Assembly: GCA_039182515.1 (NCBI GenBank)
Contig: JBCDCE010000012.1
Location: forward strand, 47 to 64,046
Length of the DNA stretch: 64,000 nucleotides
Direction: 5' to 3'
Source: Pseudomonadota bacterium
GTDB lineage: Bacteria > Pseudomonadota > Alphaproteobacteria > Rhodobacterales > Rhodobacteraceae
Positions 1-64,000 of the stretch are shown here, one piece after another (the stretch's first letter is position 1; each line of letters begins with the position of its first letter). The position numbers and the translations under genes were made by a program. The notes under the pieces were generated by a model. That model did no database searches, was not told the DNA's origin, and worked only from the letters and a program-made list of their open reading frames with translations.

Positions 1-1218
1 AAAATGATAGTATGGATTATTGTTTGTGTATTCTGGATGTATGTCAGCGATAATGAACTCTGATCCTGGCTTCGCATTTTCAATGAGTTTTTCTAACGCG
101 TCCAGCGAATCCAAACTCGTGAGTACAAAAGCAAAAATATACACATCTACTTGGTCGGGATCTTTAAGTTTTAATCCGACGTCGTTTGCATCACAACAAA
201 TACTGAGGAAGGGCATCCGACCCAAGCTCATGTTCATTTTGAAGAGATCAGTCATTTTCGGCGATGCGTCTACGGCGACCCACCGAAGGTTTTCTCGATG
301 AGAAAAATGTGTCGCAATCAAGCGACCTGTGCCCGCACCAATGTCTAATACATGTGGCTCACTATATTGGCGAAGGATATCGCGTAAAGCCGAAACAATT
401 TTTTGATGAGCAGCATAAAGGAAATTGGAATTCCTAACGTCATAAAGATGGGATATACGATCATAGAATTCAGGCGCAGCATCAACTTCGAAAACTGTAC
501 TATCAGCGATACCGTCGGCGTTCGGAAGTGTATCTGTTTCGCCACCAGAGAATAAGACGCCACCAAAAAACAGGGGACTCCTGGTCAAAATCGCTTCATC
601 AAGTTTACCTTCAAGTTTTTTAAACCTTCTTTGAAGGGTCTCGACTCCTCTAGAGTTGCGAACAATATCAACGAAGCGATTCAGGTTGAATTCCGGAACA
701 TTTGTTAGGTTTACAAAGTCCGTCAAATCTGCCTGACCTTTTGCGAATTTAGTTTCCAGCCTAGTAGAGCAGGATAGGAGTTTAGTATATGCTAGAGCTT
801 CTGGACTAGGAATACGAATATTCTCAAGTTCGTTTTTCTTGACGGTGAAATTTCGAGAATTTTCTTCTAGAATTGGCCAAGTTAAATGCTGGTATGCTTC
901 GCGTTCAAGTATCTTTGGTCCCACCAAAACAATAGCTTCTCCTGTATTTCTTGGAGAAATAACAAATGCAGGGCGATACTCATCATCATTTTCGTCTACG
1001 GTAACATACTTATCAAGTGGAAAGAGAGCAGCAATAATTCCGTGTGCTGTATTGGAATCACAGATAAGATCAATGTCTACAGATTGCCGCCCTACAACAT
1101 ACTGCTGGACAGCCAACCCACCAATAACCATATGAGGCTTCGTAAGAAACTCGTTAATTCGCTCTAAGTGAGACTTGGCTTGAGCTTGGGCGATCTGTTG
1201 CGACATCGAATTATCCAT
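1..1218 (-). CDS. Partial fusion protein (C-terminus off the left edge): N-terminal minimal nucleotidyltransferase-fold domain plus C-terminal class I SAM-dependent methyltransferase domain
   Basis: Absent from the supplied ORF track because it has no stop in the window. My translation of the minus strand from the ATG at 1218-1216 stays open for 406 codons to position 1. It reads MDNSMSQQIAQAQAKSHLERINEFLTKPHMVIGGLAVQQYVVGRQSVDIDLICDS (the GG..x..DIDL NTase signature), then ...EPHVLDIGAGTGRLIA..WVAVDASPKM..DVYIFAFVL.. (MTase motif I and following motifs). The region is visibly AT-rich compared with the rest of the window. Confidence 0.6.
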   Translation of the reverse strand, partial: MDNSMSQQIAQAQAKSHLERINEFLTKPHMVIGGLAVQQYVVGRQSVDIDLICDSNTAHGIIAALFPLDKYVTVDENDDEYRPAFVISPRNTGEAIVLVGPKILEREAYQHLTWPILEENSRNFTVKKNELENIRIPSPEALAYTKLLSCSTRLETKFAKGQADLTDFVNLTNVPEFNLNRFVDIVRNSRGVETLQRRFKKLEGKLDEAILTRSPLFFGGVLFSGGETDTLPNADGIADSTVFEVDAAPEFYDRISHLYDVRNSNFLYAAHQKIVSALRDILRQYSEPHVLDIGAGTGRLIATHFSHRENLRWVAVDASPKMTDLFKMNMSLGRMPFLSICCDANDVGLKLKDPDQVDVYIFAFVLTSLDSLDALEKLIENAKPGSEFIIADIHPEYTNNNPYYHF

Positions 1219-1520
1219 TAAGAAACACCCCAGCTTAATACCAAAGTTGAACTTGAGACAATGCGAATTCCTCCAGAAACAACTTTTTCGAAAAACTCGA
1301 ATTTTCTAAACGCAAAAAAGAAAAAAGACTTCTTGAAGCCGATAGACTTCTTCCATCCCTTGAATTGAAATCCACTCTCTGCGTATATGCGAATAGAACA
1401 ACCTTGCGCTATCGGCTAAGGCTTGTTTTCCTTCGGCAGACTTTCCGAATGCTAAGGAACTGCCGATATCGAAGCAAATCAATTCTCGGCAGGTATACAA
1501 AAACATCAATGCGCTTCGCA
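1..1520. other. AT-rich segment, probably the right-hand end of a horizontally acquired island that extends beyond the window
   Basis: By eye the composition changes sharply, from roughly 40 percent GC to the high-50s percent of the flanking iol genes. Codon usage is A/T-ending in 1..1218. No integrase or tRNA is visible inside the window. Confidence 0.5.
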
Positions 1521-1521
1521 T
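1306..1521 (-). CDS. Small hypothetical protein (about 71 aa), weakly supported
   Basis: Track ORF 1306..1608 trimmed to the internal Met (MRSALMFLYTCRELICFDIGSS...). It lies 87 nt upstream of the NTase-MTase gene on the same strand. No recognisable family. Confidence 0.2.
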   Translation of the reverse strand: MRSALMFLYTCRELICFDIGSSLAFGKSAEGKQALADSARLFYSHIRREWISIQGMEEVYRLQEVFFLFCV

Positions 1522-1653
1522 GAAAGGCGCGTCCCGAGCCCGGCATAGTTGCCACAAGCGTAATCCTCCGCGCGCCAGCCTAACGCGCCCACAACCTTTC
1601 TGCGGCACCCAAGGCTCAGAAGCCGGTCAAAATTAACCAGGTGTTTACCACAT

Positions 1654-1707
1654 GCATACGTTAGGCATACGTGGTGCATACATAACGGCATACGCGCCTG
1701 CGCATGC
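1654..1707. repeat. Phased GCATAC(G) direct repeats: 4 copies at 11-12 bp spacing plus a GCATGC
   Basis: tGCATACGttagGCATACGtggtGCATACataacgGCATACGcgcctgcGCATGCc. Copies start at 1654, 1665, 1676 and 1688, with GCATGC at 1702. Confidence 0.6.
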
Positions 1708-1774
1708 CTAAAATATTGATATAATTCAAAAATACGGCGTTTCGCTGAAATTCCACAAACCACCCCACCGCACG

Positions 1775-2602
1775 CTACCCCTTCATATCGCGCAACACAG
1801 CGCGCGTTTCGTCCACGAGCGGATCGTGCAGCTCGCTCAGGATTTGAACCCTGTCAAACCGGTCCGGATCTCGCGCCACAGAAGCCCTCAGCGCCGCCCC
1901 AAAAGACATGCGCAATTCGGTCCCGATGTTGAACTTGCAAACGCTCGTCTCCCGCGCCAATTTCTTACGCTGCTCGGACGGCACACCAGACCCACCGTGG
2001 ATCACCAAAGGCACCTCAGTCACAGCTTCAATCGCCGCAATCCGCGCCTCATCCAGGCCGCCCGATTGGTCCTGCTGCAAATGCACATTGCCCACTGAAA
2101 TCGCCATTGCATCAACGCCCGTCTCAACAGCAAAGCGCGCCGCTTCCTCTGCATCCGTCCCCGACGACGCCTCGCCCTGATCATAGCCCACGAAGCCAAT
2201 CTCACCTTCGCAAGACACCCCCCCAGAGCGCGCCAGCTCCACAACGCGCCGGGTCGCGGCAATGTTCTCCTCCAAGGGCAAACGCGAGCCATCGAACATC
2301 AGCGAGGTAAACCCCTCCTCCAATGCCGCGGCGCAGTCCTCATAGGTGTAGCCATGGTCCAAATGCGCCACCACCGGCACCGAGGCGGCTTTCGCCAAAT
2401 TCCGAAACATCGCCCCCAACACTGGCAAGGGCGTATGCGCGCGGCAGCTTGGCCCCGCTTGTAAAATCACTGGGCATTCCTCAGCTTCCGCCGCCGCCAC
2501 ATAGGCCCGCATATCTTCCCAGCCTAAACAGACCAGGCCCGCGACCGCATGGCCCTCACGTAAAGCCGGTTGCAGCACATCAGACAGCGTCACCAAAGGC
2601 AT
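1775..2602 (-). CDS. iolJ: Class II (FBA-family) aldolase, candidate 6-phospho-5-dehydro-2-deoxy-D-gluconate aldolase (IolJ-like)
   Basis: Track ORF 1775..2680 trimmed to the ATG at 2602 (MPLVTLSDVLQ...). Carries class II aldolase motifs VVAHLDHG and LVIHGGSG. It is the last gene of the minus-strand iolD-C-B string. Confidence 0.75.
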   Translation of the reverse strand: MPLVTLSDVLQPALREGHAVAGLVCLGWEDMRAYVAAAEAEECPVILQAGPSCRAHTPLPVLGAMFRNLAKAASVPVVAHLDHGYTYEDCAAALEEGFTSLMFDGSRLPLEENIAATRRVVELARSGGVSCEGEIGFVGYDQGEASSGTDAEEAARFAVETGVDAMAISVGNVHLQQDQSGGLDEARIAAIEAVTEVPLVIHGGSGVPSEQRKKLARETSVCKFNIGTELRMSFGAALRASVARDPDRFDRVQILSELHDPLVDETRAVLRDMKG

Positions 2603-2616
2603 CGCGCATCCCTTCC

Positions 2617-2638
2617 TTTTTCTTGGCAAAAATACTCC
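2617..2638 (+). repeat. Dispersed intergenic motif, copy A (TTTTTCTTGGCAAAAATACTCC), followed by GC hairpins
   Basis: Matches copies at 9656, 40189 and 58180. Followed by ccgccGGAggcgg and ccccaTCGtgggg hairpins. Confidence 0.6.
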
Positions 2639-2663
2639 CGCCGGAGGCGGCCCCATCGTGGGG

Positions 2664-3506
2664 TTATTTGAACTTCGCAATCATGTCCTTGATGCCCGGG
2701 ATCGTTTCGATCTGATAAGCATGGGTCGGCTGAAAAAACTGCACCAAGCTACGCTGCGAGAGACCACCAAGGATCGTGAAATAATACATCTCGTACCCCG
2801 GCAAAACCGCGCAAGGATGATAGCCACTGTCGAGGCAAATCGTGGAACCATCCACGATATGATAGGCATCACCAGGTTTGCCGTCTTCGCGCTGAAGCAT
2901 CTGAACGCCTGAGCCATGGTTGGGCCGGAAGCGAAAGTTATAGGTCTCATCATGGCGGGTTTCATCGGGCAAACGGTCCGTGTCGTGCTTATGCGACGGA
3001 AAGCCGGACCAGCCGCCTTGGCCCACGGTGTAGAGCTCACTCACCAGCAAGCGTCCCACTTTGCCGTGCTGCTTTTGGCCCAAGATATGTTTGATTTTGC
3101 GGTGGGTTTTCGTGTCGTCTGATCCGTATTGCACCAAATCAAGCTCGTCAGCGCGCACAGCAAACGGCTCAAGAACCTCGTCGAACTTGGCCCCCGCCAC
3201 AAAGACCTCCGCCGCTTCAGAGGTGCAAACCATCGTGGCTTTGCCGCCTACAGGAGCATAGACGCCCTCAGGCTCACCGTCCCAAACATCCACGCCGCGC
3301 CCCCCAAGGGAAGCGGCCTTAAAGCCTTCCACATCCACATCTATCGTGCCTGTCGCGGGCACGATGCAGGTCTCATAGCCAGGCACTTGGTATTCAAAAG
3401 CCTGCCCTTTTGTGAGCTTCACGATGTTGAAGTAATTCAGCGGAACGCAAGGATCTTCCACATCCACAATCGGTTTGTTTTGGTTGTCATAGGGGGCGAT
3501 GTGCAT
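2664..3506 (-). CDS. iolB: 5-deoxy-glucuronate isomerase
   Basis: Track ORF trimmed to the ATG at 3506 (MHIAPYDNQNKPIV...). About 280 aa with KduI/IolB-type cupin features (GGWSGFPSHKHD). Sits 13 nt after the iolC stop. Confidence 0.85.
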   Translation of the reverse strand: MHIAPYDNQNKPIVDVEDPCVPLNYFNIVKLTKGQAFEYQVPGYETCIVPATGTIDVDVEGFKAASLGGRGVDVWDGEPEGVYAPVGGKATMVCTSEAAEVFVAGAKFDEVLEPFAVRADELDLVQYGSDDTKTHRKIKHILGQKQHGKVGRLLVSELYTVGQGGWSGFPSHKHDTDRLPDETRHDETYNFRFRPNHGSGVQMLQREDGKPGDAYHIVDGSTICLDSGYHPCAVLPGYEMYYFTILGGLSQRSLVQFFQPTHAYQIETIPGIKDMIAKFK

Positions 3507-3519
3507 GGGGGCTCTCTCT

Positions 3520-4500
3520 TTAAGTTTGGGTCGGGCCAGGGTGTGCCAAAAGGAAGGCATCCAGCCGTTCTTGATCAGGCATAGCAGGGGCGCACCCCGG
3601 TGTCATGACCGTGATGGACGCGCAGGCGGAGCCGCGCAAAACCGCTTTTTTCAATGCCATGCCCTCTGCCAGACCAGACATAAGCCCGGCCATGAAGGCG
3701 TCGCCTGCGCCCACAGGCTTAACGGCCTCCACGGGGTAAATCCCGGTGCGAATTTCTTCGCCCCCATGGAAGGTAATCGCGCCCTCTGCGCCCATTTTGT
3801 AGATCACAACAGCTGCACTTGTTTGGGACACCTCGCGCGCTTTATCGAGGCCATGGGCGTAGTCTCCGGCCATGAAACCAAATTCTTCATCGTTGCCCAC
3901 CACCATGTCGGAGGCCATGGCCGCTCGGGTCAGCGTTTTGCTGGCATCCTCAGAAGAGACCCATGAATAGGGGCGGTAATCCACGTCAAAAATAATCGGC
4001 AAACCAGCGGCTTTGGCCAGATCAAAGGCCCGGAAGGTCGCGGCGCGAGAGGGCTCAGCGGCAAAGACCGTGCCCGCCGTGATGAGCGCGCCAAACCGCG
4101 CATAATCCACGGCCTCAACATCCCCAACGCCCATCTGAAAGTCCGCTGCATGGTTGCGATAAATGACATTGCGATGGCCTTCGAGGACGCTTTCATACAC
4201 GGCCAAAGAGTTGCGATATTCGCCACCCACTTTGCGGATGTAATCGGTCTCAACGCCGTAATGTTGCAATCGGTTGATGCAGTAGCTGCCAATGGAATCA
4301 TCCGACACACAGGTCACCAAAGAAGCATTGCCGCCAAACTTGCAGATGCCCGCGCCGATATTGGCGGAGCTGCCGCCCAGATCCACATTGGCGCGTTCCA
4401 TATGCTCGATGGAGACATCGGGGTCGGTGAAGAAATCGATGCCTGCGCGCCCCACGATGATGAACCTGTTTTTGGCAATGCCCTCAAAGAGATCAGCCAT
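3520..4500 (-). CDS. iolC: PfkB-family carbohydrate kinase, 5-dehydro-2-deoxygluconokinase
   Basis: 326 aa with the PfkB signature KPVGAGDAFMAGL. Its start abuts the iolD stop (4501). Confidence 0.85.
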   Translation of the reverse strand: MADLFEGIAKNRFIIVGRAGIDFFTDPDVSIEHMERANVDLGGSSANIGAGICKFGGNASLVTCVSDDSIGSYCINRLQHYGVETDYIRKVGGEYRNSLAVYESVLEGHRNVIYRNHAADFQMGVGDVEAVDYARFGALITAGTVFAAEPSRAATFRAFDLAKAAGLPIIFDVDYRPYSWVSSEDASKTLTRAAMASDMVVGNDEEFGFMAGDYAHGLDKAREVSQTSAAVVIYKMGAEGAITFHGGEEIRTGIYPVEAVKPVGAGDAFMAGLMSGLAEGMALKKAVLRGSACASITVMTPGCAPAMPDQERLDAFLLAHPGPTQT

Positions 4501-6360
4501 TCACACGCCTTTCCGCTGCTTGGACCGCGTGCTTTCCCAGTCCTTATGGGCGGCGCGCACGTCGTCTTTGTCCGTGATATGAGGCGTTCCGACCTCCCAC
4601 CAGGTGTGGCCTTCAGTGGTCCAGCCCTCATAGGCATCGACCTTCATGGAGATCACATAGGTGCGATCAGAGCCTTGAGCGCGTTTGAAGGCCTCTGCCA
4701 AATCAGAGGCGTGTTCGACCGTTTCGGCCTTAGCGCCAAGGCTGCGCGCATGGGCTTCAAAATCCACCCCCACTTGGCGCGTGGCCGTAGGCGTGTCGGC
4801 AAAGAGGTTGTTGAAGCTTTCTTGGCCGACGTTGTTTTGCAGCTTGTTGATGACCGCAAACCCACCGTTGTCGAGCACCAGAATGATCAGCTTTTTCTCT
4901 GTTAAAACCGACGAATAGATGTCTGAGTTCAAAAGCAGGTACGATCCGTCACCGGTAAACACAATCGTGTCGCGATCCGGTTCCATCTGGCTCTGCGCAA
5001 TACGCGCGCCCCAGCCGCCTGCGATTTCATAGCCCATGCAGGAAAAGCCGAACTCCACATCAACCGTGCCTAGCCCCCGCGTTTTCCAGTTGGCCGTGAC
5101 TTCCGCGGGCAAGCCGCCTGCCGCGGCGACAACGCGGTCGCGTGGGTTACAAAGGTCATTCACAATGCCAATGGCTTGGGCATACGACGACGGGCGGTTC
5201 CCCACACGCGTGTTCTCCGCCACGTAGGCATTCCATTTAGCACGCTCGGCCTGCGCCTTTTCTGTCCAGGCCTCTGGCGCACTGAAGCCAGATTGCGCAA
5301 GCAGCGGCAGCGTAAGCTTACAATCGCCCACTACGGTCATGGACAAGTGCTTTGCCGCGTCGTGGCGGCCCACATTGAGGCCAATGATTTTGGCGTCTGA
5401 GGCAAAGGCCGTCCAAGAGCCGGTTGTGAAGTCTTGAAGCCGCGTGCCAACAGCTAAGATCACATCTGCTTTCTCGGCAATCGCATTGGCGCTGTCTGAT
5501 CCTGTGACCCCGATAGGACCAATGTTCAAAGGATGATCGTTCAAAAGATTGGCGCGGCCTGCGATGGTTTCGACCACTGGGATGCCCGTTTTTTCCGCCA
5601 AGTCTGTGAGCTCTTGGACAGAACCGCCATATTGCACACCGCCGCCCGCGATGATCATCGGCCGCTTGGCGATTTTGAGAAGGGCGATCGCCGCTTCGAC
5701 CTCCCGCGCATCTGGCGCTTGGCTGCGCACATGGTGCACACGCTTGTCAAAAAAGCTGACGGGGTAGTCGTAGGTCCAGCCCTGCACATCTTGGGGCAAA
5801 GCGATAAAGGCAGGGCCGCAATCTGCAGGGTCCATCATGGTGTTCAGCGCTGCGGGGAGCGACTGAATGACCTGAGCCGGATGCGTGATCCGATCCCAAA
5901 AGCGCGACACAGTTTGAAAGCCATCGTTGAGCCCCAAAGCAGGATTGCCAAAATGCTCAAGTTGTTGAAGCACTGGGTCTGGGAGCCGTGTGAGAAAGGC
6001 GTCTCCGCAGAGCATCAACATTGGCAAGCGATTGGCATGGGCAAGCGCTGCAGCCGTGTAGAGATTTGCTGTGCCAGGGCCAGCAGAGGCGGTGCAGAAC
6101 ATGAAGCGTTTGCGCAGCCAAGCTTTTGCGTAGCCCGCCGCGGCGAAGCCCATGCTTTGCTCGTTTTGACCGCGATAGAGCGGCAGCGTGTCTTTCACAT
6201 CTTGCAGCGCTTCGCCCAAACAGGTGACGTTGCCGTGGCCAAAAATCCCAAAGCCACCGCCGCAGAGACGATGTTCGGTTCCGTCAATTTCGATCCATTG
6301 CGCATCAAGAAATCGCACAATGGCCTGCGCCGTGGTTAGCGTGACCGTCTCATGTGACAA
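4501..6360 (-). CDS. iolD: ThDP-dependent 3D-(3,5/4)-trihydroxycyclohexane-1,2-dione acylhydrolase
   Basis: ThDP motif GDGSYLLLNSD and acetolactate-synthase-like architecture. The track start at 6546 would run through the divergent promoter. A TTG at 6360 (LSHETVTLTTAQAIVRFL) is preceded by GGGAGGAG and gives about 620 aa. Confidence 0.85.
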   Translation of the reverse strand: MSHETVTLTTAQAIVRFLDAQWIEIDGTEHRLCGGGFGIFGHGNVTCLGEALQDVKDTLPLYRGQNEQSMGFAAAGYAKAWLRKRFMFCTASAGPGTANLYTAAALAHANRLPMLMLCGDAFLTRLPDPVLQQLEHFGNPALGLNDGFQTVSRFWDRITHPAQVIQSLPAALNTMMDPADCGPAFIALPQDVQGWTYDYPVSFFDKRVHHVRSQAPDAREVEAAIALLKIAKRPMIIAGGGVQYGGSVQELTDLAEKTGIPVVETIAGRANLLNDHPLNIGPIGVTGSDSANAIAEKADVILAVGTRLQDFTTGSWTAFASDAKIIGLNVGRHDAAKHLSMTVVGDCKLTLPLLAQSGFSAPEAWTEKAQAERAKWNAYVAENTRVGNRPSSYAQAIGIVNDLCNPRDRVVAAAGGLPAEVTANWKTRGLGTVDVEFGFSCMGYEIAGGWGARIAQSQMEPDRDTIVFTGDGSYLLLNSDIYSSVLTEKKLIILVLDNGGFAVINKLQNNVGQESFNNLFADTPTATRQVGVDFEAHARSLGAKAETVEHASDLAEAFKRAQGSDRTYVISMKVDAYEGWTTEGHTWWEVGTPHITDKDDVRAAHKDWESTRSKQRKGV

Positions 6361-6442
6361 AGTCTGTGTCTCCTCCCAAAGAACGCAAGCGCCCCAAACA
6401 TTTTGCCTGTTGACGGCTTCGTCAAAACCGAAGATACGGGTT

Positions 6443-6458
6443 TTGCAACCGGTTGCAA
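6443..6458. promoter_or_regulatory. Perfect 16-bp palindrome TTGCAACCGGTTGCAA, a LacI-family-type operator in the divergent iolD / oxidoreductase promoter region
   Basis: The core TGcAAcCGgTTgCA fits the generic LacI-family operator pattern TGnAAnCGnTTnCA. A second near-identical copy lies at 14836..14850. Confidence 0.7.
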
Positions 6459-6492
6459 GAATAAAGATGAACTGGGGCCTTGGGAGGAACAC

Positions 6493-7596
6493 ATGGCAAA
6501 GATCGGCATCGGCATTGTCGGCGGTGGCTACATGGGCAAAGCCCATTCCGTTGCCTTTGCGGCGGTGGGAAGCGTGTTTGAAACCTCGCTGCGCCCGCGC
6601 TTAGAGATGATCTGCGCCTCCTCGCCTGCATCCGCTGAGAGCTACCGCGCGAAGTTTGGCTTTGCGCGGGCCACGTCCGATTGGAAAGCGCTCGTGGAGG
6701 ACCCGAAGGTCGAGGCCGTGATCATTGCAACGCCCCAAAAGTTTCACCGCGAGATTGCCGTCGCAGCTTTTGCTTTGGCCAAGCCCGTTTTCTGTGAAAA
6801 GCCCCTTGGGGCCTCTCTTGAAGACAGCCGCGCGATGGTGAACGCCGCACAAGCCTCAGGTGCTGTGAACATGGTTGGCTTCAACTATGTGCGCACGCCC
6901 GCCACGCAGTTTGCGCGTCAGCTGATTGCAGAGGGTCGCTTAGGCCAGATCACCTATTTTCGCGGTGAGCATACGGAAGACTTTTTCGCTGATCCCGACG
7001 CCCCGGCTACCTGGCGCAGTTTTGGGCGGGCAAACGGCTGCATGGGGGATCTTGCGCCTCACCCCATCAATCTCGCACATGCTTTGATGGGGCCAATCGC
7101 TGAACTAAACGCCGTGATTGAAACCGTTTATCCCACGCGCGGCGGTGAGCCCGTTGACAACGACGATGCCGCCCAAATGATGCTGCGCTTTGAAAGCGGC
7201 GTGCAGGGCCATCTGATGGTCAGCCGAACCGCCACAGGGCGCAAAATGGGCTATGCCTATGAGGTGCATGGCTCCAAAGGCGCGCTCAGGTTTGACCAAG
7301 AAGATCAAAACGCCTTGCATCTCTATCTGCGTGAAGGGCCTGAGGCCGAGCAGGGCTTCCGCAAGATCCTCACAGGCCCCGCACATCCCGATTACGCCCC
7401 TTTCTGCCAAGGCCCCGGGCATGGCACGGGCTACCAAGATCAAATCATCATCGAAGCCCATGATTTCATCAAAGCCATCGAGGCCGGTCAAGCCCTGTGG
7501 CCCACGTTTGAAGAAGGCATGGCTGTGAACCAAGTTGTGGAAGCGGCATTTGCCAGCCACGACCAACGCGCCTGGGTGCGCGTCAAAGACTTCTAA
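6493..7596 (+). CDS. Gfo/Idh/MocA-family NAD(P)-dependent oxidoreductase, candidate inositol 2-dehydrogenase
   Basis: Trimmed to the ATG at 6493, preceded by GGGAGGAA. Has the N-terminal Rossmann motif MAKIGIGIVGGGYMGKAH and the EKP motif (FCEKPL). Confidence 0.8.
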   Translation: MAKIGIGIVGGGYMGKAHSVAFAAVGSVFETSLRPRLEMICASSPASAESYRAKFGFARATSDWKALVEDPKVEAVIIATPQKFHREIAVAAFALAKPVFCEKPLGASLEDSRAMVNAAQASGAVNMVGFNYVRTPATQFARQLIAEGRLGQITYFRGEHTEDFFADPDAPATWRSFGRANGCMGDLAPHPINLAHALMGPIAELNAVIETVYPTRGGEPVDNDDAAQMMLRFESGVQGHLMVSRTATGRKMGYAYEVHGSKGALRFDQEDQNALHLYLREGPEAEQGFRKILTGPAHPDYAPFCQGPGHGTGYQDQIIIEAHDFIKAIEAGQALWPTFEEGMAVNQVVEAAFASHDQRAWVRVKDF

Positions 7597-7612
7597 AGAA
7601 AGGCCCCAGCAC

Positions 7613-8509
7613 ATGATCCAGATCGGCAATGCCCCCTGCTCTTGGGGTGTAGAATTCGCAGATGACCCTCGCAATCCGGCGTGGCGCAAAGTTCTGCAAG
7701 AAAACGCAGATGCAGGCTATACCGGCATTGAGCTTGGCCCTGTGGGATTCATGCCTGAAGATCCAGCTGTCTTAGGCGACGCGCTTGAAGAGTTTGGCCA
7801 AACCCTGGTGGGCGGCGTCGTGTTCCGCCCGTTCCACGATCCAAACGCTTGGGACGACGTGATGGACGGCGCTATTCGCACGTGCAAAGCGCTCAAAGCC
7901 CACGGTGCCGAGCATCTTGTGTTGATCGATTCCATCTCTGAGCGCCGCGCGCCGACGGCGGGTCGTGCGGATGAAGCTGAGCAAATGGACAAGGCCGAAT
8001 GGACCGCCTTCCGAGATCGCATTGCCACGGTCGCGAAGATGGGGGCCGAAGACTATGGGCTCACGGTTGGCATTCACGCGCATGCTGCCGGGTTCATCGA
8101 CTTTGAGCCAGAGCTTGAACGGCTCTTGGGTGAGGTCGACGAAGCAATCCTGAAGATCTGCTTTGATACAGGCCACCATTCTTACGCGGGCTTTGATCCC
8201 GTGGCCTTCATGGAGCGGCACATCGCGCGCATCAGCTACATGCATTTCAAAGACATTGATCCAAAAGTGAAAGCCGACGTCATCGCCAAACGCACCGGCT
8301 TCTATGATGCCTGCGGCCAAGGAATTTTCTGCAATCTGGGCGATGGAGATGTGGACTTTGCCCGCGTTCGCCAGATCCTTTTGGATGCGGGCTTTGATGG
8401 CTGGTGCACAGTCGAGCAAGACTGCGATCCGGAAGGGGACACGTCCCCCATCGATGACGCCAAACTGAACCGTGCTTTCCTACAATCCATCGGCTTTGAA
8501 GGAGCTTAA
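7613..8509 (+). CDS. Xylose-isomerase-like TIM-barrel protein, IolE-like (candidate inosose dehydratase)
   Basis: Trimmed to the ATG at 7613 (MIQIGNAPCSWGVEF...). The C-terminal GDGDVDF..GFDGWCTVEQDCDP resembles the IolE-type end. Context is the iol cluster. Confidence 0.65.
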   Translation: MIQIGNAPCSWGVEFADDPRNPAWRKVLQENADAGYTGIELGPVGFMPEDPAVLGDALEEFGQTLVGGVVFRPFHDPNAWDDVMDGAIRTCKALKAHGAEHLVLIDSISERRAPTAGRADEAEQMDKAEWTAFRDRIATVAKMGAEDYGLTVGIHAHAAGFIDFEPELERLLGEVDEAILKICFDTGHHSYAGFDPVAFMERHIARISYMHFKDIDPKVKADVIAKRTGFYDACGQGIFCNLGDGDVDFARVRQILLDAGFDGWCTVEQDCDPEGDTSPIDDAKLNRAFLQSIGFEGA

Positions 8510-8512
8510 ACC

Positions 8513-9649
8513 ATGGCAAAACTTCAATGGGGCATGATCGGCGGCGGCAAGGGCTCTCAAATCGGCCCAGCCCACCGTTTGGGCGCGCAAGCAGATGGGA
8601 ATTTCGTCATGGCGGCTGGCGCCTTGGATGTGGATGCAGAAGCGGGCAAAGCCTATGCGCAAGAGCTCGGTGTGGCCGCGGACCGCGCCTACGGCAATTG
8701 GCAGGAAATGCTGGAGGGCGAGCGGGGCCGCACGGACCGCGTGGATCTTGTGACTGTCGCCACACCGAACTCAACCCATTTCGAGATCACCAAAGCCTTC
8801 CTGGAAGCAGGCTTCAATGTGCTGTGCGAAAAGCCCATGACGATGACCGTTGAAGAGGGCGAGGAGATCGTGAAGGTCGCCAGCGCCTCGGGGAAAATCT
8901 GCGCGGTAAACTACTGCTATTCCGCCTTTCCGATGGTGCGCGAGATGCGCCACATGGTCCAGTCCGGCCAGATCGGCAAAGTGCGCGTTGTTGTGGCAAA
9001 CTTCTCGCATGGTCACCACGGCGACGCTGGCGATGCAGATAATCCCCGCGTGCGTTGGCGCTATGATCCTGCAATGGCAGGCGTTTCTGGCCAGTTTGCA
9101 GACTGCGGCATTCACGCGCTGCATATGGCGAGCTTTATCGCTTGCGATGAGGTCGAAACCCTGTCGGCGGACTTCGCCTCAACCATTGCCAGCCGCGAGC
9201 TGGAAGACGACGCGATGGTCAATTTCCGCATGTCCGGCGGCACCGTGGGCCGCCTTTGGACCTCGTCTGTCGCCATCGGGCGTCAACATGGCTTTGACAT
9301 CCAAGTCTTCTGCGAAACCGGCGGGATGCGCTGGCGCTCGGAGGAGCCCAACCAGGTTTATTACACCCCCGTGGGTGGGCGCACCCAGATCATGGAAAAA
9401 GGCGAAAGTGGCCTCTCTGACGAGGCCACGCGTCTCAGCCGCGTGGCGATTGCGCATCCCGAAGGCTTCCCTTTGGCTGTTGCCAACATCTATGTGGATC
9501 TCGCGGCCGCCATCCGAGGTGAGCCTTATGGCGCGCTCCCTACAGCCGAAGACGGTCTACGCTCCATGATGGCGGTGCATCAATGCGTGGCCTCCGCCAA
9601 AGACCACGGCGCATGGGTGAATGCAGTCCCTGCTCTACTCAAAGCCTAA
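8513..9649 (+). CDS. Gfo/Idh/MocA-family oxidoreductase (second copy)
   Basis: MAKLQWGMIGGGKGSQIGPAH Rossmann motif and LCEKPM motif. Starts 3 nt after the previous stop. Confidence 0.8.
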   Translation: MAKLQWGMIGGGKGSQIGPAHRLGAQADGNFVMAAGALDVDAEAGKAYAQELGVAADRAYGNWQEMLEGERGRTDRVDLVTVATPNSTHFEITKAFLEAGFNVLCEKPMTMTVEEGEEIVKVASASGKICAVNYCYSAFPMVREMRHMVQSGQIGKVRVVVANFSHGHHGDAGDADNPRVRWRYDPAMAGVSGQFADCGIHALHMASFIACDEVETLSADFASTIASRELEDDAMVNFRMSGGTVGRLWTSSVAIGRQHGFDIQVFCETGGMRWRSEEPNQVYYTPVGGRTQIMEKGESGLSDEATRLSRVAIAHPEGFPLAVANIYVDLAAAIRGEPYGALPTAEDGLRSMMAVHQCVASAKDHGAWVNAVPALLKA

Positions 9650-9655
9650 GCCCAC

Positions 9656-9677
9656 TTTTTCTTGGGCAAAATACTCC
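9656..9677 (+). repeat. Dispersed intergenic motif, copy B (TTTTTCTTGGGCAAAATACTCC)
   Basis: Lies immediately after the stop of 8513..9649. Followed by gggggTTAAAGCGtt, which has an inverted partner aaCGCTTTAggggg at 9781-9794, and by the hairpin gggggacAGCgtccccc. Confidence 0.6.
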
Positions 9678-9786
9678 AGGGGGTTAAAGCGTTATGCGAA
9701 AAACCTGAATCCCCTAACGCTGCCTGAAACCCTTGGTTTCAACGCGTTAGCTGATGCACGATATCTCAGGTATTTCGTCAAACGCT

Positions 9787-10773
9787 TTAGGGGGACAGCG
9801 TCCCCCTTTCCACAACAGAACACTCCAAGAGATGCGCTTGAGGCTGTAAGCTGCTCCCGGAAAGCAATTCACCCACCAAAGCAATTGACGTTTTGACAAT
9901 CTCAGCAATTGGGTTGTGGATCGTCGTCAAATCGATGTTTTCCCAGCCCGCCATTTTCATATCGTTGAGGCCAATAAACCCAAGATCATTAGGCACTTTC
10001 AGCCCAAGCGATTGCGCCGCAGAGAGTGCACCGATGGACAACACATCGTCGCCGCAGAAATATGCCTCTGCCCTTTCACCGCTCAACAGCCGCAGCATCT
10101 CTTTGCGTCCCGCATCAAAAGAATATTGGCTGGCGTAAGACACAGACACATGTGCCCGTTCCCCAGCCGCATCCAAAAAGCCGCGCACGCGGTCTTGGGT
10201 GGAGGTTGCTCCTTCTGGTCCAGCCATCATGCTGATGCGTTTGTATCCATGTGCGAGGAGCGTCTCAGCTGCCAATCGCCCCGCCGCGATATTGTCTATG
10301 CCAACCGTGTGCACGCGGGGGCTTTCAGACAATCGCCCAAAGGAATGCACCACCGGGACGCCCGCATCTTGAAACCCGTGGGCAAAGCTTGGCGGCAAAG
10401 TGGACGAGGCCACAATTACCGCATCCACCGAGTATTGCTTTAACATGCGGATCGAGGCTTCCGGATCAATCTCATCAGAGAGGTTCACAAGAAGGGGTCG
10501 CAAGCCACGCTCCTGCAGGCCCCGCGTGAAGAGGTCAAAAACCTCCAAAAAGATCGGGTTGTGAAAGTTATTGGAGACCAGGCCAATGAGCTTTGTACGC
10601 CCCGTGGTGAGAGACGAGGCCAACACATTCGGCGAATATCCCAATTCAAGGGCTGCGCGTTCCACCTTTTGCCGGGTCTTGGGGGAGACGGAGGCCCCTT
10701 CGGTGTAGGTGCGCGACACCGCAGAGCGCGAGACACCAGCCCGTTCCGCCACATCTTTGAGGGTTACCGCCAT
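9787..10773 (-). CDS. LacI-family transcriptional regulator, probable repressor of the inositol genes
   Basis: N-terminal HTH MAVTLKDVAERAGVSRSAVSRTY plus a periplasmic-binding-protein-like sugar-binding core. Last gene of the transporter operon. Confidence 0.85.
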   Translation of the reverse strand: MAVTLKDVAERAGVSRSAVSRTYTEGASVSPKTRQKVERAALELGYSPNVLASSLTTGRTKLIGLVSNNFHNPIFLEVFDLFTRGLQERGLRPLLVNLSDEIDPEASIRMLKQYSVDAVIVASSTLPPSFAHGFQDAGVPVVHSFGRLSESPRVHTVGIDNIAAGRLAAETLLAHGYKRISMMAGPEGATSTQDRVRGFLDAAGERAHVSVSYASQYSFDAGRKEMLRLLSGERAEAYFCGDDVLSIGALSAAQSLGLKVPNDLGFIGLNDMKMAGWENIDLTTIHNPIAEIVKTSIALVGELLSGSSLQPQAHLLECSVVERGTLSP

Positions 10774-10780
10774 CGGGACA

Positions 10781-10978
10781 CTAATCCTCGTCGCCTAGGC
10801 CATAGTCGAGCGTTGCAAACTTCCAGGCACAAAAGACAGCAATGGCTCCAAAGAAGAGCGCCCAGTAAGGCTGGCCTCGTGTCAGCTCTATGAAGCCCCA
10901 GACAGCGCATACAACCACGATCCCAACGCGCACCCCGAGTGGCCGGTAGAAGGGGTTAGAGAAGTCGAAAAACTTCAC
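10781..10978 (-). CDS. Small (65 aa) two-TM membrane protein of unknown function
   Basis: MKFFDFSNPFYRPLGVRVGIVVVCAVWGFIELTRGQPYWALFFGAIAVFCAWKF... The GTG start overlaps the stop of the ABC ATPase by 4 nt. Confidence 0.5.
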   Translation of the reverse strand: MKFFDFSNPFYRPLGVRVGIVVVCAVWGFIELTRGQPYWALFFGAIAVFCAWKFATLDYGLGDED

Positions 10979-11748
10979 GCCGCCCCTTCGTATTCCGCAC
11001 CGGTTTTAGCACCCGTGATATAGGCCACCACGTCTTGCCCATCGGTCTCATCCTTTTTGAGGTTGGCCACGATGCGGCCGCGCCGGAACACTACGATCCG
11101 GTCCACAAGATCCATGACCTGACGCATATTGTGGCTGATCAAAATGAGCGGCTCGCCCGCCTCTTTCAGCGTGCGCACAATGTTTTCAACCTGGGCTGTT
11201 TCTTGCACCCCAAGTGCTGCCGTCGGTTCATCCATGATGGTAAGTTTTGACGGGAAGGTTGCAGTGCGCGCGATTGCCACGCATTGGCGTTGGCCGCCTG
11301 ACATGTTTTGGATCGTGTTGCGGATGTTGGGAATTTTCACAGCCGTCTTCTCAAGCCCCGCGATGGTGTCTTCGCGCATGCCTTTGTAGTCCAAAATCCG
11401 AAACGGCCCCAGCCAATTCCAAAAGGTCTTCTCGCGGCCCAAAAAGAGATTATCCGGCACGTCCAGATCATCGGCCAAGGCCAGTGTTTGAAAGACAGTC
11501 TCGATGCCCGCCTCGCGCGCATCGATGGGCCCCGCGAAATGCACAGGCTTGCCGTCAAAGATGATCTCGCCTGAGGTGCGCTGCTCCACACCCGTGATTT
11601 GACGCACGAAGGTCGACTTACCAGCGCCGTTGTCGCCCATGATGGCCACATGCTCCCCTTTGTGGAGCACGAAGTTCGCATCATTGAGGGCATGCACGCC
11701 GCCGTAGTGCTTGGTCAGGCCTTTGGTTTCCAGAATGATATCGCTCAT
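10975..11748 (-). CDS. Sugar ABC transporter ATP-binding protein (single NBD, FrcA-like size)
   Basis: Walker A GDNGAGKST, signature MSGGQRQ, Walker B LTIMDEPTAALG. Confidence 0.9.
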   Translation of the reverse strand: MSDIILETKGLTKHYGGVHALNDANFVLHKGEHVAIMGDNGAGKSTFVRQITGVEQRTSGEIIFDGKPVHFAGPIDAREAGIETVFQTLALADDLDVPDNLFLGREKTFWNWLGPFRILDYKGMREDTIAGLEKTAVKIPNIRNTIQNMSGGQRQCVAIARTATFPSKLTIMDEPTAALGVQETAQVENIVRTLKEAGEPLILISHNMRQVMDLVDRIVVFRRGRIVANLKKDETDGQDVVAYITGAKTGAEYEGAA

Positions 11749-11759
11749 CTTTCCCTCCT

Positions 11760-12842
11760 TCAGCTTCGCATTGCAGCGCGCTCTTGGCGCATTTTATCGA
11801 GAACCACAGCGGCGATGATGATCGCGCCCATGGCCATGAGTTGGTAGAAGGCATCAAGCTTGATGTAGGTGAAGCCCGATTGGATCACGCCAAAGACCAT
11901 CGCGCCCAAGACAGTGCCGATGATCGAGCCGCGCCCACCTGTGAGGCTCACGCCGCCAATAACGGCCATGGCAATTGCGTAGAGCTCGTAGAAGATCCCC
12001 ATGCCAGACTGGGCCGTGAGGTTTTTGGAGCTCAAGATAATTGCGGCGAATGCGGCGAGCATCGAAGCAATCATGTAAACGCGCACTTTATGGCGCTGCA
12101 CGTTGATGCCCGACATACGCGCCGCGTCCTCATTAGAGCCAATGGCATAGGTGTGTTTGCCGTAAAGTGTGTAGCGCAAGATGAGGTGGAAGAGCACCGC
12201 GAGCATCAAAAACCAGAAAACCGGCATCATGCCTTTGCCCAAAGCCGCGAAGCTTTCGGTTGGGAAAGACACGGGCTTGCCGCGTGTCCAGGCCTGCGCG
12301 ATGCCGCGGCAAATGAGGAACATGCCAAGGGTCGCAATGAAAGGAGGAATGCGCGTGTAGGCAATCAGCGCACCGTTTATGGCCCCAATGAAGGCCCCAA
12401 AGATCAACCCCGCTATGACCGGCACAATGACGGGTAAGTCAAAAGCCCAGGGTCCAAATACCGCCTTTGGGTTGGGGTTGCCATTAACGAGCTCTGTTTG
12501 GGCAAAAGACATCACGATCATGGCCGTGGCGCCCACCAGCGGCCCGGACGACAGATCAATCCCGCCGGAAATAATGACCTGGGTCACGCCAAGGGCGATA
12601 ATCCCAATGATCGAAACTTGAAGAATAATGATCCGCAGACGGGCTTCATTGAAGATCGAGTCGAACCGGTCGCGCGTATCGAAGAGGAAGCTTTGACCCT
12701 TCATATACGGCAGAAACTGCCCAAGAGCCTCAAAGACCGCGATGATGATGATCAGTGCGATGAAAATGTTCAGCTCATTAGGCCAAGAGCGCTTCTTGGC
12801 ATCAAACTTGAGCCCACCCGTGCCGTGCGAGGTGTCAGACAT
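11760..12842 (-). CDS. Sugar ABC transporter permease
   Basis: Trimmed to the ATG at 12842 (MSDTSHGTGGLKF...), preceded by GGGGGAGAA. Multi-TM, with the layout of ribose/fructose-type permeases. Confidence 0.85.
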   Translation of the reverse strand: MSDTSHGTGGLKFDAKKRSWPNELNIFIALIIIIAVFEALGQFLPYMKGQSFLFDTRDRFDSIFNEARLRIIILQVSIIGIIALGVTQVIISGGIDLSSGPLVGATAMIVMSFAQTELVNGNPNPKAVFGPWAFDLPVIVPVIAGLIFGAFIGAINGALIAYTRIPPFIATLGMFLICRGIAQAWTRGKPVSFPTESFAALGKGMMPVFWFLMLAVLFHLILRYTLYGKHTYAIGSNEDAARMSGINVQRHKVRVYMIASMLAAFAAIILSSKNLTAQSGMGIFYELYAIAMAVIGGVSLTGGRGSIIGTVLGAMVFGVIQSGFTYIKLDAFYQLMAMGAIIIAAVVLDKMRQERAAMRS

Positions 12843-12943
12843 CGGTTCTCCCCCTGTCTCGGTTCTTGTGCCGAGGCGTATGTTGGCTGGTCTGGGATGG
12901 CGCAAGGCCTGCGCCACCCCGTTTTCACGTCAGGCGAAAGGCC

Positions 12944-13882
12944 TTAGTTCAGGAAGTCTGCGACGTTTTCTGGTGTCACAAGCTTGAATGGAATGAAGAC
13001 CGTTTTGTCTACGTCTTCCCCCGCTGCGAGCTTGAGAGCCGTGTCGATAGAGCCTGCGCCTTGACCCGCGAGGTCTTGGAACACAGTGACATCCATTTCA
13101 CCGGCTTGCATCGCCACAAGCGCGTCTGGGGTTGCGTCAACGCCACCCACCACAACGTCGTCCATGGAAATGCCCGCCGCTTTCATCGCTTGGATCGCGC
13201 CGATGGCCATCTCGTCGTTGTTGCCGAAGACCGCATCAAATGGCTCGCCGGAGGAGATCCAGTTGGTCATAAGGTCTTGCGCTTGGTCACGGGACCAGTT
13301 GGCGGTTTGCTCGTCGATGAGCGTGATGAAGTTGCACATGTCCATGCCGATCACGTCATGGAAGTCTTTCGAGCGCTGAACAGCCGCTTGATTGGAAAGC
13401 TGACCCATGAGCATGTAAGCCTTCGCACCACCGGATTTGCCCTGCGCGCGGAGATCTTGGCACATGCGGAAGGCCGCGAGTGTACCGGATTCGATCTCGT
13501 TGGACGCCACAAAGGCCTGGCCTGCTGGCAGCGTGTCCATGTTGATCGGCTGGCGGTTCACATAGACCAGCGGAACACCTGCGGAGGCCGCGGCGTTGGT
13601 CATGGCGGCCGTTGCGTTGGTGTCTACGGCGTTCACGATGATCGCATCAACGCCCGAAGCGATGAAGTTGTTGATCTGGTCAAGCTGGCGCGCCACGTCA
13701 TCTTGCGCGTCTTCCATTTGCAGATCGAGGCCACTGATCGTGGCGGCGTGCTCGGTCATGCCATTGCGCATGATTGTGAGGCCGTTGTCGTCAAAACGCG
13801 CAACGGACACACCGATTGTTTGTGCCAAAGCAGATGTGGCCATGAGCGCGGTTGCGCCGGCGAACATAAGAAGTTTTTTCAT
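12944..13882 (-). CDS. Periplasmic sugar-binding protein of the ABC transporter
   Basis: Trimmed to the ATG at 13882, preceded by GGGAGGA. Signal peptide MKKLLMFAGATALMATSALAQ. Type I periplasmic binding protein. Confidence 0.85.
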   Translation of the reverse strand: MKKLLMFAGATALMATSALAQTIGVSVARFDDNGLTIMRNGMTEHAATISGLDLQMEDAQDDVARQLDQINNFIASGVDAIIVNAVDTNATAAMTNAAASAGVPLVYVNRQPINMDTLPAGQAFVASNEIESGTLAAFRMCQDLRAQGKSGGAKAYMLMGQLSNQAAVQRSKDFHDVIGMDMCNFITLIDEQTANWSRDQAQDLMTNWISSGEPFDAVFGNNDEMAIGAIQAMKAAGISMDDVVVGGVDATPDALVAMQAGEMDVTVFQDLAGQGAGSIDTALKLAAGEDVDKTVFIPFKLVTPENVADFLN

Positions 13883-13968
13883 AGATCCTCCCTGGATGCG
13901 TGCCCGGCGCACGCGTTGAGAAGTGCCGGGGCCCCGTTTAGCACGGGGTATTCTGATCTTCGCGCCGC

Positions 13969-14781
13969 TCATGCGGCAGCGGCGGCCAATTGGCCATTGA
14001 TATGCGAGATGGATGCTTCAAGCGCGACTTTCGGATCGGCAAGCCTGTGGACCTGAGGCGCAAAGGCTTCGAATGACAGCGGAGCAGTACAGTTTTGCGC
14101 ACTAAGCTCTTTAATCTGAGGGACGCTACCAAGGCGATCCTGCGCATCTACAAGACCTCGATCTTGATCCAAGAAATGAGCGGCCATGCCTTCCTTCACC
14201 ACTCCCGAAATATGAACAATTTCAATGCATTCCGAGTGTAATTCATTGCTGGCGGCCAAGGCATGATGGAACGTATCATGCACCAGACCAAAACGCTCTG
14301 GGCCATGGGTCTCGCGGATCGCCGCACGTGCAACTTTCATTGACCGCAAGCTGCTTTGTGCAAAGCCCAAAGGTTCAATGAGGCCGCGCATGTCGAAACG
14401 TTCCAATTCTCGGCCAAGCGCATTGAGAGCGGAACACAAAGCGTCAAGGGATATACTTTGGCCCTTCGCAGGGATCAAAATTACAGCTTCAGCCTTGGCC
14501 CGCGCTGCCATTTCAGCCAACTCAAGCGTCTTTGCCACAGCCCGATCAGAGCCGTCATTAAAAGCGCTCACCTCCGCAACGGCCAAAAGACGCAATCCGT
14601 GATCCTCCAAAAACGTGGCCACAGTTTCAGGCGCCTCGCCCCCAAAAAGCGGTGTTGCCAAATCACCGCGCATTTCGACGCCCACGCAGCCAAGCGCTTG
14701 GGCCAGGCGCGCGCAATCGCGCCAACTTAAGTGCGGAACGGTCATATGATTGAGCGCAAATGTAGGGCTGCTGTTTGACAT
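13969..14781 (-). CDS. Xylose-isomerase-like TIM-barrel protein, IolI-like (candidate inosose isomerase)
   Basis: Trimmed to the ATG at 14781 (MSNSSPTFALNHMTV...). The pattern VHDTFHH...IVHISG...DQDR...SFEAFAP parallels B. subtilis IolI as I recall it. Confidence 0.6.
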   Translation of the reverse strand: MSNSSPTFALNHMTVPHLSWRDCARLAQALGCVGVEMRGDLATPLFGGEAPETVATFLEDHGLRLLAVAEVSAFNDGSDRAVAKTLELAEMAARAKAEAVILIPAKGQSISLDALCSALNALGRELERFDMRGLIEPLGFAQSSLRSMKVARAAIRETHGPERFGLVHDTFHHALAASNELHSECIEIVHISGVVKEGMAAHFLDQDRGLVDAQDRLGSVPQIKELSAQNCTAPLSFEAFAPQVHRLADPKVALEASISHINGQLAAAAA

Positions 14782-14835
14782 CAGCTCCGCTGTTCCTCCC
14801 TTAGCTTGGGCCAAGTTTAGCGGGGCCGGTCCAAA

Positions 14836-14850
14836 TTGCAACCGGTTGCA
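14836..14850. promoter_or_regulatory. Second LacI-type operator, TTGCAACCGGTTGCA(t)
   Basis: 15 of 16 positions identical to the palindrome at 6443..6458. Lies about 55 nt upstream of the first gene of the minus-strand transporter operon. Confidence 0.65.
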
Positions 14851-15009
14851 TTATCAGCAGACAAGTGTTTTTTCCCTGCCTTTTCAGGCCTTTAGGAAAA
14901 ACGGCCCAAAAAATGCATCGAGGACAAGGCTTAACCTTTCACGAAACTGAGCTGTACGAGGCCGCTTGGCGCTCAGATTCGGTTGTCTTCAGCGCGACAC
15001 TCGGCGGGC

Positions 15010-17271
15010 TTACCCGCATTTAGAATGGCCACAATTCCCGCATGTCATACAGCCTTCCACCATGCGCATTTCATAAGCGCCACAGTTCGGGCAGGCCGGA
15101 CCTTTGGGCGCATCAAGGTTCACAACCTGCGCTTGAGGATCTTCTTTGAGCCCAAGCCCCTCCCCTTCAATCATGCCGGTTGAAATCATGTGGCGCTCAA
15201 TCACGCCCCCAATGGCAGCCAAAATGGACGGCACATATTTGCCCTGCATCCAAGCTCCACCCCGCGGATCGAACACAGCCTTAAGCTCTTCCACCACAAA
15301 GCTCACATCTCCGCCCCGGCGGAATACGGCTGAAATCATCCGGGTAAGCGCAACCGTCCAAGCGAAGTGTTCCATGTTCTTGGAGTTGATGAAAACCTCA
15401 AAAGGCCTCCGCTGCGTCCCCACGAGGATATCGTTGATCGTGATATAGATCGCGTGTTCGCTGTCGGGCCATTTTAACTTGTAAGTGTTGCCTTCCAGGG
15501 TCTGCGGACGGTCCAGGGGTTCGCTGAGATAAACCACATCCGCGCCGGTTTCTGCTTCTGGTACCTTTTCTTCGCTTTCAGACACACTCAAAACAGATCC
15601 AGTGACTGCGTTGGGGCGATAGGTCGTGCAGCCTTTGCAACCTGTGTCCCAGGCTTGCATGTAGACGTCTTTGAAGGCTTCAAAGTCGATATCTTCTGGA
15701 CAGTTGATCGTCTTTGAAATGCTTGAGTCGATCCACTTTTGCGCCGCCGCCTGCATGCGCACGTGGTCGGCAGGTGCGAGAGTTTGCGCGTTGACGAAGT
15801 AATCGGGAAGCTCTTTGTCGCCAAATTTATCGCGCCACATTTGCACTGCGTAGTCCACCACTTCTTCTTCCGTGCGCGAGCCGTCTTTTTGTAGAACCTT
15901 CCTCGTGTAAGCATAAGCAAACACCGGCTCGATACCTGAAGAGACATTGCCAGCATAAAGCGAAATGGTGCCGGTTGGCGCAATGGATGTCAGAAGGGCG
16001 TTGCGAATGCCGTGTTCGCGGATCGCATCTTTCACGTCTTCATCGATAACTTTCAATGAGCCGGAGCTGAGGTAGGGTTCGGCGTCAAACAGCGGAAAAG
16101 CGCCCTTCTCCTTAGCAAGCTGCGCTGAGGCCAGATAAGCGGCGCGGGCGATTGCGTGCAACCAGCGGTCGGTTTGACGCGCCGCTTCCTCAGATCCATA
16201 CCGCAGGCCCACCATCAAAAGCGCATCCGCCAGACCCGTCACCCCCAAGCCAATCCGGCGCTTCATGTCCGCTTCGCGTGCTTGCGCATCAAGCGGGAAG
16301 CGCGAGGCATCTACGACGTTGTCCATCATACGCACTGCAGTCGTGACGAGCTTGGCCAACTCGGCTTCATCCAAAGCCGCTGCCGTTTCAAAAGGATCAC
16401 TGACAAGTTTCGCGAGGTTAATCGATCCCAACAAGCATGCCCCGTAGGGCGGCAAGGGTTGCTCACCGCAGGGGTTGGTTGCCGCTATCGTCTCGCAATA
16501 TTCAAGATTGTTCATCGCGTTGATGCGATCAATGAAGATCACACCGGGCTCTGCATAATCATAAGTGGATTGCATGATCTTGTTCCAAAGATCGCGTGCT
16601 TTCACGGAGCTATAAACTTTGCCATCAAAGACCAGGTCCCAGGAGGCGTCAGCTTTGACCGCTTCCATAAACGGGTCGGTGACAAGAACAGAGACGTTAA
16701 ACATCCTAAGCCGTGCGGCGTCAGATTTCGCAGTGATGAAATCCTCAATATCCGGGTGATCACAACGCATTGTGGCCATCATGGCGCCGCGCCGCGACCC
16801 AGCGGACATGATCGTGCGGCACATTGCGTCCCAAACATCCATAAAGCTGAGCGGGCCACTCGCATCGGCAGCAACCCCAGACACAGCTGCACCTTTAGGG
16901 CGGACTGTTGAGAAGTCGTACCCAATGCCCCCGCCTTGCTGCATCGTCAGAGCGGCTTCTTTTAGCATGTCAAAAATGCCACCCATGCTGTCCGGGATTG
17001 TACCCATGACAAAGCAATTGAAGAGCGTGACTGAGCGCGCCGTACCAGCCCCTGCAACGATCCGGCCTGCGGGCAGAAACTTAAAGTCCTCTAAGGCCTC
17101 ATAGAACACCTCTTCCCAATGGGCAGGGTCTTCTTCCACTTCCGCCAAAGCGCCCGCGATTCGCCGCCAAGTTTCTTCCACGTTTGCATCAATGGGTGTG
17201 CCATCCGCTTGCTTGAAGCGATATTTCATATCCCAGATCTGTTCAGCAATTGGCGCGGAGAATGCAGTCAT
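15010..17271 (-). CDS. nrdJ: Class II (adenosylcobalamin-dependent) ribonucleotide reductase
   Basis: 753 aa with the active-site loop TNPCGEQPLPPYGACLLGS and a C-terminal CPNCG...CMTCGNCGHSKCG zinc-ribbon-like tail. Confidence 0.9.
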   Translation of the reverse strand: MTAFSAPIAEQIWDMKYRFKQADGTPIDANVEETWRRIAGALAEVEEDPAHWEEVFYEALEDFKFLPAGRIVAGAGTARSVTLFNCFVMGTIPDSMGGIFDMLKEAALTMQQGGGIGYDFSTVRPKGAAVSGVAADASGPLSFMDVWDAMCRTIMSAGSRRGAMMATMRCDHPDIEDFITAKSDAARLRMFNVSVLVTDPFMEAVKADASWDLVFDGKVYSSVKARDLWNKIMQSTYDYAEPGVIFIDRINAMNNLEYCETIAATNPCGEQPLPPYGACLLGSINLAKLVSDPFETAAALDEAELAKLVTTAVRMMDNVVDASRFPLDAQAREADMKRRIGLGVTGLADALLMVGLRYGSEEAARQTDRWLHAIARAAYLASAQLAKEKGAFPLFDAEPYLSSGSLKVIDEDVKDAIREHGIRNALLTSIAPTGTISLYAGNVSSGIEPVFAYAYTRKVLQKDGSRTEEEVVDYAVQMWRDKFGDKELPDYFVNAQTLAPADHVRMQAAAQKWIDSSISKTINCPEDIDFEAFKDVYMQAWDTGCKGCTTYRPNAVTGSVLSVSESEEKVPEAETGADVVYLSEPLDRPQTLEGNTYKLKWPDSEHAIYITINDILVGTQRRPFEVFINSKNMEHFAWTVALTRMISAVFRRGGDVSFVVEELKAVFDPRGGAWMQGKYVPSILAAIGGVIERHMISTGMIEGEGLGLKEDPQAQVVNLDAPKGPACPNCGAYEMRMVEGCMTCGNCGHSKCG

Positions 17272-17354
17272 AGCAGCGATTCCTCTGTGAGAAGGAGCGT
17301 AACATACTCAAAACGCGGATCGCACACAAGGTCTTGAAGGTCACCGCAAACGCG

Positions 17355-17370
17355 ACACATAATGCTGTGT
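17355..17370. promoter_or_regulatory. Candidate NrdR box (ACACAgcattaTGTGT on the nrdJ strand)
   Basis: 16-bp site with 5-nt perfect inverted arms, about 85 nt upstream of the nrdJ start. A partial match to the NrdR box consensus acaCwAtATaTwGtgt as I recall it. Only one box was found. Confidence 0.3.
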
Positions 17371-17398
17371 GACCTGGGGATTAGTCGGGGGACGACTC

Positions 17399-17407
17399 TG
17401 TGGATAA
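17399..17407 (-). promoter_or_regulatory. Perfect DnaA box (TTATCCACA on the minus strand) upstream of nrdJ
   Basis: The plus strand reads tgtggataa. It sits in the divergent nrdJ / DUF1489 intergenic region. Confidence 0.45.
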
Positions 17408-17831
17408 GTCAATCAATCTCATCAAGCTCTGCGTTGGAGCGAAAACCGTGCAGGATTTGCTCGATTGGCAAGCCCAACCCCGCGCCCAAGGCCCAGATGG
17501 CCTGCCGCGCCACATCACCCGCATGTGGCCCAAACGCGAAGCTGAGATCTTGAACGGCGGATCGATCTATTGGGTTTTTAAGGGCGTTGTTCTGTGTCGC
17601 CAAAAGGTGCAGCGCTTTGACGAATATATAAGCGCCGATGGCATCCGTCGCTGCGCAATTGTCTTGGACAAAGAGGTGACCCGCGTCGCGGCGACCCCGC
17701 GCAGACCGTTCCAAGGCTGGCGCTATTTGCCATTTGCAGATGCGCCACCGGATTTGTCCGAGAACCGTCTAACAGAGACGCCCCTGCCCCCTGCACTCAA
17801 CGCAGCCTTGATGGAGATTGGAGTCGTTTAA
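17400..17831 (+). CDS. DUF1489-family conserved alphaproteobacterial protein
   Basis: An N-terminus ...INLIKLCVGAKTVQDLLDWQ... and a size of about 143 aa are typical of DUF1489 as I recall it. GTG start. Confidence 0.65.
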   Translation: MDKSINLIKLCVGAKTVQDLLDWQAQPRAQGPDGLPRHITRMWPKREAEILNGGSIYWVFKGVVLCRQKVQRFDEYISADGIRRCAIVLDKEVTRVAATPRRPFQGWRYLPFADAPPDLSENRLTETPLPPALNAALMEIGVV

Positions 17832-18037
17832 AGCACACTCCCGTTAATCTGCACCGTATCTTCTAAATGCGAAGACCTGCGCCTGACCGCGGGCGTCGGG
17901 CTGAAAGCCCCCGCCCATTGGGGGCGGTCGGGTGCTGGTCGGCTTCGCCTCTTGGTAAGAGTTGGTGAGCGGAGCGCTTCAGTTTTTTGGGACGGCGATC
18001 TAAACCTACGCAAGCGCAAAAAGTGTTTTACGACAAT

Positions 18038-18727
18038 TCAAAGCCCTAAGGTCTTTAGCAATTCTTTAAGATCACCGGCCTCTTGGTCCGTCATCTCGCT
18101 TTGGTTCGATTTAAAGAGACAGGCTTGCGACTGGTGAATGACAGCATCCTCAAGCACCCGCAGGTGATTGGCCCGCAGGGTCTCGCCGGTGGAGGTAATA
18201 TCGGCAATGGCCTCAGCCGTTTCTTGTTTGATCGTGCCTTCCGTGGCGCCTTGGCTGTCAACAAGCTGATAATTGGCAACTCCCTGGTCGCGCAGGTATT
18301 CGCGCACCAAACGGTGGTACTTTGTAGCGATGCGCAAACGGTGCCCGTGCCTGGCCCGAAAATCAGCCGAAACGGCATCGAGGTCCTCAATCCTCACCAC
18401 ATCTTCCCAGAAATCCGGAACCGCCAAAATGAGATCCGCGTGGCCAAACCCCATGTGCGCCAGCGCCTCGACGCGCGCTTGCCAATTGACGATTTTCTCC
18501 TGAACCAAATCTGAGCCAGTCACTCCAAGATGGATCCGGCCTGCAGCCAGTTCTCTCGGTATTTCTCCGGCAGATAAAAACACCAATTCGACGCCCTTGG
18601 CACCTGATACCGTACCCGCATATTCGCGGTCTCGGCCGGCGCGGCTCAATTGTACGCCGCGCTCCGCAAACCACTCGAAGGTTTTCTCCATGAGCCGCCC
18701 CTTAGACGGCACCCCCAACTTAATCAT
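18038..18727 (-). CDS. hisG: ATP phosphoribosyltransferase, short form
   Basis: 229 aa, MIKLGVPSKGRLMEKTFEWF...LVFLSAGEIP. Overlaps the hisZ stop by 8 nt. Confidence 0.9.
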   Translation of the reverse strand: MIKLGVPSKGRLMEKTFEWFAERGVQLSRAGRDREYAGTVSGAKGVELVFLSAGEIPRELAAGRIHLGVTGSDLVQEKIVNWQARVEALAHMGFGHADLILAVPDFWEDVVRIEDLDAVSADFRARHGHRLRIATKYHRLVREYLRDQGVANYQLVDSQGATEGTIKQETAEAIADITSTGETLRANHLRVLEDAVIHQSQACLFKSNQSEMTDQEAGDLKELLKTLGL

Positions 18728-19802
18728 GGCTCAAAGCCTCGCGTAGATCAGATGGGCGGACAACGCCGCCCACCGCTGGAATGTCTTGGCCACCCCCAAG
18801 AGCTGTTGTCAGCGCGTCATAGCGCCCACCTGTTGCGAGCGGTGCAGCAAACCGATCTGCGTTTTTGCCAAAAACGGAAAATACAAATCCGTCATAATAC
18901 TCCATTGAGTCTCTACCATGGCTCGCATCAAAAGCCAGGGCGCTGAGATCGATGCCCGCAGCTTCAAAGGCGTCTAGCCGAGCTCTAAAACGGTCCAAGG
19001 CTTGGTCCAGCCCAGGCATCTTGGCGCCAAGCGCACGCAGGTCTTTGAGCGCAGCATGAGGCCGGCCTGAGATTTTCAAAAGATCTTCAAATCGCTGGGC
19101 CGTTTCAGGTGGCAAACTTGGCGTATCGCGATCTTCTAGAAGTCTTTTCCGGCGCGCTTCAATTTCTGACAATTGTCTCTTGCCAATTTGCTCCGCCTCA
19201 CTTGGCTGCCAGTCCGGCGACAAGAGCGCGGCATGTGACGCCGACATATTGCTGTCTCCACAAAAACGGGCAAGTAGGGTCTCAAAACGCTTCGGTCGCC
19301 AAAGGTGTCGCGAAAGCGCATTCTTTCGAGCGTCAGACGTCGGCAAAGCCTGAACAGCGGACATCAAGACCCCAAGATCTCCAATCACGACAGCGCCTGC
19401 CGCAGGGCCGAGGGCGTCTATGATCGCGGCCAAAACCTCAGCATCAGCCGCAGCACGATCTGTATCAAACACTTCATAGCCTGCTTGCAGGTATTCATGT
19501 GCTCTGGTTTCATCCATTTCCTGTCGGCGAAAAACAGGGCCAACGTAGGTGTAGCGCGCGGGCATAGCCGAGGCCTGCATATGCATCTGAACTACGGGCA
19601 CCGTAAAATCGGGCCGCAGCATTTGCTCGCCGCGCAATGGATCTGCGGTGGTGTAGGCGCGCGCTCGAATGTCTTCGCCGTAAAGATCCAAAAGCGTATC
19701 CGCAGGCTGCAAAATCGCCGCCTCAACACGCGCAGCGCCGCGCGCTTGAAAGCCCGCCACGAGGTTTTGAGCCAAGCTGAGATCCTCAGATGTGATGCTC
19801 AT
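18720..19802 (-). CDS. hisZ: ATP phosphoribosyltransferase regulatory subunit (HisRS paralogue)
   Basis: 360 aa, class II aaRS-like core without an anticodon-binding domain. Located between hisS and hisG. Confidence 0.85.
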   Translation of the reverse strand: MSITSEDLSLAQNLVAGFQARGAARVEAAILQPADTLLDLYGEDIRARAYTTADPLRGEQMLRPDFTVPVVQMHMQASAMPARYTYVGPVFRRQEMDETRAHEYLQAGYEVFDTDRAAADAEVLAAIIDALGPAAGAVVIGDLGVLMSAVQALPTSDARKNALSRHLWRPKRFETLLARFCGDSNMSASHAALLSPDWQPSEAEQIGKRQLSEIEARRKRLLEDRDTPSLPPETAQRFEDLLKISGRPHAALKDLRALGAKMPGLDQALDRFRARLDAFEAAGIDLSALAFDASHGRDSMEYYDGFVFSVFGKNADRFAAPLATGGRYDALTTALGGGQDIPAVGGVVRPSDLREALSHD

Positions 19803-19808
19803 CTTGGC

Positions 19809-21305
19809 TCACTCTGACGCGTAGCGCGCGAGGATTTCGCGCACTTTCGCCACCAGTTCGCCGCGTGGCACTTCCATCTGTTGGGGACGGTCGCGCCATT
19901 CCTCTAAGCTGGCGTCTTGTGCGATTTTTGCGCCTAAAATTAGGTCTTTAAGCTGAATGACACCTCGTTCCGCCTCATCGCTGCCTTGGATAACCGCCAC
20001 GGGAGATTGGCGCTTGTCTGCGTATTTGAGCTGGTTGCCGAAGTTTTTGGGGTTGCCCAGATAGACCTCCGCGCGCAGCCCCGCATTGCGCAGATCCGCC
20101 ACCATGGCTTGATAGTCGGACATCCGATCTCGGTCCATAACCGTTACAACCACCGGGCCAACAGTGCTTGTTTCCAAACGTCCTTTGGCGTCGAGCGCTG
20201 CGAGCAGGCGATCCACCCCAATGGAGACTCCAGTTGCCGGGACTTCTTGGCCTGTGAAGCGCTTGACCAGATCGTCATAGCGCCCGCCGCCCGCCACAGA
20301 GCCAAATTGGCGCGGGCGGCCTTTCTCGTCCATAATCTCAAAAGTCAGCTCGGCCTCGAAAACCGGCCCTGTGTAGTAGCCCAAACCGCGCACAACGGCC
20401 GGATCCAAAATCACGCGATCCGCGCCAAAACCAGCCGCGTCCATCAAGGTCGCGATCTCGTCCAGCTCCGCCACACCTTTCGCGCCCGTCTGCGATCCGG
20501 ACACAAGCTCGGAAAGGTTGGCCAGGGTTTGCGCGCCCGACGTTCCGCGCGCCTCCATAAAGGCCAACACGGGTGCCGCTTGCGCCTCGGATAGACCCGC
20601 ACCTTTGGTATAATCGCCGCTGGCATCCTCGCGACCAGCACCAAGCAGCGCTTTCACGCCCTCAGTGCCCAAGCGGTCCACCTTATCAATGGCACGCAAA
20701 ACGATACCACGCTCAGCCGTGAACTTTGCGGGATCAGACGGGTCGAGAATGCCCGCCACTTCCATCACGCCATTGAGAACTTTGCGGTTGTTGATGCGCA
20801 CGACATAGTCGCCGCGCGCGATACCCACGTGCTCAAGCGCGTCGCAAAGCATGCCGCAAATCTCCGCGTCAGCCGCCATTGAAGCTGTGCCGACTGTATC
20901 TGCATCGCATTGATAAAACTGACGAAACCGGCCTGGGCCCGGCTTCTCATTGCGCCACACAGGACCCATCGCATAGCGGCGGTAGGGGTTTGGCAGATCA
21001 TTGCGGTGCTGGGCGTAAACACGCGCCAAGGGCGCTGTGAGATCATAGCGCAGAGCCAGCCAATCGCTGTCTTCTTCCCAGGCAAACACACCCTCATTCG
21101 GGCGGTCCACATCTGGCAAGAACTTACCCAGCGCCTCAACCGTTTCCACAGCCGCACTTTCCAAGGCTTCAAAACCCGCGCGACCGTACACCTGCGCAAT
21201 TTTGCTCAGCATTTCGGTACGATGCGTGACATCGGTACCGAAATAGTCGCGGAAGCCTTTCGGCGGCAGCGCTTTGGGCTTTGGGGCTTTTTTGATCTTG
21301 GCCAT
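19809..21305 (-). CDS. hisS: Histidine--tRNA ligase
   Basis: 498 aa with class II aaRS motifs (..[11 protein letters not shown].., ..GGGRYD..). Confidence 0.9.
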
Positions 21306-21431
21306 GGCAGGCGCTCTCTTTTTGAGGTCGGGGGCTCTCTAGCCCGGCCAAACCGATTGGGCAACCGCGGGTGGGTGTTTTGCTTTGCTAGAAATGACGC
21401 TAGACCGCATCAGATCGCTTAAGGAGGCCAC

Positions 21432-21632
21432 ATGGCACAGTCTAATCACGCCCTCGAAGAAACCCTCGCGCATATGGTAAAAACCGTTGAGGAGCTTTCA
21501 GATGTTGTGGCATGGCAAGACAAAGAGATTACCCTGCTGCGCGCGCAGATGGATGCTTTGCTCGATTTGGCAAAAGACGGGCTTGAGGACGGCGGCAGCG
21601 TTGTGATCGGTGAGCGTCCGCCTCACTACTAA
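21432..21632 (+). CDS. slyX: SlyX-family protein
   Basis: 66-aa coiled-coil protein ending in ERPPHY. Confidence 0.8.
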   Translation: MAQSNHALEETLAHMVKTVEELSDVVAWQDKEITLLRAQMDALLDLAKDGLEDGGSVVIGERPPHY

Positions 21633-21638
21633 GCGCCT

Positions 21639-22397
21639 TTAGTAACTCTTTTGCTCTTGGGCCACGAAGCGCCCGTCGTGCAGCAGCACATCCGTCCAAC
21701 GAGGCGCGCCGGCGAAGCTGTCATATACGCTCAAAAACACTGTTTGATTTTTGAACCTCTTGGCTTTGCGCCCTCCGCACCTTTCGCCTGATGCAGCTCC
21801 GCAAGCTTTGGCCTTGATACTCTCGTAGGCCGCCGCCGTGCCCTTGAGGGTCTTCGGCATTTTACTTTGATAGGCCATCACTTCGTAGACATCCGGAGAT
21901 CCAAACGTGGCCATAGCGCCTGAGACCTGAAGCGCGCACCCGTCCTTAAAGCCCGTCACGTAATGCACCCTCAAGCCCGTCGATTTTGGATTTGCATCAT
22001 AGAGGCGATAGCGAGAGCTTTTTTCGGGAAAGCGCGCCACTTCCTCTCCAAGATCACTCCGCTTTACATCGCAAACCCGCATGAGTTTTCCATAAGGGGG
22101 GGCGGTATCTGTCGTTCCCGTTGTGATCTCAGACTTATTTCGGCGTGCAAAGCTGATGCCTGCCAGAATGGCTTTTGCTGCACCGCCAATGGCGAGTGTG
22201 GGTTTTTGAGGTGTTTCAAGTGAGGCTGGCTGAGCCGCGACCACGGAGGAGCGCAGCTTTGGGCGCAGTGTGTCGGTCGAAAGAGCGATTTGCGGGACGT
22301 TCTTTGACGCAAAAGCTGCCGTATCCTTTGGCGCTTCGCTTTTCAAACAGCCAGCCAAAACCAGGCCCGCCAACAGGCCAGTCAATCCGCGTTTCAT
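21639..22397 (-). CDS. Hypothetical lipoprotein
   Basis: Trimmed to the ATG at 22397. Signal peptide and lipobox MKRGLTGLLAGLVLAGC. No recognisable family. Confidence 0.6.
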   Translation of the reverse strand: MKRGLTGLLAGLVLAGCLKSEAPKDTAAFASKNVPQIALSTDTLRPKLRSSVVAAQPASLETPQKPTLAIGGAAKAILAGISFARRNKSEITTGTTDTAPPYGKLMRVCDVKRSDLGEEVARFPEKSSRYRLYDANPKSTGLRVHYVTGFKDGCALQVSGAMATFGSPDVYEVMAYQSKMPKTLKGTAAAYESIKAKACGAASGERCGGRKAKRFKNQTVFLSVYDSFAGAPRWTDVLLHDGRFVAQEQKSY

Positions 22398-22450
22398 TTG
22401 ATGTCCCCGACTCGTGTGTCTCTCAACCCGAACACAATCTTGCCACAATC

Positions 22451-22459
22451 TGTGGATAA
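22451..22459 (-). promoter_or_regulatory. Perfect DnaA box (TTATCCACA) next to a 34-bp very AT-rich tract between the dnaE stop and the lipoprotein gene
   Basis: The plus strand reads cACAATCTtgcCACAATCTgtggataac ttcaattaaatcaatgatataactatatgttgattatata. The box overlaps the palindrome CCACAgatTGTGG and a direct repeat CACAATCT x2. Confidence 0.4.
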
Positions 22460-22493
22460 CTTCAATTAAATCAATGATATAACTATATGTTGA

Positions 22494-25400
22494 TTATATA
22501 TCTTCGACCATCACAACACCTGGCAGGGATTTAATCGCGCCTTTGATCTGCGGTGTGACTGGGAAGTCGTCCGGCAGCGCCATTTCAACCTCACCCGGCA
22601 GGCTTTCTCCCAAGAGTGTGAGTTTAACCGGGCCGTTGCGCGCCTTGCTGACCGCGTTGCGGGCGTCTTGCAAAACTTGCGCAATGGCTTGGATGGCTTG
22701 CGTTTCTTCCACAAACACGTTGAGGCCCGCCCCCCCAACATCCGCGACCTCTGCATCAAGCGGCTGGACCCCGCGTCCCAGGAGTTTGAGCTGCTCAGCC
22801 TCCATCGTCGCTTCAACGCTGATCACGACCTTGGACCCTGTTTCCAAATGATCCCTGGCGGCCTCCAAAGTGTCGGAGAATACCGTGACCTCGTAAGCGC
22901 CCGTGGGATCTGACATTTGCACAAAAGCAAACCTGTTGCCGCGCGCAGATTTTCGCTCTTGGCGCCCAGATACGCGCCCGGCCATCTTTGCAATGAGAGG
23001 CCCAGAGCGGGCTTTTTCAGTGATGGCATCGAGCGTGAGGATGTTTTTGCGTTTGAGCGCAGTGGCATAATCTTCCAAGGGGTGACCTGACAAATAAAAG
23101 CCAATGGCCAAAGCTTCTTCGTCAAGGCGCTCCGCCGGAAGCCAATCTTGCACGGGGCTGAGCCGTGGTTCGGGTAGATCGTCCCCGGCTTCTCCAAAGA
23201 GCGACACTTGATTGGAATTGCGCTGTTCATGAATGGCCGACGAATAACTCACCAGTGCGTCGAGACTGTCGAATACACGGCGTCGATTTGGATCTAGCAC
23301 ATCGAAGGCTCCAGCCCGTGCAAGCATCTCCATAGGTCGTTTTCCCACACGTTTTAGGTCCACACGGCGCGCAAAATCAAATAACGTAATAAATGGAGAG
23401 TCCCCACGCGCATCTTCTATTAGGCGCATCGCCTCGACGCCAACGTTCTTGAGAGCGCCTAAGGCATAAACGAGCGCCCCCTCTGAGTTAACCGTGAACG
23501 TCGCGTTCGACCGGTTCACACAAGGGGGTGTGTAGGGCAATTTAAGGTGTTTTTTGACCTCTTCGAAATAGATCGCAAGTTTCTCTGTCAGGTGCAAATC
23601 GCAGTTCATCACACCGGCCATGAACTCCACCGGGTAGTTCGCTTTCAGCCAAGCGGTCTGGTAGCTCACGACCGCGTAGGCTGCCGCGTGGGATTTGTTA
23701 AATCCGTAGTTAGCGAATTTATCGAGGAGGTTCCAAACTTCCGTGGCCTTTTTCTCATCCACGCCGTTTTCAGCGGCACCCTTGAGGAACTTTGGGCGTT
23801 CGGCATCCATCGCTTCTTGGATTTTTTTGCCCATGGCGCGGCGTAAAAGATCCGCGCCGCCCAACGAATACCCAGCCATCTCCTGGGCGATTTGCATCAC
23901 CTGTTCTTGGTAAACAATGATCCCTTGGGTCTCATCGAGAATATGGTCGATGGAGGGGTGAAGTCGTTCGCGCTCCGCTCGGTCGTTTTTTACATCGCAA
24001 TACTGAGGAATATTCTCCATCGGACCAGGCCGATAAAGCGCCACAAGCGCCACGATATCCTCGATGCAAGTTGGCTTCATGCGTTTGAGGGCATCCATCA
24101 TGCCCGAACTTTCCACCTGGAACACAGCAACGGTCTTCGCTGAGGCGTAAAGATCGTAGGTCGCCTGATCCTCAAGATCGATGGCGCCAATATCTATGTC
24201 TACGCCCCGCTCTTTCAGCAAATCGAGCGCATTTTGAATGACTGTGAGCGTTTTTAGCCCTAAAAAGTCAAATTTAACGAGACCGGCTTGTTCGACCCAT
24301 TTCATGTTGAACTGGGTGGCGGGCATATCTGAGCGCGGGTCTTGATAAAGCGGGACAAGCGCATCAAGCGGCCTGTCGCCAATCACCACACCTGCCGCGT
24401 GGGTTGAGGCATTGCGCAACAAACCCTCGACCTGTTGGCCGTAGGTCAGCAGCCTATCGACGACTTCTTCGTCTTTGGCCGCTTCACGCAGACGTGGCTC
24501 ATCGGCCAGAGCTTTTTCGATGCTCACGGGTTTGACGCCCTCGACGGGGATCAATTTCGACAGTCGATCCACTTGGCCATAAGGCATCTGCAACACGCGC
24601 CCAACATCGCGAACGGCAGCTTTGGAAAGAAGTGCGCCGAAGGTGATGATCTGGCCGACCTTGTCACGCCCGTATTTCTCTTGAACGTAGCGGATCACTT
24701 CTTCGCGGCGGTCCATACAGAAGTCGATATCAAAATCCGGCATAGAAACGCGCTCAGGATTAAGAAAACGCTCAAATAGGAGGGAGTAACGCAGCGGATC
24801 GAGATCCGTAATTGTGAGCGCATAAGCCACCAACGATCCCGCACCAGATCCGCGACCAGGGCCAACAGGAATGTTCTCGTCTTTGGCCCATTTGATGAAG
24901 TCAGCGACGATCAAGAAGTAGCCTGGGAAGCCCATGCCTTCGATAATATCGAGCTCAAATTCAAGCCGCGCTTCATAGGCTTCGACCGTGTCCGCATGGG
25001 GGATCACATCAAGGCGGGCTTTGAGCCCTTCGCGCGACTGGCGGCGCAACTCCTCCACCTCGTCTTCTGCAAACTTGGGCAAAATCGGATCGCGCTTGTA
25101 AGATTTAAACGCGCAGCGCTGCGCGACCTCAATCGTGTTTTCAATGGCTTCGGGAAGATCTGCAAAGAGCGTGATCATTTCTTCAGGGGTCTTAAAGCTG
25201 TGCTGAGCCGTAAGCCTGCGGCGCGCTTCTTGCTGATCCACATAAGCCCCTTCGGCGATGCAAATGAGCGCATCATGGGCTTCATACATTTTAGGATCTG
25301 GGAAATAGACATCGTTTGTAGCCACGAGCGGCAAATCGTTGTCGTAGGCCATGGCGATAAACTGCGGCTCGGTTTGCGCCTCCGAAGGCGGCAGCCCGTT

Positions 25401-25943
25401 TTCCATGGGATGGCGTTGCAACTCGATGTAGAGCCGATCCGGAAAAATCTCTGTTAAATCGCGCAAGAGCGCGGTGGCTTTGGCGGATTGCCCGTCGATG
25501 ATCATTTGACCCAAAGGGCCTGTGGCACCGCCCGTCAAGCAGATCACATCCTCCTTGTGCTTTGCCAGATCTGATAGCCCCACTTGTGGCACTTGATCGG
25601 GATCGCTGAGGTACAAGACAGAATTGAGCTTAAGAAGGTTCTCATACCCCCGCTCGGTTTGCGCCAAGAGCACAATGGGGGCTGGCGGTTTGGGCTTATG
25701 CCCCGGCTCTGCCGGATAAACCGTCATGTCGATCTGACAGCCCATGATGGGTTGCACACCCGCTTTGGCGGCACCCTCTGAGAATTCCAGAGCGCAAAAC
25801 ATGTTGTTGGTGTCGGTCACAGCCACAGCTGGCATCCCGGCATTTGCAACAAGCCCCGGAAGGGATTTTACGCGCATCGCGCCTTCCAAAAGGGAGTATT
25901 CCGTGTGAAGCCTGAGGTGGACGAATTTTGCTGTGGTGCTCAT
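22494..25943 (-). CDS. dnaE: DNA polymerase III alpha subunit
   Basis: Trimmed to the ATG at 25943 (MSTTAKFVHLRLHTEYSLLEGA, PHP domain). About 1149 aa. Confidence 0.95.
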   Translation of the reverse strand: MSTTAKFVHLRLHTEYSLLEGAMRVKSLPGLVANAGMPAVAVTDTNNMFCALEFSEGAAKAGVQPIMGCQIDMTVYPAEPGHKPKPPAPIVLLAQTERGYENLLKLNSVLYLSDPDQVPQVGLSDLAKHKEDVICLTGGATGPLGQMIIDGQSAKATALLRDLTEIFPDRLYIELQRHPMENGLPPSEAQTEPQFIAMAYDNDLPLVATNDVYFPDPKMYEAHDALICIAEGAYVDQQEARRRLTAQHSFKTPEEMITLFADLPEAIENTIEVAQRCAFKSYKRDPILPKFAEDEVEELRRQSREGLKARLDVIPHADTVEAYEARLEFELDIIEGMGFPGYFLIVADFIKWAKDENIPVGPGRGSGAGSLVAYALTITDLDPLRYSLLFERFLNPERVSMPDFDIDFCMDRREEVIRYVQEKYGRDKVGQIITFGALLSKAAVRDVGRVLQMPYGQVDRLSKLIPVEGVKPVSIEKALADEPRLREAAKDEEVVDRLLTYGQQVEGLLRNASTHAAGVVIGDRPLDALVPLYQDPRSDMPATQFNMKWVEQAGLVKFDFLGLKTLTVIQNALDLLKERGVDIDIGAIDLEDQATYDLYASAKTVAVFQVESSGMMDALKRMKPTCIEDIVALVALYRPGPMENIPQYCDVKNDRAERERLHPSIDHILDETQGIIVYQEQVMQIAQEMAGYSLGGADLLRRAMGKKIQEAMDAERPKFLKGAAENGVDEKKATEVWNLLDKFANYGFNKSHAAAYAVVSYQTAWLKANYPVEFMAGVMNCDLHLTEKLAIYFEEVKKHLKLPYTPPCVNRSNATFTVNSEGALVYALGALKNVGVEAMRLIEDARGDSPFITLFDFARRVDLKRVGKRPMEMLARAGAFDVLDPNRRRVFDSLDALVSYSSAIHEQRNSNQVSLFGEAGDDLPEPRLSPVQDWLPAERLDEEALAIGFYLSGHPLEDYATALKRKNILTLDAITEKARSGPLIAKMAGRVSGRQERKSARGNRFAFVQMSDPTGAYEVTVFSDTLEAARDHLETGSKVVISVEATMEAEQLKLLGRGVQPLDAEVADVGGAGLNVFVEETQAIQAIAQVLQDARNAVSKARNGPVKLTLLGESLPGEVEMALPDDFPVTPQIKGAIKSLPGVVMVEDI

Positions 25944-26145
25944 GAGCCTCTGTTTGCAGTCTCTCGTCAGAAAAGGCCAGCCGCCAAAATATTGAGCACA
26001 TGCCTTTGCGAGGTGCACGAACGCCGACAACGGCTCTTGCCAATTGGGCAGCCTCGGGCTTTGATTGTCCGATAATGATCAACTTTCTACGCCGCATCGA
26101 GGGTTGATCAAAACTTCAAATCGGTAAAGCGGTGGGCAAAATTCA

Positions 26146-27498
26146 ATGAAAGTGCGGTTTCTTCTCAACGGAGACCCTCAAAACGTGCACGTGGAGCCCA
26201 CCACGACGCTGCTCGATTGGCTGCGCGAGAGCCGCAGCCTCACCGCCACAAAAGAAGGCTGCAACGAGGGCGATTGCGGAGCCTGTTCTGTCATTGTGAC
26301 CGACGAGACAGGCGCGAAATGCTTAAACGCATGCATCCTTTTTCTGCCGCAGCTTGAGGGCAAAGCTGTGCGGACGGTCGAAGGGATAAGTGGGCCGGAG
26401 GGCGATTTGCATCCTGTGCAAAAAGCGATGATAGCACATCACGGGACGCAATGCGGATTTTGCACACCGGGTTTCGTGTCCGCTATGGCCGCGGCACACC
26501 TGAATGGACGCAAAGACTTTGATATAGCCCTGGCTGGCAATCTTTGCCGTTGCACAGGCTATGCCCCAATTGCGCGGGCTGCTGAAGCTGCAGCGGTCGA
26601 GCCAGTGCCTGCTTGGATGAGTGAAAACATCTCGTCGCAGGAACCGGGCGAGCCGCTTAGTCTTGCAGATTTGGCGGAGTGGCGCAGTCAGAATCCCAAT
26701 GGCACCATGATTGCTGGGGCCACAGACGTTGGCCTTTGGGTCACAAAAGAGTTCCGCAACCTAGGCGAGGTCTTTTTTCTCAATCGTGTGCCTGAGCTTG
26801 CCGAGATCACCGAGACTGACACGGAAATCCGCATCGGAGCGATGGTGAGCGTGGCGCGCGCCGAGAAACATCTGCGCGCTGCTTTTCCGAGCTTTGCGGA
26901 TCTCTTGATCCGATACGGATCCGATCAAGTGCGTCAGGCCGCAACTTTGGGTGGCAATATTGCGAACGGATCCCCGATTGGCGATGGCTCGCCAGCGCTC
27001 ATCGCCATGCGTTCCGTTTTGCATTTGCGCAGTGCAGATGGCCCCCGCAGCCTTCCCTTAGAAGACTTCTTTATCGACTACGGCGTGCAAGATTTGCGCG
27101 CCGGTGAGTTTGTGGAGGCGATCAGTATCCCCAAACCGAGTCCAGCGCGCACGCTCTATTGCTACAAGATTTCCAAACGCTTCGATCAAGATATCTCTTC
27201 GGTCTGCGGCTGCATCAGCTTCTTGCGAGAGGACGGGGTGCTGCGCGAGCCTCGTGTTGCCTATGGCGGAATGGCGGGAACGCCCAAGCGCGCAAAGCAT
27301 GCCGAAGCCGCAATGGAGGGGCGGGCGCTATCCGACGCCTGCAAGGCAGGCGCAGAAGCGCTTGCTGCCGACTTCACCCCGTTGACCGATATGCGCGCCT
27401 CAGCTGTTTACCGAATGGCCGTCGCACAATCGCTCTTTGAGCGCATCGCTTTGGCGGAGGCTGGAGAAGCGGTAGATGTCGGCGAAGTCACCGCATGA
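26146..27498 (+). CDS. xdhA: Xanthine dehydrogenase small subunit (2Fe-2S plus FAD-binding)
   Basis: CNEGDCGACSV and CRCTGY iron-sulfur motifs, followed by an FAD-binding domain. Confidence 0.9.
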   Translation: MKVRFLLNGDPQNVHVEPTTTLLDWLRESRSLTATKEGCNEGDCGACSVIVTDETGAKCLNACILFLPQLEGKAVRTVEGISGPEGDLHPVQKAMIAHHGTQCGFCTPGFVSAMAAAHLNGRKDFDIALAGNLCRCTGYAPIARAAEAAAVEPVPAWMSENISSQEPGEPLSLADLAEWRSQNPNGTMIAGATDVGLWVTKEFRNLGEVFFLNRVPELAEITETDTEIRIGAMVSVARAEKHLRAAFPSFADLLIRYGSDQVRQAATLGGNIANGSPIGDGSPALIAMRSVLHLRSADGPRSLPLEDFFIDYGVQDLRAGEFVEAISIPKPSPARTLYCYKISKRFDQDISSVCGCISFLREDGVLREPRVAYGGMAGTPKRAKHAEAAMEGRALSDACKAGAEALAADFTPLTDMRASAVYRMAVAQSLFERIALAEAGEAVDVGEVTA

Positions 27499-29777
27499 GT
27501 GTTGCTAAGCCCCTCCCGCATGATAGCGCGGCGCTGCATGTCACCGGAGCCGCCCGCTACGTGAGCGATATTCCCTTGCCGCAGGGCGCATTGCATCTTG
27601 CCTTTGGGTTAAGCGAGATTGCACATGGCAGACTTAACAGTATGGACCTTGAGGCTGTGCGCGCGAGCGACGGGGTCGTCGCGATCCTAACCGCAAGCGA
27701 TCTGCCCGCCGCGAATGACGTTTCCCCATCTGTGCATGACGAGCCACTTCTGGCGACGGATCATATTCACTACATGGGCCAGCCCCTCTTTATAGTAATA
27801 GCGACCTCACATCGTTGGGCGCGGATCGCGGCTCGAAAGGCAAGTGTTGATGTGAGCCCCTTGCCCGCCTGCCTCACAATCGACGAAGCTTTGGCGGCAG
27901 GGAACCGGTTTGAAGATGGGCCCCGCGTTTGGGAACGCGGAGACTATACACTGATCAATAAGGCACCCTTCCGGCTTTCCTCGCGCCTTGAGCTGGGGGG
28001 GCAGGAGCACTTTTATCTCGAAGGCCAAGCGGCCGCTGCTCTGCCGCAAGAGGCGGGCGATATGCTGATCCATGCCTCCTCACAACACCCGACCGAAATT
28101 CAACACAAGGTCGCTGAGGCCCTGGGCACACATATGCACAGCGTGCGCGTGGAAGTGCGCCGGATGGGCGGTGGGTTCGGTGGCAAAGAGAGCCAAGGTA
28201 ATGCGCTCGCTGTTGCCTGTGCGATCGCGGCTCAGGCCACAGGCAAGCCCTGTGCGATGCGCTACGACCGTGACGATGATATGGTCATCACAGGCAAACG
28301 CCATGAGACCCGCGTGGATTATGACGTGGGCTTTGATGCAACCGGCAAGATCCTAGCACTTGATGTGACCCATGCGATGCGGTGCGGTTGGGCTCAGGAT
28401 CTCAGCCTGCCCGTAGCAGACCGCGCAATGCTGCATGCTGACAACGCCTATTACCTGCCCAATGTGCGCATCACCTCGCACCGCTTGCGCACCAACACAC
28501 AAAGCGCCACCGCCTTTCGCGGCTTTGGTGGGCCGCAAGGGATGGCGGGGATGGAGCGGATCATCGATCATATCGCGCACCATCTAGATCTCGATCCATT
28601 GGCGGTGCGCAAAGCCAATCTCTACGATGGCAGCGGGCAAACCACGCCATATGGGCAAGTGGTTGAAGGATCTGTGCTGCCCAATCTGATCGATAGGCTT
28701 GCGCAGAGCGCCGACTATGCTGCGCGGCGGCAAGCTGTGGCGGATTGGAATGCATCTCACAAGGTGCTCAAAAAGGGGATCGCGCTGACGCCCGTTAAGT
28801 TCGGGATCTCATTTACGCTCAGCCACCTCAACCAAGCGGGCGCTTTGGTGCATGTTTATCAGGATGGCTCTGTGCATCTCAATCACGGCGGCACGGAAAT
28901 GGGCCAAGGGCTCTTTCAAAAGGTGGCGCAGGTCGCCGCAGATCGCTTTGGGGTCCCGCTGGATACGATCAAAATCACGGCCACAGACACCGGCAAAGTG
29001 CCCAACACGTCCGCCACAGCTGCGTCTTCCGGCTCGGACCTCAACGGGATGGCTGTCAAAGCCGCTTGTGACACAATCCGAGATCGCATCGCTGTTTGCT
29101 TGGCAGAAATGCACCAAGCCAAGCCGGATGATGTCGTTTTCAAAGACGGTCAGGTGCAGGTGGGCGACAACATTTTGACCTTCGCCCAAGCGGCTCAAAC
29201 GGCCTACGAGGCGCGCGTGAGCCTCTCCTCTACCGGGTTCTATAAAACACCCGACCTGAGTTGGGACCGGATCAAAGGGCAAGGCCGCCCGTTTTATTAC
29301 TTTGCTAACGGTGCCGCAGTAAGCGAAGTGGTGATCGACACGCTCACTGGAGAAAATCGGATCTTGCGCGTGGATATTTTGCATGATGCGGGCCGCTCGT
29401 TGAACCCCAGCTTAGACATCGGCCAAATTGAAGGCGGGTTCGTGCAGGGCGCTGGATGGCTCACGATGGAAGAGCTCGTTTGGGACGACACCGGCAAGCT
29501 GCGCACGCATGCGCCCTCCACCTACAAAATCCCTGCGATGCGAGATCGCCCGGATGTGTTCAACGTCGCCCTTTGGGACGGGGAGAACGCGGAAGACACG
29601 ATCTACCGCTCAAAAGCCGTAGGCGAGCCGCCCTTCATGCTGGGAATTTCCGTATTTCATGCGCTGTCCCATGCCGTTCAAGCCTGCGGGCCACACTATC
29701 CTGATCTCCAAGGGCCAGCCACGCCCGAAGAACTCAACCGCGCGGTGTCTCGCGCCACAAAAAGTGCAGACACATGA
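27495..29777 (+). CDS. xdhB: Xanthine dehydrogenase molybdopterin-binding subunit
   Basis: 760 aa with the GGGFGGKE motif. Its start overlaps the xdhA stop by 4 nt. Confidence 0.9.
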   Translation: MSVAKPLPHDSAALHVTGAARYVSDIPLPQGALHLAFGLSEIAHGRLNSMDLEAVRASDGVVAILTASDLPAANDVSPSVHDEPLLATDHIHYMGQPLFIVIATSHRWARIAARKASVDVSPLPACLTIDEALAAGNRFEDGPRVWERGDYTLINKAPFRLSSRLELGGQEHFYLEGQAAAALPQEAGDMLIHASSQHPTEIQHKVAEALGTHMHSVRVEVRRMGGGFGGKESQGNALAVACAIAAQATGKPCAMRYDRDDDMVITGKRHETRVDYDVGFDATGKILALDVTHAMRCGWAQDLSLPVADRAMLHADNAYYLPNVRITSHRLRTNTQSATAFRGFGGPQGMAGMERIIDHIAHHLDLDPLAVRKANLYDGSGQTTPYGQVVEGSVLPNLIDRLAQSADYAARRQAVADWNASHKVLKKGIALTPVKFGISFTLSHLNQAGALVHVYQDGSVHLNHGGTEMGQGLFQKVAQVAADRFGVPLDTIKITATDTGKVPNTSATAASSGSDLNGMAVKAACDTIRDRIAVCLAEMHQAKPDDVVFKDGQVQVGDNILTFAQAAQTAYEARVSLSSTGFYKTPDLSWDRIKGQGRPFYYFANGAAVSEVVIDTLTGENRILRVDILHDAGRSLNPSLDIGQIEGGFVQGAGWLTMEELVWDDTGKLRTHAPSTYKIPAMRDRPDVFNVALWDGENAEDTIYRSKAVGEPPFMLGISVFHALSHAVQACGPHYPDLQGPATPEELNRAVSRATKSADT

Positions 29778-30706
29778 GCTTTGACAGAGCAGATCTGCAG
29801 GCCAAAGTGGCCGCCCACGGGCAGGTTTGGCGGGTGGTTGTGGCCGCAACCAAGGGATCTGTGCCCCGGGAGGTTGGCGCGAGCATGCTTGTGTGGCGCA
29901 ACGGGCAATCTGGCACCATTGGCGGTGGTGCGCTCGAACTACAAGCTGCTCAAACGGCCCTCAATCTGACAAAAGACACTGTCACAACCCATCCGCTCGG
30001 CCCAGCGCTTGGGCAGTGTTGCGGAGGGGCGGTGACCCTGCTCACGGAAGCTTACGAACAATCCCGTGCAGAGAGTTTAGCCGAGGGTATTTTTGCACGT
30101 GGACCTGGACAAAAGCCGCTCTCAGTGACCCGACGCTTGCGCGAAATCCGCGACGGGCGGCGCAAAGCTGAGCCTGAGTATCTCGATGGTTGGATGATCG
30201 AGCCTGAGAGTTTGCCTGCCCGCGCGCTTTGGATCTGGGGAGCGGGCCATGTGGGCCGCGCTTTGGTGAACACCTTCGCACCTCTGAAGCGCTTTGAGAT
30301 CACATGGGCTGACACAAGCTTGTCTCGGTTTCCAGACTCTCTTCCTGCTGGCGTCACACCCACGGCGGCAAGGGATCTCACTCAGCTTATCGCCTATGCC
30401 CCGCCTCAAGCAGAGCATGTAATTTTGACCTATAGCCACGAGATCGACTTCGCGCTGTGTCACACCCTCCTAAATCATGGCTTTGGCTGGTGCGGACTCA
30501 TTGGATCCGCGACCAAATGGGCGCGGTTTAGAAGTCGTCTCAAAAAACTTGGTCACTCAGACGATCAAATTGCGCGCATCACTTGCCCCATTGGCGATCC
30601 AAGCCTCGGCAAAGAGCCGCAAGCAATTGCCCTTGGTCTGGCCTACGAACGGTTGCGTGCATCTGAGAGTGTCGCCACGCATCACCATAAGGAAATCACA
30701 GTATGA
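29774..30706 (+). CDS. xdhC: Xanthine dehydrogenase accessory protein
   Basis: 310 aa with XdhC/CoxI-like layout. Start/stop overlaps with the genes on both sides. Confidence 0.8.
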   Translation: MSFDRADLQAKVAAHGQVWRVVVAATKGSVPREVGASMLVWRNGQSGTIGGGALELQAAQTALNLTKDTVTTHPLGPALGQCCGGAVTLLTEAYEQSRAESLAEGIFARGPGQKPLSVTRRLREIRDGRRKAEPEYLDGWMIEPESLPARALWIWGAGHVGRALVNTFAPLKRFEITWADTSLSRFPDSLPAGVTPTAARDLTQLIAYAPPQAEHVILTYSHEIDFALCHTLLNHGFGWCGLIGSATKWARFRSRLKKLGHSDDQIARITCPIGDPSLGKEPQAIALGLAYERLRASESVATHHHKEITV

Positions 30707-32184
30707 GCGGACTTCTCACGCTTCAAAATGTCACCAAAGCCTACCCGGGCGTTGTGGCCAATGATGATGTGTTCATGGCGCTTAAATCCGGCGAGGTGCA
30801 TGCGCTCTTGGGTGAAAATGGAGCGGGTAAGTCCACGCTCGTGAAGATGATTTACGGGCTGGTTAAACCAGACAGCGGCACGATGCAGATGATGGGCGAG
30901 GCCTTCAGCCCCAAAACCCCCAATGAGGCCCGTGCGCGCGGTGTCGCGATGGTGTTTCAACACTTTTCGCTCTTTGGCGCTTTGTCGGTGGCGGAGAATA
31001 TCGCGCTTGGGATGAGCAATCCGCCAAAACTGCGGGACTTGTCGCGCAAGATCGAAGAGGTTTCTGAGGCTTACGGGCTTCCGCTGAAAGCCGGGCGTTT
31101 GGTCGATACCTTGAGCGCAGGCGAGCAACAGCGGGTCGAGATTGTGCGCTGCCTTTTGCAAGAGCCTAAGCTTTTGATCATGGACGAACCGACAAGCGTT
31201 TTGACCCCGCAGGAGGTCGATGTGCTCTTCGGAACCCTACGGCGCTTGCGCGATGAAGGAACGGCAATCTTGTACATTTCGCACAAGCTCGAAGAGATCC
31301 GAACCCTCTGCGACAGCGCAACCATTCTGCGCGGCGGCAAGGTTGTGGGCACCTGCGTTCCAGCTGAGACCTCGGCGCGCGACATGGCAGAAACAATGGT
31401 CGGTGAGCGGTTCGCCGTGCCTAAGCGCAAAACAGGTGACGTGGGCGATGTGCGGTTTGCAGCTCGAAACCTCGCGAGCGATGGTTTGCGCAACGTGAGC
31501 TTTGACGTGCTTGCAGGCGAAATTCTGGGCATCGGCGGTGTGGCTGGCAACGGACAAGACGCGCTCATGTCGGCTCTTTCAGGCGAAACGCTCAGCGCTG
31601 CGGATGCGCTCACCTTCGATGGCAAACCGATTGGCAATATGGGCGTGTCTGCGCGCCGTCTCTTGGGTGTTCTAACGGCTCCAGAAGAACGCTTGGGCCA
31701 TGCGGCTGTGCCAGATATGAGCCTTACGGAGAATGCAGCCCTATCCGGCCTTGAGCGCAAAGAGTTGGCCACAACTGGCTTTGTCAGCTGGGCCAAGGCA
31801 AAAGACTTCGCCGAAACCGTGATCCTGCGTTTTGATGTGCGCACACCGGGGGCAGGCACCGCTGCGCGCGCGCTTTCAGGCGGGAACTTGCAGAAATTCG
31901 TCATGGGCCGCGAGATCAGCCAGCAGCCTGAGGTCTTTGTGGTCAATCAACCCACATGGGGTGTGGATGCAGCCGCCGCCGCTGCGATCCGGCAAGAGTT
32001 ATTAGATCTCGCAGCGCAAGGCTGTGCTTTGGTTGTGGTGAGCCAAGATCTTGACGAGCTCATCGAAATTTCGGATCGCTTTGCGGCCCTCAATGAGGGC
32101 CGCTTGAGTGCTGCGCGGATGACCGCAGACCTGACTATGGAAGATATTGGCCTGATGCTGGGAGGCGCGGATGCTCACGCTTGA
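30703..32184 (+). CDS. ABC transporter ATP-binding protein (tandem NBDs), purine/nucleoside-type importer
   Basis: GENGAGKST, LSAGEQQR and LSGGNLQK motifs. 493 aa. Confidence 0.85.
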   Translation: MSGLLTLQNVTKAYPGVVANDDVFMALKSGEVHALLGENGAGKSTLVKMIYGLVKPDSGTMQMMGEAFSPKTPNEARARGVAMVFQHFSLFGALSVAENIALGMSNPPKLRDLSRKIEEVSEAYGLPLKAGRLVDTLSAGEQQRVEIVRCLLQEPKLLIMDEPTSVLTPQEVDVLFGTLRRLRDEGTAILYISHKLEEIRTLCDSATILRGGKVVGTCVPAETSARDMAETMVGERFAVPKRKTGDVGDVRFAARNLASDGLRNVSFDVLAGEILGIGGVAGNGQDALMSALSGETLSAADALTFDGKPIGNMGVSARRLLGVLTAPEERLGHAAVPDMSLTENAALSGLERKELATTGFVSWAKAKDFAETVILRFDVRTPGAGTAARALSGGNLQKFVMGREISQQPEVFVVNQPTWGVDAAAAAAIRQELLDLAAQGCALVVVSQDLDELIEISDRFAALNEGRLSAARMTADLTMEDIGLMLGGADAHA

Positions 32185-33259
32185 AAAACGCCCCATACCG
32201 TCAAAGCTTTGGTCTTATCTGACGCCACTCATCGCGCTTTTGCTCACTATGATTGCGGGCGGGATCATGTTTTGGCTGTTGGGCAAAGATCCTTTCGCGG
32301 CCCTGCGCACGATTTTCCTGGACCCGATCTTCAACGAGCAATTTGCAAGCTATGCGCGCCCACAACTTTTGATTAAAGCCGGGCCGTTGATCTTGATCGC
32401 GGTTGGCTTGGCCATCGGGTTTCGCGCGGGCGTTTGGAACATTGGGGCCGAAGGCCAATATATTATTGGCGCGATTTGTGGTGCAGCCGTGGGGCTTGCC
32501 TTCTACCCAACAGAAAGTTGGATCATTTTCCCGCTTATGGTGCTCGCGGGCATGGTGGGCGGTGTCGCTTGGGCGATGATCCCCGCTTTGTTGAAGGTGA
32601 AGTTCAACACCAATGAAATCCTCGTCTCGCTCATGCTCGTGTATGTGGCCCAAGAGGTTTTGTCGAAAATGGCCCTGGGGCCTTTGAAAAACCCCGATGG
32701 CGCGGGCTTTCCAGGCAGTCGCAATCTTCAACAATACCCGTCGGCTCATAACGCTGAGATCTGGGCTGGGACATCCATCCATTGGGGCATCATCATCGCG
32801 TTTTTTGCCGTTGTGGCAGGTTTTGTCTTGATGTCCCGACATAAGCTGGGCTTTGCGATCCGGCTGATGGGCGAAAGCCCAAGGGCTGCGCGGTTTGCAG
32901 GTGTCACCCCCTCTTGGATCGTCGTGATCTGTTTGGGGATTGCGGGCGGAGCCGCTGGGCTTGCGGGGCTCTTTGAGGTCTCGGGACCATCGGGCCAAAT
33001 CAGCATTGATTTTGCCTCGGGCTATGGCTTCACAGCGATCATCGTGGCCTTCTTGGGGCGCTTGCACCCCATTGGCATCTTGGCTGCCGGCTTACTTATG
33101 GGCGTAACATATATCGGCGGCGAGCTTGCTCAGTTTATGATCGGCCTGCCCTCTGCGGCGATCCAAGCCTTCCAAGGCATGCTTCTGTTCTTTCTGTTGG
33201 GCTCAGAGATCTTGATCAATTACCGCGTGCGCTGGAGCAGCGCCGCAAAGGAGGCGTGA
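32171..33259 (+). CDS. ABC transporter permease
   Basis: 362 aa, multi-TM, within the BMP-type transporter operon. Confidence 0.85.
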   Translation: MLTLEKRPIPSKLWSYLTPLIALLLTMIAGGIMFWLLGKDPFAALRTIFLDPIFNEQFASYARPQLLIKAGPLILIAVGLAIGFRAGVWNIGAEGQYIIGAICGAAVGLAFYPTESWIIFPLMVLAGMVGGVAWAMIPALLKVKFNTNEILVSLMLVYVAQEVLSKMALGPLKNPDGAGFPGSRNLQQYPSAHNAEIWAGTSIHWGIIIAFFAVVAGFVLMSRHKLGFAIRLMGESPRAARFAGVTPSWIVVICLGIAGGAAGLAGLFEVSGPSGQISIDFASGYGFTAIIVAFLGRLHPIGILAAGLLMGVTYIGGELAQFMIGLPSAAIQAFQGMLLFFLLGSEILINYRVRWSSAAKEA

Positions 33260-33262
33260 GCC

Positions 33263-34189
33263 ATGGGCAGCATTGATCCAACCCTCCTTATCGCTTCGCT
33301 CTTAGTCGCCTCAACCCCCATTCTGCTTGCAGCGCTTGGGGAATTGGTGACTGAGAAAGCGGGTGTTCTGAACCTTGGCGTGGAAGGCATGATGATCACA
33401 GGCGCGATCTGTGGCTTTGCTGTGGCCGTTGAGAGCGGCTCACCTTGGCTTGGCTTTGTTGCAGGAGCGGGCGGTGGCGCGCTTTTGTCCATGGTCTTTG
33501 CCATACTCACCCAGTTTTTCCTCTCCAACCAAGTGGCAACAGGCTTGGCGCTCACGCTGTTTGGTCTTGGGTTTTCTTCGATGATTGGTCAAGGCTATGT
33601 GGGGATCGTGCCGCCGGATGTGCCAGATGTGCCGTTTGGCGCGCTGGCTGAGATCCCGGTTTTGGGTCCAATTTTCTTTTCCCACGATGCGATGCTCTAC
33701 ATCGGATTGATGCTTGTCGTTTTGGTTTGGTGGGTGCTGCGTGCCACGCGGCTGGGGCTCGTGTTGCGCGCAGTGGGCGAAAACCATGATGCGGCTCATG
33801 CTTTGGGCTACCCCGTGCTTTTGGTGCGCTTCGGCGCGATTGCTTTTGGTGGCGCCTTGGCGGGGCTTGGCGGCGCTTACTTGAGCCTCGTGCGTGTGCC
33901 GCAATGGACCGAAGGCATGACGGCGGGTGCGGGATGGATCGCACTTGCAATTGTTGTTTTTGCCTCTTGGAGACCGATACGCGTGCTCTGGGGTGCCTAT
34001 CTTTTTGGCGGGATCACTGTTTTACAACTCAACCTCCAAGCGGCAGGCGTTGCAATTCCGGTGGAATACTTGTCCATGAGCCCGTATTTGATCACAATCT
34101 TTGTGCTCGTTTTAATGTCTGCCAGAAAAGCTGGTGGACGCTTAAATGCGCCCGAAAGTCTCGGACGCACCTTCCATGCTTCGCGCTAG
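33263..34189 (+). CDS. ABC transporter permease
   Basis: 308 aa, multi-TM, second permease of the operon. Confidence 0.85.
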   Translation: MGSIDPTLLIASLLVASTPILLAALGELVTEKAGVLNLGVEGMMITGAICGFAVAVESGSPWLGFVAGAGGGALLSMVFAILTQFFLSNQVATGLALTLFGLGFSSMIGQGYVGIVPPDVPDVPFGALAEIPVLGPIFFSHDAMLYIGLMLVVLVWWVLRATRLGLVLRAVGENHDAAHALGYPVLLVRFGAIAFGGALAGLGGAYLSLVRVPQWTEGMTAGAGWIALAIVVFASWRPIRVLWGAYLFGGITVLQLNLQAAGVAIPVEYLSMSPYLITIFVLVLMSARKAGGRLNAPESLGRTFHASR

Positions 34190-34213
34190 CGCGGAGTAAG
34201 ACAAACCAAGGGG

Positions 34214-35293
34214 ATGTATGAAATGACCTTTAAGACCTTGCTGACCGGCACCGTTATGGCGCTTGGCCTAGCGACAGCCGCTGTGGCTCAAGACAAAACC
34301 AAAGTTGGGTTCATCTATGTCGGCTCGATCGGCGATGGCGGCTGGAACTATGAGCATAACCAAGGCCGCTTGGCTGTCGAAGACGCTTTGGGCGATGCGG
34401 TTGAGACCACCTACATTGAGCGGGTACCAGAAGGGGCCGACGCTGAGCGCGTCATGACGCAAATGGCTCTGTCAGGCCATGATCTGATCTTCACGACATC
34501 TTTTGGCTACATGGATCCGACAATCAACGTTGCTGCGAAATTTCCAAACGTGAAATTCGAGCATGCAACCGGCTACAAACGGGCAGACAACGTCTCCACC
34601 TACTCTGCGCGCTTCTATGAAGGCCGGGCTGTGATCGGGCATGTTGCTGGCAAGATGACCAAAACCAACAAGGTCGGCTACATCGCCAGCTTCCCGATTC
34701 CTGAAGTGATCCGTGGCATCAACGCGGCCTATCTTCATGCGGCACGTGTGAACCCGGACGTCGAATTCAACGTGATCTGGGTCTACACCTGGGAAGATCC
34801 CGCGAAAGAGGCAGACGCTGCGAAAGCTCTGATTGACCAGGGTGCAGATGTGATCATGCAGCACACAGATACTACAGCGCCTATGCTTGTGGCTGAAGAA
34901 GCGGGCGTAATGGCGTTTGGTCAAGCTTCGGACATGTCTGCGTCAGGCCCAACTGCGCATTTGACGTCTATCATTGATGACTGGGCGCCCTACTATATCG
35001 CGCGCACAAAAGCGGTCATGGATGGCACTTGGACAAGCATCGACACTTGGGACGGTATCGAGCCTGGGATGGTTGCATTTGCTGAATTTTCCTCACAGAT
35101 CCCAGCAGATGTTGTGGCTGAGGCAAAGCAAATGATCGAAGACATTTCGAGCGGCGCTTACTACCCGTTTACCGGTCCTATCAACAAACAAGACGGTTCC
35201 GTGTGGCTAAAAGATGGCGAAATTGCGGACGATGGCACGCTTGCAACCATGGATTTCTACATTGAAGGCGTGACTGGCGATATTCCTAACTAA
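34214..35293 (+). CDS. BMP-family (basic membrane protein) ABC transporter substrate-binding protein
   Basis: Signal peptide ...LLTGTVMALGLATAAVAQ and BMP/PnrA-like layout (GFIYVGSIGDGGWN). Confidence 0.85.
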   Translation: MYEMTFKTLLTGTVMALGLATAAVAQDKTKVGFIYVGSIGDGGWNYEHNQGRLAVEDALGDAVETTYIERVPEGADAERVMTQMALSGHDLIFTTSFGYMDPTINVAAKFPNVKFEHATGYKRADNVSTYSARFYEGRAVIGHVAGKMTKTNKVGYIASFPIPEVIRGINAAYLHAARVNPDVEFNVIWVYTWEDPAKEADAAKALIDQGADVIMQHTDTTAPMLVAEEAGVMAFGQASDMSASGPTAHLTSIIDDWAPYYIARTKAVMDGTWTSIDTWDGIEPGMVAFAEFSSQIPADVVAEAKQMIEDISSGAYYPFTGPINKQDGSVWLKDGEIADDGTLATMDFYIEGVTGDIPN

Positions 35294-35336
35294 AGCACAA
35301 AGCCTTCACTAAAAGGTTAACAAAAATGAACGATTT

Positions 35337-35368
35337 GGCCCGGGATTTCCCGGGCCTTTTGTCTTTTT
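35337..35368 (+). terminator. Rho-independent terminator after the BMP gene
   Basis: 8-bp GC stem GGCCCGGG / CCCGGGCC with a 4-nt loop, followed by TTTTGTCTTTTT. Confidence 0.75.
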
Positions 35369-35637
35369 GATCATCTTTTGATAAGTTTCGTCTCGAACGG
35401 TTAAGAATCACTCGATTTTTTTGCCAAAAAATATGGTGGCGTTAACCATCCCGTTAACAAATAGTTAGCGGGAAACCAAAAACTGTGGCCGAAATTTGAC
35501 CTAAATGTGGTGTTTCCGCTACACACAAACCACAACTACTAGTTGCATCGCCACATTCCGAACAAATTCTTTGACTCAAACCCGCGCCAGGGCAATCGCT
35601 GTAATGTCAATACACATCTTACTTTCGGAGCCTGACC

Positions 35638-36171
35638 ATGACTGCCATCACAAAACGCCTCGATGTCGCGAACAAAGCACCAGCTTTTAAGACTGACTTC
35701 GCTCACGTTTCACCTGCTGCGGGTGTTGAAGTAGCGAACAAAGCGCCATCGTTCCGGACAGACTTTGCAAACAAAGCACCTGCCTTCGCAAACGACGTTG
35801 AAATTGCAAACAAAGCACCGTCTTTCTCCGTAGACGTCGCCAACAAAGCACCAGCCTTCCGCGTCGATGTGGCGAATAAAGCGCCTGCGTTCGACGTAGA
35901 AGTTGCAAACAAAGCGCCAGCCTTCCGCGTCGATGTGGCAAACAAAGCACCTGCGTTCGACGTAGAAGTTGCAAACAAAGCACCAGCGTTCCGCGTCGAC
36001 GTGGCAAACAAAGCGCCTGCTTTCGACGTAGAAGTTGCAAACAAGGCACCAGCCTTCCGCGTCGATGTGGCAAATAAAGCGCCTGCTTTCGATGTCGAAA
36101 TCGCTAACAAAGCGCCATCCTTTCGTGTAGAAGTTGCAAATAAAGCGCCTGCTTTTGATATCGCAGCCTGA
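35638..36171 (+). CDS. Tandem-repeat protein of 177 aa with 14 copies of ANKAP[AS]F; candidate multi-core precursor peptide
   Basis: ATG preceded by GGAG 7 nt upstream. The protein reads MTAITKRLD-(VANKAPAFKTDF)-AHVSPAAGVE-(VANKAPSFRTDF)(ANKAPAFANDVE)(IANKAPSFSVD)-[VANKAPAFRVD VANKAPAFDVE]x4-(IANKAPSFRVE)(VANKAPAFDIAA). Copies differ at synonymous positions only in this frame. No signal peptide and no Cys. Confidence 0.7.
   Translation: MTAITKRLDVANKAPAFKTDFAHVSPAAGVEVANKAPSFRTDFANKAPAFANDVEIANKAPSFSVDVANKAPAFRVDVANKAPAFDVEVANKAPAFRVDVANKAPAFDVEVANKAPAFRVDVANKAPAFDVEVANKAPAFRVDVANKAPAFDVEIANKAPSFRVEVANKAPAFDIAA
35836..36099 (+). repeat. Four near-identical 66-bp (22-codon) tandem units inside the repeat gene
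   Basis: The unit GTCGCCAACAAAGCACCAGCCTTCCGCGTCGAT GTGGCGAATAAAGCGCCTGCGTTCGACGTAGAA is repeated 4 times. Third-position changes include GCA/GCG, CCA/CCT, GCC/GCG/GCT, AAC/AAT, AAA/AAG and GAT/GAC. Confidence 0.9.
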
Positions 36172-36188
36172 TAAGGACAAACTCCAAC

Positions 36189-36983
36189 GTGAAGGACGAT
36201 AAATCCCTTCAACCTGAGTTTAGCGTCCCAGATTCTGGGGCGCTTGCTCGTTTTTATCGCTGGGTTCCAAGTGCAAGCCAGCCCGTTCCCGCGGATGCCT
36301 CTGCAGGAGGTACACTTCCGATGCGTGCGTTTCGCTACTGCGAACCCATTCGGACAGCCTCACAGATGGGCTGGTATGTGTTCCCGCCAATGGATTTCTC
36401 GTTGATTTGGGACGGGACGCGCATCAATTGGACCTGCGAAGGAGCGCCGGGATGGATGGATCTCGACAGCGCGCAATTCCCTGAATTCCCAGAACATTTT
36501 AATGCTCATGCCCCAGAAGGCATAGAAGGGTACTCTCCGCCTTTCCTAGCCTCGACCCTTGCGCAAGGTGTCTTGCAGGTTTGGTCCGGCATCGTCGCTC
36601 GTACGGCACCTGGATGGTGTTTACTGGTGCGAAACCCTGCCAATATCCCGCGTGTCCACCACGCTGAAGGCTTCGAAGGAATCGTTGAAACCGACCGCTG
36701 GTTTGGCCCACTTTTTACCAATTTACGCCTCACAAAGACCGATACTCGGGTCGATTTCCGCCGTGATCATCCCCTATTCCAAATCCAACTGATCCATAGA
36801 TCTATGCTCGACAATAAGTTGTCGCAGCGGATGGAAAAGGTTGCTGGACTGGATGAAATGACGGTAGAAGACTGGGAAGATTATCGCGCCACGATTGTGG
36901 AGCGTGTTGGTGCCAAGCGAGTGCCCGGCGATTATGCTAAGACCTCGCGAAAAATGAGGAAACGGGATGACAGTCAGGCTTAG
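36189..36983 (+). CDS. Hypothetical protein with no family recognisable by eye; candidate partner or modifying enzyme of the repeat peptide
   Basis: 264 aa from the GTG at 36189, 17 nt after the repeat-gene stop. An alternative ATG at 36321 (MRAFRYCEPIRTASQMGWYVFPP) is preceded by a strong AGGAGG. No TM segment or signal peptide. The basic C-terminal tail is KTSRKMRKRDDSQA. Confidence 0.65.
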   Translation: MKDDKSLQPEFSVPDSGALARFYRWVPSASQPVPADASAGGTLPMRAFRYCEPIRTASQMGWYVFPPMDFSLIWDGTRINWTCEGAPGWMDLDSAQFPEFPEHFNAHAPEGIEGYSPPFLASTLAQGVLQVWSGIVARTAPGWCLLVRNPANIPRVHHAEGFEGIVETDRWFGPLFTNLRLTKTDTRVDFRRDHPLFQIQLIHRSMLDNKLSQRMEKVAGLDEMTVEDWEDYRATIVERVGAKRVPGDYAKTSRKMRKRDDSQA

Positions 36984-38133
36984 AGGACTGCCAGCTTTTG
37001 GCATGGTGCTCGTAAGTACGGCTTACGTTGTCGAGATATCGACATTTCCTCTTATTCTTCCCGCACTCGCAGAGTCGCTCAACATACTCGTGCAGTCCTC
37101 CCAGGCGCGCATGCTTGTCGCCTTTTATAAAATTGCGCTTGTTATCTCGCTTTTGTTTGGTGGATGGCTTGGTGATCGGCTCGGAAAAGAAGTTATTTTT
37201 ACCGTTGGAACGGCCATTTTCTGCCTCGCAAGCTTTGCACTTTTGCTGAGCCCAAATGCGGAAGCAGCATTGATTGCGCGCGCTCTACAAGGTTTTGGTG
37301 CCGGGCTGTTTTCGCCTATGGTGCCAGCGCTTTTGAGTGCACATAGTCCACAAAACCCAGTGCGTGCCCTTGCGAGATGGGGGCTGGTTACCGGCATCGC
37401 CGCAGCGACTTACCCAATCTTTGCGGAACAGTTAATTCGACTGTTTGGCTGGTCTGGTGGATGGGTCGTAATTCCCTTGGTCGCAGGCCTCTCCCTGTTT
37501 GGCCTTCCCCGCACAAAAGATGTTAAAGACCCACCAGAGCCGGCTAAAATACACACGTCGTTACGCGATATCAGCATCCCCGTATGGGCCATATTGGCTT
37601 ATGTTTTTCTTAATTACGGGATCACCACCTGGTTCATTTACGCCATGGCGATCAACATGCCAGCGGGCACAGGCATGTATAATATTGGTCTCTTGATGGC
37701 TGTGCTCTGGGGCACCTTTAGCATCAGCAACATCGCAGTTGAGAAGCTGTGGAACGGTTGGGCTTCTGGCGCCCGGCTTTTGGTTGCCGGAGCACTTTTG
37801 AACACGACGGGTGTTTGGATCTTTGGTGCTTTTGGCGTCCAGCCCATTTGCTGTGTTTTGGCCGCTTTGTTGATTGGCATGGGGATGGCGTTGAACAACG
37901 TACCGACCACTGAAATGGCTTTCGAGCTGTCCGACCGCACCATGCATGGCCGCGTCGCCTCGCTAGATATCGTGGCCGCGCGCTTGGGTGGCGCTGTGTT
38001 TGTGGTCTGGATCCCAATTGTTGGCTGGGAAGGCGTCATTGCAAACACATGGGCAGCGTTGATCTCTTTGATGATGGTGGCCTACGCCGCGAGCCAACAT
38101 GCTACCTACCATCAGGCTTCCCAACGCGCTTAA
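36967..38133 (+). CDS. MFS transporter (12-TM, exporter-like)
   Basis: 388 aa with MFS motif A GGWLGDRLGKE. Its ATG overlaps the upstream gene by 17 nt. Confidence 0.85.
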   Translation: MTVRLRGLPAFGMVLVSTAYVVEISTFPLILPALAESLNILVQSSQARMLVAFYKIALVISLLFGGWLGDRLGKEVIFTVGTAIFCLASFALLLSPNAEAALIARALQGFGAGLFSPMVPALLSAHSPQNPVRALARWGLVTGIAAATYPIFAEQLIRLFGWSGGWVVIPLVAGLSLFGLPRTKDVKDPPEPAKIHTSLRDISIPVWAILAYVFLNYGITTWFIYAMAINMPAGTGMYNIGLLMAVLWGTFSISNIAVEKLWNGWASGARLLVAGALLNTTGVWIFGAFGVQPICCVLAALLIGMGMALNNVPTTEMAFELSDRTMHGRVASLDIVAARLGGAVFVVWIPIVGWEGVIANTWAALISLMMVAYAASQHATYHQASQRA

Positions 38134-38153
38134 GCTGTGGCAGGCCTCAGGGC

Positions 38154-39086
38154 ATGACAGCACTTAGAACACTTTCGGGATCAACGCCCAAACCCTATAT
38201 CTTCGGCACCATGCAATGGGGCGACAGAGCCGATGAAGCCGCGTCGCGCGCCATGTTTGAAGCATGCCAGGCAGCAGGCATCTGCCATTTTGATACGGCC
38301 CATGTTTATACAAACGGCAACTCCGAAACCCTGCTTGGCAAATTCGCGTCTTCTGAACGCGAGGCTCTCTATGTCGCCACGAAGGTTGCCTACACGGGGG
38401 GATCAGGGCGCGCAAATATCACGCGGTGCTTCGACACAAGCCGCCAGCGGCTCAATATGGATGTGGTTGATCTGCTCTATTTGCATCGGTTCGACGATCA
38501 AACCCCACTTGCCGAGACCTTTGAGACCTTGGCTGATTTACAATCCAAGGGGCTGATCCGGCACATCGGCGTCTCAAACTTTGCCGCCTGGCAGGTCGTG
38601 AAGGCCCAGGGTGTTGCCGCAAGCTTCGGAACCCGTATTGATGTCATCCAACCGATGTACAGCCTTGTGAAGCGCCAAGCAGAAGTGGAAATTCTGCCCA
38701 TGGCGCATGACCTTGGGCTCGTCGCAGCAACCTATTCACCTTTGGGTGGAGGCTTGCTCACTGGCAAATACGTAAAAGGAGCCACAGGCCGCCTGACAGA
38801 AGACACACGCTATGCCGCGCGCTACGGGCAAACCTGGATGCACAGCACAGCGGAAACCCTTGCAGATTTGGCGCACACCGAAGGCGTCTCTCCTGCCACC
38901 CTAGCGGTGGCCTGGGTCGCGAAACATAAGTTGGCTCCACAGCCAATCCTCTCAGCACGCTCAGTAGATCAGCTTCAGGCTTCGCTGGAGGCCGTTCCAT
39001 TTGAGATGTCTGATTCCCTATACGCGCAGATCACCTCGCTTTCGATTGCGCCAGCTCCTGCCACAGACCGGCTCGAAGAGGCATGA
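38154..39086 (+). CDS. Aldo/keto reductase
   Basis: Trimmed to the ATG at 38154 (MTALRTLSGSTPKPYIFGTMQWG...DTAHVYTNGNSE). Starts 20 nt after the MFS stop. Confidence 0.85.
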   Translation: MTALRTLSGSTPKPYIFGTMQWGDRADEAASRAMFEACQAAGICHFDTAHVYTNGNSETLLGKFASSEREALYVATKVAYTGGSGRANITRCFDTSRQRLNMDVVDLLYLHRFDDQTPLAETFETLADLQSKGLIRHIGVSNFAAWQVVKAQGVAASFGTRIDVIQPMYSLVKRQAEVEILPMAHDLGLVAATYSPLGGGLLTGKYVKGATGRLTEDTRYAARYGQTWMHSTAETLADLAHTEGVSPATLAVAWVAKHKLAPQPILSARSVDQLQASLEAVPFEMSDSLYAQITSLSIAPAPATDRLEEA

Positions 39087-40162
39087 CACCGCGCGTCGCA
39101 ATCATCGGCGGCGGCATTGCCGGTGTCTCAGCCGCCGCTAAACTCGCCTCCCTGGCCCATGTCACGCTCTATGAGGCCGAGCCAACGCTCAGCTACCATG
39201 CAACAGGCCGGTCTGCGGCGATGTTTTTGGTGGGTTACGGCAATGAGGTTGTTCGCGCGCTCAACCAAGCCAGCGAAGCTGAATTGATCGCGCGTGAGGT
39301 TCTTTCCCCCAAAGGTGTGTTGATGTTGGAGCGCGCAACCGACCATGCTCAGTTTTTGGCAGAAAGCGGCGCTATGGGTCTGCCAGAGATTTCAATTTCC
39401 GAAGCCCAAAGCCTCCTTCCAATCTTAAACGTGGAGAGTGTTGCAAACGCCGCCTACAGCGCCGACGCCACAGCCATTGATACCGACGCTCTTGTGCAAT
39501 CCTATCTGCGCCAAGCACGCAACTTGGGTGCTGTGATCAAGCCTTCGAGCCCGGTTAAGACCCTGACCAAAACGGCAGCCGGATGGGACGTGGTCACCAA
39601 AGAGAGCCGAGATCCGTTCGATTACGTGGTCAACGCGGCCGGCGCTTGGGCGGACCAGATCGCAGAACGCGCGGGCCTAACACCGCTTGGTATAACACCT
39701 TACAGGCGCTCCATGGCTCAACTGCCCTTACCGGAAGGCGCAGAAAACCCAGCGGCTTGGCCCTTCACAATCGCTGCTGGAGAGCGTTGGTACGCGAAAA
39801 TCGTCGCTGGCAAATGGTGGGTCTCGCCTTCCGAAGAAGACCCAAGCGCACCGGTAGACGCCTTTGCCGATGATATGGTCATCGCAGAAGGCCTCGCGCG
39901 CTACGAAGACATGACAACCCAGCCCGTGACACGCGTGGAGCGGGTCTGGGCGGGCTTACGCAGTTTTGCACCCGACCGCGCGTTGGTTTTGGGACCAGAC
40001 CCAAAAGAGCCGAGCTTTCTATGGTGCGCGGGCCAAGGTGGATATGGTTTCCAAACCGCGCCTGCCGCCTCAGATTTTCTGGCGGCCCAGATCTCAAAAT
40101 CTCCCTCACCACTGCCAACTGAAACTATACGCGCACTGAGCCCTAGTCGCTTCACATCGTAG
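39083..40162 (+). CDS. FAD-dependent oxidoreductase (DAO family)
   Basis: MTPRVAIIGGGIAGVSAAAKL dinucleotide-binding motif. ATGA overlap with the AKR stop. Confidence 0.85.
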   Translation: MTPRVAIIGGGIAGVSAAAKLASLAHVTLYEAEPTLSYHATGRSAAMFLVGYGNEVVRALNQASEAELIAREVLSPKGVLMLERATDHAQFLAESGAMGLPEISISEAQSLLPILNVESVANAAYSADATAIDTDALVQSYLRQARNLGAVIKPSSPVKTLTKTAAGWDVVTKESRDPFDYVVNAAGAWADQIAERAGLTPLGITPYRRSMAQLPLPEGAENPAAWPFTIAAGERWYAKIVAGKWWVSPSEEDPSAPVDAFADDMVIAEGLARYEDMTTQPVTRVERVWAGLRSFAPDRALVLGPDPKEPSFLWCAGQGGYGFQTAPAASDFLAAQISKSPSPLPTETIRALSPSRFTS

Positions 40163-40165
40163 CGC

Positions 40166-40196
40166 GACCCAAAGCCACCACTTTGGTCTTTTTCTT
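40166..40196 (+). terminator. Probable rho-independent terminator ending the 35.6-40.2 kb operon
   Basis: gaCCCAAAG-ccacca-CTTTGGtc stem with one bulge, followed by TTTTT. The T-run is also the start of dispersed motif copy C. Confidence 0.5.
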
Positions 40197-40211
40197 GGTT
40201 CAAAATACTCC
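40189..40211 (+). repeat. Dispersed intergenic motif, copy C (TTTTTCTTGGTTCAAAATACTCC)
   Basis: Followed by the hairpin ctggggcAGCgccccag and cccccTAAAGCG, as in copy B. Confidence 0.6.
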
Positions 40212-40254
40212 GGGGTCTGGGGCAGCGCCCCAGCCTAGCCCCCTAAAGCGCAGC

Positions 40255-42765
40255 TTACCCATCAATGCGGATCGTTGCATTCTTAGGATCATAAGGGCTA
40301 TCTTCGGTTACTTCTGCATCCCATAGCTCACCAAGCATACGCACTTTGAGCTTCGTTCCGGGCGCCGCCAGATCTTGCGGGACGTATCCCATGCCAATCG
40401 ATTTTCCAAAGGCCACAGAATACCCACCAGAGGTCAATCGGCCTACGCGCGTTTGTCCATCATAGAGCGCTTCGCGGCCCCAAGGATCAGCTCCCTCGGG
40501 CCCATCAATGAGCAACGTCACGCACATAGACCGGATCCCTTTCTCCTCCATCGCGGCTTTGCCGTAGAACTCTTTTGAAAGATCGACAAAACGCGTAAGA
40601 CCAGCTTCCAAAGGCGTCGCGTCGCGTCCCAACTCCGTGCCAAAGGCCCGGTAGCTCTTCTCTTGGCGCAACCAGTTTTGGGCGCGTGCTCCCACCAGTT
40701 TCATGCCTTCAGGTTCACCAGCTTCCATCAGCCGGTCAAAGAGGTAGTTTTGCATCTCGATGGGATGATGCAATTCCCAGCCCAGCTCGCCCGTGTAAGC
40801 CACGCGGATCGCTGTGAGGGGGCACATGCCCAGCTCGATGTTGCGCGCCGAAAGCCAAGGGAAGCGCGTGTTTGAAAGCGCGGTTTCGGGCTCCGGATCC
40901 CGGATCAGTTTGGCCAAAACGTCCCGTGATTTTGGGCCCGCTATGGCGAAGACGCCGTATTGCGAGGTAACATCGGAGATCATCACCGGTTTGCCCGTCT
41001 CAGCGTAGAAATCCTCCGCCGCTTTGATCAAGTAATCCTGGTCATAGGCCTGCCAAGCTCCTGCGCTGACAAGGTAGTAGCTGTTCTCCGCCATGCGTAC
41101 GATGGTGTATTCTGTGCGCGTGGTGCCTGCGGATGTCAGCGCATAGGTCAGATTGATCCGGCCTATTTTCGGCAGCTTGTTACAAGTGAACCAATCTAGG
41201 AAGTCTGAGGCCCCTGCCCCTTTGACCGAATGCTTTGTGAAAGCGGTTGCGTCCACGAGGCCAACGCCTTCGCGGATCGCACGTGCTTCAGCTTCAGCGT
41301 ATTGCCACCAGCCACCACGGCGAAACGAGCGCGCGTCGTGATCAAAACTGTCTGGTGCATCCAATGGGCCGAAGTAGTTCGGGCGCTCCCAACCGTTTAC
41401 CTGGCCGAACTGCGCACCGAGCGCTTTTTGCCGGTCATAGGCGGGAGCTGTTTTGAGCGGGCGGCAAGCTTCACGCTCCTCATCGGGATGGTGCAAAATA
41501 TAGACGTGTTCGTAGCACTCTTCATTTTTGCGCATCGCATAGTCTGTGGTGATCCAGTTGCCGTAGCGCTTTGGATCCAGGCTCGCCATATCGATCTCGG
41601 CTTCACCTTCGACCATCATCTGCGCGAGGTAGTGCCCCGTACCGCCAGCAGCAGTGATACCAAAGGAGAAGCCCTCCGCCAGCCACATGTTCCGCAAGCC
41701 AGGTGCTGGACCAACAAGTGGGTTCCCATCGGGTGTATAACAGATCGGACCGTTGTAGTCGTCTTTAAGACCAACCGTTTCCGAGCTTGGGATCCGGTGG
41801 ATCATGGACATATATTCTTCTTCGATCCGTTCCAGATCGAGCGGGAAAAGATCTGCCCGGAAGCTCTCAGGCACACCGTATTCAAAGCGTGCAGGCGCAT
41901 TGCGCTCATAGGGGCCAAGGATCCAACCACCGCGTTCCTCGCGCACATACCATTTGGCATCCGCATCGCGCAGCACAGGGTGCTCACCATTGGTTTTACG
42001 CCATTCCACCAGCGCGGGGTCTGGCTCTGTGACGATATACTGGTGCTCAACGGGGATCGCGGGGCTCTTAATGCCCAAAAGCTGCGCGGTGCGCTGAGAA
42101 TGGTTACCTGAAGCCGTCACGACGTGCTCGGCCGTGACAACCACCTGCTCTTCGCTCGTAACCAAATTGCCGCCGCGTTCGACCATTTTTGTGAGCGTGA
42201 CCTTCCACTCCGACCCAGTCCATTCATAGCCATCCGCTTGCCAGCGCTGTTCGATTGTCACACCGAGCTTACGCGCCCCCGCAGCCATCGCGTTGGTTAC
42301 GTCAGCGGGGTTAATATAGCCGTCAGTTGGGTGATAGATCGCCCCTTCAAGGTCTTCTGTTCGCACAAGCGGAAAACGCTCTTTTATCTGGGCCGGTGTC
42401 ATCCATTCATAAGGCACGCCACAGGTTTCGGCTGTGGCTGCGTAGAGCATGTATTCGTCCATTCGCGCTTTGGACTGCGCCATACGCAGGTTGCCCACCA
42501 CATAAAACCCAGGATCCTGGCCAGTTTCCTCTTTCAGCGTTTTATAAAACTTGATCGAGTAATCATGGATGTGGGTCGTGGCGTAAGACATGTTGAAATA
42601 CGGCAAGAGCCCTGCCGCATGCCATGTGGAGCCCGCTGTAAGCGCATCGCGCTCGATCAGCATCGTATCCCAGCCCGCTTTGCCGAGATGATAGGCTATA
42701 GACGTACCAACGGCCCCGCCCCCAACGACCAAAGCTTTTACGTGGGTTTTCATTTGGGTTTTCAC
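40255..42765 (-). CDS. Dimethylglycine/sarcosine-dehydrogenase-family protein (FAD oxidoreductase plus GcvT-like folate-binding domains)
   Basis: KALVVGGGAVGTSIAYHL FAD motif and a C-terminal aminomethyltransferase-like region. The start is set at the GTG at 42765, preceded by GAGGAG. The ATG at 42753 is an alternative. Confidence 0.85.
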   Translation of the reverse strand: MKTQMKTHVKALVVGGGAVGTSIAYHLGKAGWDTMLIERDALTAGSTWHAAGLLPYFNMSYATTHIHDYSIKFYKTLKEETGQDPGFYVVGNLRMAQSKARMDEYMLYAATAETCGVPYEWMTPAQIKERFPLVRTEDLEGAIYHPTDGYINPADVTNAMAAGARKLGVTIEQRWQADGYEWTGSEWKVTLTKMVERGGNLVTSEEQVVVTAEHVVTASGNHSQRTAQLLGIKSPAIPVEHQYIVTEPDPALVEWRKTNGEHPVLRDADAKWYVREERGGWILGPYERNAPARFEYGVPESFRADLFPLDLERIEEEYMSMIHRIPSSETVGLKDDYNGPICYTPDGNPLVGPAPGLRNMWLAEGFSFGITAAGGTGHYLAQMMVEGEAEIDMASLDPKRYGNWITTDYAMRKNEECYEHVYILHHPDEEREACRPLKTAPAYDRQKALGAQFGQVNGWERPNYFGPLDAPDSFDHDARSFRRGGWWQYAEAEARAIREGVGLVDATAFTKHSVKGAGASDFLDWFTCNKLPKIGRINLTYALTSAGTTRTEYTIVRMAENSYYLVSAGAWQAYDQDYLIKAAEDFYAETGKPVMISDVTSQYGVFAIAGPKSRDVLAKLIRDPEPETALSNTRFPWLSARNIELGMCPLTAIRVAYTGELGWELHHPIEMQNYLFDRLMEAGEPEGMKLVGARAQNWLRQEKSYRAFGTELGRDATPLEAGLTRFVDLSKEFYGKAAMEEKGIRSMCVTLLIDGPEGADPWGREALYDGQTRVGRLTSGGYSVAFGKSIGMGYVPQDLAAPGTKLKVRMLGELWDAEVTEDSPYDPKNATIRIDG

Positions 42766-42915
42766 AGCGCTCTCCTCGCGATCTGACGCAGACGGACGAC
42801 CCAAAAGGTCTCACGCTATACTGTGGCGCAGACACGACGTTTTCGCCGGAACTGGCCCGACCGGTTCCGACATGAAACCGACATCCCTCATGTCTGGGGG
42901 TTGAAGCAGCCTTTG

Positions 42916-43749
42916 CTATTCAAATCGGCAGATTTTCCGCGCGCCCTCTTGTCGGCATACATTTTGCTTGGCGACCGGTGCTTCTGTGGCGTTTGACTGA
43001 CCCTCTGTTATGTCGGAGTTTGAAGGGCTTGGAATAGGCGAAGCGAGGCCCGGCGCCATATTTTGACGCGACGCTGAGATGCCTTCTGTCGGCAACATCT
43101 TTGTTGGTGTTACTGGGGTCAGGCTTTCTAAAAGGGCCAAAGCATCTGCTTGGGATCCAGAGGTATGGACATAGGCCAAAGTCTCGTCACCAAAGTAGGC
43201 TCCAAAAGTCCGCGCCCCTTCAACAAGCGGCGGCAATTCCAAAACCAAGGCTGAATTCGTGTCTTCTAACGTTTTGAGCGCGTTGCTTACGTCGGTATTG
43301 CGCATGAGTCTCAGGATGCTGGTTTTGACATTTGGATCAGCCACTTGGGCTTTTTCGCCTAGATGCCAAAGCACCATGGTTTGCGACCCCTTTTGGTAGA
43401 AGGCTTCGCGCAAAAAATGCGTGGCGTAAGCTCCCTGCCCACCGAGCTTTCGCAGCCCCCGAAGTGTGGAGGCGTACATGAGCCCGTCGTTTGTCGAAGG
43501 GCGCTTACCTGTCAGTTTCCTGAGATCCAAAAACTCGCCTTCGGTCACGCGCCAATCGCCCAGATCACCGCCCCTTGCTTCTACCTGCAAGGCGGGCTCT
43601 GGGGTTGGTTTCAAAGGCTGGTCGCTGCTTTGGGAGAGATTGGTTGCAACCGGCTCCGATTTCGCTGGCTTGTCGCCGGATAATAGCAAAGCTGCGCCAA
43701 TTCCCAAACTCGCCACAATGGCTAAAGCTCCAAGGTATACGCCTTGCAT
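42916..43749 (-). CDS. Membrane-anchored protein of unknown function, paralogue 1, ending in the CRQEGARKICRFE tail
   Basis: ATG at 43749 preceded by GGGAGG. N-terminal TM segment VYLGALAIVASLGIGAALLL. C-terminus ...PVAKQNVCRQEGARKICRFE-stop. Confidence 0.7.
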   Translation of the reverse strand: MQGVYLGALAIVASLGIGAALLLSGDKPAKSEPVATNLSQSSDQPLKPTPEPALQVEARGGDLGDWRVTEGEFLDLRKLTGKRPSTNDGLMYASTLRGLRKLGGQGAYATHFLREAFYQKGSQTMVLWHLGEKAQVADPNVKTSILRLMRNTDVSNALKTLEDTNSALVLELPPLVEGARTFGAYFGDETLAYVHTSGSQADALALLESLTPVTPTKMLPTEGISASRQNMAPGLASPIPSPSNSDITEGQSNATEAPVAKQNVCRQEGARKICRFE

Positions 43750-43896
43750 CGGCACCTCCCAAATTACCCTTCAAATTTGGGATTTGGTGTGGAGCAGTGT
43801 TTCGGCACCAATGAGGCATAAATGCGAATTCTGCCAGGGCGGCCACAAATACCACATAATATCTGAGACTTAACTCAGAAAACCCGCCATTTTAGA

Positions 43897-44574
43897 TCAG
43901 TTGAACTTACACACCTTGCGGCCATTTTGCTGGCGGCATTTGGCAACTTTGCTCGGCTTGGGTGCAGCTTCGACCTGCACGGTTTCTGCTTCTTTGCCCA
44001 AAAACGCGCTGCGCAGCGCGTCAAAGTCGTAAGTTTTGAGGACATTCCAAGTTTCAGCTTCGCTGGCCGTGCTGACCACATCAATCGCGATTTCGTCCGC
44101 CACGAGCGCCATGTAACGATCTGCGCCACTTTTATCACCGTTTTCGGCAGGTACCTTATAGAAGCGCACGCCTTCACGTTCGCCCAAAACGGAAACCCGT
44201 TTTTCACCTTTGAGCTCTGTGGATTTAAACTTTCGCTCAAAGTCAGCCAGAAGCCCTTGTGCCGCTTCCTTCTCATCAGCACGACGTTGCGTGAGCATCA
44301 CCACTTCGCCGCCGCGCAGATAAGTCGCGGTTTGGGCAGCCGTTTCTGCGGTTTGGGTCGAGACGTGCTCGATTTTGCCGAAATCCAAACTCCAGCCCTC
44401 AGGAACTTCTGGAAGCGCGTCCATAAACACCGTTTGAACGTCCTGCGCTTGCTCCCAAGCGGAGGGCTGGCCAGCTGTAAGTTGCGCGTCGGGTGTGAGG
44501 TGATCAAGATACATGGCACCGCCGACCAGCGATGCAGCCACACTCGCAAACCCTAATGTCGTCCAAATAGACAT
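43897..44574 (-). CDS. Membrane-anchored protein of unknown function, paralogue 2, ending in the CRQQNGRKVCKFN tail
   Basis: ATG preceded by AAGAGG. N-terminal TM segment IWTTLGFASVAASLVGGAMYL. Carries a PEGW motif. C-terminus ...SKVAKCRQQNGRKVCKFN-stop. Confidence 0.7.
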   Translation of the reverse strand: MSIWTTLGFASVAASLVGGAMYLDHLTPDAQLTAGQPSAWEQAQDVQTVFMDALPEVPEGWSLDFGKIEHVSTQTAETAAQTATYLRGGEVVMLTQRRADEKEAAQGLLADFERKFKSTELKGEKRVSVLGEREGVRFYKVPAENGDKSGADRYMALVADEIAIDVVSTASEAETWNVLKTYDFDALRSAFLGKEAETVQVEAAPKPSKVAKCRQQNGRKVCKFN

Positions 44575-44738
44575 ACTAATACCTCTTTTACACGGGCAGT
44601 GATTACGCCATGGTCAGAGCCATCCAATGACGGCGCAGAGGTAAAATTAAGACAATTTGAGCAAATAGTCCGACGGTTTACTGCATCATAGTAATTTACC
44701 GGGCGCAACCAGCCAAATAACGTGGCAAAACAGCGACG

Positions 44739-45800
44739 CTATTCAAATCGACATATTTTGCGCCCGTTCTCCTGGCGGCATGTATTGCGCTTGGCCACAG
44801 GCTGGGGTGTCGTTGCGGCCTCGTCAGCCGCTTTCGCGTTTACTTGGGCTGCACCGCTCGCACTGGATAGGTCCGACAAATCATTCAGGTTTATGTCGCT
44901 ACGTGACGCCTGTATTGCTAGATTGGCCACCTCAACAGCAGCAGCACCCGTCACCCCAGCATCTGGTCCGGGAGTACCTCCGAGTTTGTAGGCAAAGCCA
45001 GTCCCTAGGCGATAGCCTAGTGTAGGTTCCGGCAAAACGTCTTGGAGTGCTGCGATATCTAATCCCTGTACAACTGTCGCGATATCCGCATCAGAGGCGT
45101 TGGTGATGATTTCGAATTCATAGACATGCCCCACAGTCAAACTGAGACGTCGGAAATCCACAGGTTCTTCTTCAAAAGAGCTTGTAAGACGCATCTTTTG
45201 GGGGTGAAGCCGAAGAGGATGACCATCAAGCGTCGCGAGTACAAGTTTGGGCCCACCTGGATTTTCAGCTAAGAGCGCTTTTCTTTCCAGCGCCGATCCT
45301 GTTGCCAAGGTCCGAAAACTATCAAGCTCAGCATAGGCGCGCATCTGCACCATACGCACGCCTTTGGTGTAGGTTGCGACCGCTCCCAGCGACTTGCGCT
45401 TATCTGTCTTTACAAAATCGGAGATCATCGCATGCAATTCCCCTTCGTACAAAGGGGACGGCTCGTAATCAAAAGAAGTCAGCCATTCGGTTTGCGCAAG
45501 GTCAAATGCGGTCTTTTCCCACCCTTCTGGCGCAGGTGGCATGGCAGTTTTGAGGGCGATGGGGCTCGTCCGAAATACTCCGCTGCTGAGATCTCGCGCG
45601 GTTTTGGCCAAGCCAGCCAACCCGCGTTTTCGACGGGAGGTGCCCTGATCTGCATCCGTCAAGGCATCGACTGTCTGCGTGATTTCTTGTTGGACGAGTG
45701 CCCGCCCACCGTTGTCGGCGTAGCGTTCAAAGGCCATGAAACCCGCCACCAAAACAAGCAATCCGCCCAATCCTGCAATAGACAACGCTAATGCGCGCAT
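44739..45800 (-). CDS. Membrane-anchored protein of unknown function, paralogue 3, ending in the CRQENGRKICRFE tail
   Basis: Trimmed to the ATG at 45800, preceded by GGAGG (MRALALSIAGLGGLLVLVAGFMAF). Carries a PEGW motif. C-terminus ...PVAKRNTCRQENGRKICRFE-stop. Confidence 0.7.
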   Translation of the reverse strand: MRALALSIAGLGGLLVLVAGFMAFERYADNGGRALVQQEITQTVDALTDADQGTSRRKRGLAGLAKTARDLSSGVFRTSPIALKTAMPPAPEGWEKTAFDLAQTEWLTSFDYEPSPLYEGELHAMISDFVKTDKRKSLGAVATYTKGVRMVQMRAYAELDSFRTLATGSALERKALLAENPGGPKLVLATLDGHPLRLHPQKMRLTSSFEEEPVDFRRLSLTVGHVYEFEIITNASDADIATVVQGLDIAALQDVLPEPTLGYRLGTGFAYKLGGTPGPDAGVTGAAAVEVANLAIQASRSDINLNDLSDLSSASGAAQVNAKAADEAATTPQPVAKRNTCRQENGRKICRFE

Positions 45801-45953
45801 GGAATATGCCTCCGTTCCCACTTTGACCTCAGAAACGAGATACAATTGTCGGTTGTACGACCGCATTTGGGCAAGATTGCGTTACTTGCTCTTGTTCAGC
45901 ACCTCGCCTAGTACCTGCTCCAGGGGCGAACTTGGCTCCAGAAAGGTTTCGCG

Positions 45954-46796
45954 ATGCGTGTCACGCGCTCAATCCAGGCCACACGTGAGGTCTTGGCCCA
46001 CGCAAATGGTCCTAAGGCCCTTGTGCCAACCATGGGTTTTCTGCACGCGGGGCACATCGCTTTGGTCGAGGCCGCCAAGGAGCGCGCTGCGCATGTGTCG
46101 GCCACTATTTTTGTAAATCCCACGCAATTTGGCCAAGCTGCTGACCTCGACGCCTACCCACGCGATGAAATCCGCGATCTTCACATGTTGGAGAAAGCCG
46201 GCGTCGATTTGGTGTTTATCCCCGAAGTGGGCGAGATCTACCCAGAGGGTGACGAGACTATTGTCGAGACCACACAGATGGCCAACATGCTGCATGGCTT
46301 GGTGCGGCCCGGCCACTTTCGAGGTGTCACGACGGTCGTTTCGCGGCTCTTTAATATCTTCAGCCCAGACATTGCGCTGTTTGGCGAAAAGGATTTTCAG
46401 CAGCTCCAAGTCATCAAGCGGATGGTTCAAGATCTGCATTTTCCGCTTGAGATCATTGGCGTTCCGACTGTGCGCGAACCGGACGGTCTTGCGATGTCCT
46501 CGCGCAATGTGCGCCTGAGTGCAGAAGAGCGCAAAGCCGCATTATGTTTGTCGCAAGCCCTTGATGCAGCCGGCGAAGCGCAGTCCATTTCCGAGCTCGA
46601 GCAGATCATACGCGCCAAGATTGACGCCGAGCCGCGCGCGCATCTGCGCGGTCTCGACATTGTGGAGGCGTCTAGCCTCCAACAGCCCACCGGGCATCCA
46701 TCCGAGCCAATTGCCGTTATGTTGTCAGTGGAGGTCGGCCCCGTTCTGTTGATAGATCAGCGCGTCTACCCGCCCCTGGGCAACGAGCGGATTTGA
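45954..46796 (+). CDS. panC: Pantoate--beta-alanine ligase
   Basis: VPTMGFLHAGH motif. 280 aa. Confidence 0.9.
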   Translation: MRVTRSIQATREVLAHANGPKALVPTMGFLHAGHIALVEAAKERAAHVSATIFVNPTQFGQAADLDAYPRDEIRDLHMLEKAGVDLVFIPEVGEIYPEGDETIVETTQMANMLHGLVRPGHFRGVTTVVSRLFNIFSPDIALFGEKDFQQLQVIKRMVQDLHFPLEIIGVPTVREPDGLAMSSRNVRLSAEERKAALCLSQALDAAGEAQSISELEQIIRAKIDAEPRAHLRGLDIVEASSLQQPTGHPSEPIAVMLSVEVGPVLLIDQRVYPPLGNERI

Positions 46797-46810
46797 TGAA
46801 AGGTTAACTC

Positions 46811-47620
46811 ATGAGCAAGCAAACCCAATCGTTACGCCGCACGACGGTGCCTCAAATCGCGGCGCGCAAAGGCGGCGAGCCGATCGTCTCGCTCACATCC
46901 TATCACGCGCATACCGCTGCAATCGTCGACAAATATGCCGACTTCATTCTGGTCGGCGATAGCCTCGGCATGGTGATGCACGGCATGGAAACCACCGTTG
47001 GCGTGCCGCTTGATTTGATGATCATGCACGGCAAGGCCGTGGTCCGCGGGACCCAACAGGCGCTGATCGTCGTCGACATGCCCTTTGGCACCTACGAAGA
47101 AAGCCCCAACGTGGCGTTTCGAAATGCCGCCAAGATCATGAAGGAAACCGGCTGTGGGGCTGTGAAGCTTGAAGGTGGTGCCCGCATGGCCGAGACGATC
47201 ACGTTTCTCACCGAGCGCGGCATTCCGGTTATGGCGCATATCGGCCTCACACCGCAGTCGAGCCATGTGATGGGCGGGTTCAAAACCCAAGGGCGCGATG
47301 AAGATAGCTGGGCCGCCCATGAAGCGGATGCAAAAGCCGTTGCGGAGGCTGGCGCGTTTGCCGTCGTGTTGGAGGGCATGGTCGAGCCGCTGGCCGCCAA
47401 GATCACCAAGCAAATTCAGATCCCCACCATCGGCATTGGAGCCTCTGCGGATTGCGACGGACAAATCCTTGTGCTCGAAGACATGCTTGGGCTAAACGCC
47501 TGGACCCCTAAATTTGTGAAGGTTTACGGCGATCTTGGTCCGCAGATTGAAGCTTCGGTGAAGGCCTATGCTGAAGAGGTACGAGACCGCAGCTTCCCAG
47601 GACCCGATCAAACGTATTGA
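46811..47620 (+). CDS. panB: 3-methyl-2-oxobutanoate hydroxymethyltransferase
   Basis: 269 aa, ..[12 protein letters not shown].. and ..VKLEGG.. motifs. Follows panC. Confidence 0.9.
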
Positions 47621-47689
47621 ACAGGCTTTGCAGGCGTGGATTAGGCGTCACGTCCCTATAGTCTCACGCGGATTTCAGGATAGGATTTA

Positions 47690-48367
47690 TTGACTATGGT
47701 GCATTTCACGCTCCCAGAGGCCGCGCGCTTGGCGCTCGCAAGTTACAAACCAAACAGATTTCCCGATCTGAAGGCCCAAATTCTCACAAGCCTTAACGAA
47801 AAGCACGTTCAGGCTCATTATCTGGAAAATGATGTGCTTTTGGTCCCTGGAAGCAATTCGCTCTTTGACTATGTGCTCTACAATCTGCGCATCTTCCGCG
47901 TGGGCGGCACGCGCTACCGCGTGGTGGATTCAAATACCGAGCGTGATGATCGCACCAATATGCGTTGGCACCAGGGGTTTCTGGCGCATGCGCATGTCGT
48001 GATCAAATGGCTCGAAGACGATCCAAAGCTCAAAGGCAAAAAACCCAAATTTATCATTGGGCATTCACTAGGGGCGGCCAGTGCGCAGCTTTTGGCGATG
48101 GTTTATGATTGCCCAACAATTACCTTCGCGGCCCCGCGAACGCGTACAGATCCCCACACATCGTCGCGTGGAGACAAGTGCCTCAATATTCTGCGCTCAG
48201 ATGATCCAGTTTGTAAGTTACCGAGCAGTTTTCACCACATCGGTCTAAACCATGAATTGCAGCCTGCTCCCAAAAAACTGGTGGGCCGCCATCATATGAG
48301 CAAATACATTTGGCTACTCGACAACCACAAACCCGGCCCAACACTGCCGCCTAGGTGGCCGCTTTGA
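47690..48367 (+). CDS. Class 3 lipase-like alpha/beta hydrolase
   Basis: Nucleophile elbow GHSLGAA. 225 aa. Confidence 0.6.
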   Translation: MTMVHFTLPEAARLALASYKPNRFPDLKAQILTSLNEKHVQAHYLENDVLLVPGSNSLFDYVLYNLRIFRVGGTRYRVVDSNTERDDRTNMRWHQGFLAHAHVVIKWLEDDPKLKGKKPKFIIGHSLGAASAQLLAMVYDCPTITFAAPRTRTDPHTSSRGDKCLNILRSDDPVCKLPSSFHHIGLNHELQPAPKKLVGRHHMSKYIWLLDNHKPGPTLPPRWPL

Positions 48368-49548
48368 ACGACGCCAAAGTCGTTCCGAGCCACCAGCGAC
48401 TGATTTTGATCCTTGCGCTGATGGGCGGGATCGGCCCCTTCGCAATAGACACCTATTTGCCCGCACTGCCGGGCATGACCCAAAGTCTTGGCGCCTCACC
48501 CGCAGCCCTTCAGATGACAATATCTGCCTATCTGCTGGCTGTCGCCTTCGCACCAATGATCACGGCCTCACTTTCTGATGCATACGGGAGAAAGCCCGTG
48601 TTGGTGGCGGCTTTAGGCTTATTTTGCATCACAAGCGTCGCCTGCGCCACTGCCCCCAATGCTGACACTTTAATTGCCTTGCGCGTTTTGCAAGCAGTGG
48701 GCGGTGGCACCATAATGACCGTTGGCCGCGCTATTCTGGCCGATCTTTTTCAAGGCGATGCATTGAGCCGGGCCATGTCGCAAATGCTCTTGGTGTTCAG
48801 CATAGCGCCCGTGGTGGCCCCTTTGGTGGGTGGGCTTTTGCTTGAAATGGGAAGCTGGCGTTATATTTTCGGTTTTCTCGCGATCCTCGGGGTCTTAGGG
48901 CTTGGGTTGCAAACTCAATTACCCGAAACCCTACCCCCTCCAATGCGCCGACGCGCTGACCTGGGCGGCATTGCGAAGCAGTATTGGGCTGTGATGTGCA
49001 ACGCTGATGGACGGTACTATCTTGTCTATACGTTCCTCTCTGGCGTTTTCTTCTTTGCAATGCTCGCCAGCGCGCCGTTTCTCTTTGTTGAGACCTATGG
49101 ATTTTCAGAGTTTGGCTTTGCCTGGGTTTTTGCTGCGATTTCAGCCGCAGCGCTCCCTGCCAACCTCTTTAACACAAGCTTTGTGATGCGGGTCGGCTAT
49201 GACAAGATGCTTACCTGGTCCACGCTTTTGCTTTTGGGAACAGGCGTCGTTTTGATCCTTGCTTCAGCATTGAACCTTGGCGGGTGGATCGGGCTCTTTA
49301 TCCCACTATTGTGCATTATGGCCGCGTTTCATCTGATGATCTCCAACACGGTTGCCGGCCTTATGGACGTGATTGGCCCGCATAAAGGCAGTGGAGCCGC
49401 AGTTATCGCGATGTTTCGGTTTTCGGGTGGGGCTGTTGGTGCCGCTCTCGTGGGTGCTTTTGGAAGCGTCAGCCAATTGGGATTTGCATTTTTGATAACG
49501 GCCACAGCACTGGCAATGCTTGCACTGATTTGGCGCCGCTCAACCTAA
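48355..49548 (+). CDS. MFS transporter, Bcr/CflA-like drug efflux type
   Basis: N-terminus ...LALMGGIGPFAIDTYLPALPGM.. is typical of Bcr/CflA. 12 TM segments. Overlaps the upstream stop. Confidence 0.8.
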   Translation: MAALNDAKVVPSHQRLILILALMGGIGPFAIDTYLPALPGMTQSLGASPAALQMTISAYLLAVAFAPMITASLSDAYGRKPVLVAALGLFCITSVACATAPNADTLIALRVLQAVGGGTIMTVGRAILADLFQGDALSRAMSQMLLVFSIAPVVAPLVGGLLLEMGSWRYIFGFLAILGVLGLGLQTQLPETLPPPMRRRADLGGIAKQYWAVMCNADGRYYLVYTFLSGVFFFAMLASAPFLFVETYGFSEFGFAWVFAAISAAALPANLFNTSFVMRVGYDKMLTWSTLLLLGTGVVLILASALNLGGWIGLFIPLLCIMAAFHLMISNTVAGLMDVIGPHKGSGAAVIAMFRFSGGAVGAALVGAFGSVSQLGFAFLITATALAMLALIWRRST

Positions 49549-49567
49549 GATCTCAATTGAATGCGCC

Positions 49568-50554
49568 TTAAAGCATGGCTGGCACAACCAAATCAGGCGG
49601 GCGATGGCCATCGTGATAGGTTTTGATGTTGATCAGAACCTTTTCGCCCATCTCAATGCGTCCTTCTTCCGTGGCAGACCCCATATGCGGCAGCAAAACG
49701 ACGTTAGAAAGCTCGCGCAAACGCGGGTTGATCTCAGCGCCGTGCTCAAAAACATCGAGGCCTGCACCCGCAATCTCGCCCGTTCTAAGCATGCGCGTGA
49801 GGGCATTCTCATCGATCACCTCTCCGCGCGACGTGTTCACAATGACCGCCGATGGCTTCATGAGTTTTAGCCTGCGCGCGTTCATCAGATGAAACGTTGA
49901 AGGTGTATGGGGGCAATTGATGGACAAGATATCCATCCGGCTCACCATCTGATCGAGGCTTTCCCAATAGGTGGCTTCCAGCTCGGTCTCAATCTCTGGG
50001 CGCAACCGTTTTCGATTGTGATAGTGGATTTGCATGCCAAAGGCCTTGGCGCGCCGCGCCACCGCTTGCCCAATCCGGCCCATACCCAAAATCCCAAGCC
50101 TGCGCCCGCCCACGCGTCCGCCCAGCAGCGCGGTAGGGCTCCATCCTGTCCAGGAGCCTTTTTGCATCATCACGAGGCCTTCGGGGATGCGCCGTGTGAC
50201 GCTCAGAATAAGCGCCATGGTCATATCGGCAGTATCTTCGGTTACAACACCAGGCGTGTTCGACACCAAAATCCCGCGCTGCCGCGCACTTTGGACATCA
50301 ATATTGTCGACGCCAGCCCCATAGTTCGCAATCAATTTGAGCCGCTCGCCAGCTTGCCCAAGCATGCCTGCATCGATTGTGTCGGTGACCGTAGGCACAA
50401 GCACATCTGCCGTTTTCATCACTTCGATGAGCTGGTTCTTTGACATCGGGCCGTCTTCTTGGCGCAGCTGCACGTCAAAAAGCTCAGACATGCGCGTTTC
50501 GACCACTTCGGGCAACCGTCGCGTCACAACAACACTCAAGCGGGGATTGGGCAT
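49568..50554 (-). CDS. D-isomer-specific 2-hydroxyacid dehydrogenase (glyoxylate/hydroxypyruvate reductase-like)
   Basis: Trimmed to the ATG at 50554. NAD-binding motif GILGMGRIGQAVARRA. Confidence 0.85.
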   Translation of the reverse strand: MPNPRLSVVVTRRLPEVVETRMSELFDVQLRQEDGPMSKNQLIEVMKTADVLVPTVTDTIDAGMLGQAGERLKLIANYGAGVDNIDVQSARQRGILVSNTPGVVTEDTADMTMALILSVTRRIPEGLVMMQKGSWTGWSPTALLGGRVGGRRLGILGMGRIGQAVARRAKAFGMQIHYHNRKRLRPEIETELEATYWESLDQMVSRMDILSINCPHTPSTFHLMNARRLKLMKPSAVIVNTSRGEVIDENALTRMLRTGEIAGAGLDVFEHGAEINPRLRELSNVVLLPHMGSATEEGRIEMGEKVLINIKTYHDGHRPPDLVVPAML

Positions 50555-50713
50555 ATCAACGCTGGCTCCTCTATCTTTCGGGCATTGGTTTTGGCAGGTT
50601 GCCGATAAAGCGCGCGGGGCACAAGCACTCGCAGCGCAGAGCACCCAGAAAAGAGGTGCAGGGCAAAAACTGGCCAGGGGTGCACCCCTAGTGCGGTCAG
50701 GATCGAGGGTTAT

Positions 50714-51184
50714 ATGACGCGGGCGCTAATCTCTGCTGTTCTTATTTTTTGGAGCACCATGTCCAGTGCGGATATTGGCCCCGAAACGGGTCTGCCGATG
50801 CCGCGCTATGTGTCGATGAAAGTGAGCGAGGGAAACGTGCGGCGCGGGCCCTCACGCGCGCATCGGATCGATTGGGTGTTTGTGCGGCGCGGCATGCCGC
50901 TCCGCGTCACCGCAGAATACGGCCACTGGCGCCGGGTCGAAGATCGCGATGGCATGGGCGGTTGGGTCCACTACTCCCTGATTTCCGGCACGCGAACGGT
51001 GATTGTGGAGCAAGACATGCTGGCGCTTCACAGTCAGCCACATACTGAAGCCACCGTGAAAGCTCACCTTGAATTGGGTGTGATCGCGCGCGTCAGCGAC
51101 TGCGCGGACAACTGGTGCAAGGTGTCCACAGGCGGCTATCGCGGATGGGTCCCGCGCGATGCGCTCTGGGGTGTGTCTGAGTAG
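50714..51184 (+). CDS. Secreted bacterial SH3-like domain protein (DUF1058-type)
   Basis: Signal peptide MTRALISAVLIFWSTMSSA. Motifs ..GNVRRGPS..PLRV..WRRVED.DG..GWV.. Confidence 0.7.
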   Translation: MTRALISAVLIFWSTMSSADIGPETGLPMPRYVSMKVSEGNVRRGPSRAHRIDWVFVRRGMPLRVTAEYGHWRRVEDRDGMGGWVHYSLISGTRTVIVEQDMLALHSQPHTEATVKAHLELGVIARVSDCADNWCKVSTGGYRGWVPRDALWGVSE

Positions 51185-51198
51185 GTTATCAGGGCGGC

Positions 51199-53223
51199 CT
51201 AGGCCGCCTTGTTCAATCCACGCCCTTTTAACAAAGCTTCTACGCCCGGCAAGCGCCCACGGAACGAGGTATAGAGCTCTGCTGGGTCTATAGAGCCACC
51301 TTTAGACAATATGAACTCCTCAAGTTTTTGAGCTGTTCCGGCATCAAAAGCACTCCCCGCTTCTTCAAAGGCCGCAAAAGCGTCCGCGTCCATCACCTCA
51401 GACCACATGTAGCTATAGTAGCTTGCAGCATAGTATCCGCCCGAGAACACATGAGCGAAGTGCGGCGTGGCGTGGCGCATACTGATGGCCCTTGGCATGC
51501 CAATTTTGTCGAGCACAGATTTCTGAAAGGCCATAGGATCACTTGGAGCTTCGCCGCGGTGCATCTCCAGATCCACCAGGGCCGAGGCCACATATTCGAC
51601 GGTTTGAAACCCGATATCGAATGTGTTTGCGCCGATAAGGCGCTGCAAAAGATCCTGAGGGATTGGCTCCCCGGTCTCCGCATGCACCGCATAGCGCGAC
51701 AAAACCTCTGGCACATCCAACCAATGCTCATAGAGCTGGCTTGGCAGTTCGACAAAATCTCGCGGAACGGAGGTGCCTGAGATGGAGCTGTAAGTCACAT
51801 CCGAGAGCATTTGGTGCAATGCATGGCCAAACTCATGAAAGAGAGTGCGCGCATCATCATACGAGAGAAGCTCAGGTTTCCCCTTCGGCGGTTTGGCAAA
51901 ATTACACACGTTCATCACGATGGGACGTTCGTCATCGAGATGGTTTTGGGACCGCATGGCTGAGCACCATGCGCCAGAGCGTTTGCCGCCACGTGCAAAG
52001 TAGTCCCCGATGAAAACCGCGATGTGCTGGCCGTCGCGGCTCACTTGCCAAGCGCGACAATCCGCGTGGTAGAGGTCCAGTTTAAGAGGCTCAAACGCCA
52101 ACCCAAAAAGCCGCGTTGCGCAGTCAAACGCGGCCTCGATCATTTGATCGAGCTGGAAATAGGGTTTGAGCTCCTCTTCATCGAGATCATGCTCAGCCTT
52201 GCGCCGTTTTTGCGCGTAGTGGTGCCAATCCCAGGGAGCCAGCGTGTCGTTGATGCCATCGGCTTGCAGCATGGCTTCTAGCACATCTGCATCCGCATCT
52301 GCGGCCGCCTTCGCGGGTTGCCAGACAGCGTGCAAAAGTTCTTCGACGCGCTCTGGCGTTTTAGCCATTTCCATCTCAAGCTTAAAGTCGGCAAAGCTCT
52401 TGTAGCCGAGAAGCCCCGCCATTTCAGCGCGCAGTTCGAGCATTTCTTTTGCAAGCGCGACGTTGTTGGTCTCTCCTCCGCTCGCGCCGCGAGCCGTCCA
52501 AGCTTTATAGGCAATTTCGCGCAAATCACGCCGCGTGCTGAATTGCAAAAACGGCACCACCAAGGAGCGCGAGAGTGTTAAAACGGGCCCAGCGGCGTTG
52601 CGTTCTGTGCCAGCCGCGCGCGCAGCATCAATGACAAACTCCGGCAAGCCAGCGAGATCCCCTTCGGCAAGATCTAGCGACCAGTCCCGCTCGTCAGCCA
52701 AAAGGTTTTGACCAAAAGCCGTGCCAATTATTGAAAGCCGCTCTTTAATCTCAGCGTAACGCGCGCGATCTTGGCCTTCTAAAGCAGCTCCTGCACGTTT
52801 GAAATTGTCGTAAGTAAGCGTCAAAACCCGCAGTTGCTCGTTCGTGAGGTCAAGCGTTTCGCGGGTTTTCCAAAGGGTGTTCACGCGTGCAAAAAGCGCT
52901 GGGTTGAGAGTGATCTCGCTCGAGAGTTTGGCAAGCTCTGGGGAGAACTTCCGGCTCAATTCTTCGCGAAGATCTGTACTGTCGGTGCCGGCCAAAGTGT
53001 AAAAAACCGAAAGCAGCTTGCCCAAGTCGTTTCCCTCACGCTCCAGGGCCACGATTGTGTTTTCAAACGACGGCGCGCTTGGATCCTGAGCGATCGCATC
53101 GATTTCGGCGCGAGATTTTGCCAGGCTTTCCGCAAAAAGCTGCTCAAACTCTGTGTCGTCAATTTTGGAAAACTCAGGTGTCTCAAACGCCCCTGTCCAT
53201 GTGATCGCTGCAATATTTCCCAT
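51199..53223 (-). CDS. dcp: M3-family peptidyl-dipeptidase
   Basis: 674 aa with zinc motif HEFGHALH. Confidence 0.85.
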   Translation of the reverse strand: MGNIAAITWTGAFETPEFSKIDDTEFEQLFAESLAKSRAEIDAIAQDPSAPSFENTIVALEREGNDLGKLLSVFYTLAGTDSTDLREELSRKFSPELAKLSSEITLNPALFARVNTLWKTRETLDLTNEQLRVLTLTYDNFKRAGAALEGQDRARYAEIKERLSIIGTAFGQNLLADERDWSLDLAEGDLAGLPEFVIDAARAAGTERNAAGPVLTLSRSLVVPFLQFSTRRDLREIAYKAWTARGASGGETNNVALAKEMLELRAEMAGLLGYKSFADFKLEMEMAKTPERVEELLHAVWQPAKAAADADADVLEAMLQADGINDTLAPWDWHHYAQKRRKAEHDLDEEELKPYFQLDQMIEAAFDCATRLFGLAFEPLKLDLYHADCRAWQVSRDGQHIAVFIGDYFARGGKRSGAWCSAMRSQNHLDDERPIVMNVCNFAKPPKGKPELLSYDDARTLFHEFGHALHQMLSDVTYSSISGTSVPRDFVELPSQLYEHWLDVPEVLSRYAVHAETGEPIPQDLLQRLIGANTFDIGFQTVEYVASALVDLEMHRGEAPSDPMAFQKSVLDKIGMPRAISMRHATPHFAHVFSGGYYAASYYSYMWSEVMDADAFAAFEEAGSAFDAGTAQKLEEFILSKGGSIDPAELYTSFRGRLPGVEALLKGRGLNKAA

Positions 53224-53281
53224 TCATCGCGCTCCTTAAGAGTGTGTTGCGCCTCATCTTAGCCTGCGCTCGCCCAGGCGA

Positions 53282-54319
53282 CTAAACCTTACAAACCTTG
53301 CAATCGGCACGCCGCGCAAAGGTGATTTTGCGTGTGTCTGCATAAAGTCCATCGTAGATAAGCATTGACCCGCTCAAAGTGGAGCCTGTGCCCACCAAAA
53401 GCTTAATCGCTTCAACGGCCATCATTGACCCAATGACACCCGGCAGTGGACCCGCAACACCTGCTTCCACACAGGTGTTGGAGAGGCCATCAGCCGGTGG
53501 CTCGGGATACACGCAGGCATAACACGGGCCTTCAACGCTTGGATCATAGACGCCGATCTGTCCGTCCCATTGGCTAATTGCGGCCCAAACCAAAGGTGTG
53601 CCCGTTGCGACGGCGGCACGATTGCTTAGAGCCCGCGTGTCAAATCCGTCCGTCCCATCCAAGACAAGATCATATTCCGCAAAGAGCGTTTCTGCGATAT
53701 CGACGTCTAGCTTTCGATTGTAGGTTTTCACGCTCAGGAAGGGGTTTTGCGCTTTAAGAGCAAGCTCAGCTGAGAAGACTTTCGGCATACCAATGCGATC
53801 ATCTGTATGAATGATTTGACGCTGCAAATTGGTGTTTTCGACCAAGTCGTCGTCGATGATGCCCAGCGTTCCGATGCCAGCAGCCCCGAGATACATCAAA
53901 GCAGGCGAGCCCAGGCCTCCGGCGCCAATAACCAGAACCTTAGATTCCTTCAGACGCCTTTGACCCGCACCTCCGATTTCGCGCAACACAATATGCCGCG
54001 CGGCACGTTCGAGCTCCACGTCTGCAAAGGTTTCCTTTCGCGCAGGCGGATCAAAGGCCACCGGATTGCTGCGCGCCCGGATCCACATAAGACCTTGCCG
54101 ATACACCAAGACTAAGACGGCCAGAGCGCCGATCAAAAGCCATAAGGCGGGAGAACTGCCTAAACCTTCGCGCAGAGGATGGCCTTGCGGCAAGATTACG
54201 TGGATCGCCAGCACGCCAATGTAGAGCAAGCCGATCATGATCAAGCGCGCCTGTTTCGGCGTGCCCATCGCGGCACCGGTTCCCCACAAGACGGCTGCCA
54301 TCACAAAAACAACAATCAT
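53282..54319 (-). CDS. moeB: HesA/MoeB/ThiF-family adenylyltransferase with an N-terminal membrane extension
   Basis: VLVIGAGGLGSP nucleotide-binding motif and CxxC pairs (CYAC, CKVC). The first roughly 85 aa are hydrophobic, consistent with about 3 TM segments. Confidence 0.75.
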   Translation of the reverse strand: MIVVFVMAAVLWGTGAAMGTPKQARLIMIGLLYIGVLAIHVILPQGHPLREGLGSSPALWLLIGALAVLVLVYRQGLMWIRARSNPVAFDPPARKETFADVELERAARHIVLREIGGAGQRRLKESKVLVIGAGGLGSPALMYLGAAGIGTLGIIDDDLVENTNLQRQIIHTDDRIGMPKVFSAELALKAQNPFLSVKTYNRKLDVDIAETLFAEYDLVLDGTDGFDTRALSNRAAVATGTPLVWAAISQWDGQIGVYDPSVEGPCYACVYPEPPADGLSNTCVEAGVAGPLPGVIGSMMAVEAIKLLVGTGSTLSGSMLIYDGLYADTRKITFARRADCKVCKV

Positions 54320-54340
54320 TGCATCACCGGAGTCATTGCG

Positions 54341-54808
54341 TCACTGACCTGTCGAGCCAAAACCACCCGCCCCGCGTGTGGTCTCGTTTAAAGCCTCATG
54401 CACTTCGAACTTAGCTTGCACGACAGGTGCAAGCACCATCTGCGCAATCCGCATGCCATGGGTCACCACAAACGGCTCTTGGCTTAAATTCATCACGAGG
54501 ACCCCCACCTCGCCGCGGTAGTCTGCGTCGATCGTGCCAGGAGAATTAGGTAGGGTAATACCGTTTTTCAGAGCCAAGCCCGAGCGTGGACGTATCTGAA
54601 CTTCAAAGCCGTGGGGGATCTCAAACCGCAAGCCCGTGGGTACAAGAGCGCGAGCGCCAGGGGCGAGGGTCACACCACTTTCTCGTTCGGCTTGCTGGAA
54701 ATTTGCTTTCAAATCGGCACCAGCGGCTTGCTCTGTTTCATAATGCGGCAGACCAAGCGTTTGGTCTGCACTTTCTACCCATTGTACCTTCAGCGATGTC
54801 ACGCTCAT
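54341..54808 (-). CDS. dut: dUTP diphosphatase
   Basis: 155 aa with ..AAGADL.., ..RSGLALK.., ..[10 protein letters not shown].. motifs. Confidence 0.9.
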
Positions 54809-56010
54809 TGCCCCAAAGCCTTTGCAACGCGATCTGCCAGACGCTTTGCAACGGCTGTCTTATCCATGCGCGGCCACGCTTCTGCACCTGCCTCCGAGAT
54901 GAGCGTCACCGCATTCTCAGACCCACCCATTATGCCTGTTTCGGGCGACACATCATTGGCCACAATCCAATCGCAGCCCTTTCGGGTGCGCTTTTGCGTT
55001 GCGTATTCGACGACATTTTGGGTTTCAGCGGCAAAACCAATCACAAGCTCTGGCCGCGCTTCGCCTGCACTGGCGATTGCGGCCAAGATGTCGGGGTTTT
55101 CTTTGAAATCGAGCTCTGGCAAGCCGTCTTTTGTCTTTTTGATCTTCTCATCAGAGGCGCTCGCAATATGCCAATCTGCAACGGCGGCTGCGCAAACAGC
55201 TACTCTGGCAGGCAGGGCCGCTTGAGTGGCATTGAGCATTTCGCGCGCCGTCTCAACGCGGATTACATTCACACCATCAGGTGGCGGCACAGAAGCGGGC
55301 CCGGTCACAAAGCTCACCTCCGCGCCGAGGTCTCGCAGAGCTGCTGCAATCGCCGTGCCCTGCGCTCCAGAAGATCTGTTGGCGATATAGCGCACCGGAT
55401 CAATCGGTTCGTGCGTGGGCCCAGACGTCACGACGACATGGTGACCCAACAAGGGCCCTGTCGGCGCTTTGCCAAAATGGGCCTCGAGAGCTGCCAAAAT
55501 GTCTGGCGTATCGCTCATGCGGCCTGGGCCATATTCGCCGCAGGCCATTGGCCCTTCCACAGGGCCGATAACCGTAACGCCGTCCCTTTCCAACTGAGCC
55601 AAATTGCGCTGAGTGGCCGGATGTTCCCACATGCGCACGTTCATAGCTGGCGAAATTAAAACAGGCTTGTCGGTGGCCATCAGCACGGTTGATGCCAGAT
55701 CATTGGCCAGGCCATTGGCCATCTTCGCCATCAGGTCGGCTGTGGCCGGCACCACCAAAACAACGTCGGCGTCCCGGCTCAGTTCGATATGACCCATCTC
55801 AGCTTCGTCGTTGAGATCAAACAGATCGGTGTAAACCTTTTCAGCCGCTAGAGCTGACACACTTAAGGGCGTCAAAAACTCCGCAGCGGCAGTCGTCATC
55901 ACAGGCACGACGCTTGCACTACGCTCACGGATGCGACGCATGAGGTCAAGCGCCTTGAAAGCCGCAATACCCCCACCGATGATTAATAAAATGCGCTTCC
56001 CGCTGAGCAT
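54805..56010 (-). CDS. coaBC: Bifunctional phosphopantothenoylcysteine decarboxylase / phosphopantothenate--cysteine ligase
   Basis: 401 aa, flavoprotein N-terminal domain ([14 protein letters not shown]) plus a DFP C-terminal domain. Confidence 0.9.
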
Positions 56011-56079
56011 TCACCTACCCCTCGTCATTCGTACAAGGAGTAGGTCTGCGAAAGCCAATCCGCAAGTCTTCGTCAGAGC

Positions 56080-56958
56080 TCACGCAAAGAATTCAAAGAC
56101 TTCGGAGGATTGTGTTTCCAAAGATTTGCGCATTTTTCCGAAGGCCGCTGCCTCGAGCTGGCGCACCCTCTCTTTAGACAAGCCAAGTTCATTGCCAAGG
56201 CTTTCGAGCGTACGGGGCTCCTCGCGCAATTTTCGTTCGCGCACAATGAACTGTTCGCGCTCGTTAAGCGCCGACAGCGCTGTTACAAGCCATCCCCGCA
56301 GAGTTTCCGTGTCGTGGCTATGCTCGACTTGATGCTCAGCTTGTTCACTGTCGTCCTCAAGCGCTTCGATCCACTCACGACCTTCGTCGTCCGTCGACTG
56401 CGTAGCATTGAGCGAGTAGTCAGAACCCGCCAAACGGCCTTCCATCATCTCGACGTCTGCCAATGGCACGCCCACTTCGGTTGCAATCATCTGGCGCATT
56501 TGATGCTTATCGAGTGCTTCGCCACCCGCAGCCGCTTCGCGTTCCAACCGCGCTTGAACGCGGCGCATGTTGAAAAAGAGCGACTTTTGCGACGACGTGG
56601 AGCCTGTGCGCACCATCGACCAGTTGCGCATCACATAGTCTTGGATCGACGCCTTGATCCACCAAACCGCATAGGTCGAAAAGCGCACGCCGCGATCTGG
56701 ATCGAACTTGTCGGCAGCCTTCATCAAGCCAAGACCCGCCTCTTGAATGAGGTCATTCATCGGCGCACCGTAGCGCTTAAATTTCGACGCCATCGAAATC
56801 GCCAAGCGCATGTAGGCGGTGATCAAGCGATGAAGGGCAGCTTCATCGCGCTCATCGCGCCACGCGTAAGCGAGTTTCAGTTCTGTTTCGGCGTCGAGCA
56901 ATTCCGCTTTCATCGCGCGGCGTGAAAGGGATTGATCTACGTAACCATCCAATGCCAT
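56080..56958 (-). CDS. rpoH: RNA polymerase sigma-32 (heat shock) factor
   Basis: Sigma-70-family regions 2-4 plus an RpoH-box-like SQKSLFFNMRR. Confidence 0.9.
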   Translation of the reverse strand: MALDGYVDQSLSRRAMKAELLDAETELKLAYAWRDERDEAALHRLITAYMRLAISMASKFKRYGAPMNDLIQEAGLGLMKAADKFDPDRGVRFSTYAVWWIKASIQDYVMRNWSMVRTGSTSSQKSLFFNMRRVQARLEREAAAGGEALDKHQMRQMIATEVGVPLADVEMMEGRLAGSDYSLNATQSTDDEGREWIEALEDDSEQAEHQVEHSHDTETLRGWLVTALSALNEREQFIVRERKLREEPRTLESLGNELGLSKERVRQLEAAAFGKMRKSLETQSSEVFEFFA

Positions 56959-57054
56959 GTCTTACCCCCGGTCGTGGTTTTCGAGTATGGCCCCAGCTTG
57001 TCGGGGTGGTTTCATGGAGAGTTACGGGCCAGGCAGAGAAACGGATCAAAAGTT

Positions 57055-57597
57055 ATGCAAAAAAACTTGCCTCCCCTCACTCTCGTTTTAGGTGGCGCGG
57101 CCAGCGGTAAGTCCAAATTTGCAGAAGATCTCTGCGATGTTCCAGGCAAATCAAAGATTTATATCGCGACCAGCCAAGCCTTTGACGCCGAGATGCAGAC
57201 CAAGATCGAAGCGCACAAAAAACAACGGGGACGTGGCTGGCAAACTTTTGAAGCGCCGTGCTATGTGGCGTCCGTGCTCGCAAACCGAAGTGAAAACGAA
57301 GTGGTGCTTTTGGATTGCCTGACCTTTTGGCTCACCAATCACTTGCTGGCGGACCCAACACCTCCTGAGGATCTCCAAACGGTTTTAAGCGGCCTATCGA
57401 ACTGCGCAGCGCCAGTGGTTGTCGTTAGCAATGAGCTTGGCCAAGGCATCGTACCCGAAAATGCACTGGCGCGCCGCTTTCGCAATGAACATGGGAAGAT
57501 GAACCAAGCCGTGGCAGCGCAGGCCAATTTGGTCGTGCAGGTGATCGCTGGATTGCCGATGGTTCTTAAAGGTCAGCTGCCGGGTGGTATCCAATGA
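57055..57597 (+). CDS. cobU: Adenosylcobinamide kinase / adenosylcobinamide-phosphate guanylyltransferase
   Basis: Trimmed to the ATG at 57055. P-loop LVLGGAASGKSKFAE. About 180 aa. Confidence 0.85.
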   Translation: MQKNLPPLTLVLGGAASGKSKFAEDLCDVPGKSKIYIATSQAFDAEMQTKIEAHKKQRGRGWQTFEAPCYVASVLANRSENEVVLLDCLTFWLTNHLLADPTPPEDLQTVLSGLSNCAAPVVVVSNELGQGIVPENALARRFRNEHGKMNQAVAAQANLVVQVIAGLPMVLKGQLPGGIQ

Positions 57598-58157
57598 GCA
57601 AGCTCTGGCTGGTGCGGCATGGTCCCACGCATGCAAAGTCTATGATCGGCTGGACTGACCTTCCAGCTGATTTGTCAGACACTGCGCAAATAGACCGGCT
57701 GAAAAGCTATCTTCCCGATGCTCCCGTTATCTCATCAGATTTGACCCGCGCTGTAACCACGGCAGACGCGCTTCAAGGCACTCGTATCCGCCTGCCCCAT
57801 AATGCGCGGTTGCGAGAAATCCACTTTGGCGCTTGGGAAGGCCTTACTTTTAAGGAAGCCAATGATCGCGACCCCGAAGCGCTCTCCGATTTTTGGGAGC
57901 GCCCAGGCCCAAGCAGGGCCCCGGGGGGAGAAAGTTGGAACGCCTTGCAAAGCCGCGTGGATGCTGCTGTGACCGAGTTGATCGCAGAGCATTCCGAGCT
58001 GATCATCGTGGCCCATTTCGGCGCGATCCTTACTCAGATTCAGCGGGCAGTTGGCCTTAGCCCAGAAGCTGTTTTCGCCCACAAGATCGACAATTTTTCA
58101 GTCACGCACGTGGATCTTGATGCGGGCAGGGCTTTGGCCATCAATCACCTCCCGTGA
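57594..58157 (+). CDS. cobC: Histidine phosphatase family protein, probable alpha-ribazole phosphatase
   Basis: LVRHGPTH catalytic motif. Its start overlaps the cobU stop by 4 nt. Confidence 0.75.
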   Translation: MSKLWLVRHGPTHAKSMIGWTDLPADLSDTAQIDRLKSYLPDAPVISSDLTRAVTTADALQGTRIRLPHNARLREIHFGAWEGLTFKEANDRDPEALSDFWERPGPSRAPGGESWNALQSRVDAAVTELIAEHSELIIVAHFGAILTQIQRAVGLSPEAVFAHKIDNFSVTHVDLDAGRALAINHLP

Positions 58158-58179
58158 TTCTTGCCAGCACAAATCGCAA

Positions 58180-58200
58180 TTTTTCCTGGTTCAAATACTC
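58180..58200 (+). repeat. Dispersed intergenic motif, copy D (degenerate: ATTTTTCCTGGTTCAAATACTC)
   Basis: Lies between the cobC stop and the GST start. A weaker half-copy, TTCTTGCCAGCACAAAT, sits just upstream. Confidence 0.45.
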
Positions 58201-58215
58201 AGCTAGGGTCCTCAT

Positions 58216-59094
58216 ATGACCTATGATCTTTTTATCGGCGACCGGAGTTTCTCAAGCTGGTCCATGCGTGGTTGGTTGATGCTCAAAGCGTTCGATCTGC
58301 CGCATAAATCGCATCTTGTTGGCCTTTACGGTGGCACGATGGCGCAAGACTTAGAACCGCTTGCTCCCGCGCGCCTCGTGCCAGTTTTGCGCACCCCGGA
58401 AGGCCATGTTCTGCAAGACACACTCGCAATGGGCGAAACCCTCGCCGAGCGACACCCAGAGGCCGGTCTTTGGCCAAAAGGTCCCGCGCAGCGTGCCAAA
58501 GCACGTTGGCTTGTTGCCGAGATGCACTCTGGGTTTGGAGCCCTGAGGGACGCTTGTCCAATGAACCTGCGTACAAGCTGGCAAGGTTTTGAGGTTGCTC
58601 CAGACGTGCGCGCAGACCTGGAGCGCATTGAAGCGCTTTGGGACTATGCGTTTGAAGACCGCCGAGATGGCTGGCTCTTTGGGGATTATTCTTTGGCCGA
58701 TGTGTTTTACGCCCCAATTGCTGCGCGCATAGCGGGGTATGGCCTTCCAGTTGGGCTACGTGCCCAAGCCTATGTGGATCGGCATTTGGCCAATCCGCTC
58801 TTTCGTCAATGGCGCGCCATGGGGGAAACCGTTAACTACGACTTTGAGCACTATGCGCAAGCGGTCCCCAAATCGCCTTGGCCCGGACCAGCGATTCTCG
58901 AAGCAGAGGCCTCCGAAGGTCCAAGCGTAAAAAGCACGTGCCCCTATTCAGGCGACCCCGTGACGCATTACTTGCGCATCGGCGAGCACGCCTTTGGGTT
59001 TTGCAACGCCTTTTGCCGCGACAAAACCCTCCATGATCCGTTGGCCTGGCCTGCATTCGCAAAGATTTACGAAGAAGTAACCCAGGCCCCCTAA
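58216..59094 (+). CDS. Glutathione S-transferase-family protein with a Cys-containing C-terminal extension
   Basis: A GST-like N- and C-domain of about 230 aa, followed by STCPYSGDPVTHYLRIGEHAFGFCNAFCRDKTLHDP. Confidence 0.7.
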   Translation: MTYDLFIGDRSFSSWSMRGWLMLKAFDLPHKSHLVGLYGGTMAQDLEPLAPARLVPVLRTPEGHVLQDTLAMGETLAERHPEAGLWPKGPAQRAKARWLVAEMHSGFGALRDACPMNLRTSWQGFEVAPDVRADLERIEALWDYAFEDRRDGWLFGDYSLADVFYAPIAARIAGYGLPVGLRAQAYVDRHLANPLFRQWRAMGETVNYDFEHYAQAVPKSPWPGPAILEAEASEGPSVKSTCPYSGDPVTHYLRIGEHAFGFCNAFCRDKTLHDPLAWPAFAKIYEEVTQAP

Positions 59095-59136
59095 CGCTGG
59101 TCTCTGTTAACCATAATTGGGGAGTAGAGACGCACC

Positions 59137-60648
59137 ATGGGCGCTCAAGCCTACACTGTTGCTTTTGAGGGCGTTGACGCGCGCTTGGTGGAGGTACAAT
59201 GCGCGGTTAGCCCGGGCCTACCCGTTTTCTCCATTGTTGGTCTGCCAGACAAAGCCGTGACGGAGGCCAAGGAGCGCGTGCGCGCAGCTCTTTCAGCTCT
59301 CGCAATTGCCCTGCCGTCAAAGCGCATCACGGTCAATTTATCGCCCGCCGACATGCCAAAAGAGGGCTCGCATTTCGATCTGCCGATAGCGCTTGCGCTT
59401 TTGGCAGCCATTGACGTGCTGCCCCGAGATGCAATCGAAGAGACGGTGTCTTTGGGCGAGCTTTCTTTGGACGGAAGCTTGGTCAGCGTACTTGGGGCTC
59501 TGCCAGCAGCGCTCAGAGCGGCTGAGGAAAACCGGATCCTTGTTTGCCCAGAGCGTTGCGGACCGGAGGCTGCGTGGGTCGATGGCACCAAGGTGATCGC
59601 ACCCGTTTCTTTGCACGCCGCGCTCCAGCACTTCACGGGCCAACGGGTGCTGAATGCGCAAGTCCCAGGCGAAGTGCGCGGCCAGGACCCTTTGAAAAAC
59701 ATGGCAGACATAAAGGGCCAGGAACGCGCCAAGCGCGCTATTGAAATCGCAGCCGCCGGACGCCACCACACACTTTTGATCGGCCCGCCAGGATGCGGGA
59801 AATCCATGCTGGCCAGCCGTTTGCCTTCGCTTTTGCCGGATCTGAGCCCGCTAGAGGCTTTGGAAACCTCGATGATCCATTCGCTTGCCGGGCTGATGAA
59901 AGAAGGTGGCATTTCCCGCACAAGGCCCTTTCGCGATCCGCACCAAACCGCCTCAATGGCCGCCATCGTAGGTGGAGGGCGCGGCGCAAAACCGGGTGAG
60001 ATCAGCCTGGCGCACAATGGCGTGTTGTTTCTGGATGAACTTCCCGAATACGCGCGCCCTGTGTTGGAGACCCTGCGCCAACCCATTGAGACCGGCGAAG
60101 TTGTCATCGCGCGCGCAAACGCTCATGTGCGCTATCCGTGCAAGTTCATGCTCGTTGCGGCCGCCAATCCTTGCAAATGTGGCTATATGACGGACCCAGC
60201 TCAGGCCTGTGGGCGCGCACCACTTTGTGGGTCAGACTATTTAGGCAAGATCTCAGGTCCCCTACTCGATCGCATCGATCTGCGCATTGAAATTCCACCG
60301 GTGAGCTATCAAGCCTTGGACACACCTGGCGAGGGAGAGCGAAGCGAACCGATTGCAGCACGGGTGCGCGCGGCCCGCGAGATCCAAGAGGCCCGTTTTG
60401 CGGATCACCCAAACGCGCGGCTCAATGCGGACGCAGACGGCGCGCTTCTCACAGAGATCGCGGAGCCGGACGCCCCCGGCAAAGCGCTCCTTTCGCAAGT
60501 CGCGGAAAAGATAGGACTAAGTGCGCGCGGGTATCACCGGTTGATGCGCGTTGCGCGCACAGTTGCAGATCTTGAAGGCTCAACGGCCGTGCACCGCCGC
60601 CATATTGCCGAAGCGGTGAGTTACCGGCTGATTGGCCAGCCAATTTAG
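59137..60648 (+). CDS. YifB/ComM-family Mg-chelatase-like AAA+ ATPase
   Basis: 503 aa with Walker [10 protein letters not shown] and the typical ..[10 protein letters not shown].. motif. Confidence 0.9.
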
Positions 60649-61595
60649 GAGAGTTTATTCTCAATGGCCTCCCAAATGAGCCCCGCGCCATTGGTGCCGT
60701 CAAAGCGCTCGAGCTCTTGCAGACCGGTTGGCGATGTGACGTTGATCTCCGTGAGATAGTCGCCAATCACATCGATCCCCACGAAGATCTGACCATGATC
60801 ACGCAAGGTTGGGCCAATCGCGGCACAGATCTCTTCTTCGCGCGGGGTCAACTTGGAAGGCTCTGGTTTTCCACCAACATGCATGTTTGAGCGAGTCTCG
60901 CCTTCGGCAGGGACGCGATTGATGGCCCCAATGGGCGCACCGTCCACCAAAATGATGCGTTTGTCCCCTTTGGAGACGTCTGGTAAAAATTCCTGTGCAA
61001 TCAGCGGCTCGCGGTTAATGCCCGTGAACAGCTCATGCAGCGAGGCGAGATTCCGGTCTTCGGCACCCAGTTTGAAAACACCTGCCCCCCCATTACCGTA
61101 GAGCGGCTTCAAGATCATGTCGCCATGCGCGTCTTTGAAGGTCTTAAGGTCATTTAAGTCACGGGCAATAGTTGTGGCTGGAATGAGATCCGGGAACCGC
61201 AAAACAAGCAGTTTTTCGGGGAAATTTCTAACCCAAAACGGATCGTTCACCACCAGAGCTTGGCCTTTGAGCAGATCGAGCAAATGGGTCGACGTGATGT
61301 AGCCCATGTCAAATGGTGGGTCCTGGCGCAGCCAAACAACATCAAAGGACCCAAGGTCCACAGCTTCTTCAGGCCCGAGCGTGACGTGATCGCCCTCAAC
61401 CCGCTGAAGCGTCATCTTTTGACCGCGCGCCATCACGCGACCCGATTGAAAACTCAATGTGTTCGGGTGGTAGTAAAACAGGCTATGGCCGCGCGCTTGC
61501 GCTTCTTCGGCCAAGCGAAAGCTGCTGTCAGCATTGATATCGACTTGATCGATCGGATCCATTTGAAACGCGACTTTAAGCGCGGAAGAGGCCAT
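60645..61595 (-). CDS. gshB: Glutathione synthetase
   Basis: 316 aa, ATP-grasp fold, prokaryotic GshB layout. Confidence 0.9.
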
Positions 61596-61679
61596 GAGTT
61601 CTGTCTTTCAATTCGTGCATTTCTCAAGACATGGCCCAGCGCCTGGCTGGTTACAATGGGCAGCAGTGTTCTTTCGGCC

Positions 61680-62081
61680 TCAATACCAAGCAAAGGCGTT
61701 TTCGTGGATGCGCAAAGCGCCCGTTGCATCCACCAGCGCCGCATCGAACCTTAGATCGCAAAGCGGATCAGACGTAGCTTCAGCCATGTATTCCTGTGCA
61801 GCTGTCATGATGCGCTTGATTTGGGCTTGGCTGAGAGCCGCGGACGCGCGTTCATGGCTTTTGCTTTTCTTGACCTCGACAAACACTACGCCCGGCGCAT
61901 GGCGAAAAATGAGATCAATCTCGCCTGACTTTCCGCGCCAACGCTGGGCTTCCAGCTGATAGCCTTGGCTGAGATAAGCGCGCACCACACAGTCTTCGGC
62001 GCTGATACCTGCAAAGTAGTTGCATCTCGCAGCCGGATTAGGCTGTTTTTCACGTAGATTATTCGGAGTTTTCATCCGCAT
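61680..62081 (-). CDS. yraN: YraN-family (UPF0102) endonuclease-like protein
   Basis: About 130 aa with ..GEIDLIF.. and ..VFVEVK.. motifs. Overlaps the rsmI stop. Confidence 0.8.
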   Translation of the reverse strand: MRMKTPNNLREKQPNPAARCNYFAGISAEDCVVRAYLSQGYQLEAQRWRGKSGEIDLIFRHAPGVVFVEVKKSKSHERASAALSQAQIKRIMTAAQEYMAEATSDPLCDLRFDAALVDATGALRIHENAFAWY

Positions 62082-62952
62082 TTGATTTACCGCTCAACTC
62101 CAGCGCCCGCTGATAAACTTGCTTTTTGGGCACGCCATGAGTTGAGCTGATCAGAGCTACCAAATCCCTAACGCTCATTTCAGGCAGCGCTTTTTTGATC
62201 TCTGCGTCCAGCAAGTCCTGCGAGAGCTCCTTGTCGCCAGCCTTTTCGATGACAATGACGAGCTCACCTTTGAGCGTTCGATCATCAAGCGTCGCGCTCA
62301 ACTCTTTTAGAGAGCCGCGCAAAACTTCTTCAAACTTCTTAGTGAGTTCGCGGCAAATCGCGGCCCTGCGCTCCAAGCCAAAAACAACGCTCGCGTCACG
62401 TAAAAACGCCTTCACGCGTTTTGGACTTTCAAACAGCACAATCGTGGAGCCCGCTTTGTCGAGCTCTTCAAAAAAGCTCATCCGCGCTGATTTGGCGTTT
62501 GGCGCAAAGCCTGCAAATAAAAACCGATCTGTGGGCAGTCCTGCAATGCTGAGTGCTGCCAAGGGCGCAGAGGCACCTGGTACAGCCCAGACGCTCAGCT
62601 CTTCTTCGATTGCGCCCGTCATCAAGCCGTAGCCTGGATCCGCCACCAAAGGTGTGCCCGCATCAGAGGCATAGGCCACGGATTGGCCGTCTTTCATGGC
62701 CGCGATGAGGCCCGGGCGCGCGCGGGGGCCATTGTGATCGTGATAAGAGATGAGCTTTCTTGTGCCTATTGCAATCCCGTGGATCTCCATGAGACGGCGC
62801 GTGTTGCGGGTATCTTCCGCGGCAATAACATCCGCGCTCGCCAAGACATCAAGCGCGCGCAGAGTGATGTCGCGGGCATTTCCAATGGGAGTCGCCACAA
62901 AGTAGAGCCCAGCGGAAAGCTTCGCGTTTCGGGTGGGTACGGAATGATTCAA
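62059..62952 (-). CDS. rsmI: 16S rRNA (cytidine1402-2'-O)-methyltransferase
   Basis: 297 aa, tetrapyrrole-methylase-fold N-terminus LYFVATPIGNARDITLRAL. Confidence 0.9.
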   Translation of the reverse strand: MNHSVPTRNAKLSAGLYFVATPIGNARDITLRALDVLASADVIAAEDTRNTRRLMEIHGIAIGTRKLISYHDHNGPRARPGLIAAMKDGQSVAYASDAGTPLVADPGYGLMTGAIEEELSVWAVPGASAPLAALSIAGLPTDRFLFAGFAPNAKSARMSFFEELDKAGSTIVLFESPKRVKAFLRDASVVFGLERRAAICRELTKKFEEVLRGSLKELSATLDDRTLKGELVIVIEKAGDKELSQDLLDAEIKKALPEMSVRDLVALISSTHGVPKKQVYQRALELSGKSNADENSE

Positions 62953-63057
62953 GCCTGGACCCTCCCAGGGTGCTCAAGATATACGCGCAAATACGCCACG
63001 GCGCGCAACCCAGTGCAAGCGCCTTTGTGGGAATGGCTAAGTTTGGGAGGAAAACCA

Positions 63058-64000
63058 ATGGTCCTAGGAACGGCAGCCCGCGTTTTACGCAGAATTAAAC
63101 CGCTCGTCTTTGCGCTCAGTGCCCTAGGCCTAGCAGCCTGTGACGAGATCCCAAATACCAACTTGGGCAATTTGAACTTCGGCGGGCGCACCGTTGATAT
63201 CGCTCTTTTGGTGCCCTTTGGCTCTGAACAAGCGGGTGATGAAACCATTGCGCGCGATCTTGAGAATGCTGCGCGTTTGGCAATGGCAGATCAGCCTGAT
63301 GCCAAGCTCAACATCACCGTCTATCCAACGGCAGGTTCGGCCTCGCAAGCCGCGGTCGCTGCGCAAAAAGCTGTTGCAGAGGGCAATGACGTCATCATTG
63401 GCCCGCTCTATGCAGAAGCCGCGAATGCAGCAGCTGTGGCAGCCGCAAGCAAAAATGTGAACGTCCTGGCGTTTTCCAACAACGCCACCATTGCTGGCGG
63501 CAACTTGTTTATTTTGGGATCGACTTTCGACAACACGGCCGAGCGGCTATTGAACTATGCGCAGCGCACTGGCCAAGGCTCAACACTTGTTGTTCACGGC
63601 GAAAACCTTGCAGGGGAAGTAGGTCGCGACGCCATTTTGCAGGCTGCTGGGCGCACAGGCGTGCGCGTGGCGGGTGTTGAGAGCTACAGCTTTTCCGAAG
63701 AGGGCATTCGCGGAGCCGCGGGGCGCATTTCTTCAAGTTTGGGACAAACGGGTGCTGCCTCTATCTTTTTAACAGCAGGCCCCGATGCGGATCTTCCTTT
63801 CTTAGCGGACCGTTTACCAGCGGTCGGTATCAGCTCTGCCACGACCCAACTCATAGGGCTCACGCGCTGGGATTCTGCACCTCAGCTTTTGTCTTTCCCA
63901 GGGCTTGACGGAGGCATATTCGCCCGCCCTGATCCGCGTCTCGTCGGGGCGTTTAGAAACCGGTACCAGGGCGCCTATGGGGCCAGCCCACATCCACTAG
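63058..64000 (+). CDS. Partial (3' end off the window) lipoprotein with a type I periplasmic-binding fold, LpoA/LppC-like penicillin-binding-protein activator
   Basis: Absent from the track because it has no stop in the window. ATG at 63058 preceded by GGGAGG. Reads MVLGTAARVLRRIKPLVFALSALGLAACDE (lipobox) and stays open to 64000. Divergent from rsmI and near yraN, as in the E. coli yraL-yraM-yraN arrangement. Confidence 0.65.
   Translation, partial: MVLGTAARVLRRIKPLVFALSALGLAACDEIPNTNLGNLNFGGRTVDIALLVPFGSEQAGDETIARDLENAARLAMADQPDAKLNITVYPTAGSASQAAVAAQKAVAEGNDVIIGPLYAEAANAAAVAAASKNVNVLAFSNNATIAGGNLFILGSTFDNTAERLLNYAQRTGQGSTLVVHGENLAGEVGRDAILQAAGRTGVRVAGVESYSFSEEGIRGAAGRISSSLGQTGAASIFLTAGPDADLPFLADRLPAVGISSATTQLIGLTRWDSAPQLLSFPGLDGGIFARPDPRLVGAFRNRYQGAYGASPHPL

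Follow-up and report, generated by a model that had tools for sequence, protein, structure and literature searches.

Why three neighbouring proteins with diverged bodies should end in nearly identical, cysteine-containing tails is the question raised by a gene trio on the minus strand of the window (the whole stretch of DNA analysed, 64,000 nt). The first-pass annotation had described three tandem genes with products of 277, 225 and 353 aa, each built from an N-terminal anchor, a diverged core and a low-complexity linker, and had given a tail sequence for each. The ORFs and the tails read exactly as claimed, and the features of the region are as follows.

40255–42804, minus strand: DAO-FAO_M-GCV_T protein, dimethylglycine/sarcosine dehydrogenase-like (DMGDH-like), downstream of the trio and on the same strand (Pfam)
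42916–43749, minus strand: gene A, ORF of 277 aa, the most diverged paralogue; anchor at about residues 4–24, core at about 60–212, Pro/Ser-rich linker at about 213–258
42919–42975, minus strand: tail of A, VAKQNVCRQEGARKICRFE, with the Cys pair C265–C274 (42928–42957)
43897–44574, minus strand: gene B, ORF of 225 aa, the compact paralogue; anchor at about residues 3–25, core at about 55–192
43900–43950, minus strand: tail of B, KVAKCRQQNGRKVCKFN, with the predicted hairpin C213–C222 (43909–43938); AF2 strands 212–216 and 219–223, pLDDT 82–90
44739–45800, minus strand: gene C, ORF of 353 aa, the positional orthologue of the main-family gene, adjoining the divergent panC
44742–44798, minus strand: tail of C, VAKRNTCRQENGRKICRFE, with the predicted hairpin C341–C350 (44751–44780); AF2 strands 340–344 and 347–351, NG turn
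44799–44990, minus strand: low-complexity linker of C, about residues 271–334, from the sequence; pLDDT 48–77
44991–45560, minus strand: predicted alpha/beta core domain of C, about residues 81–270, pLDDT >90, with PEGW, ATYTKG and TNASDAD; family alignment
45726–45794, minus strand: N-terminal anchor of C, about residues 3–25, at the Kyte-Doolittle maximum; AF2 helix 2–27, flank charges favouring N-in/C-out
45954–47620, plus strand: divergent panC-panB pair (Pfam), context only

A Shine-Dalgarno-like sequence is found at each start, reading GGAGG in the case of A and C and AAGAGG in that of B. The product of gene C is identical to the NCBI entry 'MAG: hypothetical protein AAGD04_04805', and gene A is NCBI AAGD04_04795. 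Gene C has an alternative upstream ATG at 45866 that would give a product of 375 aa; the 353-aa start is preferred because it has a ribosome binding site and is the one used in the NCBI record. Hydropathy shows one hydrophobic segment per protein, at the N-terminus, with a Kyte-Doolittle 19-residue maximum of 2.2 (A), 1.4 (B) or 2.28 (C). A promoter and terminator scan of the trio gave counts that were not above those of shuffled sequences.

The back-translated tail pattern, CRQxxxRK[IV]C[RK]F[EN]-stop, matched three times in the window compared with no matches in 100 shuffles, and the tail was not found in any other reading frame of the window. The tail DNAs of the three paralogues differ at many synonymous sites, so their similarity stems from selection at the protein level and not from recent gene conversion, which is ruled out. 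In the bodies, PEGW occurs in two proteins (B and C), and a segment resembling ATYxKG can be aligned in all three, both as the annotation had it.

Whether A, B and C are related beyond their tails is less obvious from pairwise comparison. In BLASTP searches among the three proteins only the tail gave significant alignments (A–C, 2e-9; B–C, 1e-8; A–B, 2e-4). Profile comparisons with anchor and tail removed went further. By hhalign, B-type bodies matched the family core including C (Prob 96%, E 1.5e-9), and A-type bodies matched the family core with the weakest of the three relationships (Prob 81%, E 1.2e-5), while C scored 214 bits against a leave-out family HMM. These body-level matches, independent of both anchor and tail, indicate that A, B and C are true, old paralogues. 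A B orthologue (P0004) shows 41% identity, and A has a full-length homologue (P0008, E 5e-10). An exhaustive HMMER search returned 19 further representatives, which share a common architecture by alignment, and those with taxonomic names are all Rhodobacteraceae. The family body carries the signature anchor, P[ED]GW, ATYxRG, YRRF and TNASDAD core, and the single N-terminal hydrophobic anchor is recognised both by hydropathy and in AF2 helices. On this profile evidence, the trio consists of old, diverged tandem paralogues of one unnamed family that has so far been seen only in Rhodobacteraceae.

No characterised family accounts for the whole proteins; a clear assignment to one is what the first-pass annotation had named as a refutation. 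Pfam and NCBIfam gave no match for A, B or C at E values up to 1, and none for any other family member; at a permissive Pfam threshold, no weak family recurred among 23 members. A sequence-profile search of the PDB gave nothing significant, with one 'pilin' match (E 0.14) over the hydrophobic N-terminus, and no earlier description relevant to these proteins was found in the literature. The D-region of type IV pilins offers a parallel, since pilins too combine an N-terminal anchor and export with a C-terminal disulfide loop (export and disulfide being putative here). Pilin D-regions, for their part, are longer and belong to the globular head. Unlike type IV pilins, the family has no class III signal (G/(F,M)xxxE), N-methylation motif or Glu5 and no Pfam pilin match, and the N-termini MQGVYLGALA, MSIWTTLGFA and MRALALSIAG contain no prepilin cleavage motif.

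Several searches with word-indexed tools were uninformative rather than negative. Gene C alone retrieved only itself, a tail-only alignment gave one candidate and no match, and a 22-sequence alignment returned three proteins, since low-complexity words had saturated the candidate list. A 7-sequence alignment found only two related genome loci and no related viral loci.

The tail is conserved more strongly than the bodies that carry it. Between orthologue pairs, tail identity is 54–77% compared with 19–41% for the bodies, and the tail also occurs in orthologues from other samples. The proposal of a shared module is thereby upheld, selectively maintained, and the suspicion of a lineage-specific artefact can be dismissed. 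The Cys-x8-Cys module is present in 9 of the 19 HMMER representatives, and further tails came from loci L012 and L014. Yoonia sp. R2331 and Ostreiculturibacter nitratireducens are among the relatives whose homologues bear the tail. Across the 14 distinct tails, the first Cys (position 1), a Gly at position 5 or 6, Lys or Arg at 8, the second Cys at 10 and a hydrophobic residue at 12 are present in every case. The annotation had called the tail invariant and placed it exactly at the C-terminus. Neither holds in the wider family, where the tail varies and 3–9 residues of variable sequence separate the second Cys from the stop. Ahead of the tail lies a conserved basic motif, P-x-V-[KR]-[KR], at a distance of 0 to ~13 residues from the first Cys. 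At least two complete positional orthologues (P0020 and the gene at L013) have no module, and no credible frameshifted remnant of it was seen 3′ of the tail-less genes at L002 and L013. The module is optional within the family and, given these orthologues, dispensable for the core role of the family. Four architectures occur, in which the core stands alone, with a helical domain, with the hairpin, or with both.

In 219 kb of examined sequence, every occurrence of the generalised motif is on a member of the family. The strict back-translated pattern had no matches in 185,579 species genomes or in viral contigs, and its six matches in metagenome contigs were all chance occurrences in tiny open frames of low-GC DNA. 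The metagenome search missed JGI contig L014, which bears a matching tail, showing that this collection is incomplete for the purpose of a tail-pattern search.

Such a tail could be a C-terminal sorting or processing signal at which a dedicated enzyme cleaves or attaches the protein in the manner of PEP-CTERM, GlyGly-CTERM or LPXTG. Like these signals, and like MYXO-CTERM and the T9SS CTD, the module lies at or near the C-terminus and is conserved above the body, and the basic motif in front of it would also suit such a role. Sorting signals combine a motif, a hydrophobic helix and a basic cluster, and are served by a dedicated enzyme or secretion system. The family proteins have no hydrophobic helix at the C-terminus. 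Their one hydrophobic segment sits at the other end, where it already anchors the protein, and the last 13 residues are polar and charged. The T9SS CTD is a beta-sandwich of 70–100 aa, unlike the family module, which has 13–19 residues, follows a disordered linker and matches no HMM. NCBIfam contains models of the named C-terminal sorting domains, and the empty Pfam and NCBIfam scans agree with the original remark that no named signal fits. A co-occurring processing enzyme, which had been suggested as something to look for, did not appear in the neighbourhoods covered: no protease-, sortase- or rhombosortase-like gene lies within ~10 kb at any of ~10 loci. With the variable distance to the stop, the positional orthologues that have no module and the confinement of the motif to one family in the 219 kb, the sorting-tag reading is not supported and is very unlikely.

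The genomic setting of the family is conserved. Family genes occupy a slot upstream of the DAO-FAO_M-GCV_T gene and on the same strand. The two are directly adjoining at L002, L005, L008/9, L013 and L014, and are separated by one or two genes at L004 and L012; at L011 the downstream gene is partial and has no domain annotation. The DAO-FAO_M-GCV_T gene is a conserved neighbour, and a candidate member of the system only. On the other side, the panC-panB arrangement is the same at L001, L002, L003, L004 and L012. Most relatives carry one family gene per locus. A phage or mobile origin is ruled out, the region being housekeeping backbone with no viral matches.

Two independent AF2 models, of B and of C, predict that the tail forms a two-strand hairpin with a 2-residue NG turn (pLDDT ~80–90), the cysteines C213/C222 and C341/C350 lying across from each other on the two strands. 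Some of this confidence may come from the pronounced turn and the Cys pattern, since the alignment is shallow (23–24 sequences). The predicted core of B has the same topology as that of C. Foldseek comparison of the two models with the PDB gave nothing significant (best E 0.025–0.05, TM ≤0.4, identity 8–15%). The weak top neighbours of the core are mostly extracytoplasmic: the RseB N-domain (LolA-like), PsbP and DcrB (PsbP/Mog1p/DcrB-like), and the mycobacterial TiME and MTC28, all open sandwiches of antiparallel sheets flanked by helices, and the likeness of the core to the RseB/LolA-like or PsbP/Mog1p/DcrB-like folds stays below significance at those values.

On which side of the membrane the body lies can be approached from anchor flanks and cysteine content. 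Family-wide, the residues in front of the anchor carry a net charge of +1 to +2, with none of them acidic, and in most members the 15 residues behind it have a net acidic charge. In tail-bearing members, the tail pair are the only cysteines outside the anchor, and the family body holds 3 Cys in 7045 residues compared with ~94 expected at the window's own 1.33%. Near-total Cys depletion of a body of 200–400 residues, together with one strictly paired Cys-Cys element, is expected of exported proteins. Flank charges and Cys depletion both point to a periplasmic body. The opposite orientation, with the N-terminus out and a reduced Cys pair serving a cytoplasmic role such as redox sensing, draws some support from A and B, where no basic residue precedes the anchor and the positive-inside signal is therefore weak. 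Against it stand the family-wide flank charges, the cysteine pattern and the mostly extracytoplasmic fold neighbours, and a cytoplasmic C-terminal part seems decidedly unlikely.

If the body is periplasmic, then the tail pair would probably be closed as a disulfide, as the modelled cross-strand geometry in B and C and the scarcity of other cysteines suggest, and the closed Cys-x8-Cys loop put forward by the first-pass annotation is plausible. Exactly two cysteines per protein would also suit a bond between chains, whether linking A, B and C or forming homodimers as in phage spanins, or one half of a shared metal site, and three co-located paralogues with near-identical tails could pair with each other. 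The 8-residue spacing and the conserved 2-residue Gly turn speak against this, and the thiols lie side by side in both AF2 hairpins, a geometry that favours an intramolecular bond. Hetero-pairing is not the general role, since most loci have a single family gene, and a metal site would have no conserved His, Asp or Cys as a third or fourth ligand. Inter-chain or metal-binding cysteines are, on balance, unlikely.

These observations can be assembled into a model, which combines sequence features with predicted structures. The family protein would be a bitopic inner-membrane protein with a cytoplasmic N-terminus of 1–7 residues, a single transmembrane anchor and an alpha/beta core in the periplasm. 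A flexible low-complexity tether would follow the core and lead to a C-terminal mini-module, C-x3-[turn with Gly]-x-[K/R]-x-C-x-hydrophobic. The mini-module is predicted to fold as a two-strand beta-hairpin with facing cysteines, and in the oxidising periplasm a disulfide would close it. Its most likely role would be that of a docking knob, in which the rigid, cationic hairpin at the end of its leash would attach to the surface of a partner through strand addition and charge; the candidate partner may be the open beta-sheet of the same protein or of a paralogue, or an envelope component. The linkers of A, B and C vary from ~15 to ~75 residues, which is a poor fit to a single target at a fixed distance. 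That the trio are anchored periplasmic paralogues with a disulfide hairpin serving as a docking element, and not as a sorting or cleavage signal, is given about an even chance.

A comparable layout is seen in TonB and TolA, where an N-terminal anchor is followed by a low-complexity tether rich in Pro and Ala and then by a small element at the C-terminus. The C-terminal element of TonB docks on its partner by beta-strand addition. Unlike TonB and TolA, the family shows no sequence or fold similarity to them, its C-terminal element is 13–19 residues long and not a domain, a folded core lies between anchor and tether, and there are no adjacent ExbBD or TolQR genes.

In size and shape the predicted hairpin recalls certain animal peptides. 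Thanatin, a peptide of 21 residues, forms a hairpin with a single disulfide and binds LptA (PMC11395501). Thanatin, bactenecin and the ranid 'Rana box' loops resemble the family tails in having a short C-terminal loop closed by one disulfide, positive charge (+2 to +4 here) and few residues after the second Cys. The family tails also share with thanatin-like peptides, according to the models, a two-strand hairpin, a tight turn and a cross-strand Cys pair. The loop of thanatin has 6 residues, and such peptides are shorter-looped. Thanatin-like peptides are free, secreted products of animal host defence, whereas the family hairpin is the end of a bacterial membrane-anchored protein of 225–460 aa. 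There is no sequence homology, and the likeness is an analogy of shape, drawn from sequence and AF2 models.

The likeness raises the further prospect that the hairpin is cut off by proteolysis after the basic motif and then serves, as a free cationic peptide with a disulfide, either as an antimicrobial of the thanatin type or as a signal. Size, charge and shape are in keeping with this, as is the basic pair upstream of the hairpin, but the varying distance (0 to ~13 residues) between basic motif and first Cys is not. The loci contain no export, immunity or protease gene, and the precursor would be a membrane protein in a conserved slot and a housekeeping context, not in a biosynthetic cluster. 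A freed peptide is highly improbable.

The docking model itself can be stretched further, to a previously undescribed modular envelope-docking element, a disulfide-stapled cationic knob with which inner-membrane-anchored proteins of Rhodobacteraceae would hold on to a partner in the periplasm or the outer membrane through strand addition. The target might be an open beta-jellyroll edge, as for thanatin on LptA, and the three paralogues, their leashes being about 15, 45 and 65 residues long, would reach the same target from different distances. This wider claim is improbable as it stands. Should the hairpin act in docking at all, it would amount to a minimal and transferable tag for binding in the periplasm, and could lead to an envelope interaction not yet known; otherwise the proteins still form a clearly bounded domain-of-unknown-function family that merits a database entry.

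These findings do not overturn current understanding. The family is one without a Pfam or NCBIfam model, its named members belong to a group abundant among marine bacteria, and its core domain has a high-confidence model without a significant PDB neighbour. The 13-residue hairpin module, probably disulfide-closed, amounts to a natural experiment, being present in some positional orthologues, absent from others and triplicated in this genome.

The proteins encoded by three consecutive genes of the window end in a Cys-x8-Cys tail of the form CRQxxxRK[IV]C[RK]F[EN]-stop. Their open reading frames and tails, as read, agree with the coordinates and tail sequences of the first-pass annotation.

Genes of the trio
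42916-43749, (-) strand, gene A, 277 aa
43897-44574, (-) strand, gene B, 225 aa
44739-45800, (-) strand, gene C, 353 aa

Each start is preceded by a Shine-Dalgarno-like sequence, and the intergenic gaps are about 150 bp. The frame of C is open up to an ATG at 45866 (window 45801-45866), which would give 375 aa; the ATG at 45800 has a GGAGG ribosome-binding site and agrees with the deposited 353-aa protein. All three proteins have a single hydrophobic segment, at the N-terminus, and two cysteines, both within the tail. The back-translated tail pattern matched three times in the window, compared to none in 100 shuffles, and was absent from all other reading frames of the window. BLASTP among A, B and C found no significant similarity outside the tail, apart from the PEGW that B and C share. 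The tail codons show many synonymous differences, which rules out recent gene conversion and indicates that the likeness of the tails is kept at the protein level.

None of the three proteins matched Pfam or NCBIfam, and the only hits of a word-indexed protein search were the source records (AAGD04_04805/04795, 'MAG: hypothetical protein [Pseudomonadota bacterium]'). An exhaustive HMMER profile search, using an alignment of the three paralogues as query, gave 19 additional cluster representatives (E-values 1e-21 to 1e-3). The feature is real and of wider occurrence than was realised at first pass. Even with a permissive cut-off, Pfam matched no family member, and no earlier description of the family was found in the literature. 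Named members come solely from Yoonia sp. R2331 and Ostreiculturibacter nitratireducens, and the two genome loci recovered are both from 'uncultured Rhodobacteraceae bacterium'. The restriction to Rhodobacteraceae, and a tail frequency of about one half, are provisional because the census is shallow: it consists of one exhaustive search from a divergent trio, together with pattern-limited scans of genomes and metagenomes. The scan of metagenome contigs did not return L014, itself a JGI metagenome contig with a matching tail, so L014 is not covered by that collection. Among the metagenomic representatives, some of those classed as 'tail-less' may be truncated sequences; completeness was verified for P0020 and for the family gene of contig L013. 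The three tandem paralogues of the window carry a conserved, optional Cys-hairpin module that belongs to an undescribed family of Rhodobacteraceae envelope proteins. Family and module are new to databases, while the disulfide beta-hairpin is an already known kind of structural element.

The family alignment shows an N-terminal anchor followed by a core of about 170–200 aa with the motifs P[ED]GW, ATYxRG, (PV)xYRRF and TNASDADxxxxLxGxD. Two further parts are optional: a helical domain of about 130 aa with LLP at its end, and the C-terminal Cys-x8-Cys module, preceded by a low-complexity linker. The helical domain (RAYxxLxDG...IAxGxIxDW...LLGPEP...LLP) has an apparent internal repeat and no Pfam match. 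It is carried by long members (P0005, P0006, P0010, P0012, P0015, P0019, P0020, P0021 and L012 4294-5691) and is absent from the window trio. A C-terminal -DG end (TDG, SDG, NDG, ESDG) is common in the family, with or without a hairpin (P0010, P0011, P0013, P0015, P0019 and L013 5803-6801).

Paralogy was examined with anchor and tail both stripped beforehand, to avoid circularity. With an HMM from which the window genes had been left out, the body of C scored 214 bits, and hhalign matched B-type and A-type bodies to the main family (Prob 96%, E 1.5e-9 and Prob 81%, E 1.2e-5, respectively). By these profile comparisons, A, B and C are true paralogues. No further members were found among the remaining ORFs of the window. 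Homologues of the individual genes exist elsewhere: P0008 is a full-length homologue of A (E 5e-10), P0004 corresponds to B (41% identity), and contig L014 encodes a 350-aa counterpart of C. The latter lies in a tandem C-like and B-like pair (JGI 3300003882, contig Ga0063280_1032421, 470-2377), both hairpin-tailed and in the same chromosomal slot, so the duplications are older than the split between the MAG and the L014 organism. The contig has no A-like gene.

Fourteen distinct tails share C1, Gly at position 5 or 6, K/R at 8, C10 and a hydrophobic residue at 12. Their turns are NG, GA, GG, DG, LG or AG, and 3–9 residues follow the second cysteine. Before the tail, at a distance of 0 to about 13 residues, there is a basic P-x-V-[KR]-[KR] motif. 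In all three orthologue pairs, identity is higher in the tail than in the body.

Identity between orthologues
C pair: tail 10/13, body 100/308
A pair: tail 9/13, body 45/232
B pair: tail 7/13, body 73/180

Across the family, the N-terminal flank of the anchor is basic and lacks acidic residues, and the 15 residues C-terminal of the anchor are mostly net acidic. By the positive-inside rule, this charge bias favours an N-in/C-out topology; the inverted topology is possible at lower probability. Outside anchor and tail, only three cysteines occur in 7045 residues, against about 94 expected from the cysteine frequency of the window, and the cysteines of tail-bearing members are exactly the tail pair. 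A Cys-poor body with one Cys pair is the pattern expected of exported proteins with one structural disulfide.

AlphaFold2 models of C and B were built on the family alignment. The core of C (residues 81-270) is predicted at pLDDT >90, and a reduced version of this topology is predicted for B. The core is best described as a predicted fold without a significant PDB neighbour: Foldseek hits had E ≥0.025 and TM ≤0.4, the weak neighbours being mostly extracytoplasmic alpha/beta sandwiches (RseB, PsbP, DcrB, TiME, MTC28). The tail is modelled as a two-strand hairpin (C 340-344/347-351, B 212-216/219-223; pLDDT about 80–90), and its cysteines are directly cross-strand in both models. On the most economical reading, the tail forms a cationic beta-hairpin that is stapled by a disulfide and carried on a flexible tether. 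This hairpin would be an optional addition to a membrane-anchored periplasmic domain and would serve as a putative docking element. An intermolecular disulfide or metal role of the Cys pair is possible but less probable, as is release of the hairpin as a free peptide resembling thanatin (PMC11395501).

The slot was surveyed in the window and in L002, L004, L005, L008/9, L011, L012, L013 and L014. Family genes lie upstream of a DAO-FAO_M-GCV_T (dimethylglycine/sarcosine dehydrogenase-like, DMGDH-like) gene on the same strand, directly adjoining it in most loci and separated by one or two genes in L004 and L012; the gene downstream in L011 is partial and unannotated. A divergent panC-panB pair often adjoins the family gene. 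A broader backbone is also kept (Bmp-type ABC transporter, aldo-keto reductase, DAO, 2-hydroxyacid dehydrogenase, M3 peptidase, ThiF), so the DMGDH adjacency may be a matter of inertia in gene order and not the sign of an operon. The one slot holds tail-bearing (P0019, P0022, P0009, P0015, L012 gene) and tail-less (P0020, L013 gene) genes, which are positional orthologues. No protease, sortase-like or other candidate tail-processing gene was found at any surveyed locus, and the generalised motif did not occur near an ORF end outside family members in the ~219 kb examined. The earlier proposal of a sorting tag fails: the tail has no C-terminal hydrophobic helix, no sorting-domain HMM match and a variable distance to the terminus, and tail-less positional orthologues, the lack of an associated enzyme at the loci and no sign of portability also oppose it.

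A Lipase_3-like small protein (217–225 aa) adjoins the family gene at window 47690-48367 (+) and in two further Rhodobacteraceae loci, L012 6173-6826 (-) and L013 5060-5713 (-), irrespective of the hairpin. In L004, a DM13-domain gene (11389-11862, (-)) lies between the tail-bearing and DMGDH-like genes, and a 189-aa ORF of L012 (5688-6257, (-)) is similarly placed; neither has a counterpart in the window. Elsewhere in the window, positions 1-1700 contain no convincing ORF, and the first ~1.7 kb has no tRNA or Rfam match; the GC content of bases 1-2000 is about 0.45, compared to about 0.57 elsewhere. A DUF6065 protein (36189-36983, (+)) is encoded upstream of a run of MFS transporter, aldo-keto reductase and DAO oxidoreductase genes. 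A strong AT skew (-0.27) at 32001-34000, over two BPD_transp_2 permease genes of a Bmp-type ABC transporter, is likely caused by membrane-protein codon composition.
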